This document shows, piece after piece, positions 1 through 64,000 of a stretch of 64,000 bases of DNA. This stretch comes from Octopus vulgaris (Eukaryota): positions 102,052,001-102,116,000 of the forward strand of contig OX597821.1 in NCBI GenBank assembly GCA_951406725.2, in the 5' to 3' direction. The notes beneath the pieces are model-generated. The model was given only the letters and a program-made list of their open reading frames with translations, searched no databases and was not told the origin of the DNA. How positions within the stretch are numbered: the stretch's first letter is position 1; each line of letters opens with the position of its first letter. The position numbers and the translations under genes are program-made.

Positions 1-2065
1 TTCACATATGGACGCATATATAGATATCGGTGTTGGTCTGAGTGCGTTAATATTAATATTACGTCCGTGTATGTAGATACATATGAGCGCATACATGTTG
101 ATATATGTTTATTCATGTCAGTAATATATATGGGAGTGAATTAGTCAATGAGAGAAAGAGAGAGGAATGCTATTTTTCTGGGCCTCCGATACTGGTGAGA
201 GGAAATAAAATAGCCTCAAACTGGAGGTTTGATTTGTATGTCTGTGGTAGAGTGGATTCTGCTTGAAGCATCCAGACTAGTTTTTGAAATGCCTTCTTTT
301 CAGTTCTATACGAGGATATCATTAGTAGACAAGCTTAGAAATCTCTGTATGAAGAGATTTCGGTAACACAAGTAATACAAATTGAAGTTGTTCGACTATG
401 TAATGAGAATACCATCCTTTAACTATAGAGCGTTGGCATTCCGCCAAGACGTCCGTCACCCCAGACTACGTGGGAGATCACCGAAGCAGTGGACCTCTCA
501 CATAGATCCTCGAAGACACAAATTTATCGCTTGCAACAGGGGAAAGGAGAACATCTGATCGTAAGGTCAAGGTGACGAAAGACGAGGCGTAGAGAATGGC
601 TAAGAGGGTGGGCAGGAGGCTATCCACCCCGGGCGACATTTTTAAAGGGACGGAACAGTTGGGTCTGCTATAGAAGCCTGTAGAAGTAGTCGGGGACAAA
701 CTCAAGGATTGCTCCGGGCGGCACACACACAAACTACATCACTGATGAGGCGCGCTGCAGTTCGGGTTGCCTCTGTGTATGTCTGTCTTGTAACGGGAAA
801 CTACAAATGAACACCCACAAAAACCATATATATTATTATTTGTTATCGCTTCACTTGATAACATTTAGTTCGATAACTAGCAACCAAAGTTGCTTCAAGT
901 CTTATACTTCCTGTGAAATAAGAAAAACGTTAAATGTTACCAAAAGAATAGTAGAAACGCATAAAGTTGAGAAAGAGTGGTAGTATGAATTAACGAAGGA
1001 TTCACAAATATGTTTATGTGATGTCATCCCCTATGTTTTCTCAGCCTTCAGTCTCTCTCTCTCTTTCTTTTTTTAAATTTTTTTATCTGGAATAGTGGAA
1101 TGGGGAGAAAGACAAAGTTAGAAAGAGGGAGGCGAATGTTGGTTATTGTGCGCTGGTTTGAAAACTGAATAACACATTCAAATAGACAGATATTTGCAAG
1201 TTCTGTCTTGAGTGAACCCTGAAATCAAGCTAAATATCCAAGAATCAAAAGAAAAAAATCTTGTCCCCAAAAATAGAACCTCCTTCGATACAATAAAAAT
1301 ATATGTAAATAACAGCAACAAAGACAATTGCGTACACTGATAGCTTGAAAACATGAAAAACAGTGTCACTCTAGGCTGTTCTTAGTATAGTTACGGACAC
1401 CATCAGTCAGATAAAATGATCATTATATTAAACACAGACGTCACCTTAGAAAAAGTCAAAATTATCAAAATACTTGGTAACAGTGATTTCCCATTGTAAT
1501 ATGTATATATGTATGTGTGTAAGTATGTATGTATGTATGTATATGTATGTATGTATGTACGTGTGCATATATAAATTGTAAAGACCCTCTTTGGTCATGA
1601 ATGACCATGGGATTGCATCTAACTGGTAACCAGCCAAACAAAGATATTACAGTAAGTCTGGCTTCCCTCATCAAGACAGGATTGACAAATGCCGGATTTA
1701 TTGTAATATCTTCATGTGACTGGTTAACGGTTACATACCCATACCTTTTTGTTCAATTCATCTGCAAATTATGATTACTACGTAATTCTAGACTTCTTGA
1801 AACAGCTGTTGAGAAATATGTTAAGAAACTGCATATTCAATTCTATATTTTTTGTGTCCCATGTAAATACATTTACATCAAGTCTATCTGTGTTTATCTC
1901 CATTACTATCTCAATACCTGCTCGATTTGGATTTTTCGTATAGCCATTCTTGACACTGCGGGCGTGGACAAATAATTCGGAGTTTAAGCTCATATCCTTT
2001 TGAGCACCACTATGTGTTTTCTAAACCGAGCAAACCCAGCTTTCAACTATTGTCTGCCTGTATAT

Positions 2066-2475
2066 CTTTTATCTTTTACTTGTTTCAGTGATTAACGGAG
2101 GTCATGAAGAATTTTAGTTCAATGAATTGATCCCAATATTTACTTTTTTAAAGGCTGGTACTTATTCTATCGGTATCTTTTTACGAACTGCTAAGTTACA
2201 GAGACGTGAATAAACCAGCATTGGTTGACAAGCAGTGGTGGGGAAAAATAGACACACGCATTCCACACAGATACACACAAGCATACATACATGCACCCAT
2301 ACGCGTGCATGTGTGTGTGTGTGTGTGTGTGATTACGACGAGCTTCTTTTGGTCTCTGTCAACCAAATCCATTCACAAGGCTTTGGTCGGCACGAGGCTA
2401 TGGTAGAAGACTGTTGCCGAAAGTGCCTCACGGCGTGACTGAATCCAGAACCGTATGGGTGGGAAGCAAACTTTA
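2066..2475 (-). mobile_element. tRNA-derived SINE with internal CA/GT microsatellite
   Basis: Shares the blocks ...CTAAGTTAC...ACCAAATCCA.TCACAAGGCTTTGGTCGG...GTAGAAGAC...GACTGAA with many other copies in the window. Confidence 0.8.
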
Positions 2476-2653
2476 TATCTTTATATGTGTGTGTGTGTGT
2501 GGTATAATTTAGTTTTTTCGTTGTTGAATTGATAAAAGGTGTTTTTTTTTCTAATTAATATATATATATTATATTTTGTGAAATTTGATTTAGTATTTCT
2601 AAACTGAATTTTTCCCTGTAAGTTTGGAATAATATTCCCTAATATTATATATA

Positions 2654-2705
<52 letters not shown>

Positions 2706-3445
2706 AGTCGATCTGTATCAACATAATGTAGTAAAGTGTTCCCTTGAAGAACTGTTGTGGATCTGCATCCAACTACACTATGGACAGCCACTGCAGCGAA
2801 TGCAAATAGCTAGAATAGCGAAACGTACGTTAGTGATCGAATGGTATAAACTGCATCATGTGCTTATCATACTTTTTCACGTACTCACATATTCTTCGTC
2901 TGAGCTATTCCATCTTCTTGGATTGTATCATTTTCCTGAGCTATAATATGATGTTATTTCGCTTGTGCACATGCGCTACAAAAAATGCACAGAAAGTTAA
3001 TTATTTTGCACTCACCCATACTTACAAACACATATTTTTGCATCCTTATGCATTTGTGTCCCGTGTATAAACAAGGGCAGTATATGCAATAAAATTTCAA
3101 TCATTTTTCTACATTCGTACAGTTGACCTTACAACCTAATGTGTTTACAGTCCGGCTTGTAAATCACAGTCTTAATACACTACTCAGACTTTTGTGTTTA
3201 AAAAAAATTTTTGAACATAGCATTCGTTCGGAATGCAATAGAAGTCAACTGCATCTTATAAAGAAGTCACATAGCCAGTATGACACATTATATAACTAAT
3301 GCCTGAACTTTCTCCCTCCCTCTTCTTCTGTATGTATCTCTCTCTCTTCCTCCCTCCCTTTCCACACATTCTCATACATGCACTAACGGATTAATCTCGT
3401 ACATACACACTTATATGCATCATACATACCTGCTTGCATACATAA

Positions 3446-3476
<31 letters not shown>

Positions 3477-4913
3477 CATACATATGTACGTACGTACATA
3501 CGTACATACATACATATGTGAATGTTGGCATATATGTGCGTGCGCATGTTTCTATGTATCGTTTTCATTCTCAGCATTCTTATTCGCCCATTAGTCTACA
3601 GAAGTCACACACTCGCACATATGGAGAATATTATCCTGGCTTTAGGTTTCGGTTGTATCTGTCAAAACAAGTAGAGTAGAAAGTCAAATGCAAAAGTTCA
3701 TTTTACAGGTCATATCCAGCATAGCTGTACGATCGTGAATTCTTGTAATAACAGAAAAAGGGTCAACTGTATATTAAGGGAGATTACTCTGATTCGACAC
3801 TAAACTTATTTCCAAACAATACTTTTTCAAATTGAAATGCAACTTGTAACTTTCTTTTGTTCAATACTTTTTCGATTTAGTTAAGTTTATGTTTAGTGCC
3901 ATGTTGAATTATAGAAATAGGTTTTAATTTTATTCCTGTTTAGTTTAATCCTTGGATTAAAAGAGATTCAATATTTCTAGTTAGCATTTTAATGGTCTGA
4001 ACATTACATATATTAACATTAACATAAGCATTGCTTTCTTTTTATGTGAATGGTATCTTCAGACTAGTAACTGCTTGAACAACTATCTTTTCTTTCACCA
4101 ATTAAATGTTCTATCGTGTACATTTAACAATTCTTTCAATACTTCTTCGGCATTCATGTTGAACGTCATGCTTCACTGAGGAGGTCGGAAATCCCTGAAA
4201 CATGTCCGAAGATGTCTTCCTTACTTACAGGAAAAAATGAAAATAATACTCGTCACTGCTTAATTTTGTTTTCTTTGACTTTACTCTTCAGAAATTTATT
4301 TCTTGTTGACTCTTTTTTAAAAATAAATATGCATTAAATTATCTAAAACCTTCAATGAATAAAGAAGGGAAAATATTCACTAGAGATGTATTGAATAAAT
4401 CATTATGGAAATATACGGGGAAGAAGTTGTTCTTTTCTTTCTTTCTTTTTCTTTTTACAATTTGAATTATTAACTCGTGCTTAAATAATTAATATATTGT
4501 GAGAAAACATATGATCCGTGTAGTATTGGTCGTCTGAAACAGTGTGATTTCGTTTCTGTACCTCTGCTGGATGCGCGCGCGCACTCACAGACGTGTCCGT
4601 TTATATGTATGTATGTGTGTGTGTGTGTTCTGTATTTAACCATTTAAATTCTTCCTCTGAAGAGCTGGTTTCTAATAAAGATACAAAGCTCAATCTTTGG
4701 AATGTGGACAACAAAAACAATGCTACGAGAAACATCTTGCATAGTTTTACTGTTCCGCTTACAGATTGTATTTGCAATGTGCGAATCAGTTGATCCCTTT
4801 TTTCTGGAAATCCAAGCTTATCCAGATTGACAGTAAAGCATTTACTTACAAAACCAAATGCACCAATTATTTATTGGCATAAATGTAAATTTGTAATCCG
4901 GATATAGAAGATG

Positions 4914-5134
4914 GTATGTATGTATGTATGTATGTATGTATGTATGTATGTATGTATGTATGTATGTATGTATGTATGTATGTGTGTATGTGTGTATGTG
5001 TGTACGCATGTATGTACGTACGTATGTATGTATGTACGTACGTACGTATGTACCTACGTATGTATGTACGTACGTACGTACGTGTGTGTGTGTATATGTA
5101 TGAATGTATGTATATATATGTGTATATATTATAT

Positions 5135-5183
<49 letters not shown>
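4914..5183. repeat. Compound (TATG)n/(TACG)n/(TA)n microsatellite
   Basis: Directly visible. It produces the spurious YVCM-repeat ORFs. Confidence 0.95.
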
Positions 5184-5539
5184 CGAAAGGGTTTTATAGC
5201 GACGTATTTTAATAAATGAATTATCAATTAAAAAAAAAGTGAACGAAATAACATTGGCAATGGACCAACTTCAACTGTTGCAATTTTATAATATGAGAAG
5301 CCATTCGGGTATCGAAATTTCTCTATGGGAGTTCAAAGAAGTAATGTAAACCATAAAATGAATGTAAAGGAGAATTTTTTTTTAATTGCCAAAGAAATTG
5401 TAAGACTATTATGAAAGAAAGATCATAACTTCTCGTGTGAATATGAACAAGAGCTTTTTAACAGAACTGGCAAGTTCGTCGGAGGAAAAAAAGCAACAGA
5501 ATTCTTGTATCATTAACACACGACTGCATACGCACTTAC

Positions 5540-6580
5540 ACACACATACATACACACTTACACGGTCTCCCTCTCACTCTAATATATAATTCTCTCTTTC
5601 TCTCTCATACACACACATACAGACACTTCCCCTCTGAAACTACCATACACACGCGTGCATGTACACTTACATTCACACTCACCCTCTCTTACGCTTTCTC
5701 TCTCTCTCTCTCTCTCTCACAAACACAGCTATCACTTATCCCCCCACTCTCTCACACACACTACTGCGCTCTCTCACACACTCCCTGTTCTCCCTTATTC
5801 TCATACCCTATCCTCATCTCTCTCTCTCCCTTTCGCTGTCTGTCTCTCACTCTCTGTTTCCCACACTGACAAATGTCTACTAAAATGTGTGCTAAAAGTT
5901 AACTTCAGTGCGTTTATAAGAGATAAAAATGGACAAACTATTGTAATGAAACATAATTTCTGTTAGTTCTATGAATTGTGTGTCAGTTCAGTCTCTTAGC
6001 GAGTTGATATTAGTGTTTGCGTCTCTCATTTTTCTGGCCCAGTTCATTTGTCTCACACTCTATTTCTCCCTCACTTAGACTTGTTGTCGTTTTCTCTCTG
6101 TATCTCCCACCTCTCCCTCACTTTCCTTCTCTCTCTCTGTCTCATTCCCTTTCTCTCTTCCTCTTTACCATGTCACTTTGTCACTTTCTTGCCATTTTTT
6201 CATGCCTTCTCTTTCCCTCACTTTCTCTTTCTCTCTCTCTTACTTACTTTCACATCTGTTCCATTGTTTCATTCTCTTACTCTGATGTGATGACTCTTGT
6301 CACAAAATGGGAACATTTAGTTCTGTATATGTTTACAGTCAATAAACAAAACAAAAATAACCGTCTGCAATCAGATTTGACAGAAAACATTCCGGGACAA
6401 ATAGAAACTGAAAGGTGAAGAGAATGTTGGCATTGATGGTAATGATGATGATGAGGTGATGAGATGATGGTTATGCTGTTATTGGTGGTGTTCGTGGTGA
6501 TGGTGACGAAGACGCTGACGACGATAATGATGATGATGACCACGACGACAATGATGACGAAGACAACGACGACGAGGAGG
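5540..6580. repeat. Low-complexity CT/CA-rich tracts and a (GAT/GAC)n tract
   Basis: Directly visible pyrimidine-rich runs and trinucleotide repeats at 6435-6580. Confidence 0.85.
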
Positions 6581-7217
6581 CGATAGTGTTTGCTTTGCTC
6601 AGTTCTAATTTTTGAAAGGCTGTTGAAAGCATAACTCTATAACATATTTCATTTAGTTATAGATTTCGATTGTGTCTCTAATTTCATTTTCTTGTTAAGG
6701 TTTTTAAAAAAATTTTAACACTTGAATGACTATCACAATAATAATAATAATTGAAACAGGGTTGCTATTAAATATTACTCCCCACGACTGAGAGTAAAAT
6801 ATATACAGTCAAAATAGGTAATTGATGTATAACTTCAACCGGCATTTTATTTTCATCGGTAAACCCAAAAATCTGATACGAAAAATAATTGCAGCTTTAG
6901 ACAATTTCTCAATTCAAATGTTGGGAACGCTGCTCCATTTGGTCGCACGAACTGTTAGAAATAATAACCAAATTGCTCTCGAATTATGTCCTAGAGAAAG
7001 GATACATTAGATAATGTGGAGCATGGTTTTAAAGAACTAGGTTATGGTTTGAACACCTTTGAACATAAGTGAGGAAATGAAGAATAGAAGAAAAAATATA
7101 TACCATCTTTTTATGTATAATAATTAGCTTTGTGTATTCATTCACTGACATACTAAAGAGCTAAGAAAGAGGCTGTCATAACAAATAGTCATAGAAGTAA
7201 AATGAATGCGAGTAGAA

Positions 7218-7426
7218 GGCGATCTTTTGGTACAAGTACCATAACAGCCAATTATAAACCCACGTAGGTTTATTTACATTTCTGAAGAAAAAAGAAACCC
7301 TTTTCCCCCACCCCTAATCCTAACCTCACATATTTAAAAAAAAAGAACTTTACGGAAACTTTACGATCTTCTTCAAATGTAAACAAACAGACTTGGCAGT
7401 TATGGTACTTGTACCGAAAGATTGCC
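7218..7426. mobile_element. MITE with about 34-bp terminal inverted repeats
   Basis: GGCGATCTTTTGGTACAAGTACCATAACAGCCAA ... TTGGCAGTTATGGTACTTGTACCGAAAGATTGCC. Confidence 0.75.
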
Positions 7427-9424
7427 CATCAATTTTCCTACAGCCTTCTTATCTGACTTGTTAACTGAAAGGAAAAGTTGCATTCCTGTATTTCAGAATT
7501 TAACTAAATACTACAAAGAAATTTATCAGTCACTACTTTGCTGCCACTCTTCAGAGAATATAAGTAGGAATAAACGTCAACCCCATGAGAAATTTATAAT
7601 ATATTGCAAAATACCAATAAATATGCGAGTAAATGTAGAAGAGGGTGAATAACTGCAAAAGCATCAAGCCATTAATCCACTTATATTTATTAGCTTTGTG
7701 TATTTTATCCACTGTTGAGCTAAAGAGATAATATGTGTAAGTAGGACACTGTTGAAGCACAAATAGAGAGTGAGCGATCAGAGAAGTAAAATGAGTATGA
7801 GTGGAAGGATGATGTGTTTATTATGCCAATACAGAAAAGCAAACAGGGAAACAATAAGTGAGAGAATTGAAATAAGAGTAAATTAGAATAAGATACGTAA
7901 CAAGAAGGGGCAGCTAATTGACAACTGTACTTTCATTGCGAAAAAATTGCTGTCGTGTCATTTATAAGATTAAAACAGGATAGCAGGAGTTATCTCCCTT
8001 ATATTTAGCATGTCATTCTTTGTTTCGTTTGTCCTTCTGAAAGTATACTAATATAGCGTGCATATATTTGTAAACATCACAATAAAAAGGAATTTTGATT
8101 TTTCTATTGTAAAACACTTCCTATAATTAATCAGACTGCCATTCATATTTAATGATATAAGTACACTAGTAAATATATTTTCTATTCATTGAACTGTAAG
8201 CTAAACATAGTTTTTTTTTTATTAATACATCACTGAGGTTAGATATGGCCTTATGCTTGAAGACAACATGTTAACATATTTAATGCAGTGAGCATCAAAA
8301 ATCTAGTTAGAATTACTGAAATACTTATGTATTGATAGAAGACAACAAAAGCCCCAAGTCTAATAGTCTTATATTCTTCAGTCTTTGAGCTAACGCATTT
8401 CCACACTGCTTATATAATTTTAATTAAGATATCTGTATATCTATATATGTATACATACATATATATAAATGTATATAATATATATCAATTAAAGAAAAAC
8501 CACTATTATGTAATTCAAACAATGCTAGATATAAACTATATCATATAGAAAAAATAAAATATATTATAAAACATATATCTAGATCACAAGAAAAGAACAA
8601 AAAAATGAATAAACATTATATACTATGATATGGTTTATGTCTATCAAAGTTTGAATTACATAATAGTGGTTTTTCTCTAATTTATATATACATTATATAT
8701 TTATATTGTGAAATTTGATTTAATACTAAATTGAATTTTTCCCTGTAAGTTTGGAGTTATACTCCCTATTATTACTATTATTATTATTATTATTATTATA
8801 AATGTATGTTTGTATATATGTATATTAGCACTAACCTAACTATTATCTTTAAAGACTAAAAAGTTTTAAGAAAAAGGTAAAGGGGAGAGGTAAGCAAAAT
8901 TTCTTTCAAATCATGTCGTTACTATTTAGGGTTAGATCAGCACTGATAGAAAATATGTCAAAAACATTTCAGCCATTAGAACTCTTACTTGTATTGGATT
9001 TGGGGGAAACTCAACTGCTTTTCCAGGTCAAGTGAATATATAGAACATTTCTTGTTGGCTCATTTCAACTCAGTCTCTGGAATTTTTTTTTTAACATAAA
9101 TATAAGCAAAAATATAATTCATAAAGTGGAAAAAAACAAACAAATAAATGAAGTCATGAATACTGACTTCATTTCTTTCACCCCATTCACTGCTATATGT
9201 TTGACAGCACAAGGAAGAGCTTTGTTTCCAACCAGTCAACTGCAGGGAATATGGTTGTTAAAAGAATGTTCAGCACCTGTAACATGACAGCAGCTCATAT
9301 TTATCAAGAGAAAATCTCCTTAAAACACATTTCCTTTTCTTTTTTGTTCTCTCTCTCTCCCCTCCTTCCTCTTGCTTTCACACACATGTGTTTGTGTGTG
9401 TGTGCATGCATGGACGTTAAATGA

Positions 9425-9483
<59 letters not shown>

Positions 9484-9789
9484 TATAAGATATACAGATA
9501 TGCATAGTTACATATATTTATTGTTAGAGCATGAGGAATGGAAATTTGTACATGCATACAATTGTATGCATATGCTTATTTGTGTGCACATGTGCATGTG
9601 TATCTAAAATGGGGATGAACACCATTCCTCCATGTGATTGGTTTGAAAAATTGTTATGATATTAATATAGTTTTGTTTTTCTTGACATTGAAACCAATGG
9701 TAGCCTAAATTCACAAATAAAGGTATGTATGTATATACATGCCAGCATAAAAAACAACTATTAAATGCTGCTGATGATGATATATATAC

Positions 9790-10390
9790 ATATATATTAT
9801 CACCAGTTTACCTCCGTTTCCCATGCTGGCATGCATTAGCTGGTTTGACAGGAGCTGGCCAGTTGAAGAGATATCTGGATTCCATCTGTTTTGGCATGAT
9901 TTCTACAGCTGGATGTCCTTCCTAACACCAGCCGCTTCACAGAGTGTACTGGATGCCTTTATGCAACACCAGCATGGATGCTTTTTACATGGCACCAGCA
10001 TCCATGAGTCCACAAGATTCGGATTGGTCAGCGGAAGAGGGATGCAGGGACCACGATTTTACTTAGCTTGACATGATATATGAATATATATACATGCCAG
10101 TGGCATGTAAAAAGCATCCAGTACACTGGCAGTTTGACATGGAGCGGGCATGGTTTCTACAGCTGGATGCCCTTCCTAGCACTAACCACTTAACAGTGTG
10201 CTGGATGCTTTTTACATGCCACTGCCTTGGATTGGACAGTTTAACAGGATCTGATGGTCTGAAAGACTGCATCATACTCCAAAGTCTGCTTTGGCCTGCT
10301 ATCTACAGCTGGATACCCTTCCTAACATCCACTTCTTTACAAAGTGTACTGGGTGCTTTTATAGTGACACCAACATGTCAACCTGTAGCT
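9790..10390 (-). mobile_element. Cluster of RTE-type 3'-end fragments
   Basis: Three repeats of CTACAGCTGGATG/ACC.TTCCTA. The same motif occurs at 15398-15630, 28545-28715, 36290-36880, 38110-38305 and 63705-64000. Confidence 0.75.
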
Positions 10391-10638
10391 TGCAAGATTA
10401 AGATCCCTTTCGACTTTAAATGAGTGGAGCTACAATAAAGTGGGAGGCAATTTTATGGCAGGTAATAATAGGTTAGAGGTAAAGGTAAGGGCTGGAGAGT
10501 AGCTGCATGGCTATTCACAAATTTACAAGAGTGGGTAGGAGCAATCGGGGGTGGGGGCGGGGCTGGAGAGATAAAGAGGGTAGTGAAAACATAGTTTTGG
10601 GTTTAGTGCCACTGTAACCACAACTGAATACACACGTT

Positions 10639-10705
<67 letters not shown>

Positions 10706-10721
10706 CACATACATATATATA

Positions 10722-10932
10722 AATGTGACCGCGTATGTATAGTTGGCGATTTTTTTCTCCGTCTTCCCTTCCTTGGATCTTTCCTTTTCCTATGTTTCTG
10801 ACAAAGAGCTCCGCTCGAAACGTTAAATTCTCCTTCTTTCTTTCCTTTCCTGAGCGTCCAATAACACTATACTTGTTCCACGTCCTCGCATTGTTGTGTT
10901 TTCTCTTTGTGTTTTCATGTTTGGATTAACAT

Positions 10933-10935
<3 letters not shown>
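10722..10935 (+). mobile_element. Short (TA)n-embedded repeat with decayed hammerhead-like motif (Penelope-like terminal repeat)
   Basis: CTGACAA-A-GAGC(tcc)GCTC-GAAA-CGTTA at 10798-10825, with (TA)n on both sides. A related copy lies at 16000-16170. Confidence 0.5.
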
Positions 10936-10992
<57 letters not shown>

Positions 10993-11595
10993 GTGTGTGT
11001 GTATTTGCATACATACATATGTACATAGATATATGAATATACATATATGTAAAATATGTATACGTACATATCTACATGTATATATATGTATGTATGTGCG
11101 TGTTTATATAAAGACAGATAGATCTGCAGACTGGTGCCCTCACCTCACGGATCTTGTTTCCTTATAACTGTCTGTAAAATACATGATTTTTTAATATTTT
11201 GCAGTGATACGTTTTCCAGAGTGTGGATTACAATTATGCTGGTAAAATTTATTAAAAAAAAATTTCTTTGGAAGAATTTCTGTTCGTTCTTCCCTTCTCC
11301 TGCCCCAACTTTGTTACCCCTAATTTTCGTAACTCTAGTATTTTTATATATGGTTTAAATATCAATATGTAATCTACACTCACGAAAGCGTATTTCTGCA
11401 AAATGTAATTTGAAAATAGATTTTAAAGAAAGTTATTTTGAAACTAACTTGGGAGAGTGTCTCGAAACTCCTTCGAAGAATTTTTTTTATGTCATTAGAA
11501 CAATCGTAATCTACACCATCGAAAAAGTACCCCTGCTTAGTTTCGTTAAAAATATGCGTTTTTCAAAAAGTTATACAGAAACAAATTTGTGGGGC

Positions 11596-12172
<577 letters not shown>

Positions 12173-12859
12173 AAATTCAAATTTGAAAGACTGTCAGTGT
12201 ACCATAAAAACACCTCGGGAGATAACTCTTCATTTTTTCTTCTTTTTTTTCTGAAAAGGAAGTGTTTTTTTTCACTTTCGTCTGAAATCTCAAATGAAAT
12301 TACATTCGACCTATTCCCCGTAGTTTTAAAGGAAAGCAAATATAATAAATTGTATTTAAAATAAGCGTTAATTTTAAGGCATGGATTTACTTGTAAATAT
12401 AATGATAGTTGACGATGCCTGTTTGTAAAACATGTAATTCATAGGAAGAAAATAATTGCCATAATTGTCATTAGAATTGTGTGTATATATACTTTTCTGT
12501 TGTTTAGTTACATTATAGTCAAACATACAGACACAGTACAACTATATACTAGGAAATTACTTAATTGTTTTAGCAAGCAAAGAAGTCGCCCAAGTTTTTT
12601 TTTTTCTTTTAGTAACAAACGAGAAGTACACGTGAGTGTATATATGTAATTAAGAAAATAGAGGCGTATTACTTGTGTGAATATTAAGTGGTGTTTTTTT
12701 TTTTTTGTATAATTGCTGTGGTGCGTACCTATGTGTTGAACTAATTTAAGTCGGCATGTCCGTCTTAATTGCTCATCCCGCTACTCTTTTTGGCGCTGAC
12801 ATTATAAGTGCTGCTCCTGAAGACTTTGTAAAGAACTAGCCAACAACACAGCCTCTATG

Positions 12860-13045
12860 TAGTCGCTGAAAATGCTAAACATAGCAGCTAAATCTAACTC
12901 AAATCACACCCTCCATGCCATCTTAAAAATAAAGGGACGCATAGAGTAATATAGTTGTTCCTGATTTACCAAAATAGAGTACGGTCATGACTGGAATGTT
13001 TTTGAGTATAGATTTGCTCGATCCAGTTTGACCTGGAGCTAAATT
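12860..13045 (+). repeat. Unclassified dispersed repeat
   Basis: CTCAAATCACACCCT...TCTTAAA...ATGACTGGAA...GACCTGGAGCTAAA recurs inverted at about 13690-14010 and 54960-55190. Confidence 0.55.
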
Positions 13046-14749
13046 CACGATGACTTTGTTAAGAAGTACTGAAATAAAAACGATCTTTGTTTTAAATCAG
13101 TACCTACAAGATGGAAGGTTTAATGAATGTTTGTATGATATACTAATAACACTGCTTTCTGCAATCATTGTTATCGCAATGTTTGTTTTTGCATATCATC
13201 ACCCCACCCTCACTACGGCTACCGTCATCATGACGATTATCAAGAAATATATAACAAGAGTTGCTCCAAATGAACCCGGTTTGCAAATCGTTGTTAGACC
13301 TGTTTTACGTCAGTGCAAAGAAGTACAAGAAAAAAAAAGAACATGGAAAGACTTGCAAAAGAAAGAGTTGATTAGTGAATATATATTGTGTATAACATTA
13401 AAACATGATCTTACTAAAATAAATTAAAGAAAAATGCTTGTAATTCAAAGACACACACACACACACACACATATATATATGCACACACGCGTGTGTGTGT
13501 GTGTGTATATATATACATCTGTTAAAGAGAAAGCGAGGAGAGATTGAGGTTGACGGATAGAAGCAGCGAAAGAACTGAGTGCAAGTAGACTTTCGGTGGT
13601 TCGCTTTTTGGTTCGTTTGACTTTATGGCCTTGACAAAGGCAAACGTCACAACTTTCCATTTCTTCCCCCACTCCTCTCCCCAGTAACTGAGTGATGGTT
13701 GTTTTATTAGTCCCAACCTAGGTCCGTTCTGATCTAACAGAAATATATGATCAAAGCACCCGGCCATGGTAATCCTATTTTATTTTCGGACAAAGTATCA
13801 AGGATTCCATTATCCAATGTATCCTTTCTCTTATAATATGGTTCAGTCTAGTTTCAGAATAACATGACTGTTATTTCTAGCAGGTCTTTTCTCACTTACT
13901 TTCTTTCTCTTTGTATGCATCCTTCATTTATAACATAAAGTGTAATTTCAGAGGAATGTGACTATTATTTCTAGCGGATCAGGCGACCACGTAGCGGCTC
14001 CTTTAGTGGGTTTTGAGGGTGTGGAGGAAAAACATATTTATTTTAGGTTACACATGTAATATTTTTCTGTAATTTTATTTTTAACTCTTTTGTCAAAAAC
14101 TAACCAGATAACAGAGCAGTGGGAGAAAAAGAAAGATGTGGGGAAAGAGATGAGAGGGTATGAGTAACAGGAAGATAGGGTGAGAGAGGTTAGAAAGAAA
14201 GAGAGAGAATGAAGGGGAGAAAAAAAAAAGCGTGTGAGTCGAAAATATTAAGAGAAAGAAAGGATGAGTGAATGAGAAAGAAAATGGGGAGGGAGTGAGA
14301 AAAGAGCATGTAAGTCAACACTATGGGAGAAAGAGTAAGAGGTAGACAGAGTAAGCGGTAAACGGAATAAGAGGTCAACCGTAAGACATACAAAGAGTGT
14401 GAGTGATAGTAAGAGTAACAATGCATGCACAGAGAAAAATATACGTATTAAAAAGTCAATAGAAAAAATTCATATCACACGTTCTACATAACACAGCGTA
14501 AAATAGTCACTAGCAAAAATATTGAGACACAATTATACATGAATAGAACAAATTCATTTGCAAACATGCTTGCCGCCTTCGTTGAGTGAAGAAAATATAT
14601 AAAATAAGTTTATGACTGAATTAGGTACATGTTGCATAGTGTGATGAAAGTCAGGTCAAAAGACATTTTGTCCAGCAACCTTGTAATATACCATGGAACA
14701 GACAGGCATGTTTATATATATTTATATATATATATATATGTATGTATAT

Positions 14750-15070
14750 ATGCGTGGCTCTTTGGGCAAGTGTCTTCAACTATAGCCTCGGGCCGAACAA
14801 AGCTTTGTGAGTGGATTTAGTAGACGGAAACTGAAAGAAGTCCGTCGTGTGTGTGTGTGATGTGTTTGCGTCTTAGGATGTTCCCCACCACTGCTTGACA
14901 GCCGGTGTTGTATTTACATCCCAGTAACTTAGCTGTTCGGCACAAATGACTGATGCAATAAAAGTACCTTGCTTAAAAAAAATTAAGTACAGTGTTCGAT
15001 TCATTCGACTAAAAATTCTGCAAGGCAGTGCCCCCAGCATGTCCTCAGTCTAATGACTGAAACAAATAAT
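14750..15070 (+). mobile_element. SINE, same family as 2066-2475
   Basis: TTGGGCAAGTGTCTTC...GTGAGTGGATTT.GTAGACGGAAACTGAAAGAAG...TGACTGAAACAA. Confidence 0.8.
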
Positions 15071-15072
15071 AG

Positions 15073-15130
<58 letters not shown>

Positions 15131-15654
15131 TACGTATATATAAAAAGCAATGTGTGACTTGTTGGTCACGCTGGTGTAGGGAAACTAAAACAACAAACAA
15201 TGGGAATGATTGTTTGTCAGAGACTCCTAATGCTAGCAAAGATTAGCAAGAAGTTTTGCTCTGAAGTAGTTGTGGAAATTTCTACCCTACATTATGTTTC
15301 CTTCAACAATTTAACGCACACACATACATTTAAATATATATGCAATTAAATATTACCTGTTTTTTTTTTAATATTGCTCATGTAAATTTACATATATCAT
15401 TATCATCATCGTTTAACGTCCGCTTTCCATGCTAGCATGGGTTGGACGATTTGACTGAGGACTGGCGAACCACATGGCTGCACCAGGCTCCGATCTGATC
15501 TGGCAGAGTTTCTACAGCTGGATGCCCTTCCTAACGCCAACCACTCCGAGAGTGAAGTGGATGCTTTTACGTGCCACCGGCACAAGGGCCAGTCAGTCGG
15601 TACTGACAATGGCCACGCTCAAGTGGTGTTTTATATATATATATATATATATTA

Positions 15655-15970
15655 TTTTATTTGTTTCAGTCATTGAACTGTGGCCATGCTGGAGCACTGC
15701 ATTTTGTTGAATAAATCAACCCCAGGACTTATTCTTTGTAAGCTCAGTACTTACTCTATTGGTCTCTTTTGCCGAACCACTAAGTTATGGAGACGTATAT
15801 ACACCAAGATCGGTTGTCAAGCGATGGTGGGGGGGGGGGGACAAACACAGACACATACAAACACACACAAGGCTATAGTAGAAGACACTTGCCCAAAATG
15901 CCACACAGTGAAACTGAACCTGGAACCATGTGGTTGGTAAGCAAGCTACTTACCACATAGCCACTCCTCG
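15655..15970 (-). mobile_element. SINE, same family as 2066-2475
   Basis: TTGTTTCAGTCATT...GCCGAACC.CTAAGTTA...GAAGACACTTGCCCAA...AACCATGTGGTTGG. Confidence 0.8.
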
Positions 15971-16439
15971 CCATGCTTAACTGCTAAATCTACAAGTTCT
16001 TTTTCATTCTCTCTCTCTTTATTTCATGTTATTCCTTTCTGTTGAAGAGCATAGGTTCGAAATGTAAAAGGCATTTTCATTTTCCTAAGCATCAAACTAA
16101 TACACCTGTTTGTTGTTCATACACCTGTCTTCATCTTTTGTTTTTCTATAAATTTCTACTATATATATATAGTAGAAATTTATTATTCACTCTATTCCCT
16201 AAATTTGGATTTTTATTTACTTTATACAGCAACCCCAGTTCCTAACTGTGAACTATAAAATAACTTTTTTCAGCTTATCAAACTTTGATATGAGAAAAAT
16301 TTACAACCTTCTATGTCAATAAACCACTATTGTTCCTGAAAGTTGGTTTTTATACCTACTACGGACTGCTTGAAGCTTACTAACTTCCTACACCTTGATC
16401 CTAGGATCTTTCATATTACTATATATATATATATAAATG

Positions 16440-17230
16440 TGTGTTATCATCTCATTTCTGAGGTTTAATCTTCCTTAGTCTCCTTCTTCTACTTGTTCCT
16501 TCCAAATGGCTCTCCTTGCCAGCACATTCATCTCTCTTGCATCCTTTTATACCCAGTGTTTTCTCTCAGCCACTCTGTACCACATCATTCATACATACTC
16601 ACAGTGCACATGCAACAGCGCATGCTTGGTTCTTTACTTTCCAACTTTTTATACATTCTCTACACACAGCCCCCATATCTCACTACCATGCAACATTGCA
16701 CTTTATGCACAAACAATATAAAATTCATCCTTTGCTCAGAGAGAGAATCCTCTTGTTGTCAACAGTGGTAATAGTTCCCTGAACATTTTCCATCCTCTTT
16801 TTATTCAGTCTACCGGTATACTTTCAGAACACTTTTTATTGCTAAAGAGGTTTCCTAGGTTATAAAAGTTATCTACTACTTCCATACATTCTTGTAAATG
16901 TTATAAAGAGTTTTGTATTACAAACAAATCTTGTGCTTCTACAAAAATATTTTATTCACTGTCAACCACTACTGCTCTTGTTCATCCACAAATCACATTC
17001 AGATCATTGTATGGAATTACTACCCAATCCTTTTTCTGCATCCTGAGCACAATAATCTCCCTGATGGCATCAGAGTTCTGCCTTCTTTCCCTATTTACAA
17101 AAATTTTAGTCTTTGCTATGTTTACATTGAGGCATCCTCTTTATTCAAGAGTTTGTCAAAAATTTCTCTCAATCTTTTAAATAATCTCTACTATGAGGAC
17201 TGGGTTATCAGAATAAATGATTTCTGTTGC
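16440..17230 (-). mobile_element. Decayed RTE LINE fragment
   Basis: Reverse complement resembles 43500-43900 (ATGTTGCATGGTAGTGAGATATGG vs ATGCTACATGGCAGTGAAACATGG). Confidence 0.6.
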
Positions 17231-17716
17231 AGCAAGATTTGAAACTGAATCGACAAATTGCCAAGTAAAAATCATAGCCTTTTCATCTGATCAACCAAGT
17301 TATGGAACAATCAGCATTGAGACATGACGTGATGCATCTTTCTAGAGACTGCAAGAACGTCCTTTTGCAAAGCTTTTAAATGGGCATGTTTTGAGCACCA
17401 AAGTTCAGTTAGTGGCTGCCTGCAGCTAAGCTAACCACATGCTCATTTTGCTGCTTTTGACAGTCATTCTCATGAGTCTTTACTCAACCTAGACAGCAGC
17501 TTACCGTTTGTAGACATGAACACACATTGTGACACCATAAGCAACCAGTCTCAAATTCCTGTCATTGTTTGGTGATCTATAATAATTAAAGTAGGCTGAG
17601 ATCTGAGTTTTGGGGTACACTTACACCCTAACTTTAATTTACCCATTGTCAATTTTTACTGTACGTGTCTTACACCACTCTCATAAGCTATTCATCCACT
17701 AGTTTCCTTAATGACC

Positions 17717-17892
17717 GAGCTGGCTGAATCGTTTGCCGCTACGTTCCGAGTTCAAATTCCGCCGAGGTCGACTTTGCCTTTCATCCTTTCGAGGTCGATT
17801 AATTAAGTACCAGTTACGCACTGGGGTCGATGTAATCGACTTAATCCCTTTGTCCCCTCTATGTTTAGCCTCTTCTGGTCAATAAAGAAATA
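17717..17892 (+). mobile_element. Young tRNA-derived SINE with 16-bp TSD
   Basis: B-box-like GAGTTCAAATTCC and AATAAAGAAATA tail. Flanked by AGTTTCCTTAATGACC at 17701-17716 and 17893-17908. Confidence 0.85.
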
Positions 17893-20134
17893 AGTTTCCT
17901 TAATGACCAATAGACTACAGAATATTAAATGCTGGGATAGAAAGACTTAACTAAAAACTTGTCTAGTAGTTGTTTTACTATGAAGAGAGCATCGGTTGCA
18001 CTCCAACCTGACACGAATCCAAACTGCATCTGGCTGGATTCTCTTGCAAATCAATTGTATGAAGACAGTATTCCTTTAATTTCTTAGTCTATCAGTTTGA
18101 TACTTCTTGTAGATGTTCTTTCTCAAGCATCTCTTTTGCATTTGTAGTAGTTGATGATTAATCGGTCACGCTTGTCATTAATAACGACACCTCACTGTAT
18201 TATTTGGTTCAGAACATGGAGATATATACACAGCAAACATACACAATAACGTATAGATGCATTTGTATGTACACATGCGCACATATATACATATATATGT
18301 GATATACATATACACGCATAATATCTATCTGTCCATCCATATATATATATACATGACTGGCATTTGTATAAAACCTTTACTGTCGATTAAACGCCAACGA
18401 AATTTAATATCGATTAAAACGCTTTTAGACGTGGTCTTTTATGTCAAAACTCCTCGCAACACAAAACGGAGAAGGACTCTATAATCAGTGTTGGGTCGTC
18501 TTATTTGGATTAATCGTAGAAAGAGAGAGAGAGAGAGAGAGAGAGAATGAGAGGGGGAGGAGAATGCGAGAGAAAGTGAGAAGGAGGAGAGATATTGGTG
18601 TCAGTGAGAGATTAAGCCATATCAACTGTAATGTCCCACAGCACATTCCACAATATATATATATATATATACATATATTTATGTGTGTGTGTGTTTGTTT
18701 ATGTCAAGCTTATATATAAAAACAGTTGAACATCAAAGCGAAGGATTGTTCAATACTTTTTAGTAGAGTATAGTATAAATTTTTACAAAGAAAATATTCC
18801 TAGGAAGCCGAAACTTCAAAATCACTTTCGACCTTTTTCCTTGAAAAAATTCACACACACACACACATACATGTACCATCACCATGTACGAACAGCAGAT
18901 ATGAAATGAGATGTCGAAATAATAACAATAATAATAATATGGTCATGTAATATATGTGTTACATGTAGACACATGAAAAGAATCTACACGTGTACACCTC
19001 ACACACACACACACACTAGAGTGAGGGGGGAGTGTTAATAGCAAGATATTTAAAATATTCATGAAAAGAAGCAATGAAATTTATATATGTATATATGAAA
19101 TTTATATATATATATATATTTATTCAATGCATATGTAACTATACATGAATATTGAAGTAAGCACTTATGCATATGCATCAAAACGTGTGTATTTATATTT
19201 TTATAGTAATGCTAAACATGTATTTTAGCGTATCCATATCTATGTTCATTTATTTGTATGTATATTGAGTATTGTGGAAGTGTATTTGTAAGTAAAGCCC
19301 GTATATTTGTATATTAACTAATATTAAATAATGATAAAGTGGAAACGTCTTGTGTACGTGTGTGCAAGATCACTGGCTGTTTTATAACATTATATATTCC
19401 CTTATTTAAATAATAAAATTACTACTTCCTGTTTTTGCCATTTCGAAATCAGCTGTACGTAGATTTCACTACTATGGCAATAGAGAGAGAGAGAGAGTGA
19501 GAGTGTGTGTGTGTGTGTTTAAGACTAAAATTTAAGAAACCGAGCGAAGTTCTGAAATATATTGTCTTAAACCAACTGTAAGAATACATGTAACACCAAT
19601 TCTAGCTCAATGTCTAACTTAGATAGGCATTGTTGTTGGAAATTACCTACTCTTATTAACAAGTTCAAATGTAGCTTATCTTGTTATGTTGTTGAGATTT
19701 AAAAAATCCCCTTAAATTTAGAAATTATTCCTTAATGAATAAAAAAAATTAATGAAATTATATAAGACTTGCACTGGGACACATCGGCTGCATAGCAATA
19801 ATAATAGTAATAATGATATTATTGTTCTTGGTAAAATTGGAAAAAAATATTGTAATAAGCAAACTGTGTGTATATATATATATATACACATATATGTTGT
19901 ATGTGTAAGTATTGAAGTATTAGGTTTGATATAAAAATTGGTTATAATAGTAATATAAAAAAATTATCCGTCTATGGTAGCAAACCGATATTAGTGTGAA
20001 TTAAATATACAGTAGCAGGAGAAGTCGGATTCTATGTCCGCCGACCATGTCGGCATCAACTCATTGCGTGATAGCGACCACGACGATGGTGCTTATGGTG
20101 ATGATGATAATGTTGATGATGAGAGAACGATATG

Positions 20135-20225
20135 GATCCGGAAGTGATCTGTCATATGATCCGTGACGTCATGACTAAACCATACACGAAATGCATTGTG
20201 GCCCGGATGTAAGATGGCGGCTGCT
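20135..20225 (+). promoter_or_regulatory. TATA-less housekeeping-type core promoter of WAC
   Basis: ETS/GABP-type CCGGAAGTG (20138), perfect CRE TGACGTCA (20164), CCGGATGT (20203) and YY1 AAGATGGCGGC (20211). Further YY1-type sites at 20418 (CCGCCATCTT) and about 21252 (AAAATGGCCG). CpG is retained locally. Confidence 0.7.
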
Positions 20226-20323
20226 GTTTTCTATGTGAAATCTATGTAGATGACTGTGAATGAAGAAAGCGTCATAATTTAGCAACCTGTGCTGCCAGCT
20301 GCACTTACCTGACGCCAGTTTTA

Positions 20324-20364
20324 ATGGTAATGCATGCAAGGAAACTTCCAAGACTCAATGATGG
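20324..20364 (+). CDS. WAC: WAC orthologue (WW domain-containing adaptor with coiled-coil), coding exon 1
   Basis: Reads MVMHARKLPRLND(G) and ends GG|GTACAA (41 nt, phase 2). Closely matches the vertebrate WAC N-terminus MVMYARKQQRLSDG as recalled. Lies just downstream of a YY1/ETS/CRE promoter. Confidence 0.9.
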
Positions 20365-20569
20365 GTACAATATTGTTTATAATTTCCTCTCAATTCAATT
20401 GTTTCTTCTCTCCTAATCCGCCATCTTTGTTGTCAAAACGTTTTTTTCCCCCAAAAATGCGTCCATTTCCGCAGTCTGCTGTAAAAACAAAAAAAACAAA
20501 AACTTAGAAAAGACTTCTTTATAATAATTCTTTTAATAATATTTTTTCTTCTTATTTCTTTTCTTTTAG

Positions 20570-20603
20570 GTATGGTGATAAAAAGGAAACCCATCTGTAT
20601 CAG
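20570..20603 (+). CDS. WAC: WAC coding exon 2 (34-nt microexon)
   Basis: Long polypyrimidine tract ending TTTTAG|, exon (G)YGDKKETHLYQ, donor CAG|GTAAAT. Phase 2 in, phase 0 out, in frame with exon 1. Resembles human WAC CHDRRGDSQPYQ. Confidence 0.85.
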
Positions 20604-23600
20604 GTAAATTAATGTCTGTCTCGTCTGTGTGTGTATATATATATATATGTATATATATAATATATATGTTATATATATGCTGTTACTGCCTTTATCCTTA
20701 TTATACGCTTTTGTATTATAAGATATATATACTCGCACATTTATATGTACATATATGTGTGTGTGTGTGTGTATATATATACATACATGCACGCACATAT
20801 ATATGTATCCTAAATTATACACGTATTTATGTATATATATATATATATATGCATAAATATCTATCTATATACATGTATGTATATATATGCGTATATGTAT
20901 GCATATCAGTATTTTACCTATGTGTACATACACGCACATATATATATATATATATATTCATATATAAACATAACGTATAATATATATATTTATATATATA
21001 GCTATACGCATTCATATCTATATATAATATGGACACAAACTGTCAAGCCTACACATGGGTTTGCTCCCTCGTCAGTTCCTGACAAAATACTTTGTGGCTT
21101 AGAACAGAGGGATCGACTATAATAATGTTCTGTAGATTACAGCTCACCGTCTTGCCTAGGTTTGGAGTTCATGAAATGATAACTCCAAGTTCGGTTTAGT
21201 TGTCAATGATATATATTTCAACTATTTAATAATATGAATAAGTAGTGGGGAAAAATGGCCGGTGCTGTGATCTTTTGTTGTCGTTTTTAGAAAGCTTTTT
21301 CTTAAAAGCTTTTTACTGAAGAATGCAGCAGACTGATCCCTCACTACGTGGCCGCTCTCTCATGATATATGTCTGTCTATAATAGTCATCATATCTCTTA
21401 CTTTTTGCCAGCTTGCCTCGCCTCTTTTTTCTTTGCTCGCTTTTTTTTTTTAAATCTCCCCTCCCATCAGTGTCCCGCTTTACTGTGTTCCCCCTCTTTT
21501 TTTTTTTAGTTTGTTTAATCAGTCAATCTCTATTTTATTGCATTTGATTTTAATTTTTTTTAAAATGTAACAAATGTTCTTCCGTTTGATTGAATAAATC
21601 CTCCGTTTGTCTGTTCTAATTTATGATCATTTATATTTTGAGTAAAAATTGAAAAATATTTTATATATACCTAACTATAATGAAATTAGTAATAATTTGT
21701 TTTCTTTTCCTGAATTTTTAATTAATAAAATATGTACAATGATCAGACGGCATAAAAATCCATTTCGATTATTCTTAAAGTGTTTTAAATTTATACTATG
21801 CATGTTATTAAATAGTTTAAATAACGGCGAAAAAAATATCTGTATATACTTAATGCTTTATCCTGAAGTGAATCTATCAATATATATGTAATTTAAGTCC
21901 GGCTCCTGTTATCGCTGTATTACCGGTCTATGTAGACTACTGGGACATGCCGATATCTCATTTAAAAAAGCTATCAGAAGTAGTCGTCTTTATTGATGGA
22001 AGGTCTGGGACCCCTCCCCTTTATATCGTTACTACGTCTCTCTTTTATTCGATCGAGTATATTATATATAATATATATGTATAATCTCTGCATAGATTTT
22101 TTTAGTCATATTCTAATGCTATTCAAACCTTGTCTAATCTATTCAAATTATACACCATAATAATTCTGCAGATCCTATTCAGTAGGATGTATATATTCCC
22201 AGTTTTTGTCTCTATACAAACGCAATTAAAATCTAAGAATAACTTCGATACCCCAATTCTTATCATCCACTATGGATGGATGGGTACCATTTTAAACTGT
22301 ATCTCTTTCTGTAGAAGCTCTCATAACAGCCATTTAAGCAGTTTTTTTTTACGTTCTTAAAATAAAAATTCATTTGGTTATATATAAAAAACCTGTTTGG
22401 AATGTATTTAAAAATAAATTTCTTAAATGTATCTTAATTTGAATTAACAAATATTCTACATACTTTGGTGTGGTGCCTTTGTGTTTTGACAGAAGAAAAA
22501 TTTAAGCTTATTATATATGTAATTGCGTTAGTATGTATGCATTCTGTATGTGTCAAATCATTTCATGCATGTATGTGCATTGATGTTTGAAATTTTGGTT
22601 TTTGTGGGGGAAGTAGTAAGGTGCAAAGCTTATATCTTTATTAAAGAGCTAACACCCGTTTATGTCACGTGTGTATTTATCGATGCTACCATCTATCTCA
22701 GGTGCATTTACATGCATATATGTCTGTCTGTGTTGCTAATATAGTCCCATGTGTGTATAAGCAAACACACACACCTCAGAAGCTATAGTGCAGAAATAGA
22801 GGTATTTACATGAAAATCATTCTCATATTCTAAATAACAGTGCATGTTTTTACTTGTGTTAGAATAAGTGTATGTTATGTACTCAAATAGCTGATGGATG
22901 ATCTATACACACATATATAAAGATAAATATATGTGTATGTGTGATCACTGCATAAGTTGGAAGAATAAGGATAAAACATACTAAATTTAGTATTTACTTA
23001 AAAAATACAAGGAATAACTAGATGGCATTTTAGTTACTGGGATAAGAATATGTAAATATCCTGTGAATTAATATAGGATTTATAGAGAACAGGCATGTGT
23101 GTGTATATTGTGATTTAATTGGTAAATATATTAATGTAGTTATGAAATAAACTTACATAGAATTTTATTGTAATGCAAATGATTATTATTACTGTTAGGT
23201 GTTATATTTATATGTGTATAATTGTAGTAATGCAACAGGATTAGAATTCATTTTAGTATTTTTCAAAAATTTATTTCAGTATATGTTAAAACAATATTTA
23301 AAAGTTGAATTTGTCAAACAGATTTTGCCTTATTTGAAAATTATAATGGGTGTGTCACATTTTCATGTTCTAGATTTAAATTGTCATGCCAATGAATTTG
23401 ACATGTTGAATTTTTTGTAATTTATACATTGTATGTTGCTGACCATTTTAATTTAGAAGTACTTGGTAATATATAATACACCATAAATTTATATTTTTCT
23501 GAAGAATCATATGACCAAGTCAGTAATATCAGACCTCTGATAAAGGGGTGAATGGTTTGTATTATCTTATTTTGTTGCCGCTTTTTGTCCTAAGAAATTT

Positions 23601-24249
23601 AACTCTCAAATGGCCCATGTCAACAAACTAGGTATCATGCCTCTATTTGTAAATAAGAGTCTTATTAATTGATGAATATTTGTTTAGTATACTGGTTTCA
23701 CATCCTCGGAAAGTTATAAACATGGACTGAATTGTCACTCTGACTTATGTAGATTGATTCCATTATCATCATCGTTATGTGTTGGTTTTCCAAACTAGTG
23801 TAGTCTAGATGGTCATCACAGTCCATTTTGGTCCTTATATGGATTTACTACCTTCATAAAGGGGGTCAGAGGGACAATGTCTTCCTTGTAAGTTTCAGTT
23901 TTTGGTTTTAGTTCTATAACTAGATGTTCTTCTGTAACCGACTTCTTTACATTGTGTATTGGGTGTATTATATCAGAGAGGTTGTCATGTCCTTGACAAG
24001 CCAAAATGTCTTCTTGACCCTATGTTGTCTCTGCTCAGTTGCTAACATTGCCAAGTTTGCAATTTTTGGTGTTGAACCAATACTTTTTTTGACCACACCT
24101 GCTCATCTGTAGAATAGGATATAGTCGAGGGTGATAAATTACCACCCTCCCATTAGTGCAGGACTATTTGGCCTATTAGCATGAAGAATACTACATTTAA
24201 CTGTCTGGTGGGATGGTGGTGGTGGTGGGGACAAAAGTGAGAGCTTTAA

Positions 24250-26000
24250 CCACCGTTTATTCTGCAATCCTTTTGATTGCAGATGATATAAGGGATTGTA
24301 TTTAAGAAATGCATTCAATTTTCTGTTGCCAGGAACAGATTATTGCTATGAAATATTCAAGGGTGATGCTTGCCATCAAAATATTTGGTTTACCATTTTC
24401 AGAAAAAATACTTGTAAGACATGTTTATTGTGAAACTCTTTCTATCAGGAACATGAGTAGCCTCTGGTAATTCTGAAAAAGAATACACTGTGATAAGCAT
24501 TAATCTGATACCATTAACAAGAGAATAATACATAGGTATATGAGGTCAGGTTTCCATTATTTTGGGCCATAAATGAAACTTGTTCTTTAGAAAAGATTTT
24601 GTCTTTGTAAATTTTGGACATCTGTGCATGTAGTCCTTGATATATGAAAGCCAAGCTACTATGCTCAGGTAATTGCATTTAATAGTGTTAACTGTGGACA
24701 TTGTCATGAACACTTTGATTTGCTTCTTGGACCCTTGAGGCAGGACAAACTATTGTAAAGAATGCTATATTCTAGAGTTAATCTATGTTTGACATCTTAT
24801 AAGGTCTTTCAGTATCAGAACAGTTACTTCTGATATTTTTAATTCTATAAATGATTTTGCCTAATCAGATCATGCAGGCTATCACAGTGCAACACATTGA
24901 TTCCTCTCCAGTGTCTGTAACTATTATTATCCAAGTTAGTATCCTACAATTGCACTCAAAAATGTAACTGAGAACATGTCGGTGTAGAGGAATTGAATTT
25001 TTCTCGCATGTAATATAAAAATCAAATGCTGTCAGCTGTATAGTACACCTCAGTATCTTTGAAAGTGTAACCTGTGAGTGGTCTTGCATTATTTAAGATA
25101 AGAGAGGTCCATGATTAATATGTAAGCAGAAATTTCCTACCAGTTAAAAATGAAGAGTAGTTTGTGGTCCACTCAATTGTTCTCTCAATATTTGAATAAT
25201 TAGGTGCAGTAGTGATTAACTTTGATAAAAAAAAACATAACTGAGTAGTTATCCACAGACAAATTCCTGTTACAGACTACTCAGTAGCATTTGCTGTAAA
25301 TGTGATGTCTTTATTAACATCAAACGTCCTCACATCAAGATCTCAGCAAGAGCCCTTTTTAAATTATTGAATAGCTTTTACTGAACATTTTGTCCAACCA
25401 AATTCAACTTGTTTGCACAATTTCACAAAAGGTTCGACCATTTCAGAATATTTTATCAAATGTCATCCATAAAAAAAATTAACTAATACAAAAACAGATT
25501 CAAATTCTTTACTAGAAACCTAATAGCTTCTTGATCAACTGTCATTATGGAGAAACAGCTTCCTTTGAAATGTAATGTCCTACAAGTGATATCTTGTGAA
25601 TTTCATATTCTTCTCATTTAATGATTATGACTGTCTTTCATCCATCCACATCAGATTTCTTTCTTGGTAGTTGTCTGAAAACTTTTCATAATAGAGTATT
25701 TATGTTGCCACTCAAGGTATTTTCTAGTATACATGGAAAAATAGACTTTGTATTTTTATGCATTAACATATTGCTGTCCATCTCATCAAACCAAATGAGA
25801 ATGATTTCTTTGAAATGTCTATTTGAATTGGGTTGTATGCACCTTGGTGATGTAATTTTGCGAAAGATTCCATCCCAAGTAATGCCTGAGAGTTCATTGG
25901 ATCTTGTGATTAACACTGCCTTGTAGTCACCACTAGAATAGGTAATACCTAGCTGCTATTTTCAAGTGAACCATCCTCTGATATACCTTGTTCAACCATT
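24250..26000 (-). mobile_element. Possible highly decayed hAT (Charlie-like) transposase
   Basis: Scattered minus-strand fragments (P.S.RHFKE; IIVTDTGEESM; TVNTIK) recall hAT motifs in plausible order. Many stops. Confidence 0.35.
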
Positions 26001-26827
26001 ACAATTACTATTGGGAAAATATAAATTAGTTTACCAGTTACAAAATATAAAGGTTGTTCATTTTCTTTCAATTTAATACTGGCTTCATAGCATGCAGCCA
26101 TAAAAGTCTTAGAAAACTTGTCCAACTTATGTCACCATGGAAAAGTGGAAGGTGATGGTGATTAATATTGGCCTTTTTTTTTTTTTTTTTCAGCATATCT
26201 GTATCTTTGTCAGGCTTGATGGTTAATTAATCTTCTGTCAATGTTTAGTATATTAGTTCTAACAAGACTAGTACTTTTATCACAGTCTCTGACTACTCGT
26301 TTAAATCGAATGTCTGTCTCTAGAGTACCTTAAAAAGGCTTCACTGTTCAGTTAAACTGGCAAAAGCATAAGTAAATTTTGACAAGTTAGAATTGACCAA
26401 TGAGTATCCAAAAGTTTTTGAAATTAGGGTAACCTCACTGCTTGGATTGACTTGCATACCCTAACTGACATTCAGTTTTAATTTTAGGTAAGGTAGTTCT
26501 TTTCTTGCCTTATAGTATACACTTATTTCTGTGTCAGGTCTTTCATCATTAATTTATGAAGTTCAGCATATTCTACATTTTTAAAAAAAGAATTAATAGT
26601 TGAAAGTGGTTCTTTTTGTCAAACAATTTCTCTAGCTTTCCAATTGTATGGCATTTATTTTTAATAAACATAACTGTAAAATTTTGAGAAAATATTTTCA
26701 TCATACACATGCACATCAGCTATTTTAGGCTTTATTTCATGAGAAATGTCATTTCCTGCTCTGTGAAATTCATGTGTGCATCAAGTGATGTATTTACAAA
26801 CTGCATCCAAACATCTTTGATCTAAAG

Positions 26828-27371
26828 CAAGGAGTTTTCAAACCATGGTACACAAGAAAAAATATGGAGGTACATGAGATAGTAAAATACTGGAATTCTC
26901 AAGTAATCACTACCAACTAAACACAAATTGTGTATCTAGAAAATGTGTAGATAGTCTTTTGCTGTTCCCATCCACTTGTTATGAAAGGTTTTCAACATAG
27001 TTTATAACCAAAAACAAATTCCTTACAGGTTGTCAATTACAGAATATGTGAGGGTGCCTGCAATTTAATCATTAGAAAGTGTCAAGTGGATCCTTCTTAG
27101 TAAAAATATAAGATAAAATTAAATGAAATTGATTTCTTTCAGAGGTATAGGGTCAGAAATTTTGAGATTTTGATTATATTGATCTCAGTACTTGATTACT
27201 GCTTTTATTTATCCTGGAAGGAAGAAAGGCAAAGTTGACTATAGTGGAATTTGAACTTTTTATATCGTCTGTTCTGTGATATTGAACCATTTTACATTAT
27301 ATTTTTCGCATAGAGTACAACAATGCTGGACATGAAGGGGTACGTTGGAATAAAAATTTTGAGAACCACTG
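26828..27371. mobile_element. hAT-Charlie-type MITE with 8-bp TSD
   Basis: Ends CAAGGAGTTTTCAAA and TTTGAGAACCACTG. Flanked by direct repeat ATCTAAAG (26820-26827, 27372-27379). Contains a nested SINE fragment. Confidence 0.75.
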
Positions 27372-27937
27372 ATCTAAAGAATATCAGATATATGCTTTCA
27401 ATGAGTCGCATTTATATTAGTTAATCTTTGATACTCTAGTCACCTTGATCAAGCTCACAATACTGAGACCCATTGCCAAGATGATGCAAGAATTTTGCTA
27501 TAGGCTCAAACTACTTTTGATGTGATATAAAACAAAATTGGTTTGCCAATGACCAACATTTTATACTTTAAATTATCCATTATATATAGTCTCATTTACC
27601 TCATTGAAATACATCTTCTAGTTGCTTTAAGTGAATCATTGTCATCTTTCAATATCTTTGTTCTTAGTGTGGCAGCAAATTATGCTTCAACAATGTCAGT
27701 CTCAGTCAGCACTAATTTGGACCCTACTGGCAACACCATTTGTTAGGAAGAGAACAAATCACAAGGATATATCAATAATTTTGACAAGGAATACCAAATA
27801 TCTCTCGACCACTGCAGATTAAAGGGAACTTTGACAACTACCAACAGTCTTAATAGGGGAGAAGATTATTCATACCAGTTTCATATTACTCAATGCTTTT
27901 TATTCTGCTAGAATTAATTTGTAAACATTTAGTTTGA

Positions 27938-28275
27938 TGTACTTGCATAGCGAGTGACTTGATCTGAGATCGTGTGCTTGAACGAAAACAATTGCAGCGT
28001 GGAAGGTGTTTATAAGCCATTTAAGAAACACACAAAACCGTTCGATTCACTTCAACATTTAAATTTAATTTGTCAAAATATTTTCGTCGCTCTGAGACCG
28101 CGACCTGTTCACTGACAAAGCTTCGTGCTGCATCTCTTGCCTAAGCTTTGTCAGTGAACAGGTCGCGGTCTCAAAGCGCTGAAAATATTTTGACAAATTA
28201 AATTTAAATGTTGAAGTGAATCTAACGGCTTTGTGTGTTTCTTAAATGGCTTATAAACATCTTCCATGCTGCAAT
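27938..28275. mobile_element. Young fold-back insertion (133-bp inverted arms) with hammerhead-like cores, probably Penelope-like
   Basis: Arms 27991-28123 and 28143-28275 with a 19-nt loop. Flanked by 12-bp direct repeat CATTTAGTTTGA (27926-27937, 28276-28287). CpGs retained. Confidence 0.8.
28069..28119 (-). ncRNA. Candidate minimal type-I hammerhead ribozyme, G3:C8 variant
   Basis: Minus strand: stem I UUUGUCA/UGACAAA, core GUGAACA plus an extra G, stem II GUCGC/GCGAC, GAAA, palindromic AUAU, UU. A + strand copy at 28147-28197 has a damaged stem II. Confidence 0.55.
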
Positions 28276-29471
28276 CATTTAGTTTGAGCAGTGAGGAATT
28301 AGATTGAAAGAAGTCATAAATTTAATGTATTAATTTGTTTGTACACATTGATTGGTTGAGATAGTTGACATTTCTCACTTGTAATTACCTTATTCTGATG
28401 TAACAAAGATGATGCTTAGCTCTTTAAAGCTTTGCACTTATTCTGACATTAAAAAAAAATGCTCAATCCTTGAAAACTTTGCAGGGATTTTATTGATGTT
28501 ACTTGTAGAAATGTGTGACTGAAAGAGACTCACAAAATTTGTCATCACCACCATCATTTAATATCCACTTTTCCATGCTGGCATAGGTTGGGTGGTTTGA
28601 CATGGAGTTGCCCACACTCCAATTGTTTGTTATGGCATGGTTTCTATAGCTGGATGCCCTTCCTAATGCCAACCACTTAAATTTGTTGGGTGTCTTTTAC
28701 ATGCCACCAGCACATAAACTGTAATACAAGATAAGTTTTTGTTTAAATATAAATTTAAGACTTTATGTACCTCAAGATCAGTCAATACAGAGTCTATATA
28801 TTTCCTCCTCAAACACAATGAGAATTAGCTGTAAATACAACTGCTTCTGCAAATCAACTTTGTTTCCTTATTTAAAATGTAACTGTTATTCTATATCTCT
28901 GTGAACATGCTATATTCTGCACATAATTTTCACCTTTCTCCTAGGTTCTTAGTTTGTCGACCATGTGTCCAGCTTGGTTTTAATAATTTTTCTATATATT
29001 TTGAGAATTTTTTTTAGAGAGATGCCTGTTAGGTACGGTAATTTAGTCAGTTGGTGGTCTTAATTTTGTGTGGTTATTTATCAGTATTATTTCCATGTTT
29101 CCAGTATTATTTCCATATTTCCATGGTAAAATATAACTTAGAGTTTATTTTTGTGTCTCTTATTAGAGTTTTTATGTGAATCCATTTATGCCAGTTTGAT
29201 TATTATGTCTTGCAATAAAGTAATAATTGATATTAAAGTCTACACACACATATCAGTTGGTGTTAAAAAAATTATTTGGTTTGTGATTTTTAGACTAACT
29301 GATTGTATAGTTGCTGTAATTTCATATTCTTCCATTATTTCATAATTTCATTTGTCAAATGAAGAATCCTTCACACAGTTCCATCTAATTTAACTTGAAT
29401 TATTCATAAAATCATTACCAAAGTAGCTAGTGCTAAAATCTATATGAGATGCAAGTAGTAACCCTACTGAA

Positions 29472-29620
29472 AAGTAATGGCTGTTACCACCTCAAAGTGG
29501 TTTTCCATAAAGAACAATATTACTATTTTTATCCCCTGGAGGACACCTCCTGGGGTTAAAAAGAGTAGAAACATTGTTCTTTACAGAACAACCACATTAA
29601 GGTGGTAACAGCCATTACTT
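29472..29620. repeat. Palindromic fold-back element (MITE-like)
   Basis: AAGTAATGGCTGTTACCACCT...AGGTGGTAACAGCCATTACTT, with pairing continuing inward to GGAGG-ACA-CCTCC. Confidence 0.8.
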
Positions 29621-30006
29621 ATAAAGTCATAGTTATTCATTAGTTGGAGTTATTTAATGAGAAATTTATATTTTTAAAAACTTTGTTGGAAATGTACTTT
29701 AATAAAGAGTGGTTATAGTATAATTACTTTTACTTTTGATTGAGAAATGGGTGCTACTATTTTGTAAATCTTTTATGGTATATCTGAATGAAAGTGCTTA
29801 TTAGGTCAAGCAAAAAATAATTTTTTCATGAGTAGAGCTCTGATTTTTCTTATCAGTGTATCATTATGTAATTTCAAGTTTATTGGAAAAGAAATATATA
29901 ATTTCAAGTCAGATTCTGATTGGAATTGTTTGTCTTCAATTCCTTCAGTAAAAATTTCACTTGGTAATATTTAATTTTTTCTTTTTATTTCATGTTGAAA
30001 CTAAAT

Positions 30007-30214
30007 TTAACTTTCTAATACCAACCTGGCCCAAACTGCCTGGCTCTGCAATATAATGTTCCTGTTTTAAAGTGATTTAAATTAAAATATTTCATGTTAA
30101 TTTGTTCCAGGCTTCAGCTTAATAATGACAGTTATTTTACTAAATTCTTCATTATTTTCTATATTAATTAAAACAAAGACTATTTCCACAAAAATTTGGT
30201 AACAAAAGGGTTAA
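30007..30214. mobile_element. TTAA-flanked (piggyBac-type) MITE
   Basis: TTAA-CTTTCTAATACCAA ... TTGGTAACAAAAGGG-TTAA. Confidence 0.55.
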
Positions 30215-30720
30215 ATTAAATACTTTATATTTAGTTTGCAACATTGTGATATTCTGAATCAGCACTTCAAAAAGTGGGTGGCACCATTCCCTGGAGGAAA
30301 GGCAGTGAAAAATTTTACAAAGTATCAAGTACAACGGGGACTGTAGAATAGTGGAGAGGAGGAGAATAGAGGCATCTGTAAAGTTTTTTATAGTCTTTGT
30401 CTCCAATTTGAATATTGAAAGAAAATTTTAAATGTAATATCATAAACTGCTTATTAATCACAACAATAATGATACCATCATTAATGATGATAGACAAATA
30501 ATTAGATAAACAAAATTGAATATATATATATATACCACTTCTACATGGAAATTATTAGTGATGAATTTAAAAGACATTGACAGAATTTACAGGTACTTCC
30601 ATACCTGCATTAAAGATGGTCACTGTATCTGTAAGATTAGGTAACATTCTGATTGTGTGTGCTCGAGTATGCATAGATACCTGCTTGAGTGTATTTTAAT
30701 CTTAATGTGCCTATGTGTGT

Positions 30721-30764
<44 letters not shown>

Positions 30765-33129
30765 ATATACACACGCACACACAGATAGGTCTCTGCTCTC
30801 ACATAAACAATCAACCATGTGACCCCAGAGCCTTGTGCTAAAGGTTGTATCAATAACTAAGGTCGAAGAACTGATGCCTTAAACCAAGAAGTATTTATAG
30901 TAAGGTGGTATTAAGTACTTAGCCATATCAAGATAGTACCTGGAACTCAACTACTGGTCTGATATAGTATGGTCATTAAAAAGGAGGATGGAGGACATTT
31001 AATTGTTGCAAGGGGACATTGAAAATGTGCTGGTAAAAGAAAAGGAGAAACAGTTAGATGTTTCAGCAGCACTGATACAGAAAATACAATTATAAATCTG
31101 AATGAACTGGTAGTTATGCATGGTATATAGGAAGCATAAAGAATAAGAGCCTGGGTTTGGCAAAAGTTACATGCTAAAGATTTGGTCAGTAGCTAAGATT
31201 AAATGGTGATGCATCAAACATTTGTTTATAGATGAGAGGTGCTATGATAAGCAGTCACTTACATCAAGATACTACCTGGAAACATTTCTCTTGTATAAGG
31301 GGCAGTAGTTGAAAAGCTTGAGAAGTAGTTCTAAATGTATCTATATCTTACAATTTGATTGGAGTTTTGTTACTAAGATGGAAGATATAAAAATGAAGAA
31401 AAAATGCATATATTACTGGGGGAAAAGGAGGCAGTTTAAGAAAGCTGAGATCCTCTATGCTCCAAGTGAGATGTCAGGGTTCATTTTCTTGGCCACAGTT
31501 GATATAAGATGCTGTTTCTCATAATCTTTTTGTAAGGGTTGGAGCAAGAGGGATAATTGGCTCATTGGGTAAAAGGGAGAAATACATGACTTGGTTCAAT
31601 AAATATAATGTTCACTATTTTTTCGTTATTTAAAACAAGATGTTATCCTCAAGAGAAATATTTCATATTTGGAGAAATAAAAGTAGTTTTCTAGGGAGAA
31701 TAACTAACCAGTGCAGCCAGGTAGGTATTTTAGAAAAAATACAACAAACAAAATTTTGTGAATGACATGTGCCTAAAAGCACTGATAATATTGTTTTGTA
31801 GTAATTATATTTGGAAAGTATAGGACTGAAATACAAAAAGAATTGAAAACAATTTAAAAAATAAAATTTCTGTAATTAATTTTGGATAAGATTAGCACTG
31901 ATTTCTAATCAGTTAGGTATTACTATAGATTTTTAAAATTCAATAATTAAAATTATCCTCACTTGAAGTTTAAAAACATGTACAGTTAAATCTATCTTAA
32001 TGCACCTAAACTTATATTATCTTTTTTTTTAACTTGAGAAATGTAGGTGAATGAAAACTAAATTTTGAAGTATCTGCAAATATGTTTGTGTATGTATCAT
32101 CATTATTTTAACATCTATTTATCAATGCATTGCATGGGTCCTATGAGAATATGTCAAGATAGTTTTTTTTATGGGTGGATGCCCTTTATGTTACCAACCT
32201 CCACTTGTTTCCAAGTGAGATAATCTGTTTTTTGAATAACAAATAACCTGGACATGTTTACAGGGAGATCATACAATATGTCGAAAAGTCTGGACACGCT
32301 TTGGCAGTGGACTGCAAGTAAACAAGTGTAGTCAGTGGTGCCATTCTTTACAACTTTGTGTAAAGACACGAGAAATATGAACTCATGCACACACATATGC
32401 GTATCTATGTACATACATGTTGGGCTTTGAGTTTCCATCTGCCAAATCCATTCTGACCTGTGGTTACAGTTGAAGTTACATGCCAAAGATGCCATGCAGT
32501 AGGACTGAACTCGAAACCGCATGGTTAGGAAACAAACTTCACTACACAGCCATGCCCCTACCTGTGTGTGTAAAAAGAGTAAGTTTGAATTTATTTATAT
32601 AACCTTCATCCATTGTAAAACTGGGTTATATTTCAAATCTGCTTTTTTTTTTTCTTAAGTGTTACATATATTTTATTAACACGTTTAATGTTTTAATAAT
32701 TGTCACCTTGCCTATGACCTTCATTATATTTAAAAAAAAATGTTCTCTGTGTTTAAAATATAAAAAATAATTTCTCTTCGGGTCAGTAGTTTTGTATGTG
32801 TGTGTTTACTTTCATATAGAATAGCTTATGGTTGTAAGGTTATTACTGAATAATTTGATTTTGAAGGGAATTTTCCCCTTCTGTTTATAAATTTTAACTG
32901 AAATTTTGTAAGGTAATCAGGTTTAAAATTTCATAAAATATTTAGCATTTCATTACTTTCCTACACAAAAGCTTTGTAAATTTTATATTATAGCGACTAT
33001 TTCATTGTATTTCTGATGCAAGATAAGGGAACATCTAGCTCAGTTGGAAAATAATACATTATGGGACCCTTTTCATAAATCATTATTTAAGTTTTCTTAC
33101 TGATATATATGCTTTGCCAATATGTATTG

Positions 33130-33745
33130 GTGAAAAGACCGAGACCTCTGCAGATATACTGTGATTGAGAAGACCTGGCAAGTAAAGTGAGATCACAGCC
33201 GTAGCCTGCACCAGTGTCAACATAATCAGCCCATTTGGAAAGTACCTTTGAATTGTCAGACAACATTCCGTGTTTGAGGAGACCTATTGAGTCAAGTAAA
33301 ATCAAATCATAATCAAATGGAAATTGTAGTTGTAGGCAATTACAGTGCCACCTGACTGACTCCCATGCTGGTGGCATGCAATAAGCACCATGCATATGTG
33401 GGTCGTTGCTAGTGTCACCTGACTGGCTCCTCGTATCAGTGGCACATAAAAAGCACCATCTGAATATGGTAGATGCCAGCCTCCCCACCTCGACTGGCTC
33501 CTGTGCCAGTAGTATGTAAAAAACACCTCCAAAAGTGGCTGATGCCAGTGCCACCTGACTTGCTCTCATGCCAGTGGCATGTAAAAAGCATCCACTACAC
33601 TTTCGGAGTGGTTGGTGTTAGGAAGGGCATCTAGCTGTAGAAATACAGCCAGATCAAATTGGAGCCTGGTGCAACCTCCTAGCTTGCCAGTCCCCAGTCA
33701 AACCATCCAACCTATGCCAGCATGGAAAACAGACGTTAAACAATG
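33130..33745 (+). mobile_element. RTE 3'-end fragment with tandem GTGCC.GTGGCAC subrepeats
   Basis: Colinear with 43990-44550 and CpG-decayed. Confidence 0.8.
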
Positions 33746-35819
33746 TTGGTTAAAGATATATGCATACATATGTGTGTGTGAATTATATAGGCATTAGCAA
33801 GGGCAACCAGCGAAGAAACTGTGCCAAAGCAGATGCTGCAGTGTGATGCAGTCCTTGGACCTATCAGATTATAAAAATGTTTAGCCCATGCTGACATGAA
33901 ACATGGATGCTAGTTGATGATGATGATTATGTATGTATATACACATACAATTCAGACATGGTTGTATGGTTAAGAAGTTCACTTTGCAATCATGTGGTTT
34001 GAAGTTCAATCCCACTGCACAGCTCCTTGGGCAAGTGTTGCTACTCTAGCCCCTGGTGGACTAAAACCCTGTGAGTGGATTTGGTCAATGGAAGCTAAAA
34101 GGATCTTGTATGTATTTATATGTGTGTGGGCATGAGTATATCTCCTTGTTTGGACAGTGTATGCTCACTAAACAAATGCCATCATCATACAAGTGGTAGT
34201 GTTTGTTTGCAGCCTTCCTTGAAAATCTATCTAGTTATTGAGCTGTTCATGTTTGAAGGATTAGAGGAATGGATAAGAGTTGGTGATAGGAAGAATATCT
34301 AGCTGTTGAAACTCTGCTTCAGTGAATTGCATCTAACTCATGCAAGTATGGAAAAGTGGACATTAGAATTATGATATATACACACAGGCACATACACATT
34401 TAAAAAAAAATTCTTTAGAGGACTCATTTTAGCTTTGTAGTGGTTGGTGACACTGTTTGGGTATGACACATTTACTATTAGGTTATTTGTATGAGTGATT
34501 AATGTATGTTCCAAATTGCTGACCATTTTCACTCCTAGTACCTATCCCTGATGATGCTTTAATTGCTATTACTACAATAGCTGGTCTCTCTGAGGCTAGC
34601 TATTGAATCCCTTTCTCTCATATGCAACTTCTCAACATTTCCAAGATTTTTTTGCATCAGTGAGGACAAGTGTGCCAGATTCATTCTTTATACACTGCTC
34701 TTGGATCTAACTTTCAACATGTTTCCATGCTCAACATACTTTATATTCAGCTTCTTCATTTGATGTGGTTCTTTTTTCTCTCCCCACTTATTAGGACTGT
34801 CTTTTTGTGTTTAGGATTAATCTACTCAACCATTCCATCACCATATCACTCGTCTGCATGATGCTTGTTCTATCCATTATCTGATCCGATGATTACAATT
34901 GGTTGTTTTGTAAAAACTTCCAATTATCTTGTATGTTCTAAGTCTTGCATATCAACCAGAACTTCTTTGGAGCAATATCTGGTTGAGGAATCTTTCAGCT
35001 TCCATATCTTGTCTACATCTGATCCTGAGTTTGTTGATCACTAGTTAATGTTGAGTTGTCTGTTTTTTGCAAGGGAAGTTTATAGTGTTCACTACTAGTT
35101 GCATATTCTGTTTCCTGGTTACTAAATTTTATCTTGTGTGTTTGCCTAATTGGTAGGTAGGTGATCAGATGACTGACTTCTCTTTCCTGGTTAGGTCATT
35201 TACATTACAGAACTTATATATGATACATACTTGGAAAGATTAGAAGAAAGGATGTAATAGAGAGCGTTGACCAAGTAGCTAGAACAGAAGCTGGATACAA
35301 GGTATACTTAGAAGAGAAACAGAAAGTAAGGAATTAATTGTGAAGAGTGTAGGATTGAAAAATAGTGTCCTCGGGACATTGTAGGGAGAAATGTTTTTAA
35401 AATGATCGTAGCACATTTTTTCTCACTGATACTGAAAATAAAGAGGCCTAAAGGGGCCTAGAAGTTGGTGAATTTGTCACTCTTATATCACTTGTGATAA
35501 ACCCACTTGCAGCATTTTCAAAACTAAACCAGATCTGTTTTTAGCACTAGAATATCAGCAGTGGACTGTTTAGCAATATTGTCAAAGGCCTTATATATAT
35601 AAACATATGCTAGGTATAGGAGCATACTATAAGCTAAGTGCTTCAATCCTGAACTCCTTGTGTAGGGAACTCTTTACTTTCTTTTTCTCTTTTAGCTAAG
35701 TATGTCTTGTATCTAGCTGTTTGGTAATGCTCTCTGCTATATTCTTTTGTCAAGTCTTTCTAAGTGTGTATCATACTTCTAATATAAGATACTGATAAAT
35801 GAGGTAAAATTCACTGAGA

Positions 35820-36240
35820 GAGGGGCGTATTCTTAGTGGACCCAACAGAAGGATCAACTATCAGGTTGATTGCTGAATGGTAGATAGAATGATTAAGAAT
35901 ATGAGGTAGAGAAGGTAGCTGGACTTCCAGGTTTAGTTGCAGAAATGCTGAAAATATTGGGCAGGGTTAGTTCATGTACTCATCACATGCATAGTTAATC
36001 ATCTTATAGTCACTAAGGTAACAGTGTCCTCATTAACTGTTACAAGAGTAAAAATGAATTAGGGAGAGGAAATTATGAAGGCATTAAGTTGATTGATCAG
36101 GTTATGAAAGTTTCTTTTAGTCATAGCACAACTGATTAGGAACAGAATTAGTTTAGAATAAATGCAGTTCAACTTTGTTCAGGAAAAGGTATTATTGGTA
36201 CTGTCAGCAGGAGACAACTGTAGGTAAAGTACTTAACTTG
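35820..36240 (+). mobile_element. Decayed RTE RT-domain fragment
   Basis: AATTATGAAGGCATTAAGTTGATTGATCAGGTTATGAAAG and CATAGCACAACTGATTAGG parallel the start of the 42.6-kb copy. Confidence 0.6.
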
Positions 36241-36897
36241 TAGTATGCTCCAATACCCAGCATATGTTTACTTATGGAAGGCCTTTTGACAATCATCATC
36301 ATCTAACATCCAATTTCCATACTGGCGTGGGTTGGCTGGCAAGCCAGAGGGCTGTATTAGGCTCCAGCTGTTTGTTTTGCTATGATTTCTACAGCTGGAT
36401 GTACTTCCTAATGCCAGGGTTGTCACAAGTTGTAGAGGAGTTGTAAGTTGCACCAACTTTGAGGTTTTAAGTATTTTGTTGTTTATGAAAGGGGAAGATG
36501 TACTTTCAGTGTTTGCATATGTATAGCAATTTGCTTGTTTTGAAATCGGTCAACTATTTGGCAATGGAACAATTTTTGACAATCATCATTTAATGTCCGT
36601 TGTCCATGCTGGCATGGGTTGGATGGCTGGAAGGCTGTGCCAGGCTCCACTCTGATTTGGCACAGTTTTCTACAGCTGGATGCCTTTCTTAATGCCAACC
36701 ACTCCGAGAGTGTAATGGATGTTTCTACGTGCCACTGGCACGGGTGCAATTTGCATGACACCGATATCTGCGATTTTGCTTGGCTTGATGGGTCTTCTTC
36801 TCAAACACGATATAATGCCAAACGTCTTGGTCATTGTCTCCATAAGGCCCAAAACTCCAAAGGAGCTTGGCCACTTTGTCCCATGGGGCCAGATATT

Positions 36898-37224
36898 CTA
36901 TAGAAATTATAGCCAGCACTGATTTTTATTATGTTTTGTATATGAAACGTCAGATATAAACAGTGAGATTGAAGTTGAAAAATGAGTTATGGGTGTACAT
37001 ACTATATTTCAGGGGTTTCCGCCCCTTCTTCAGCACCCATCTATCCCATTAATCATCCTCAAACACATTGCTTAAATAGCCTCAATATATAGCCTTGTAA
37101 AGTTATTGAATAAGTGCACGTGTGGCAAGAAGCTTGCTTACTAGCCACATGATTCTGGGTTCAGTCTCACTGTGTGGAACCGTGGACAAGTGGATTTGGT
37201 AGATTGAAACTGGAAGAAGCCTGT

Positions 37225-37262
<38 letters not shown>

Positions 37263-37281
37263 TATACACACATATAGATAC

Positions 37282-37321
<40 letters not shown>

Positions 37322-37890
37322 GAAATATATATATGTGTGTGTGTGTGTGTTTATCCCCCCCTGCCATCGCTTGACAACCGATGCTGTTGTGTTTATGTCC
37401 CCGTAACTTAGCTCAGCAAAAAACAGTGATAGAATAAGTATTAGGCTTACAAAGAATGTCCTGGGGTCAATTTCTTTGACTAACACTCTTTAAGGCAGTA
37501 CTTCAGCATGGCCAATAGAATAAAAAGATACCAATTTACATATTAAACGCATTCCTAGGAGCTGGTATGTTTGATATACTTTATAGTATATTATGGTTGC
37601 ATTATGATTACAGATCATGAGTATTTACATACCAGCTTCCAGGAATACATTTGATATGTAAGTTGGTATAGCCAATAAATTTACACTACTGTATACAGTG
37701 GCTATTTAAGCAATGTGTTTGAGGATGATTAATGGGTTAGATGGGTGCTGATGAAGGGCTGAAAACCCCCCGAAATATGACATATAAATGCATTAGCATT
37801 TTTCATCTTCGATCTCATTGCTTGTTTACATCTGATGTCTCGTATATGAAATGTAGTAGCAAAAATCAGTGCTAGCAATAATTTCTATAG
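36898..37890. mobile_element. Composite inverted-repeat element (about 185-bp arms) with nested SINE and inner hairpin
   Basis: 36898-37081 is the diverged reverse complement of 37700-37890. A SINE lies at about 37110-37525 and a second inverted pair at 37529-37669. Confidence 0.7.
36991..37038 (-). ncRNA. Candidate type-I hammerhead ribozyme
   Basis: Minus strand: GGGUG-CUGAAGA-AGGGG(cggaaa)CCCCU-GAAA-UAU(agu)AUG-UA-CACCC. All three stems and the core are present. Confidence 0.55.
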
Positions 37891-38891
37891 CATTTCTGTA
37901 GAAATAACCGTAACAAATAAAGTGCACTGCTAATGCAGTAGAATGTGTTATTATAAAAACATTTAATATACTTTATAGTATATCATAGTTCATAACGAAA
38001 TACAATGTAACTACAAATCATTAATGTAAATAATAATTTGAGACAGAATGTAATTGTACTTCGATTAATTAGGGAAAAAAGAATTGGTTTTTGAAACTTG
38101 AAAATTAGAATCATCATCATCATTGTTTAACATCTGCTTTCCATGTTAGCATGGGTTGGATGGTTTGACTGAAGACTGGCTAACTGGGAGGCTGCACCAG
38201 GCTCCAATCTGATTTAGCAAGGTTTCTACTGCTGGATGCCCTTCCTAATGCCAACCATTCTGAGAGTGTAGTGTGTGCTTTTATGTGCCACCAGCACGAG
38301 AGCCAATAAGTATACGATATGGTCAAGAGATGTGTGATTTTAGGAAAACTTGGTTAAAAGTTTCAATATAGAAAAATAAAGAGTTCTTTAAATCTATGCA
38401 TTAAAGGAAATATACATGTTGAAGCCTCAGAATGGTGTTCAGTATTATTGTCTAGATAATTTATTCAGATAAAGTCTTTATCAGAGAAATGAACTTGCAG
38501 ACTATTATCACAGCAAAATAGGAGACAAAATTTTTATTATTTCTAGCAATTAGTAACATACTTTTGTTATTTTATGCCAAGTAATTTCAAATTAAAACAG
38601 TGATGAAAAGATTTTTTCTTTGTGTGTGTGTGTGTGTGTGTGTACACATACTAGAAAAAAAAATTCCCATATAAGGTTACTAACATTTTCATAAAAGATT
38701 TCATAACATTTTTTAATAAAATAATTTTTTTTAAAGATCACCTTTACACTTCAAAAACTATTAAGTAATTCTCATATTTCAAATATATATATATATATAT
38801 ATTTATTTATGTATTTGTCTCTCTAATTGTCTTTGCTTTTCATAACAACATTAAATCATCACAAATAAGATCTTGCTTTGTAAATGATATA

Positions 38892-39087
38892 CAATAATCC
38901 CTCGCCATATCACAGTTCACCTATTGCAGTTTATTATTTAAGCTTACTTTGATTCCTCTGTGGTGTAGTTTTGCATTTATAATAAAATAAATGTATACAA
39001 ATTATAAAAATAATAAAAAAATATACAGTACTGTTTCTATTTGGTGGATTTTCACCTATCATGGGGGGTGGTTTTGAGGGATTACTA
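38892..39087. mobile_element. TA-flanked Tc1/pogo-type MITE
   Basis: TA-CAATAATCCCTC ... GAGGGATTACTA-TA. Confidence 0.6.
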
Positions 39088-39659
39088 TAATTATTGATGA
39101 TCAAAGGCACAAAATGTTCCAGATTACAAAGCTGTGTGCTAGTGCAGATGTCATGGGAAAAGTTTGTATGGAATGATAGTTGCACACTTGCCCTCACAGG
39201 TAGCTAAATGAAAGGGCCTGAAAATGTTATTATGAGAGGGTACTCTGAGGGGAATGCATGGAAGAGACTACCTCAAAGCAAACTGAATAGACATCAGCTA
39301 TTGAAGTTGAGAACTATATGTTTGGTGGCATGATTAAAGATTTAAGGCAGGGAAAGTAGCTGAAGATACATAGTAAAATACAACACATGCTAGCAACATG
39401 CATAATTAATAATGTAGTATAACCAACAACTACAAAACAAAAGAATGAAGCCACCATAAAAGCATCAGATTGATGGACCAAGTTGTGAAAGTAAGAAAAA
39501 TGGTTATTGTATAACTGATGAGGAATTAGCAAAGATGGGATGCAATTTAGGTTTGTACTGAGATGGATACTACTGGTATTCTTTCTCAATTTCTCTAAGA
39601 AGACTGCTCCATTGTCATTTGTGTTGTGGCCATACTTAGAATGCAGAAAAGAAGTAGGC

Positions 39660-40330
39660 ATGCACTTCGTAACATAAACTATGGGTGCTTCAGCTGTGAA
39701 GTGGAATTACAAGCAGGCTGACAGAGAAGAAAGCTGTGTAGTTGCACGGGAATAGTTATCTGTGGGAGCATCTGTGAAATATATTCTTTGAAATGCTTGG
39801 AAGTTTCAGGAGGAATAATTTATAGCTTCTGTTACCCATGTGATCTAATTAGCAGTATTCCAAAATCATGGTAGCCAGAGTAAGAATGGAGTGGAAAAGG
39901 TTGAGAATTTATTGCATCTGCTAGTAACAAAGGAATTATCTCTCCGGGTGAAAGGCATATTGTATGATGCTTGTGTGATGTTGAATAGTAGCAAAACATG
40001 GACATTGAATGTGGAGGATGTATGAAGGCTGGAAAGAAATGATAAGAGCATACTCTACTGGACAATAGTATGTACAAATAAGTTGATAGAAAAGCTAAAT
40101 ATAAGAGGAATAAGATGCATTGTGCAAGAGAGAAGGCTGTGCTGTTATGCACATGAGGTATAAAGAAATGCCAAGTGATCCAAATGGAAAGAAGCTGCAG
40201 AAGAGAAGAAATGGTGATTGCTGATCTCAAGAGGCTGGACTTCATGAAGGAAATGACAAAGGACAGCAACAAGTGACATAACACTACTGGAGAAAACCAT
40301 TTGTCCCCTGCAAGCATGGAAAAATGGGTG
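39660..40330 (+). mobile_element. Decayed RTE LINE 3' fragment
   Basis: TTGTATGATGCTTGTGTG...AAACATGG...GCTGGAAAGAAATGA parallels 43590-43680. This explains the antisense 212-aa ORF. Confidence 0.65.
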
Positions 40331-42621
40331 TGATAATTGTAATTGTTTTTATAAGGGTGGTTGATTGGCAGAACTGTACTGAGTTCAAATCTCCATTGTG
40401 GTTGAAGTATTTTTTGACCATAAAAAGAAAATCCAACTTTTACAGTGTAATTTTGCTGAAGAGTAGCCACTATGAGGAGTTTGGATTACTAGTTCTTGCA
40501 TTATGTGTAGAGATAAAGGGGTTGGGATCTTTTGTGTATTGCCTGTTATTTGGTGGTATTGAATAAACTATTTTCCACAATGTCTTTATTGCAACATATT
40601 TAGAAAGGGTTATTAATAGATGTTTATGTCCAATGATAGCTTTTGATGATTTGAAGGACTTTAGGGAGCATGTCAACATAAGAGTGTGTGGTTGTTGATT
40701 CAAGAGAACTCATTATGATGGCATGAGCTGTCTAATGGGCTTTTTGGAACCTATACTGTTGGTTATCAATCATGATCATTTTTGTGAGAGCAAAAGTAAA
40801 TAGGGTTCAAAGAGCCATTCTCTTTGAAAATGAGGGTATGTGTGTATATTGTATAGAGAAGAGTATGAAAGAGCTTAGCAAGGATTGGCACTATTTTACG
40901 ATGATGTTTGATGTATTCTGTATTAACTTGTGCTTAGTGTTGAACAAGGAACAATGAGACCTTTGTCTCCTTTGACATTTATAAACGTCTTGAAAAGAGC
41001 AGTTTGGCAATAGGATGCCCCATAAGATTTATAAGCATGAACATTAGAAACAAGTGTCTGAGTTAGCTTAGGAAATGATGGGGAAGCAGATGAAGCAAAG
41101 CTGGATGGAGGAACGGAGAAAATCTCCTTGATACAGCATGATATTTTGTACATTTTGCACTCTTGATAGTCCTTTCACTAGCTGGTAAGTGAAACTACTT
41201 TAATTATGTAATATTTATAAAAACTCAGTAATTCACTAACAGTAAACACTCCAGTACTTTAATCAATTGGTTTATGTGGCTTTCACTGTTAACATAAACA
41301 GATGTTTGACAATCTGCTTTAAGATAAATTTGGCGAAACTCCATTGACTTCATCATAACATATTTAGCAACAAATCAGTTTAGAGTTTTCATTTATTTAA
41401 AAATCTTAGTATTCATTTTGAGTATTAAAAATATTTTTTCGTTAAGGGAGAGTAGTATTAAAATATTGAAATTGTCAGCACTGACTTATTTGAAAATTAG
41501 TTGACAACCAATCAGGCTATAAATTTTTATCTTATCAACAAGGTTGAAGCCTCAGGACAGTCCCATTCGTATGAGAAGTCCTTAGACAAATTTCAAATTT
41601 TTTATTGGAAATTTTTGCTGCTACCCAGATTTAAATTTTTGAAAATTAAGTGTATTACCACTTAAATTTATTTCATGTGTAATAATTATTGGCACTTCTA
41701 TACAAAATAGTCCTTATTGATTTACTTGTATTGAATACTTTTGTTCTTTCAATATTTTCATTTCTCCTGTTTATAAATCATTGAAGAGAGTGGCATTCAA
41801 GTAAGACTGATATTGTGGTACTAGACATATCCCTGAGTTCCTCTTGGCTAAATACAGCTGGATGTGTTGCCAACTGTTCCATGTCTTTGCACTTGTTTGA
41901 GCCTTCTGTACTGCAGCCAATTTAAAATGTTACATGCACATGTTCCTTGGTTATTTGCACTTTGTCTCTTTTTATGTATTTTTTCTTAAGGCTATTTTAA
42001 TCTAATATTGCTGTTGTATATAAAAGTAATTTTTATTTGGCCAGGCAGCTAATTGTCACACCAGTGATTTTTCACTCATTGTTTTCCTATATCAGTGACA
42101 ACAGATTTTGTCTTAGCATGTGGTACATTTTGTCTTGACAGTGAGTACATGCTGCTGGATAATTTTCATCTATTGATATATATGTTTTTAAATGCAGTAT
42201 GTCCATAAGCGATATCATCTCTGGATGAATACCATAGTTAATTTGCCTTTTTGTGATATAGTTGGTTTAAGTATGATATACAGATGTTTATTTTATTAGT
42301 CTAATACTGTTTCTGTTGTATATAATGAAACAATTTTGGGAATTCAAACCCATCCTGAGCACTTTCATTGTTTCATTTATAAGTAAATATAGAATTCATT
42401 CTAACAAATTAAAATAGGCTGCTCTGCTTTATTGTTTTACATAATACATCATATCACCCAGTTATAAAGGTGCTTTCTACACATTACTATTCCTTTAGCT
42501 GTGTTCAAGCTGTGACCAGTGTATTGTGGTTTGGTAAATGTTTTTATTTTGCTGCTGTAATTATAAATACCAGTATTTTCTAAAGGATTTTTTCCAGCTT
42601 ATTGCTTTCTTAGAAATATTA

Positions 42622-44565
42622 CAGGTTTAAGATCATGGAGAGGGTCATAGCCCAACTAATTAGGGAGAGAGTCAGTTTGGATGAGATGCAGTTTGGTTTT
42701 GTGCAAGGGAAAAGCACCACTGATGCTATATTTCTGGTTAGACAGCTGCAGGAGAAATACCTAGCCAAAGATAAGCCCCTATACCTGGCTTCTGTTGACA
42801 TGGAGAAAGCCTTTGACAGGGTCCTCCGATCCCTTATCTGGTGGTCAATGAGGAAACTAGGGATAGATGAATGGTTAGTGAGAGCCATGCAAGCTATGTA
42901 CAGGGATGCTGTCAGGAAGGTGAGGGTTGGCAACGAGTACAGTGAAGAATTTCGGGTAGAGGTAGGGGTCCACCAAGGTTCAGTCCTCATCCCCCTTCTA
43001 TTTATCATAGTCCTCCAGGCAATAATGGAGGAATTCAAGACAGGATGCCCCTGGGAGCTCCTTTATGCTGATGACCTTGCTCTAATTGTTGAATTACTAA
43101 CAGAACTAGAGATGTTTCAAGTGTGGAAACAAGGATTAGAATCGAAGGGCCTTAGAATGAACTAGCTAAAACCAAAGTCCTAACGAGTAGGAAGGCAGGC
43201 AAACCACAAATCTCTTCAGGTAGATGGCCCTGCTCGATCTGTAGAAAAGGCGTAGGTAGAAACTCTATAAGATGTACCCAGTGTAATCTATGGACACATA
43301 AAGTGCAGCAATATCAAAGGAAAGCTAACTGGGAGGATAGTTTTCGTATGTGGTAGATGCTCGGGAGCTATAAATAACACTGAAAATGTGCAGAGAACAA
43401 CTTCCGCCACATTCCAGGGAGAAAAAGTAGTAATAGCTGATAGCTTCCATTACCTAGGTGACCAAGTCAGTAGCGGGGGAGGGTGCGCTGAAAGTGTAGC
43501 TGCTAGAATAAGAATAGCCTAGGCTAAGTTCAGAGAGCTCTTACCTCTGCTGGTGACAAAGGACCTCTCGCTCAGAGTAAAAGGTAGACTGTACGATGCA
43601 TGTGTACGAACAGCCATGCTACATGGCAGTGAAACATGGGCCGTGACTGCTGAGGACATGCGTAAACTGGCAAGGAATGAAGCCAGCATGCTCTGATGGA
43701 TGTATAATGTCAGTGTGCATACTTGACAGTGTGTTAGTGCCCTGAGAGAATGGTTGGACCTAAGAAGCATCAGATGTGGTGTGCAAGAGAGACAACTGCG
43801 CTGGTATGGTCATGTGGCGAGAATAGATGTGGGTAGCTGTGTGAAAAAGTGCCACACCCTAGCAGTTGAGGGAACCTGTTGAAGAGGTAGACCCACGAGG
43901 TGGTGAAGCATGACCTTCAAACATTGGGCCTCACCGAGGCAATGACTAGTGACCGGGACCTCAGGAAATATGCTGTGCTTCAGAAGACTCGGCAAGTGCA
44001 AGTGTGACCATAACCTTGTGGCCTATGCTAGGGGTGTAACCAGTCCACTTATGCATGCCTTTTCTTCATTGGACACTAAACTCTGCTTGCAAAGACCAGT
44101 TGAGGCAAGTGAAATCGAAGTTGAAATAAAATTCGGTCGGTGCTAGTGGAGCGCTAAGAGTACCATACGAATGAGATCATTGCCAGAGCAACAAGCTGGC
44201 TTTCGTGCCGATGGTATGTTAAACACACCATTCGAGTGTGATCATTACCATGTCGCCTTAGTAGCACTTGTGCTGGTGGCATGTGAAACATTCGAGCGAG
44301 GTTGTCGCCAGTGCTGCTGGACTGGCTCCTGTGCAGGTGGCACATATAAAGCACCATTTGGGCGTGGTCGCTGCCAGTACCACCAAACTGGCCCTCGTGC
44401 CGGTGGCATGTAAAAGCACCCACTACACTCTCGGAGTGGTTGGCATTAGGAAGGGCATCGAGCTGTAGAAACTGCCACATCAGATTGGAGTCTCGTTCGC
44501 CAGACCTCAGTCAAATCGTCCAACCCATGCTAGCATGGAAAGCAGACGTTAAATGATGATGATGA
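42622..44565 (+). mobile_element. 5'-truncated RTE-clade LINE (RT domain with frameshifts/stops, long 3' region ending in (GAT)n)
   Basis: ORF 42635-43165 has RT motifs QFGF, DMEKAFDRV, GVHQGSVL.P.LF and LLYADD. Downstream come FHYLG, CVRTAMLHGSETW and QLRWYGHV, then tandem GTGCCGGTGGCAC subrepeats and a GATGATGAT tail. Confidence 0.92.
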
Positions 44566-44689
44566 TCTTCAAAAATTGCAAGTAGATGAATGAATCAGTA
44601 AGCTGTTGGACAAAACATCTTGTGGTAATTGGTTGTCTTGCCCAGGTCTGCATTGCTTTCCATCCTTCTATTGTCAATAAAATATGTAC

Positions 44690-45215
44690 ATCATTGTTTT
44701 AATGTTCACTTTTCTATGCTCGCATAGGTCAGATTGAATTTATTGAGTTAGATTTTCTTTAGCCAGATGCCCTTCTTGTCGCCAACCCTCACCTGTTTCC
44801 AAGCAAAGAATTTCCTTTCTATAGCCAGACATATTTACACAGAAGATTGGCAACAACACTGCTTATTTGATGATGGAACTTGTTTGCAACTATTGTGCTA
44901 TGTCAAGATGTAGAAGCACACAATCGCACACACATACACATATGATGGGCTTCTTTCAGTTCCCATCTGCCAAATCCACTCAAGTCTTTGTCATCTTTCG
45001 GGATTTTACGGGACGGACCGCGTCGCCGTATCGAGCGCGTGCATCTTGTGAACGCCTTCCGGCATCGCTGGCGGCTACGTCCACGCGTACGTGGGCCATG
45101 ACGCGAGGTTGGCCCAAGGTAATTATAGAAGACACTTGCCCAAGGTACCATACAGTAGGGACTGAACTTGAAACCATATGGTCTGGAAGGAAACTTCTTA
45201 GCCACACAGCCATAC
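44690..45215 (-). mobile_element. SINE interrupted by a 117-bp GC-rich insert
   Basis: Family sequence AAATCCACTC..CTTTG|GTTGGCCC..AGAAGACACTTGCCCAAGGT is split at 44990/45108. Related copies lie at 32100-32560 (-) and 33955-34370 (+). Confidence 0.75.
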
Positions 45216-48200
45216 TAGGCCAGTCCATAAAATATTTGATGGAGTCTTTAAAATTGACTATACCTTATTCCAGCATGAGCACTGTCCAGTGTCTGAAACT
45301 AGTATAGTTTTGTATTTTTCAATGTCATCATGAGTTGATAAGTGGTATATTTCTCGTGTCTAAGTTTGTGTTTAGTTGGCCTTGACAAGAAAAGCTGCCA
45401 GTTTTATTCTACATTCCCCTTAGCTGTGAATTGTTCAAATTATCTTCATTCTTGCACACAGGTTACCAAAATAATTGTCAGAATATAAGGATTTGATAAT
45501 AGGTAGTACATGTTTACAAAAAGAATTTATTGGTTATAGTTATATATTTTTTGAAGATTATAAAGTTCCTTATAAAATGTATTTTTAAAGGTGTTATTAA
45601 TAGGGTTTTCTCAGTAATTTATTAAAGCCTCATCTACCTATAATTATCTTATACCATTTACTAATTCCACTCTTAGATCAAAGCAAGAGTAGTTTATCTA
45701 AATTTCTATAAATTTCATGTACGTTATCAATGATTTTATTTTCTCCCTCTTTTTTCCTCCTTAAAGTACATTAGTCTCAGTACTTACAAGAACTATTTCA
45801 TATTTTTTAATCATTATCACAACAGCTGTTCTGAAAATTTTTCTGTTTGGCATTTGACTTGTCAGTCATACATTTCATATTTGTATCCATTTATCAGAAA
45901 AAAGAAATTTCATTAGATTAGTTTCATTTATCAGCTTCAAAATTTAAATATGTTGGTGTAGCTATATCTATTAAGATTTTAACTGTTCATTTTAACGGGT
46001 CTGATAACTAGTTCTTTTGATCTTTTAACACAAATTTAAAATGAACTATTTAACAAATACGCAAATTTGTTGGGTAACTTGTGATTGAAAGGACATATAA
46101 ATATTGGTGTTTTTAAAAACAAAACCCAGGATAATACAAATAAAGAATATGTGATTAATTTGTGAGTCACCTCATTGATGCTTCAGCAGGAATAGATTAT
46201 TTACATCATCATCCCTATACCAGTTATAGAATTTTGAGGCTAATTTAGATATTTGACCATAACATATTGTAAGTGGTCATTGTACTGTAGTTTTGGTAAA
46301 ATGTCTTATGTTAGCATGTTTCACTTAAAATACATAAACACACAAATATTGTTGATTAGGACATTAGATCTTCATAAAAATTTTCCTTTCAATTATCAGA
46401 AATTTATACCTACTAATTGAGTAAAATCTAAATGTAAAAATGTGAATAATGGAGTAATAATCTACAAAGCATTTCATAATTTAATTTGAAACGACAATTC
46501 TGATGAGTTAATTCACATTTAGATTATTATGAATGCCTTGAATAATAAAATACATAAGTATGTTATTGAAATGAAAAGAGGTTATTACTTTAGATCTGAG
46601 TACCATTCTCTGTTACGAATTTATGATTTAATATATGATCTATTAAATGAGAAAATGATATTTAATACAAGAGAATTGTTTTCTAATGCATTCCACCAAA
46701 GAAATAAATATTATATTGAATGGTAGGTAGGTTAACAAGTACTGATGAGAATGAAATGGTATGTTTAGTAAAGGTTGGCAACAATAGTAATTGTAAATTT
46801 GTGGTGTCAGCATGTCTGATGGTGATGAGTAGAAAAAAAAGTGAAGCATCAAGCTAACAGACTCTTAACTACATTCCATCAAGCAGCCTATGAAATCCGA
46901 AATATCATTTTTTTTGTTTACTTCTCATTTATTATTGTCAAATTTTTTTCTTACTCATTTGTTATTGTTAAAATATTTTTCCAACTTAATATGCATAGCA
47001 AATTATGTGGATTTACTATCAAAGACAAATTGTAAGGTTGCTTATTGTAAACATTTCTGATTTTGAAAATTATCCTTGTATCAGTATTGCTCCCTAAATA
47101 TGTTGTGTTTTATACTTAAACTATTGAAAATTGTCAGTTATGCTTGAATTTTTCATGTGTAACATTTGTTATTAACATAACAAATGGTTTTCATCATCAT
47201 TATCTTTTTCCATATGGTTGTGGGTTGGACTGGTCTTCGCTACCTTATCATTTTGCCTCTTATTGCTTTTCTTTTTCTTTGTCAGGTTCAGCATCCTGAA
47301 CTTTTTCTTCATTCACTACTTCTGCCCTTATCTTCCTTGACCCTTCTCTTCCACACCTTCCTTTCACTTGGATCACCTGGGACTCCTTTACTCAACTATG
47401 AAAAATCCATATTCATTACTAGACTGTACTAATACAATCTTCTCTTTTTTATCTTTTTATATTTTACTTGTTCATTGATTCTGGGGCACCATCTTGTTTA
47501 GTCAAACAAATGGACACCAGTATTTATTTTCAAGCTTGGTACTTATTCAATTGGTCTCTTTATGTTGCACTGCTAAGTTAAGGGGGCATAAACAAACCAA
47601 CACCAATTGTCAAGTGGTGATGGAATGCAAACATGCACGCGCATACGGCAGGTTTCCGCACAGTTTCTATCTACCATATCCACTCTCATTACATAGCCAG
47701 TAGAGCATACTTCCTTTCTTTCCAGCCTTTGCTCATCTACACTCACTACTGCTGTCACAAAATTGCAACATTGCACTTATGTTCTTTGCTTGAAGAAACA
47801 ATCCCTTTGGTAATAGATCTCTGAATTTACCTCGCACCCTCTTAGTTTGGCTACTACTGTCTGTCAGCACATTTCTCTATGGCTGGTTAGGTCACAGAAA
47901 CTATCAGTTACTTCTCTGGAGCCATTTTGAGGGCTGGAAAGTATTTATTTCATTGGTACTCTAACTGCTAGTAACTCCTATACATGTCACATGCAGAGCC
48001 TCTTTTATCTGGCAACCTGGTAGACCTGAATGTACACCCTTAGTAATATGTATGCAGTTCCTATCTGTTCTTTTTCTCCATATTTCTCAATTGGAGGTTT
48101 TGTTTCCACATCTGGGATTTCATCTAATTATTTCACAGATTCAGTTATAAGTACTGGATCATCAACTCCTCTTTTATGGCCTGGAGAACTTTAGTAAACA

Positions 48201-51200
48201 AGAGCCTACTGAAAACTAATCCTTGGTGGACACCTAACCTCCCACTAAATTCTCAACTCATTGCCAACTCTCTTGATGTTGAAAGCATTTTTGTATATGA
48301 CTTGCACTACTCTAACAAACTTTTTATATCAAGTTGTCTTAATGTCCACCAGATTATAGAGTATGGTACTATGTCAAAGGTCTTCTTGAACTCAGTACAT
48401 GCTAAGAAGAAAAGCTTATTCTTAAGAACTTCTCATCTTCATCAATAGTGCTCCAACCTGCATCTCATTAGTAGTTCTCTCCCTTATCATTTATTCTAAA
48501 ACACTTTTTACTTTCATAACTTGATCTATCAGTTTGATATTTCTACAGTTGCTTCTTTCTTGAGATTGTAGATTCTAGAGATGCTAGAAGAAGGCAAGTA
48601 GATATATGCTGTGTACAAGAAGTAAGATGGAGGAGAACCTCAGCTAAACTCCTTGAGAGCAAATAACACCATTTGACTATGCAAGTGATCAACTTGAGTC
48701 CCTCACTGGAAATTTACTGCACCTTGGTGACTGTTCTTTGATGGACTAGCAGCCTTCCTCTCCTTCATGCCCTTTATAGCCATTTTGGCCACCTAACTGT
48801 CAATTACAGGGAGTAGTCTCTCTTCCCCCCCATGCAGTCTTCACATTATGTATAGCTCTTCATAATAACAATTTCCAAGCCTCAGTGAAAGTAAGTTGGT
48901 GGTGTTATTTTGAACACACTTTTCCAATTTTGTTTTACACTGGCACATTGCTTTGCAATTTACAATACTTCATGCCTTTAACCCTCTTATTACAGAATAT
49001 TGGCTTCTTTTATGCCATGCAAATATGACTTATAGCTTATCTTCTAAATACTTAATATTGTTCTTCGCTATCCTCTTTCTTCTAGTCTTTCTATGGCTGT
49101 CTTGTAGTCTTTATAGTTCTAATAGCAGTATTATTCTAATACAATGGTACCTTTTGTCTGATTGGTACTTGCTCTAGTAACAGACCTTGTCCATAGCTGA
49201 CATCAGGTTGTTTCATAGAACTCTCAGCAGTCCTCCTCTGTTACAGATCTATATCCCATACTGTCACACACTCTCACACCCTCAATAATTTGCTCTGTTT
49301 CCTTACCTACCATATACCTACTCCACCTATCTCAGCATTGTTACTTATCCAGATGGATTTGTACTGGTATTCTTTACTCACAAGGAGTTTAGCTGAGGTT
49401 CTCCATCTTCTTGTACACAGCATACATGTATTTGCCTTGTTCTGGCATCTCTAAAATCTACAATCTCTTCAGACTTGTCTTTCATGGAACCAACATCACT
49501 AATGACAGCCATGAAATTTTATTACTTATAATAGGAGGATACACAATGGTGGTGATGGTTAGGTTGTTGTTCAAAGTCTATTTTCTGCACCTTGAAATGT
49601 GTGATTATTTAATGATGATTATCAAGGATTCTTGCACTTTTCTACTGCTATGCATGGTAGTAATGTGGAGTTAGTCCTGTCTATACAGATAAGATTTCTC
49701 ATTGTATTGGTGCCTGTCATAATTTTGGCATGGTTTTACTGGTTTGATACCCTTCCTATCACCAACAATTTTACATCAGAGACTGGCTGTATTTTATTAG
49801 GTCACAATACTAACTATAATCATTTTTATGGTTTTGTTGAAATTTTTCTTTTTGTTATGCTTTTTTTCTATGGAATTAAATTTCAAACTAATTACTGGTT
49901 TGTAAGAACAGAAACATCAAATCATTAACCTGGTCAATCATATTTCAATTAAGCTTATGCAGCTATTAGATAGCCATGAAAAAGGATATGTCAATTGTAA
50001 TTGGAACAGCTCCCTTCATTACCATTTTCAATTAACTACCACATTGAAAAATTAAATATGTTTAGAAACTGCAGTTTACTTAAATTTCAAGCTATTTCTT
50101 TTTAATGTGTAAACGTGAGCTACGAGTAAAGCTCTTGATGATTGATAGCATTGATGAGCTCAAATGAAATGAAGCAATCACATAAGCCCAATTAACTAAA
50201 TGCATGGAAGTAATTAAAAACGAATGTGTTACTGATATTTATTGATTCTGGTGTATTAAAAAGGCTAAATTAATTCTAATTAGATTAAAACCCAGAACTA
50301 ACCATGTATCAATTACACATTTCTTATTTCTTTATTGCCCACAAGGGGCTAAACATAGAGGAGACAAACAAGGACTTCTGATGCCATTGAACCACAGATT
50401 TTTCTTTTATATTTGGCAGATGTTTTGTTATCACCCTAGCTTTATGTACCATATTTTCTGGCAGTGAGGATGCTATTTTTTACCTCTGAAATAAGTCTTC
50501 AAAATATACCATGAATTTTTAGAAGATGGTTATATTTTTCATAATCTATTTTAACCATAGAGGAAGATTTGTGTCAGTATGTGACCTCTGAATGAAGTGT
50601 GTAAATTATACTAAAAAATAATCAATTTCACTTACATCTATGAACCCTGACTTTAAGTGGGGTAATATCAGGTGACAAAAAAGAATTGTACTGTGTTAAA
50701 GTTATTTAGTAAATCTTATTAAGGCCATAATAACCAAACACTCATCTTAGTATTTTATTATTCTGTAATGAAACATGTCAGCAGTGCTTAGCAGATGGTT
50801 TGAAGAAGTTTTAAATATAGAACTTTATATTAAAGAAACAGCTTAGATCATGAAACAAAAACTTGTGATTTGTATTTAAAAAAGTTTCAACTTGAAAGGA
50901 TACATGGAGTGCACATGTGGAATACTGTAAAACAGTTTTACTGTTTTTAGTTGTTTAAAAATGCTTTGCATCTTTCTGGAAAAGTTTGATTTATTTCTTG
51001 TATCTCTGTATATGTAACAATACTATTGCACTATTTCATTGTGCATGTGGTGTTGCTGACTTGTCATACCATAACAGCCAGTCTCAGGGCAGACTCACTC
51101 AAGCTATGAGAATCTTGAATTTAGCAAACAACTGCAATTGTAGATTAATGTATGTTAAAAACTACTTGAAAATATTTCTCAATCTATATATATTCAGTTG

Positions 51201-51399
51201 TTAGCTGTGCATGCTGCACTAGGATTAATATGTAGATAATTCTTTTAAAAATTTATCAATATGGGCTTTCTCTCTTGAATGTCTAAAAAGTATTGCCTTT
51301 GATTAGTTTGAATTCAAATATGTTCTGGTTAGGTTTGTTCTACAGCTTCAAAAACCTTTTGACTTGAAATTTTTAACACTTATATTATAGCATCTGGAA

Positions 51400-52560
51400 T
51401 TAAAAGGCACTCATACACCATTGGCTATAAGCTGCAAAAAGTTTAAATATGCCAAACAGCATGGCGACTGAGCTGAAAAGGTATTTTGGACCACCTCCAA
51501 CTGAGAAAATGATATGCTACTGGAGGAAGTAAAAGAATCTGTTGAAGCCAGCATGAAGAAATATACATAACTTGCATAAGCCTGTAGCTAAATTGCAAGA
51601 ATTGGAGGCAAAGATGGATTGGATAGTTTGGGAGAAAATTCAGCATCAACAAAAACTATTAATCTAAATTGAAACAGTAGCATGAGGACTGAATGATTTT
51701 CATGTCATGCCAAGTTAATGCTAGAGTTTTATGAAAAGACATGGTTAGTATTGAGAATAGTACAACAAATACCATAGTGTTATAAGAGCAAAGTAATATA
51801 ATTTCACAGCTTTATAATTAGTGCAAGAAAGAAGACTATGAACTGGGTCAGATCGAATCATGGCTGATGTGCCATTAATGTTTGATTTGATATCAAATTG
51901 GACATGGATCTTGAAGGGACCAAAACTAACTGCTAAGACATCTGGATTTGGGGGAAACCCCATTATATACTATGGTGCTGTCATGATGTGCCAATGGAAC
52001 AAAATTGCTACCACTGCTGATATTTAAGAGAATGATAACTTTACCAAAGGACAAAATTCCATGTGGAATTTGTTTACATCCAGCTAAAGGAGCGAATGGA
52101 TAAAAAGGGGATTAAGCTCTGGATAAAATCTGACCTGCGTTTTCTAGTGTCCTCCTTAAAAAGTATCCTTTTGCCTCAATTTTGTTTTTAATAAAACAAG
52201 AGTATCAAAGAAAGGGTGCACAGTTGAGATGAAAATGGCAACGGTCCATGGTACAGTAACAAGTTAATTATGACTGATGTGGCCATTTACTAACTTTTTA
52301 AGACATTTAAGAAGAGTGGAATCACTAGATGAGCACCATAAATTGTAACTGATACTGATACCAACAGATTGCCTGAAAAGGCCAACAGTTAATCACTCAA
52401 GTGTGTGAGTAGGTCCTAAAATCATGGCATGCTGTAAAAACCAAGATAGTTGCAAAATTGCTTAAAAATTGTGGCTTTGGATGGTAGGCAGCATTGATAA
52501 CCTTGATAGTATTAGTGATATAGATAACATCAGTGAATTTTTTTTTTTAAAGATATTTTT
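51400..52560 (+). mobile_element. Decayed pogo/Tigger-type (POGK-like) DDE transposase remnant
   Basis: Frame-broken fragments YAKQHG..GPPPTEKMI (Brinker-like DNA-binding domain) and MADVPLMFD..KTSG..HYTMVL.CANGTKLLPLLIFKR (DDE_1 motif). Confidence 0.75.
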
Positions 52561-55500
52561 ATTTAAGGATATTGATAACAAGAGACAATTTTCAGAATTT
52601 GAAGGTTAAAATCGTTCCTTATAATGTACAGGTAATATTTGTATTGTTTTTATTCTTTATTCTTTTGTAATTTAATTTTAATAGTTGCTTTTTATGTTCA
52701 TGTATTTTTACTAAGTGTACAGTAAAATATTCCATATTTTTTGTTTCTCAGTGTAGTGTTTTGGTTTTCTTTATGTCAGGGGTAAAAATTACTTTACAAA
52801 CCTATACTTAATCACGTGAAATTCCCAACGTACTACATTTTATTCCTGTCTGTTTTCATGCACTGATTTGTTGTTGCTCAAGTAACTTAATGCTGAATCA
52901 CAGACATTGTGTACCGTGTACATTACTTGGTGATGTGTTAGGGATTTTCTGTTCACTGACACATTGACTTCAAGAAATCTTAATAAATATTAAAATTCAG
53001 TGAACTTGAAAAGGATGAAAGTATTTTAAAGCCAGTGAATTGAAAAATAACAACAATAATCAATGTTATATCAGCAGAAATTGCATAATGTCAATGCATT
53101 GAATCAGTGAATGTATGTTAAAATAAAGCCACCAGTTCATGGAATGGTATCACAACATGAAGAATTTGTGTAAATCCTCAAACATTGATAGCCTTATTAG
53201 TCATTATGCGGAGGCTAGCACCTCCCTTGAGATACTTTTCCTTATCTCTCAGTGCAGGCAAGGCTGTATGGTTAGAAGTTTACTTTCCAACCATATGGTA
53301 AAGTCCCACTGCATGGCACCTTAGGCAAGTGCCTTTTTCTATAGCCCTAGACTGACCAATGCCTTGTGAGTGAATTTGGTAGACAGAATCTGAAAGAAGC
53401 CCATTTTATGTGTGTGGGTAGTGGGGATGATTTGTTTGACTAGTCACAGTTCAATGATTGCAACTAGAGAAACAAACAAGTAAAAAAAAAAACTCTCTCT
53501 ACTTGCTCTGAAGTCTAGCTATCTAAGAATTTTTGTTGAGGTCTAATATGACTGAAGCATTTCTATTGCTTTCACTATTTGGTTTTAGAGACAGGGTCCA
53601 CACTCTCTTTATTGTCTTTCATTTACAAAACTTTTGGTTGGACAGTTTTTTTTTGTTTTTTTTTTTAGTTATCTCACTATCTACACAAAATACTCAAGGT
53701 CACCTACAGGGACAATCTCAAATTCTGAAGTCTTGAGAAGAGACAGTCTGCACAGTTAGCTTGAGATTGTGGTGGAAAGGGGGTTGAGACCTGCTGGTCA
53801 TTTTTTTCTGACTGCTGGAAGAACAAATACCCAAGACACTTTTATAGTGGGTACCACCAAAGGGATGAGGGAAGAGAGAAGGACACAAGAAGACATGCCG
53901 CACCATCTTCGATTTGAAGCAACTTAGTATCAACTGGGAAAATGCAGACAACTATGCTCAAAACAGATGATTGTGGATGTCTTGCTGCTTGATATGCTGG
54001 CCAACTGTATGAGAGTAAAGACTAAGACCTAGATATTAGATTTTGACCACTCCTAGAGGAAGCTTTTTCTGTTAATTACATGGATAATCTCAACTCATAT
54101 TACATACTCAAAACTTTGCTGTTGGTATGTTTAGTATGCACCATGCTCCCCTGTGGTATTTTGCTTAGCTCTATTACTGTGTAAGTGAAAGAAACCAAAT
54201 ATAGACTATTTGATTAACAGGATCTGTTTGTCACTAAGCCATTAAAGTATGTGAAGAGGTGCTGAGACCCTCACCCCTCCACCCCCAATTAAAATTTTCA
54301 AGTCAGAATTTGGCTGCTGGGATCAGAACATCTTTTATGCTTGGAAATAGTACGTTGTTGGTAATTAGTACTTTTGACAGCAATATGACAGCAAAGATCC
54401 CCACCTCCAATATACTTGGTGGTTTCTTCATTGTTTTATGTCTGTTTTTTTCTATGCTTGCATGGACTGGACAACATGTCTCACTGCTTATTGTGATCCT
54501 TCATCTTCATCATGTGTGTTTATTATTAAGGAAGTCTAGTTTGTCTTCTACTTTTGCAGACTTATTAAGTAGCTGACTGAACATTTGAATGACCCACATA
54601 GATCAGACAGTGTTTATGCTGATTACTGCTGTGGGGCATGTTCCATCCAGTTTGGTATCCAGTACTTCAGAATGTCTGGAGGTTTCAGTGGTGGCAGATG
54701 AATTTCCTTCGTGTATAGCTGACTTTTGGTTTGTGTTTACAATAGCATACTGGAATTTTGGATGATGTTATATTGTCCCATGATCCATCTGTGACTACCT
54801 TGACCCTCACCCTCCACATCATGCATGTAGGGTCACTTTTATCTAATGTTTCCTTCCTATTTTAAGGTACTATGATGTGATCTGGGTGAGATGCTGCTGC
54901 TATTTTTATAGGTCAAGTGGTCTTGTACATGCATCTTTGTTAGCTTATGTTCTAGTATCTAGATCTTTGAAAATAGTTTAGTTCCAAGTCAGCCCTGATC
55001 AGTCAGGTCTATGGGTCAGAAGTGTTCCAGTCATTGCTATCCCACCTTATTTTTACATATTGTGTATCTCGGACTACATCATACAATATGTCTTCAATAT
55101 TTTAAGACGGTAGGGTATGATTTGAGGAACTTCTGGTCATTATTTTTAGTTGTTTGTGCTTCATATAGAGACTCTCTTCATTGATCTTGGACATATAGCT
55201 GCAAGTGTTCTTTGAGTCTGGGCAGGTTGCAAAGTTGACATGACCCTTTGTGTTTGAAGTGACCTTTTCATTTCTGGTATCCTGGCTTGTTATTACAGGA
55301 TTTTTATTATCAATTGTTTGAATACCTTATGAGTTGTTGATTAAGGATAATCTAGGCACTATCTATGAGGCTGTCTACCTTGATATGCAAATGTTAACTT
55401 TGTTATAGATGGAATCAATTTCAATAACTGACGTTCTTTGTTATTGAAAACTCTTGAAGGATAGTGTCCCAGTATGGTAGCAGTCTAATGACAAATCATG

Positions 55501-58292
55501 AAAAAAGAAGAAATATTTCTTGCGTATAATTTGTGTAGTAGTTATTGTTTTAACATTCCCTCCCCCTTATAGTTGTATGGGTTTGATGTAAGGCATAATT
55601 AACAAGCATTTTGGGTTTTCATAATTTTTGTGAGGTCTGACCTTATTCTTACATCTTGCCTTTTCCATTGGTTCTTTCCATTGATAGCACATTTTTTCCT
55701 CTCTCTTTTACACTTTTTATGTTAGTTAACTGTTCACATCCAACAGATCATTTTTTTCAGTGCATGTGTTTCATTGTAGTACCCATATCTTACTATGCTG
55801 TATCACTTATGCATACTTTTTACAGTCTACATGAGGCGAGAAACCATTTTTTGCCAACATATGCATTAAAGCTCCAAATTTTGCTGCAACTACCACTAGA
55901 TTATTGTAGCAACAAGTCTGTCAGCAATTTATGAAATTCAACTGTTGGATGCTTCTTATTCTTAGTACTGTTTGTATCACATGTAAAGTCTTGTATCTTT
56001 GTTAATGTGCCAGAAATCCCGCGGCACCCCTTTTGTACCCATTACCTGCACTAAATATGCAATATCAAGTTCCTACCAACTTCCTTCCTGCATATCAATA
56101 GACTTCCCATTTGACAGCCGGATTTTATGTACACTATTTAATGTTAGTGTTTAATATCATGTTGACTTTTAAACTCGATGCCATGCTTCTAATTTTAGAA
56201 CTTTTCCTGCAATTCTTTGAGATGGATTCCTCTGAGAACTTAATAAATGCTTGCAAGGACAGTTAGGCTGAAACTCTAATAGCTTCAGTGTCTATAATGA
56301 ATATAAAGGGGTTTATGATAGTCTGGTCAACATTTACTTGTATACCAAGTTCTTATTGGGCTTATTGCTAATCCTGAACTTGTTAACAGTAGCATTTAGT
56401 ACAGCTTTCACAAGCCATTTGTCTACATCTGTCTCTTTTTTTTTCTTTTATAATCTTCAAACTGCAAAGTGTGAATCCTGTCAAAGACATCAATAAATGC
56501 AAAGTAAATTGGTTTGTTTTTGACTAAAGAGTTAAATTATGTCAATAGAAACAACTTTACACTCAAATTGTATCTTATGCATGATAATTCTATCATGGAT
56601 CAGCTTTGCTAAAAAATACTTTTGAATAACAAATGTAATGAAAATAATATGAAGGGGAATTTATATTAAGGAAATGTAGTTTTGAAACAGAGGAAGTCAT
56701 AGCAAATATAGAAAGAAATTACTCCGGGAGTATTTTATATAGAGTATAACTAATTCAAAAGCAACTGAAAAGTTAGACTTGTCTGAACAACCCATGGTAT
56801 CTATTTTGTAATAGAAATATAGAGTTCATATTTAAAAAAATGGAGAAAATGTCAAAGAAAAAAAATTACAAGAATTTATGATTTCAAAGAACCACTTTAA
56901 GGCAGGAATAAATGGTTAACAATACAAACTGTGCTACTGATAGCACTGGAAAGTTGTAATTTTTTCCCTTAGTGTAAATAATTATTGAAATCTAATATTT
57001 TATAATTTCTTGCTTCTTGTTTGTACAAAATTTGTATACTTATTGGTAAAAGTGACCTCCAAAAAATCAGCATTATTTGTATAATTTTCAGATTAAAAGA
57101 GTTATATGCACTGTTATTATACTCAAATGCAGCAAAATTTTAAATTGCCATAATAAATTATTTTTGTGACTCTTAAAGTTTATGGAGCTTAGTTTACTAA
57201 AATAACACTCTGTATAAGCCACAACATATAATGTTATTTGTATTCAATTTCATATCACATCTAAATGGCAATTCTTTATTATTAAAATTATTATTTTTTG
57301 TTTTGACACGAATTTTATTTAATGTACATTGATTTAATTTGATTATTTTCATCTTTTTACTTCAGCTATTTCAATAAATCATTAATAATTAATTAAAATG
57401 CCACTTTTTATAATTTATGTTTGTATTTTTTTTTTTTTTTTGTAAGAAATCTAAATTTACAATTTTTCATATATAACCATCACAGCAGTTTTTAAAGATT
57501 TCTTTATCATTTACAGATACCTATTAAGCTTTATTTTGGTACAGTGGGTGATCTATTTATAACTAATCAGTATTGTTTGAAGGACACTGTCAAAGAAATT
57601 GTAAAGAATTTGAATTCAAAAAAGATCCATACTAAATTCAGTCTTTGATATTGGCAGGTGCAAAACGTGTCTGTAAGGAAAAAGGGCCTGAAATTTGTGG
57701 AGTACTAATAGTTAAATAAATAAAAAAAATAAAAAATTAAAAGCAAAAATAAAACTGTATTATGCATAGAGATAAAAAGAAAAGAAAAAATATATCAAAG
57801 CTTAAAAATGATATTTACTTTTTAGTGTTGGAAAAATTAAAATTTTCTAATAAATGTTTGACTTCATTTGTGAGTATATTTGAAATTTAAATCAATCTTG
57901 GCAGAATAAATCTTTTGGAAAATAGTTCTTTTATTTACAGGTTTCATTGGGTTACTCGTGTTCAGAGTTTTAGTTGATAGTGTATGTTACAAATTTATCA
58001 ACCTTGTAAGCTGGAACCAGGCAAGTCAGCCTGAGTGTAACCCAAATATGATAAATATTTGAAGGTATTTTTGTGAAGCCCTGATTGTCATTTAGAACAA
58101 ACACATCCACCTAATTGATTTTCATGCAGTTTCTGTCTACAATATTTCACTTAGTAGACTTCAGTTGATCTAAACATATGGGACAAGATACTTTGCTTCA
58201 GTGTTATGTAGCCAGGGGGTCCAAGGAGTCTGCTTGTTGACCTGGGGCGTTTGTAATGTGTTGGTGAATGAATCTTTGCAAATCAGCCTGAC

Positions 58293-59357
58293 TTTATTTC
58301 ATTTCATTTGAGTTTGAGTCCATGCTCAGGCCAAGTCGAAGACTCCACCCTCAGAGTCTGGTGTGGTTGCCAGGTTGTATTCTCTGTTTAATTTTGACTT
58401 GTGTAGGAGCGAGTTTGAGTCAGTTTGTGCTCGTTGTGTATATTCTGGGAGATGGGGTTCATCTCTAATGGTGCTTAAGTATCTATCCAGCTGCAATTTG
58501 AATGATTCCACACTGCATCCTGATAGATTTCTGACATGTACCGGAATGGAGTTGAATAGTTGTGCTCCTTGAACCAACAGACTTGACTCTCGCAGGGTTT
58601 TTGCTGCCTGGCCAGCCTTTTTGTTGATTGGTGGTAGCTGGCAGCGTCTTCCGTGGCGCAGTGAGTGGTAGGTTTTGATACCAAAGTTTGGCACCTTTTG
58701 CTCTATCATTTTCCAAATGTATATAATTCGGTATCGCTCAAATCTTCTTTCTATTGAGTACATCTTCAAGGTTTTGAGTCTTTTGCTAATAGTCCAGGTC
58801 CCTCGTTTCTGAGAAGTATGAGGTAAAATTTCTTTGGAGCGATTCCATCTTAGATAGTTGGCCCTTTGTTGTTGGTGACCACAACTGAGAACTAGTCAAT
58901 CCTCGGAAGTATCATACTGTTCCAGAGGGTTTTCATTGTTGAGGTATCTCTTGATTTGAAGGTGCACAAGATCCACCTGCTGTACTTTCTTGCAGTAAGA
59001 CAGACTGAGTCAAGGTGTTCTCTGAATTTTAGGCTGGTTCCCATGTGGATGCCTAAATCTTTCACATACTGTTTTTCCATTATTTGTTGTCCTGATGGGT
59101 TTCTGTAGTTTGTTGTATTTTTCAGATCTTGATCTGTTCCGTAGCGAATTAGTTCAAACTTCTTATCATTGAACAACATGTTGTTTGTTTCCTGCCATTT
59201 ATATATGGTGGTCAGGTCCTTTTGTAAGGTCTCTGTATCCATCTCGTCTTTGATTTGTCTCATGACCCTGGTGTCATCAGCAAAGGATGAGACGTTGCTG
59301 GTTGTATCTTCATCTATGTCAGAGATGAGGATGAGAAACAGGATTGGGCCGAGTATT
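58293..59357 (-). mobile_element. 5'-truncated CR1/L2-group non-LTR retrotransposon (RT C-terminal half and 3' end)
   Basis: Minus strand reads LGPILFLILISDI...SFADDTRV, KDLG, YSIERRFERY and QLFNSIP..VRN....SFKLQLDRYL, then a short (AAATG)n-like tail. Few disruptions, so relatively young. Confidence 0.88.
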
Positions 59358-59810
59358 TAAAATTTTTTTATTCAGTTTGGGATGTGCATGTATATTGCTG
59401 CAATTGTTAGAGAAAGCTTCCGTTGTGGGCTTTGAACTTTGTGAAGAATCAATAGATCAGTTGAAATATTTTCTAACTTTTAAAATAATAAATTTTTTAT
59501 TATGTTAAGAATATGAGATTGCCACTGGGGTGATGTGGAAATCATCAGCATTTGTAGTGTATTTGGCGGGTTCAGTTTTTTTTTTTTTTTTTAATTAGAA
59601 AGGAACAAAATTTTCCATTTACCTTTTAATATACAATATTTAAAAAAACTAAATAATTAGATTCTGTTGTAAAATTGATCATTCTTATTTCAGTTTTGGT
59701 AATTAAGTACATGACATGTCAAATTTAATATATGCTTATATATCTTCTTTCCTTTAATATAATCCCATTTCTGGATTTTTGCTATTTTTTTTTTTTTATT
59801 TAAATTTTAG

Positions 59811-59970
59811 GGCATGCAGTACCCATATACAATCACCAGTCGCTGTGAAAAGCTGCGAAGCTCCCCCGATGACGACAGGACAAGAGATGACAGCCCCAGA
59901 AGTCGTCATAGTCCCCGATATCAGAACAAGACCACTTATATTGAAAGAACTAAGGAAAAACTGGAAAGAG
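59811..59970 (+). CDS. WAC: WAC coding exon 3 (SP/R/D-rich linker before the WW domain)
   Basis: T-rich tract ending TTTTAG|, phase-0 exon GMQYPYTITSRCEKLRSSPDDDRTRDDSPRSRHSPRYQNKTTYIERTKEKLER, donor GAG|GTGCGC. In frame with exon 2 and retains CpGs in a depleted region. The WW-domain exons are not seen in this window. Confidence 0.75.
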
Positions 59971-61234
59971 GTGCGCTATTTCATATTACTATTACTTGTG
60001 TGTGGCAGGTCAGAATTGGTCACCTATAGGATTGTTTATTGTATTCACTTTATATACATTGGATTAATACATGGATTATTATTATGTAGAAATTAGTACA
60101 GGCAGGTAAGTGTGATCTCTTTATTCTAATGACTGGGCCCCCCCTGGAGTACAATAGCCACTGATTACCAAAAACAAGTGAGAAATTTTAGTATTGCAAA
60201 GCTGCTGTTTACATTATTTTTGTTAAATTTTGTTTCTACATTTTTTAAATTAAAATTTTTTTTTTAGATTCTTCTGACTTAACATTTTCTTAAATCTTAT
60301 TTCATTGTATAACTCCTGTTGAAAATATACAGCAGCTGTTTTGATTTACTTCTGGTTGCTTCATATATTAAATCAACATAATTATCTAACTCTTCTTTTA
60401 TACTTTTACCGATTTTAGTCATCGAACTGTGGCCATGCTGGGGCACTGCCTTCAAGGGTTTAGTCAGTCATATTGATTCCAGTATTTATTTCAGTCCAGG
60501 GACATGACATAAACACCACCATCAGAACACATACATATACACATATGATGGACCATTTCTGCCAAATTCCATTCAAAGATACTATTGTAGGTGCTGTTCT
60601 GTGGGATTGAACCTAAAAAGCTATTACATTTACAAAATCAACTTATAAAGCACACAACAAATCCTGTACCATAATGTTCCATCACAAATTGCTGAATAAT
60701 TGTTCATGTTATGCTAGTTGATACAATAATTTTTTTAATGTTTATTATTCAGACTAGCCAATCTGTTTTGGTGAATTTTTAAAGCTTATTTATCATGTAT
60801 AAAGAAGGCGATTTTAACCAAACTTATGTTTAGACTAAAGTTGCATATATTAACTGAATTTGGCAAATAATGATATTAGTGAGTTAGAGGTGATATTGCC
60901 TTTGAATATATTAAAGGCTGGCTACATTATTAATTACTATGAAATTTGTGGTTAAGCTAATTGCTTATACAGTTTTTTGGCTTTGTATAATCATGGCATA
61001 AAGATTTGGCTCAGTAATTCATAGTTTGAAAACTAAATCTTTGAGACAAAATCATAGAATTAGTATTTTGAAATAAGTTACTTTTATTAATGAGTTATCA
61101 TTTTTCGTATGGTATAGAAAAAATGATTTTAATTCTTGACAAGTTTTTGTTGTTGAGGTTTATATTTTTCTATGGTTATTGCTGGAATAAAACTCAACAT
61201 TCGAATTCAAGAAATGAGTTTATAAATTTGAGAT

Positions 61235-61803
61235 CAAATTCAAAATTGAACCAAATTCGACGACTGGCACCCATGCCAACCTCCCTTCATTGGACACTAA
61301 ACTCTGCTTGCAAAGACCTGTTGGGGCAAATGAAATCAAAATTGAGCCAAATTTGATGACTGGCACTCATGCCAGTGGTGCGCTAACAGCTCCATCTGAG
61401 TGGGATCACTGCCAGAGCAGCTGTCTGGCTTCTGTGCCGGTGGCACGTAAAATGCACCATTTGAGCATGATCGTTACCAGCGTCACCTTACTGGCAGGTG
61501 AACAAAACATTTGAGCGAGGTCGTTGCCAGTGCCGCTGGACTAACTCCTGTGCAGGTGGCATGTAAAAAAAACACCATTTGAGTGTGGCTGTTGCCAGTA
61601 CTACGAGACTGGCCCTTGTGCCGGTGGCACGTAAAAGTACCCACTACACTCTTGGAGTGGTTGTCGTTAGGAAGAGCATCCAACTGTAGAAACTCTGCCA
61701 GATCAGATTGGAGCCTGTTGCAGCCATCTGGTTCGCCAGTCCTCAGTCAAATCGTCCAGCCCATGCTAGTATGGAAAGCGGATGTTAAATGATGATGATG
61801 ATC
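61235..61803 (+). mobile_element. RTE 3'-end fragment with (GAT)n tail
   Basis: Colinear with 44060-44565. A shorter copy lies at 62030-62150. Confidence 0.85.
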
Positions 61804-62595
61804 CATGCATAAATTTAAGAACTCGTAAGATATTTTATCTCCATTTATATTAGTTACATTGTCCATATATTTGGAGTAAGAATTGGGATTGTGTTAAGGA
61901 TATGAGTTCTGTTCTTCATCTTAAGTGTTGACTTAATATTGGATTCTTCTATTAATTCACTTGTGTTTATACATATTAATTACTTTTTGAACATGAATCA
62001 TTTTAAAATTTCAAATATGTATAATATTCAGCTGTAGAAACACTGCCAGATCAGACTGGGCCTGGTGCTGCCTCCTGGCTTCCCAGACCCTGGTCGAACC
62101 GTCCAACCCATGCTAGCATGGAAAGTGGACGTTAAACGATGATGATGATGGTGAATTTTTACGATTCTTTGGGTTTATTCTTTCTCATCATTATAACAAT
62201 TTTTTTCTTCAAATCTTTGCATTCTTGTGTATCCAACATTTTCAGATATAATTTACATCTATGTATATTACTGAATATAAATTTGGTGGAATTAGAAATG
62301 GAGATCAAATTGTCCTGTTAGATTATTATGAGTTTTTCTGGCTGATACTATCCTTTCTTTCACTTGAATAGTGCTCTTTTCTTAAAACAAAATTTTCATA
62401 TAATTTTCTTAATTTTTCACAAATAAATTACAAAGTCTCTTTTTTCAAAATAGCAATGTCTTGTCAAGTTTTTAATATAAATTACTTTGTACAAGTATCA
62501 TTGCAGATTATTATATCCTATATTCTCTATGAAAAATTGTTTAAAAGATGAATTTTTAAATCATGAATATTGTTGCCTATATTCTGTGGTGCATG

Positions 62596-62637
<42 letters not shown>

Positions 62638-62641
<4 letters not shown>

Positions 62642-62760
62642 CAGGAGCGGCTTTCTTGCCCGGATTGGCCTCACCAGCCACCTCCGGTCTCATAGCAGCA
62701 ATTCCACCAAATGATGTCAATGGTCATCTTCGAACCCGAAGGACGAACATTATTATTATA
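62638..62760 (+). mobile_element. 3' end of a BovB/SR2-like RTE element inserted in a microsatellite
   Basis: Reads C...FLARIGLTSHLRSH..* (C2H2-like terminus), then ATGGTCATCTTCGAACCCGAAGGACGAAC and a (ATT)n tail. Confidence 0.7.
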
Positions 62761-62809
62761 CATTATGTATGTATGTGTGTGTGTGCCTGCCTCTCTATCT
62801 CTCTCTCTT

Positions 62810-62882
<73 letters not shown>

Positions 62883-64000
62883 GCACACATACATACATAC
62901 ATACATACACACATCTTAATCATTTTATAATTTATTTGTTATCAAATCTGCTATTTTAATTATTATTCTTGGGTTAATTAATTAGTATTGACTTGAATTT
63001 TATTTAATATTTGGTTAATTTTATTCCACCAAGATTTTTATAAGAATTTTGTTCATACATTTTATATACTCTCATTGTTATGCAATTTTATGACATTTAA
63101 ATTCACTATTACAGGGTTTTTCCCCGCAAATTTTCCTTTTTTGACCTTAGTCTTGTCAATGTCAACATATCATCATTAGTATCATTTCATTATTAGTTTT
63201 GATTACATTGTCATTATCAACTTTAATGTTGTTGTCATCATCTTAAATGTTTTCTCTGAGGGATGGTCCATTTATTTTCATGTACAAACATTGATATCAG
63301 TGATTTCTTATCACATAATTGTAATGTAAACATTAAAAAGTTTTATGATGGATTACAAGGTTTGTGTAATAAAAATTACCACACCTTATATTATCAAAAA
63401 TATGCAATACAGTTAGTACATTAGATGTATGTAAAACTACATAGTATATACATATACGCAATACAACAAAGACAAAAATAAATAACTGTTTATGTGTTAT
63501 TCCCATTTAACTCTCATAAATCCAGCACAATCATCTTTGGTAATCAAGGTCAGCCTTGTGCTAGTCAGTATAATTTATATACATAGATATATTGACTCTA
63601 AGCTGAGACCAAAGTTGTGGTTGATTTAATAGTTAAGAAATGGGAATAATGAATATAAGGTTAATTCATTTTGGTCTTTTGTGTTGTATGTATGTATATT
63701 ACATATCATTATCATCATTTAACGTCTGCTTTCCATGCTAGCATGGTTTGGACAGTTTGACAGAAGCTGGCCAGGCAGGAACCTGCACCAAACTTCTGTG
63801 TCTGTTTTGGGAGGGTTTTTATGGCTTGTTGCCCTTCTTAACAGAGTGGACTAACTGCTTTTTATGTGGCACAAGCACAGGCAAGGTCAGTTTTGGCAAG
63901 GTTTTTACAGCTGGATGCCCTCCCAAACACCAACCATTTTACAATGTGGACTGGATGTTTTTTTATGTAGCATCAGCACATTTGTATTGAACATATGTAT

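Follow-up and report, generated by a model that had tools for sequence, protein, structure and literature searches.

The window, meaning the whole 64-kb stretch of DNA analysed, contains a 117-bp GC-rich insert that interrupts an old SINE copy. The insert probably lies in an intron of a + strand WW-domain gene (Table 1). It is bracketed by an ATG exon and, 49 kb downstream, a WW-domain exon, which makes the intron setting proposed in the initial annotation probable. The two exons may belong to one gene, putatively WAC; a PDB search with the WW exon listed no protein named WAC among at least 40 WW matches. The CpG observed/expected ratio falls from 0.64 upstream of the gene (window positions 1–20000) to 0.21–0.27 within it (20366–64000). 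A drop of this kind at a gene start is the pattern expected of gene-body methylation, and on this ratio the gene body looks methylated. The intron also holds, on the minus strand at window positions 58329–59356, broken reverse-transcriptase-like frames with a FADD motif, and a second stretch of similar appearance lies at 42880–43120; we take both to be LINE fragments.

Table 1. Features of the insert, its host locus and its genomic relatives. Positions without a contig prefix are those of the window.
Feature	Position	Strand	Basis or remark
Short first coding exon of likely host gene, 41 bp (ATG, then GT donor)	20324..20364	+	
Left part of old SINE copy, 0 CpG	44935..44990	+	alignment to other window copies
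4-bp microhomology (TTTG) of host SINE with donor at left junction	44987..44990	+	
rDNA intergenic-spacer subrepeat fragment, 117 bp	44991..45107	+	116/117 identity to five G000:C33 copies
Private T where donors have C of a CpG	45047..45047	+	C in 33/33 close donor copies
Right junction, one ambiguous G	45107..45112	+	donor goes on CTTGG, host GTTGG
Right part of same SINE copy, in register with left part, 0 CpG	45108..45215	+	alignment to window copies
WW-domain exon	G000:C8:102145803-102145931	+	PF00397, E 1.9e-12
Spacer-subrepeat expansion, 59 kb, GC-rich	G000:C33:174706-234062 (L012:4706 to L018:4062)		
Isolated spacer piece, ~275 bp	L025:5448-5722 (G000:C23:41455448-41455722)		ends at TA-rich microsatellite
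Isolated spacer piece, ~985 bp	L028:4225-5209 (G000:C7:59961225-59962209)		

Counting gave 63.2% GC and 20 CpG for the insert, in agreement with the earlier estimates of about 63% and about 20. Its CpG observed/expected ratio is 1.71, against 0.27 to the left and 0.21 to the right in the gene region, and the next CpG-richest 117-bp stretch of the window holds 12 CpG. No second copy was found by searching the window, as had been stated. The surroundings had also been described as AT-rich and nearly CpG-free. The first description suits the right 1 kb (29.9% GC, 4 CpG) but not particularly the left 1 kb (44.9% GC, 25 CpG). The two SINE halves contain no CpG. Both SINE halves match the other window copies at about 69–88%. 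Among seven such copies aligned, four (2330, 14870r, 34125r and 53420r) run uninterrupted through the site, the remaining three lacking the site region or differing there. A family consensus built from loose contig ends is likewise uninterrupted in four of four public sequencing runs. These contiguous copies uphold the original view that a SINE has been split, and from the SINE paralogues we infer an empty pre-insertion site. About 8 bases left of the junction the left half lacks 2 bp of family sequence; this gap may be older than the insertion.

At the left junction the donor reads GTTTG and the host CTTTG. Of the 33 close donor copies, 29 carry this shared TTTG, all five best ones among them; within the scanned 200 kb, a copy counts as close if its placement has no more than 9 mismatches. 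Among 200,000 simulated random host–donor joins, ambiguity of at least 4 bp arose in 0.97%. The microhomology is thus a modest signal, recognised after the fact, with a chance of ~2% for either of two junctions. It is clear at the left junction only, and the right join is near-blunt. A target-site duplication of at least 5 bp is absent, the one ambiguous G being the most that could be counted, and the sequence shows no poly(A) tract or tail at the insert, in line with the first description. Each exact junction motif occurs once in the 2.8-Gb assembly (227 contigs), and searching with these motifs revealed no further copy with the same ends or the same SINE–insert combination. That combination has therefore not spread, at least with unchanged junctions. 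Beyond either end of the match, each of the 33 close copies goes on into the same spacer sequence, which identifies the ends of the 117 bp as break points and not as element ends. A mobile element (MITE, SINE subfamily or composite SINE) was rejected on the single occurrence of each junction motif and the continuation of the 33 copies into spacer.

A search of the octopus assembly with the insert returned at least 91 matches on 11 contigs (best 40 of 241 candidates scored). Most fall in the array on contig C33, as do all of the five best, and among the 27 matches listed only the window itself reaches 100% identity. The many genomic copies that the initial annotation would have taken as the mark of an ordinary young transposon do exist, but they stem from rDNA spacer, not from a transposon. 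Within the tandem units on contig C20, ordered 28S end, subrepeats, 18S, 5.8S and 28S, the subrepeat lies between the 28S 3' end and the 18S 5' end. In one such unit the 28S ends at 24064095, the subrepeats span 24061766–24056856 and the 18S starts at 24054927. The same placement was seen in loci L019 and L026. Positions of rRNA in loci L021–L030 were obtained by blastn with this genome's own rRNA stretches. In 8 of the 10 fetched loci containing both repeat and rRNA, the repeat is antisense to rRNA throughout; in the other two (L018 and L024) the arrangement is rearranged. Canonical units transcribe their rRNA antisense to the + strand of the window. Given the position of the subrepeat on C20 and its antisense orientation in the eight loci, the insert is intergenic-spacer sequence of the host's own rDNA. 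Donor subrepeats measure about 190–215 bp and are organised in higher-order blocks.

The tandem rDNA units on C20 occupy 23.94–24.09 Mb on the minus strand, with 18S starts every ~18–24 kb. In L019 the 18S match is long, at about 2.5 kb. A second tandem repeat, with a period of ~140 bp, directly follows the 28S 3' end at L019:1086-2264 and in L021, L022, L027 and L028.

Our view of C33 covers 100 kb of this 694-kb contig. On its left the array joins ordinary DNA abruptly. Near 232.6 kb it inverts before a shortened 18S, relative to which it is mostly inverted, and 18S, 5.8S and 28S (Rfam) lie directly beyond. It is ~10 times as long as the subrepeat region of the C20 units and looks like a spacer-derived satellite. 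Its composition (66% GC, 18.8 CpG per 117 bp) matches that of the insert. This expanded array is the one place where the best donor variant was seen; the copies on C20 and C1 show 4 or more differences from the insert. Such a satellite may have been the immediate donor, or else an rDNA variant collapsed in the assembly; the rearrangement of L018 and L024 and the occurrence of the best variant on C33 only suggest that the donor was perhaps a satellite and not a working rDNA unit.

A recurring motif of the spacer is CAAGACTATA(T/G)T (L021, L022, L026, L019 and the C33 array). Counted by its core, it has 50 copies in the C33 array, mostly spaced 0.6–1.5 kb apart, and in two units its last copy stands ~2.86 kb before the 18S. 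It resembles an initiation site, and we take it to be a candidate polymerase I spacer promoter. Beyond these arrays, the two isolated spacer pieces on C23 and C7 have no rRNA match within their 10-kb surroundings and are possibly further patches. The first 300 bp of 18S gave at least 41 matches on 18 contigs (best 40 of 137 candidates scored). Taken with the isolated pieces, this shows frequent scattering of rDNA fragments through the genome.

Position 45047 alone separates the insert from its best donors, by a C-to-T change in a CpG. The insert keeps 20 of 21 donor CpGs, whereas none is left in the host SINE; it is therefore much younger than the SINE, and probably one decay event has taken place since insertion. 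To judge from the sequence, the private T is likely to reflect methyl-CpG decay after insertion, although it could be a consensus error. The single CpG transition and the CpGs retained inside a CpG-free SINE agree with the earlier proposal of a recent insertion of unrelated DNA at a break.

We consider it probable that a piece of rDNA spacer subrepeat was patched into the old SINE copy during double-strand break repair. A double-strand break within the SINE would have produced a host end finishing in TTTG, and this end could have paired with the same four bases in a spacer repeat, either on a free fragment or in a chromosomal array. From that repeat 117 bases would have been captured or copied, and end joining would then have linked the end to the other half of the SINE. 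Since then a single CpG would have decayed, in a gene body that is apparently methylated. We predict that the insert is neutral. One junction pair fits DNA and RNA templates alike, and with the same donor and break a LINE or R2-type enzyme, acting independently of its endonuclease, might have made the patch by reverse transcription of a spacer transcript. We regard this as unlikely. In its favour, the recurring motif is found 225 bp away from the best donor copies, upstream of them in the rRNA sense. Against it, subrepeats also occur in the interval from the last motif copy to the start of the 18S, and the motif is no more than a putative promoter. An RNA origin was argued for experimental insertions of a comparable class by Onozawa and Aplan 2016 (PMC5110952), but the octopus insert has neither tail nor duplication. 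A larger rDNA or element-borne insertion later deleted to 117 bp is very improbable. Large relocated rDNA blocks are common in the genome, which counts in its favour, yet no duplication and no other foreign bases are left, and divergence below 1% leaves little time for two events.

Another possibility is an assembly or library chimera, in which a high-copy spacer fragment was joined into the contig. Part of the window stretch is contained in 20 of 24 public runs, and four runs from four studies were aligned, three of organism A and one of organism B. All four contain the spacer repeat in abundance, which marks it as a native repeat; the very high copy number of the donor in these runs also favours a chimera. 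In tables swamped by the repeat, none of the 15 joints listed out of 155 is a 117-bp skip, and none of the 32 pieces listed out of ~44,500 bridges a junction. Such tables speak for neither presence nor absence of the insert, although the lack of a listed bridging piece would fit a chimera. The single-copy flanks have depths of 50.6, 9.8, 46.7 and 48.4 in these runs and the residual non-C depth at 45047 is 18.8, 0, 38.2 and 266.7, although non-C depth here could come from other decayed copies or from other bases. The zero in one run (X3, flank depth about 10) would fit a chimera. Against it, the SINE halves rejoin in register and with microhomology, there is no N in the window, and the site sits within a 119-Mb contig. 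The private CpG transition, seen in 0 of 33 donor copies, likewise argues against joining in the library or assembly, and does so as likely decay after insertion. Overall, we hold a chimera to be improbable. Foreign DNA (bacterial, viral, organellar or engineered) or a new structured mobile element, as first suggested, is barely credible. The contrast in composition, the one general point in its favour, is matched by the C33 array. Spacer copies of up to 116/117 identity in the octopus genome and deep coverage of the repeat in four of four public runs contradict a foreign origin, and the 99% host copies rule out this reading, barring a foreign origin of the spacer copies, which sit inside rDNA units. 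By blastn no match was found among 72,556 plasmid and 50,697 phage records. Rfam returned five matches up to E 10 for 44800–45300, all far below the gathering score. The strongest, CRISPR-DR23 (17.7 bits, gathering 45, E 1.2), could be cited for a new element, but folding of the two strands equals that of shuffled sequence (z 0.36 and 1.38, with equal or better folding in 128 and 190 of 200 shuffles), and the junction motifs are single-copy. The local pairings pointed out earlier thus lose their value as a sign of structure, and neither of the two open frames tested over the insert matched a Pfam family.

On the preferred reading, repair of a break with rDNA spacer, the insertion is real in the assembly and an ordinary kind of accident. 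The insert is no longer a candidate for horizontal transfer. As one likely neutral intronic patch it is of little importance alone, but it offers a clean natural example of rDNA spacer as break filler in an invertebrate. Set in a CpG-depleted intron, its 21 donor CpGs form a small clock for methylation-driven decay, and if the insertion is segregating it would serve as a presence/absence marker. A broader idea, which we strongly doubt, is that rDNA spacer is a recurrent patch donor in this genome, with pieces from 117 bp to 59 kb spread over the chromosomes, the smallest being RNA-templated, derived from spacer-promoter transcripts and still segregating. If true, fresh CpG-dense, polymerase I-type regulatory DNA would be dropped into methylated gene bodies by such patches.

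A literature search on octopus rDNA intergenic spacer, covering titles and the openings of abstracts with most subscription papers outside its scope, found nothing on this spacer. The donor resembles the spacer-derived satellites described for tomato (PMC2679016), C33 being a 59-kb subrepeat expansion beside damaged rRNA genes. Those satellites are arrays, whereas the window insert is one sub-monomer fragment. In yeast, the preprint PMC10802722 reports, at induced breaks, capture of rDNA, Ty and mitochondrial fragments, with rDNA in 2 of 8 wild-type insertions, and capture junctions with microhomology attributed to end joining. Those breaks were experimental; the octopus insert is natural, apparently germline, and located in an animal intron in one assembly. 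A class 1 insertion or LINE-made retrocopy was rejected, there being neither target-site duplication nor poly(A) tail. The closest likeness is to class 2 templated sequence insertions (TSIPs), of which the sections of Onozawa and Aplan 2016 (PMC5110952) on this class give human examples, as against octopus and a single assembly here. The donors named in those sections are LINE-1 pieces, cDNAs, intergenic or intronic sequence and mitochondrial sequence, rDNA spacer not being among them. As described there, a class 2 patch originates elsewhere in the same genome, at a distant locus, without target-site duplication or poly(A) and with junction microhomology, and the 117 bp fall within the experimental range of 73–414 bp. 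The octopus insert likewise has a distant genomic donor, no target-site duplication or poly(A), and end-joining marks of 4 bp on the left and 1 bp on the right.
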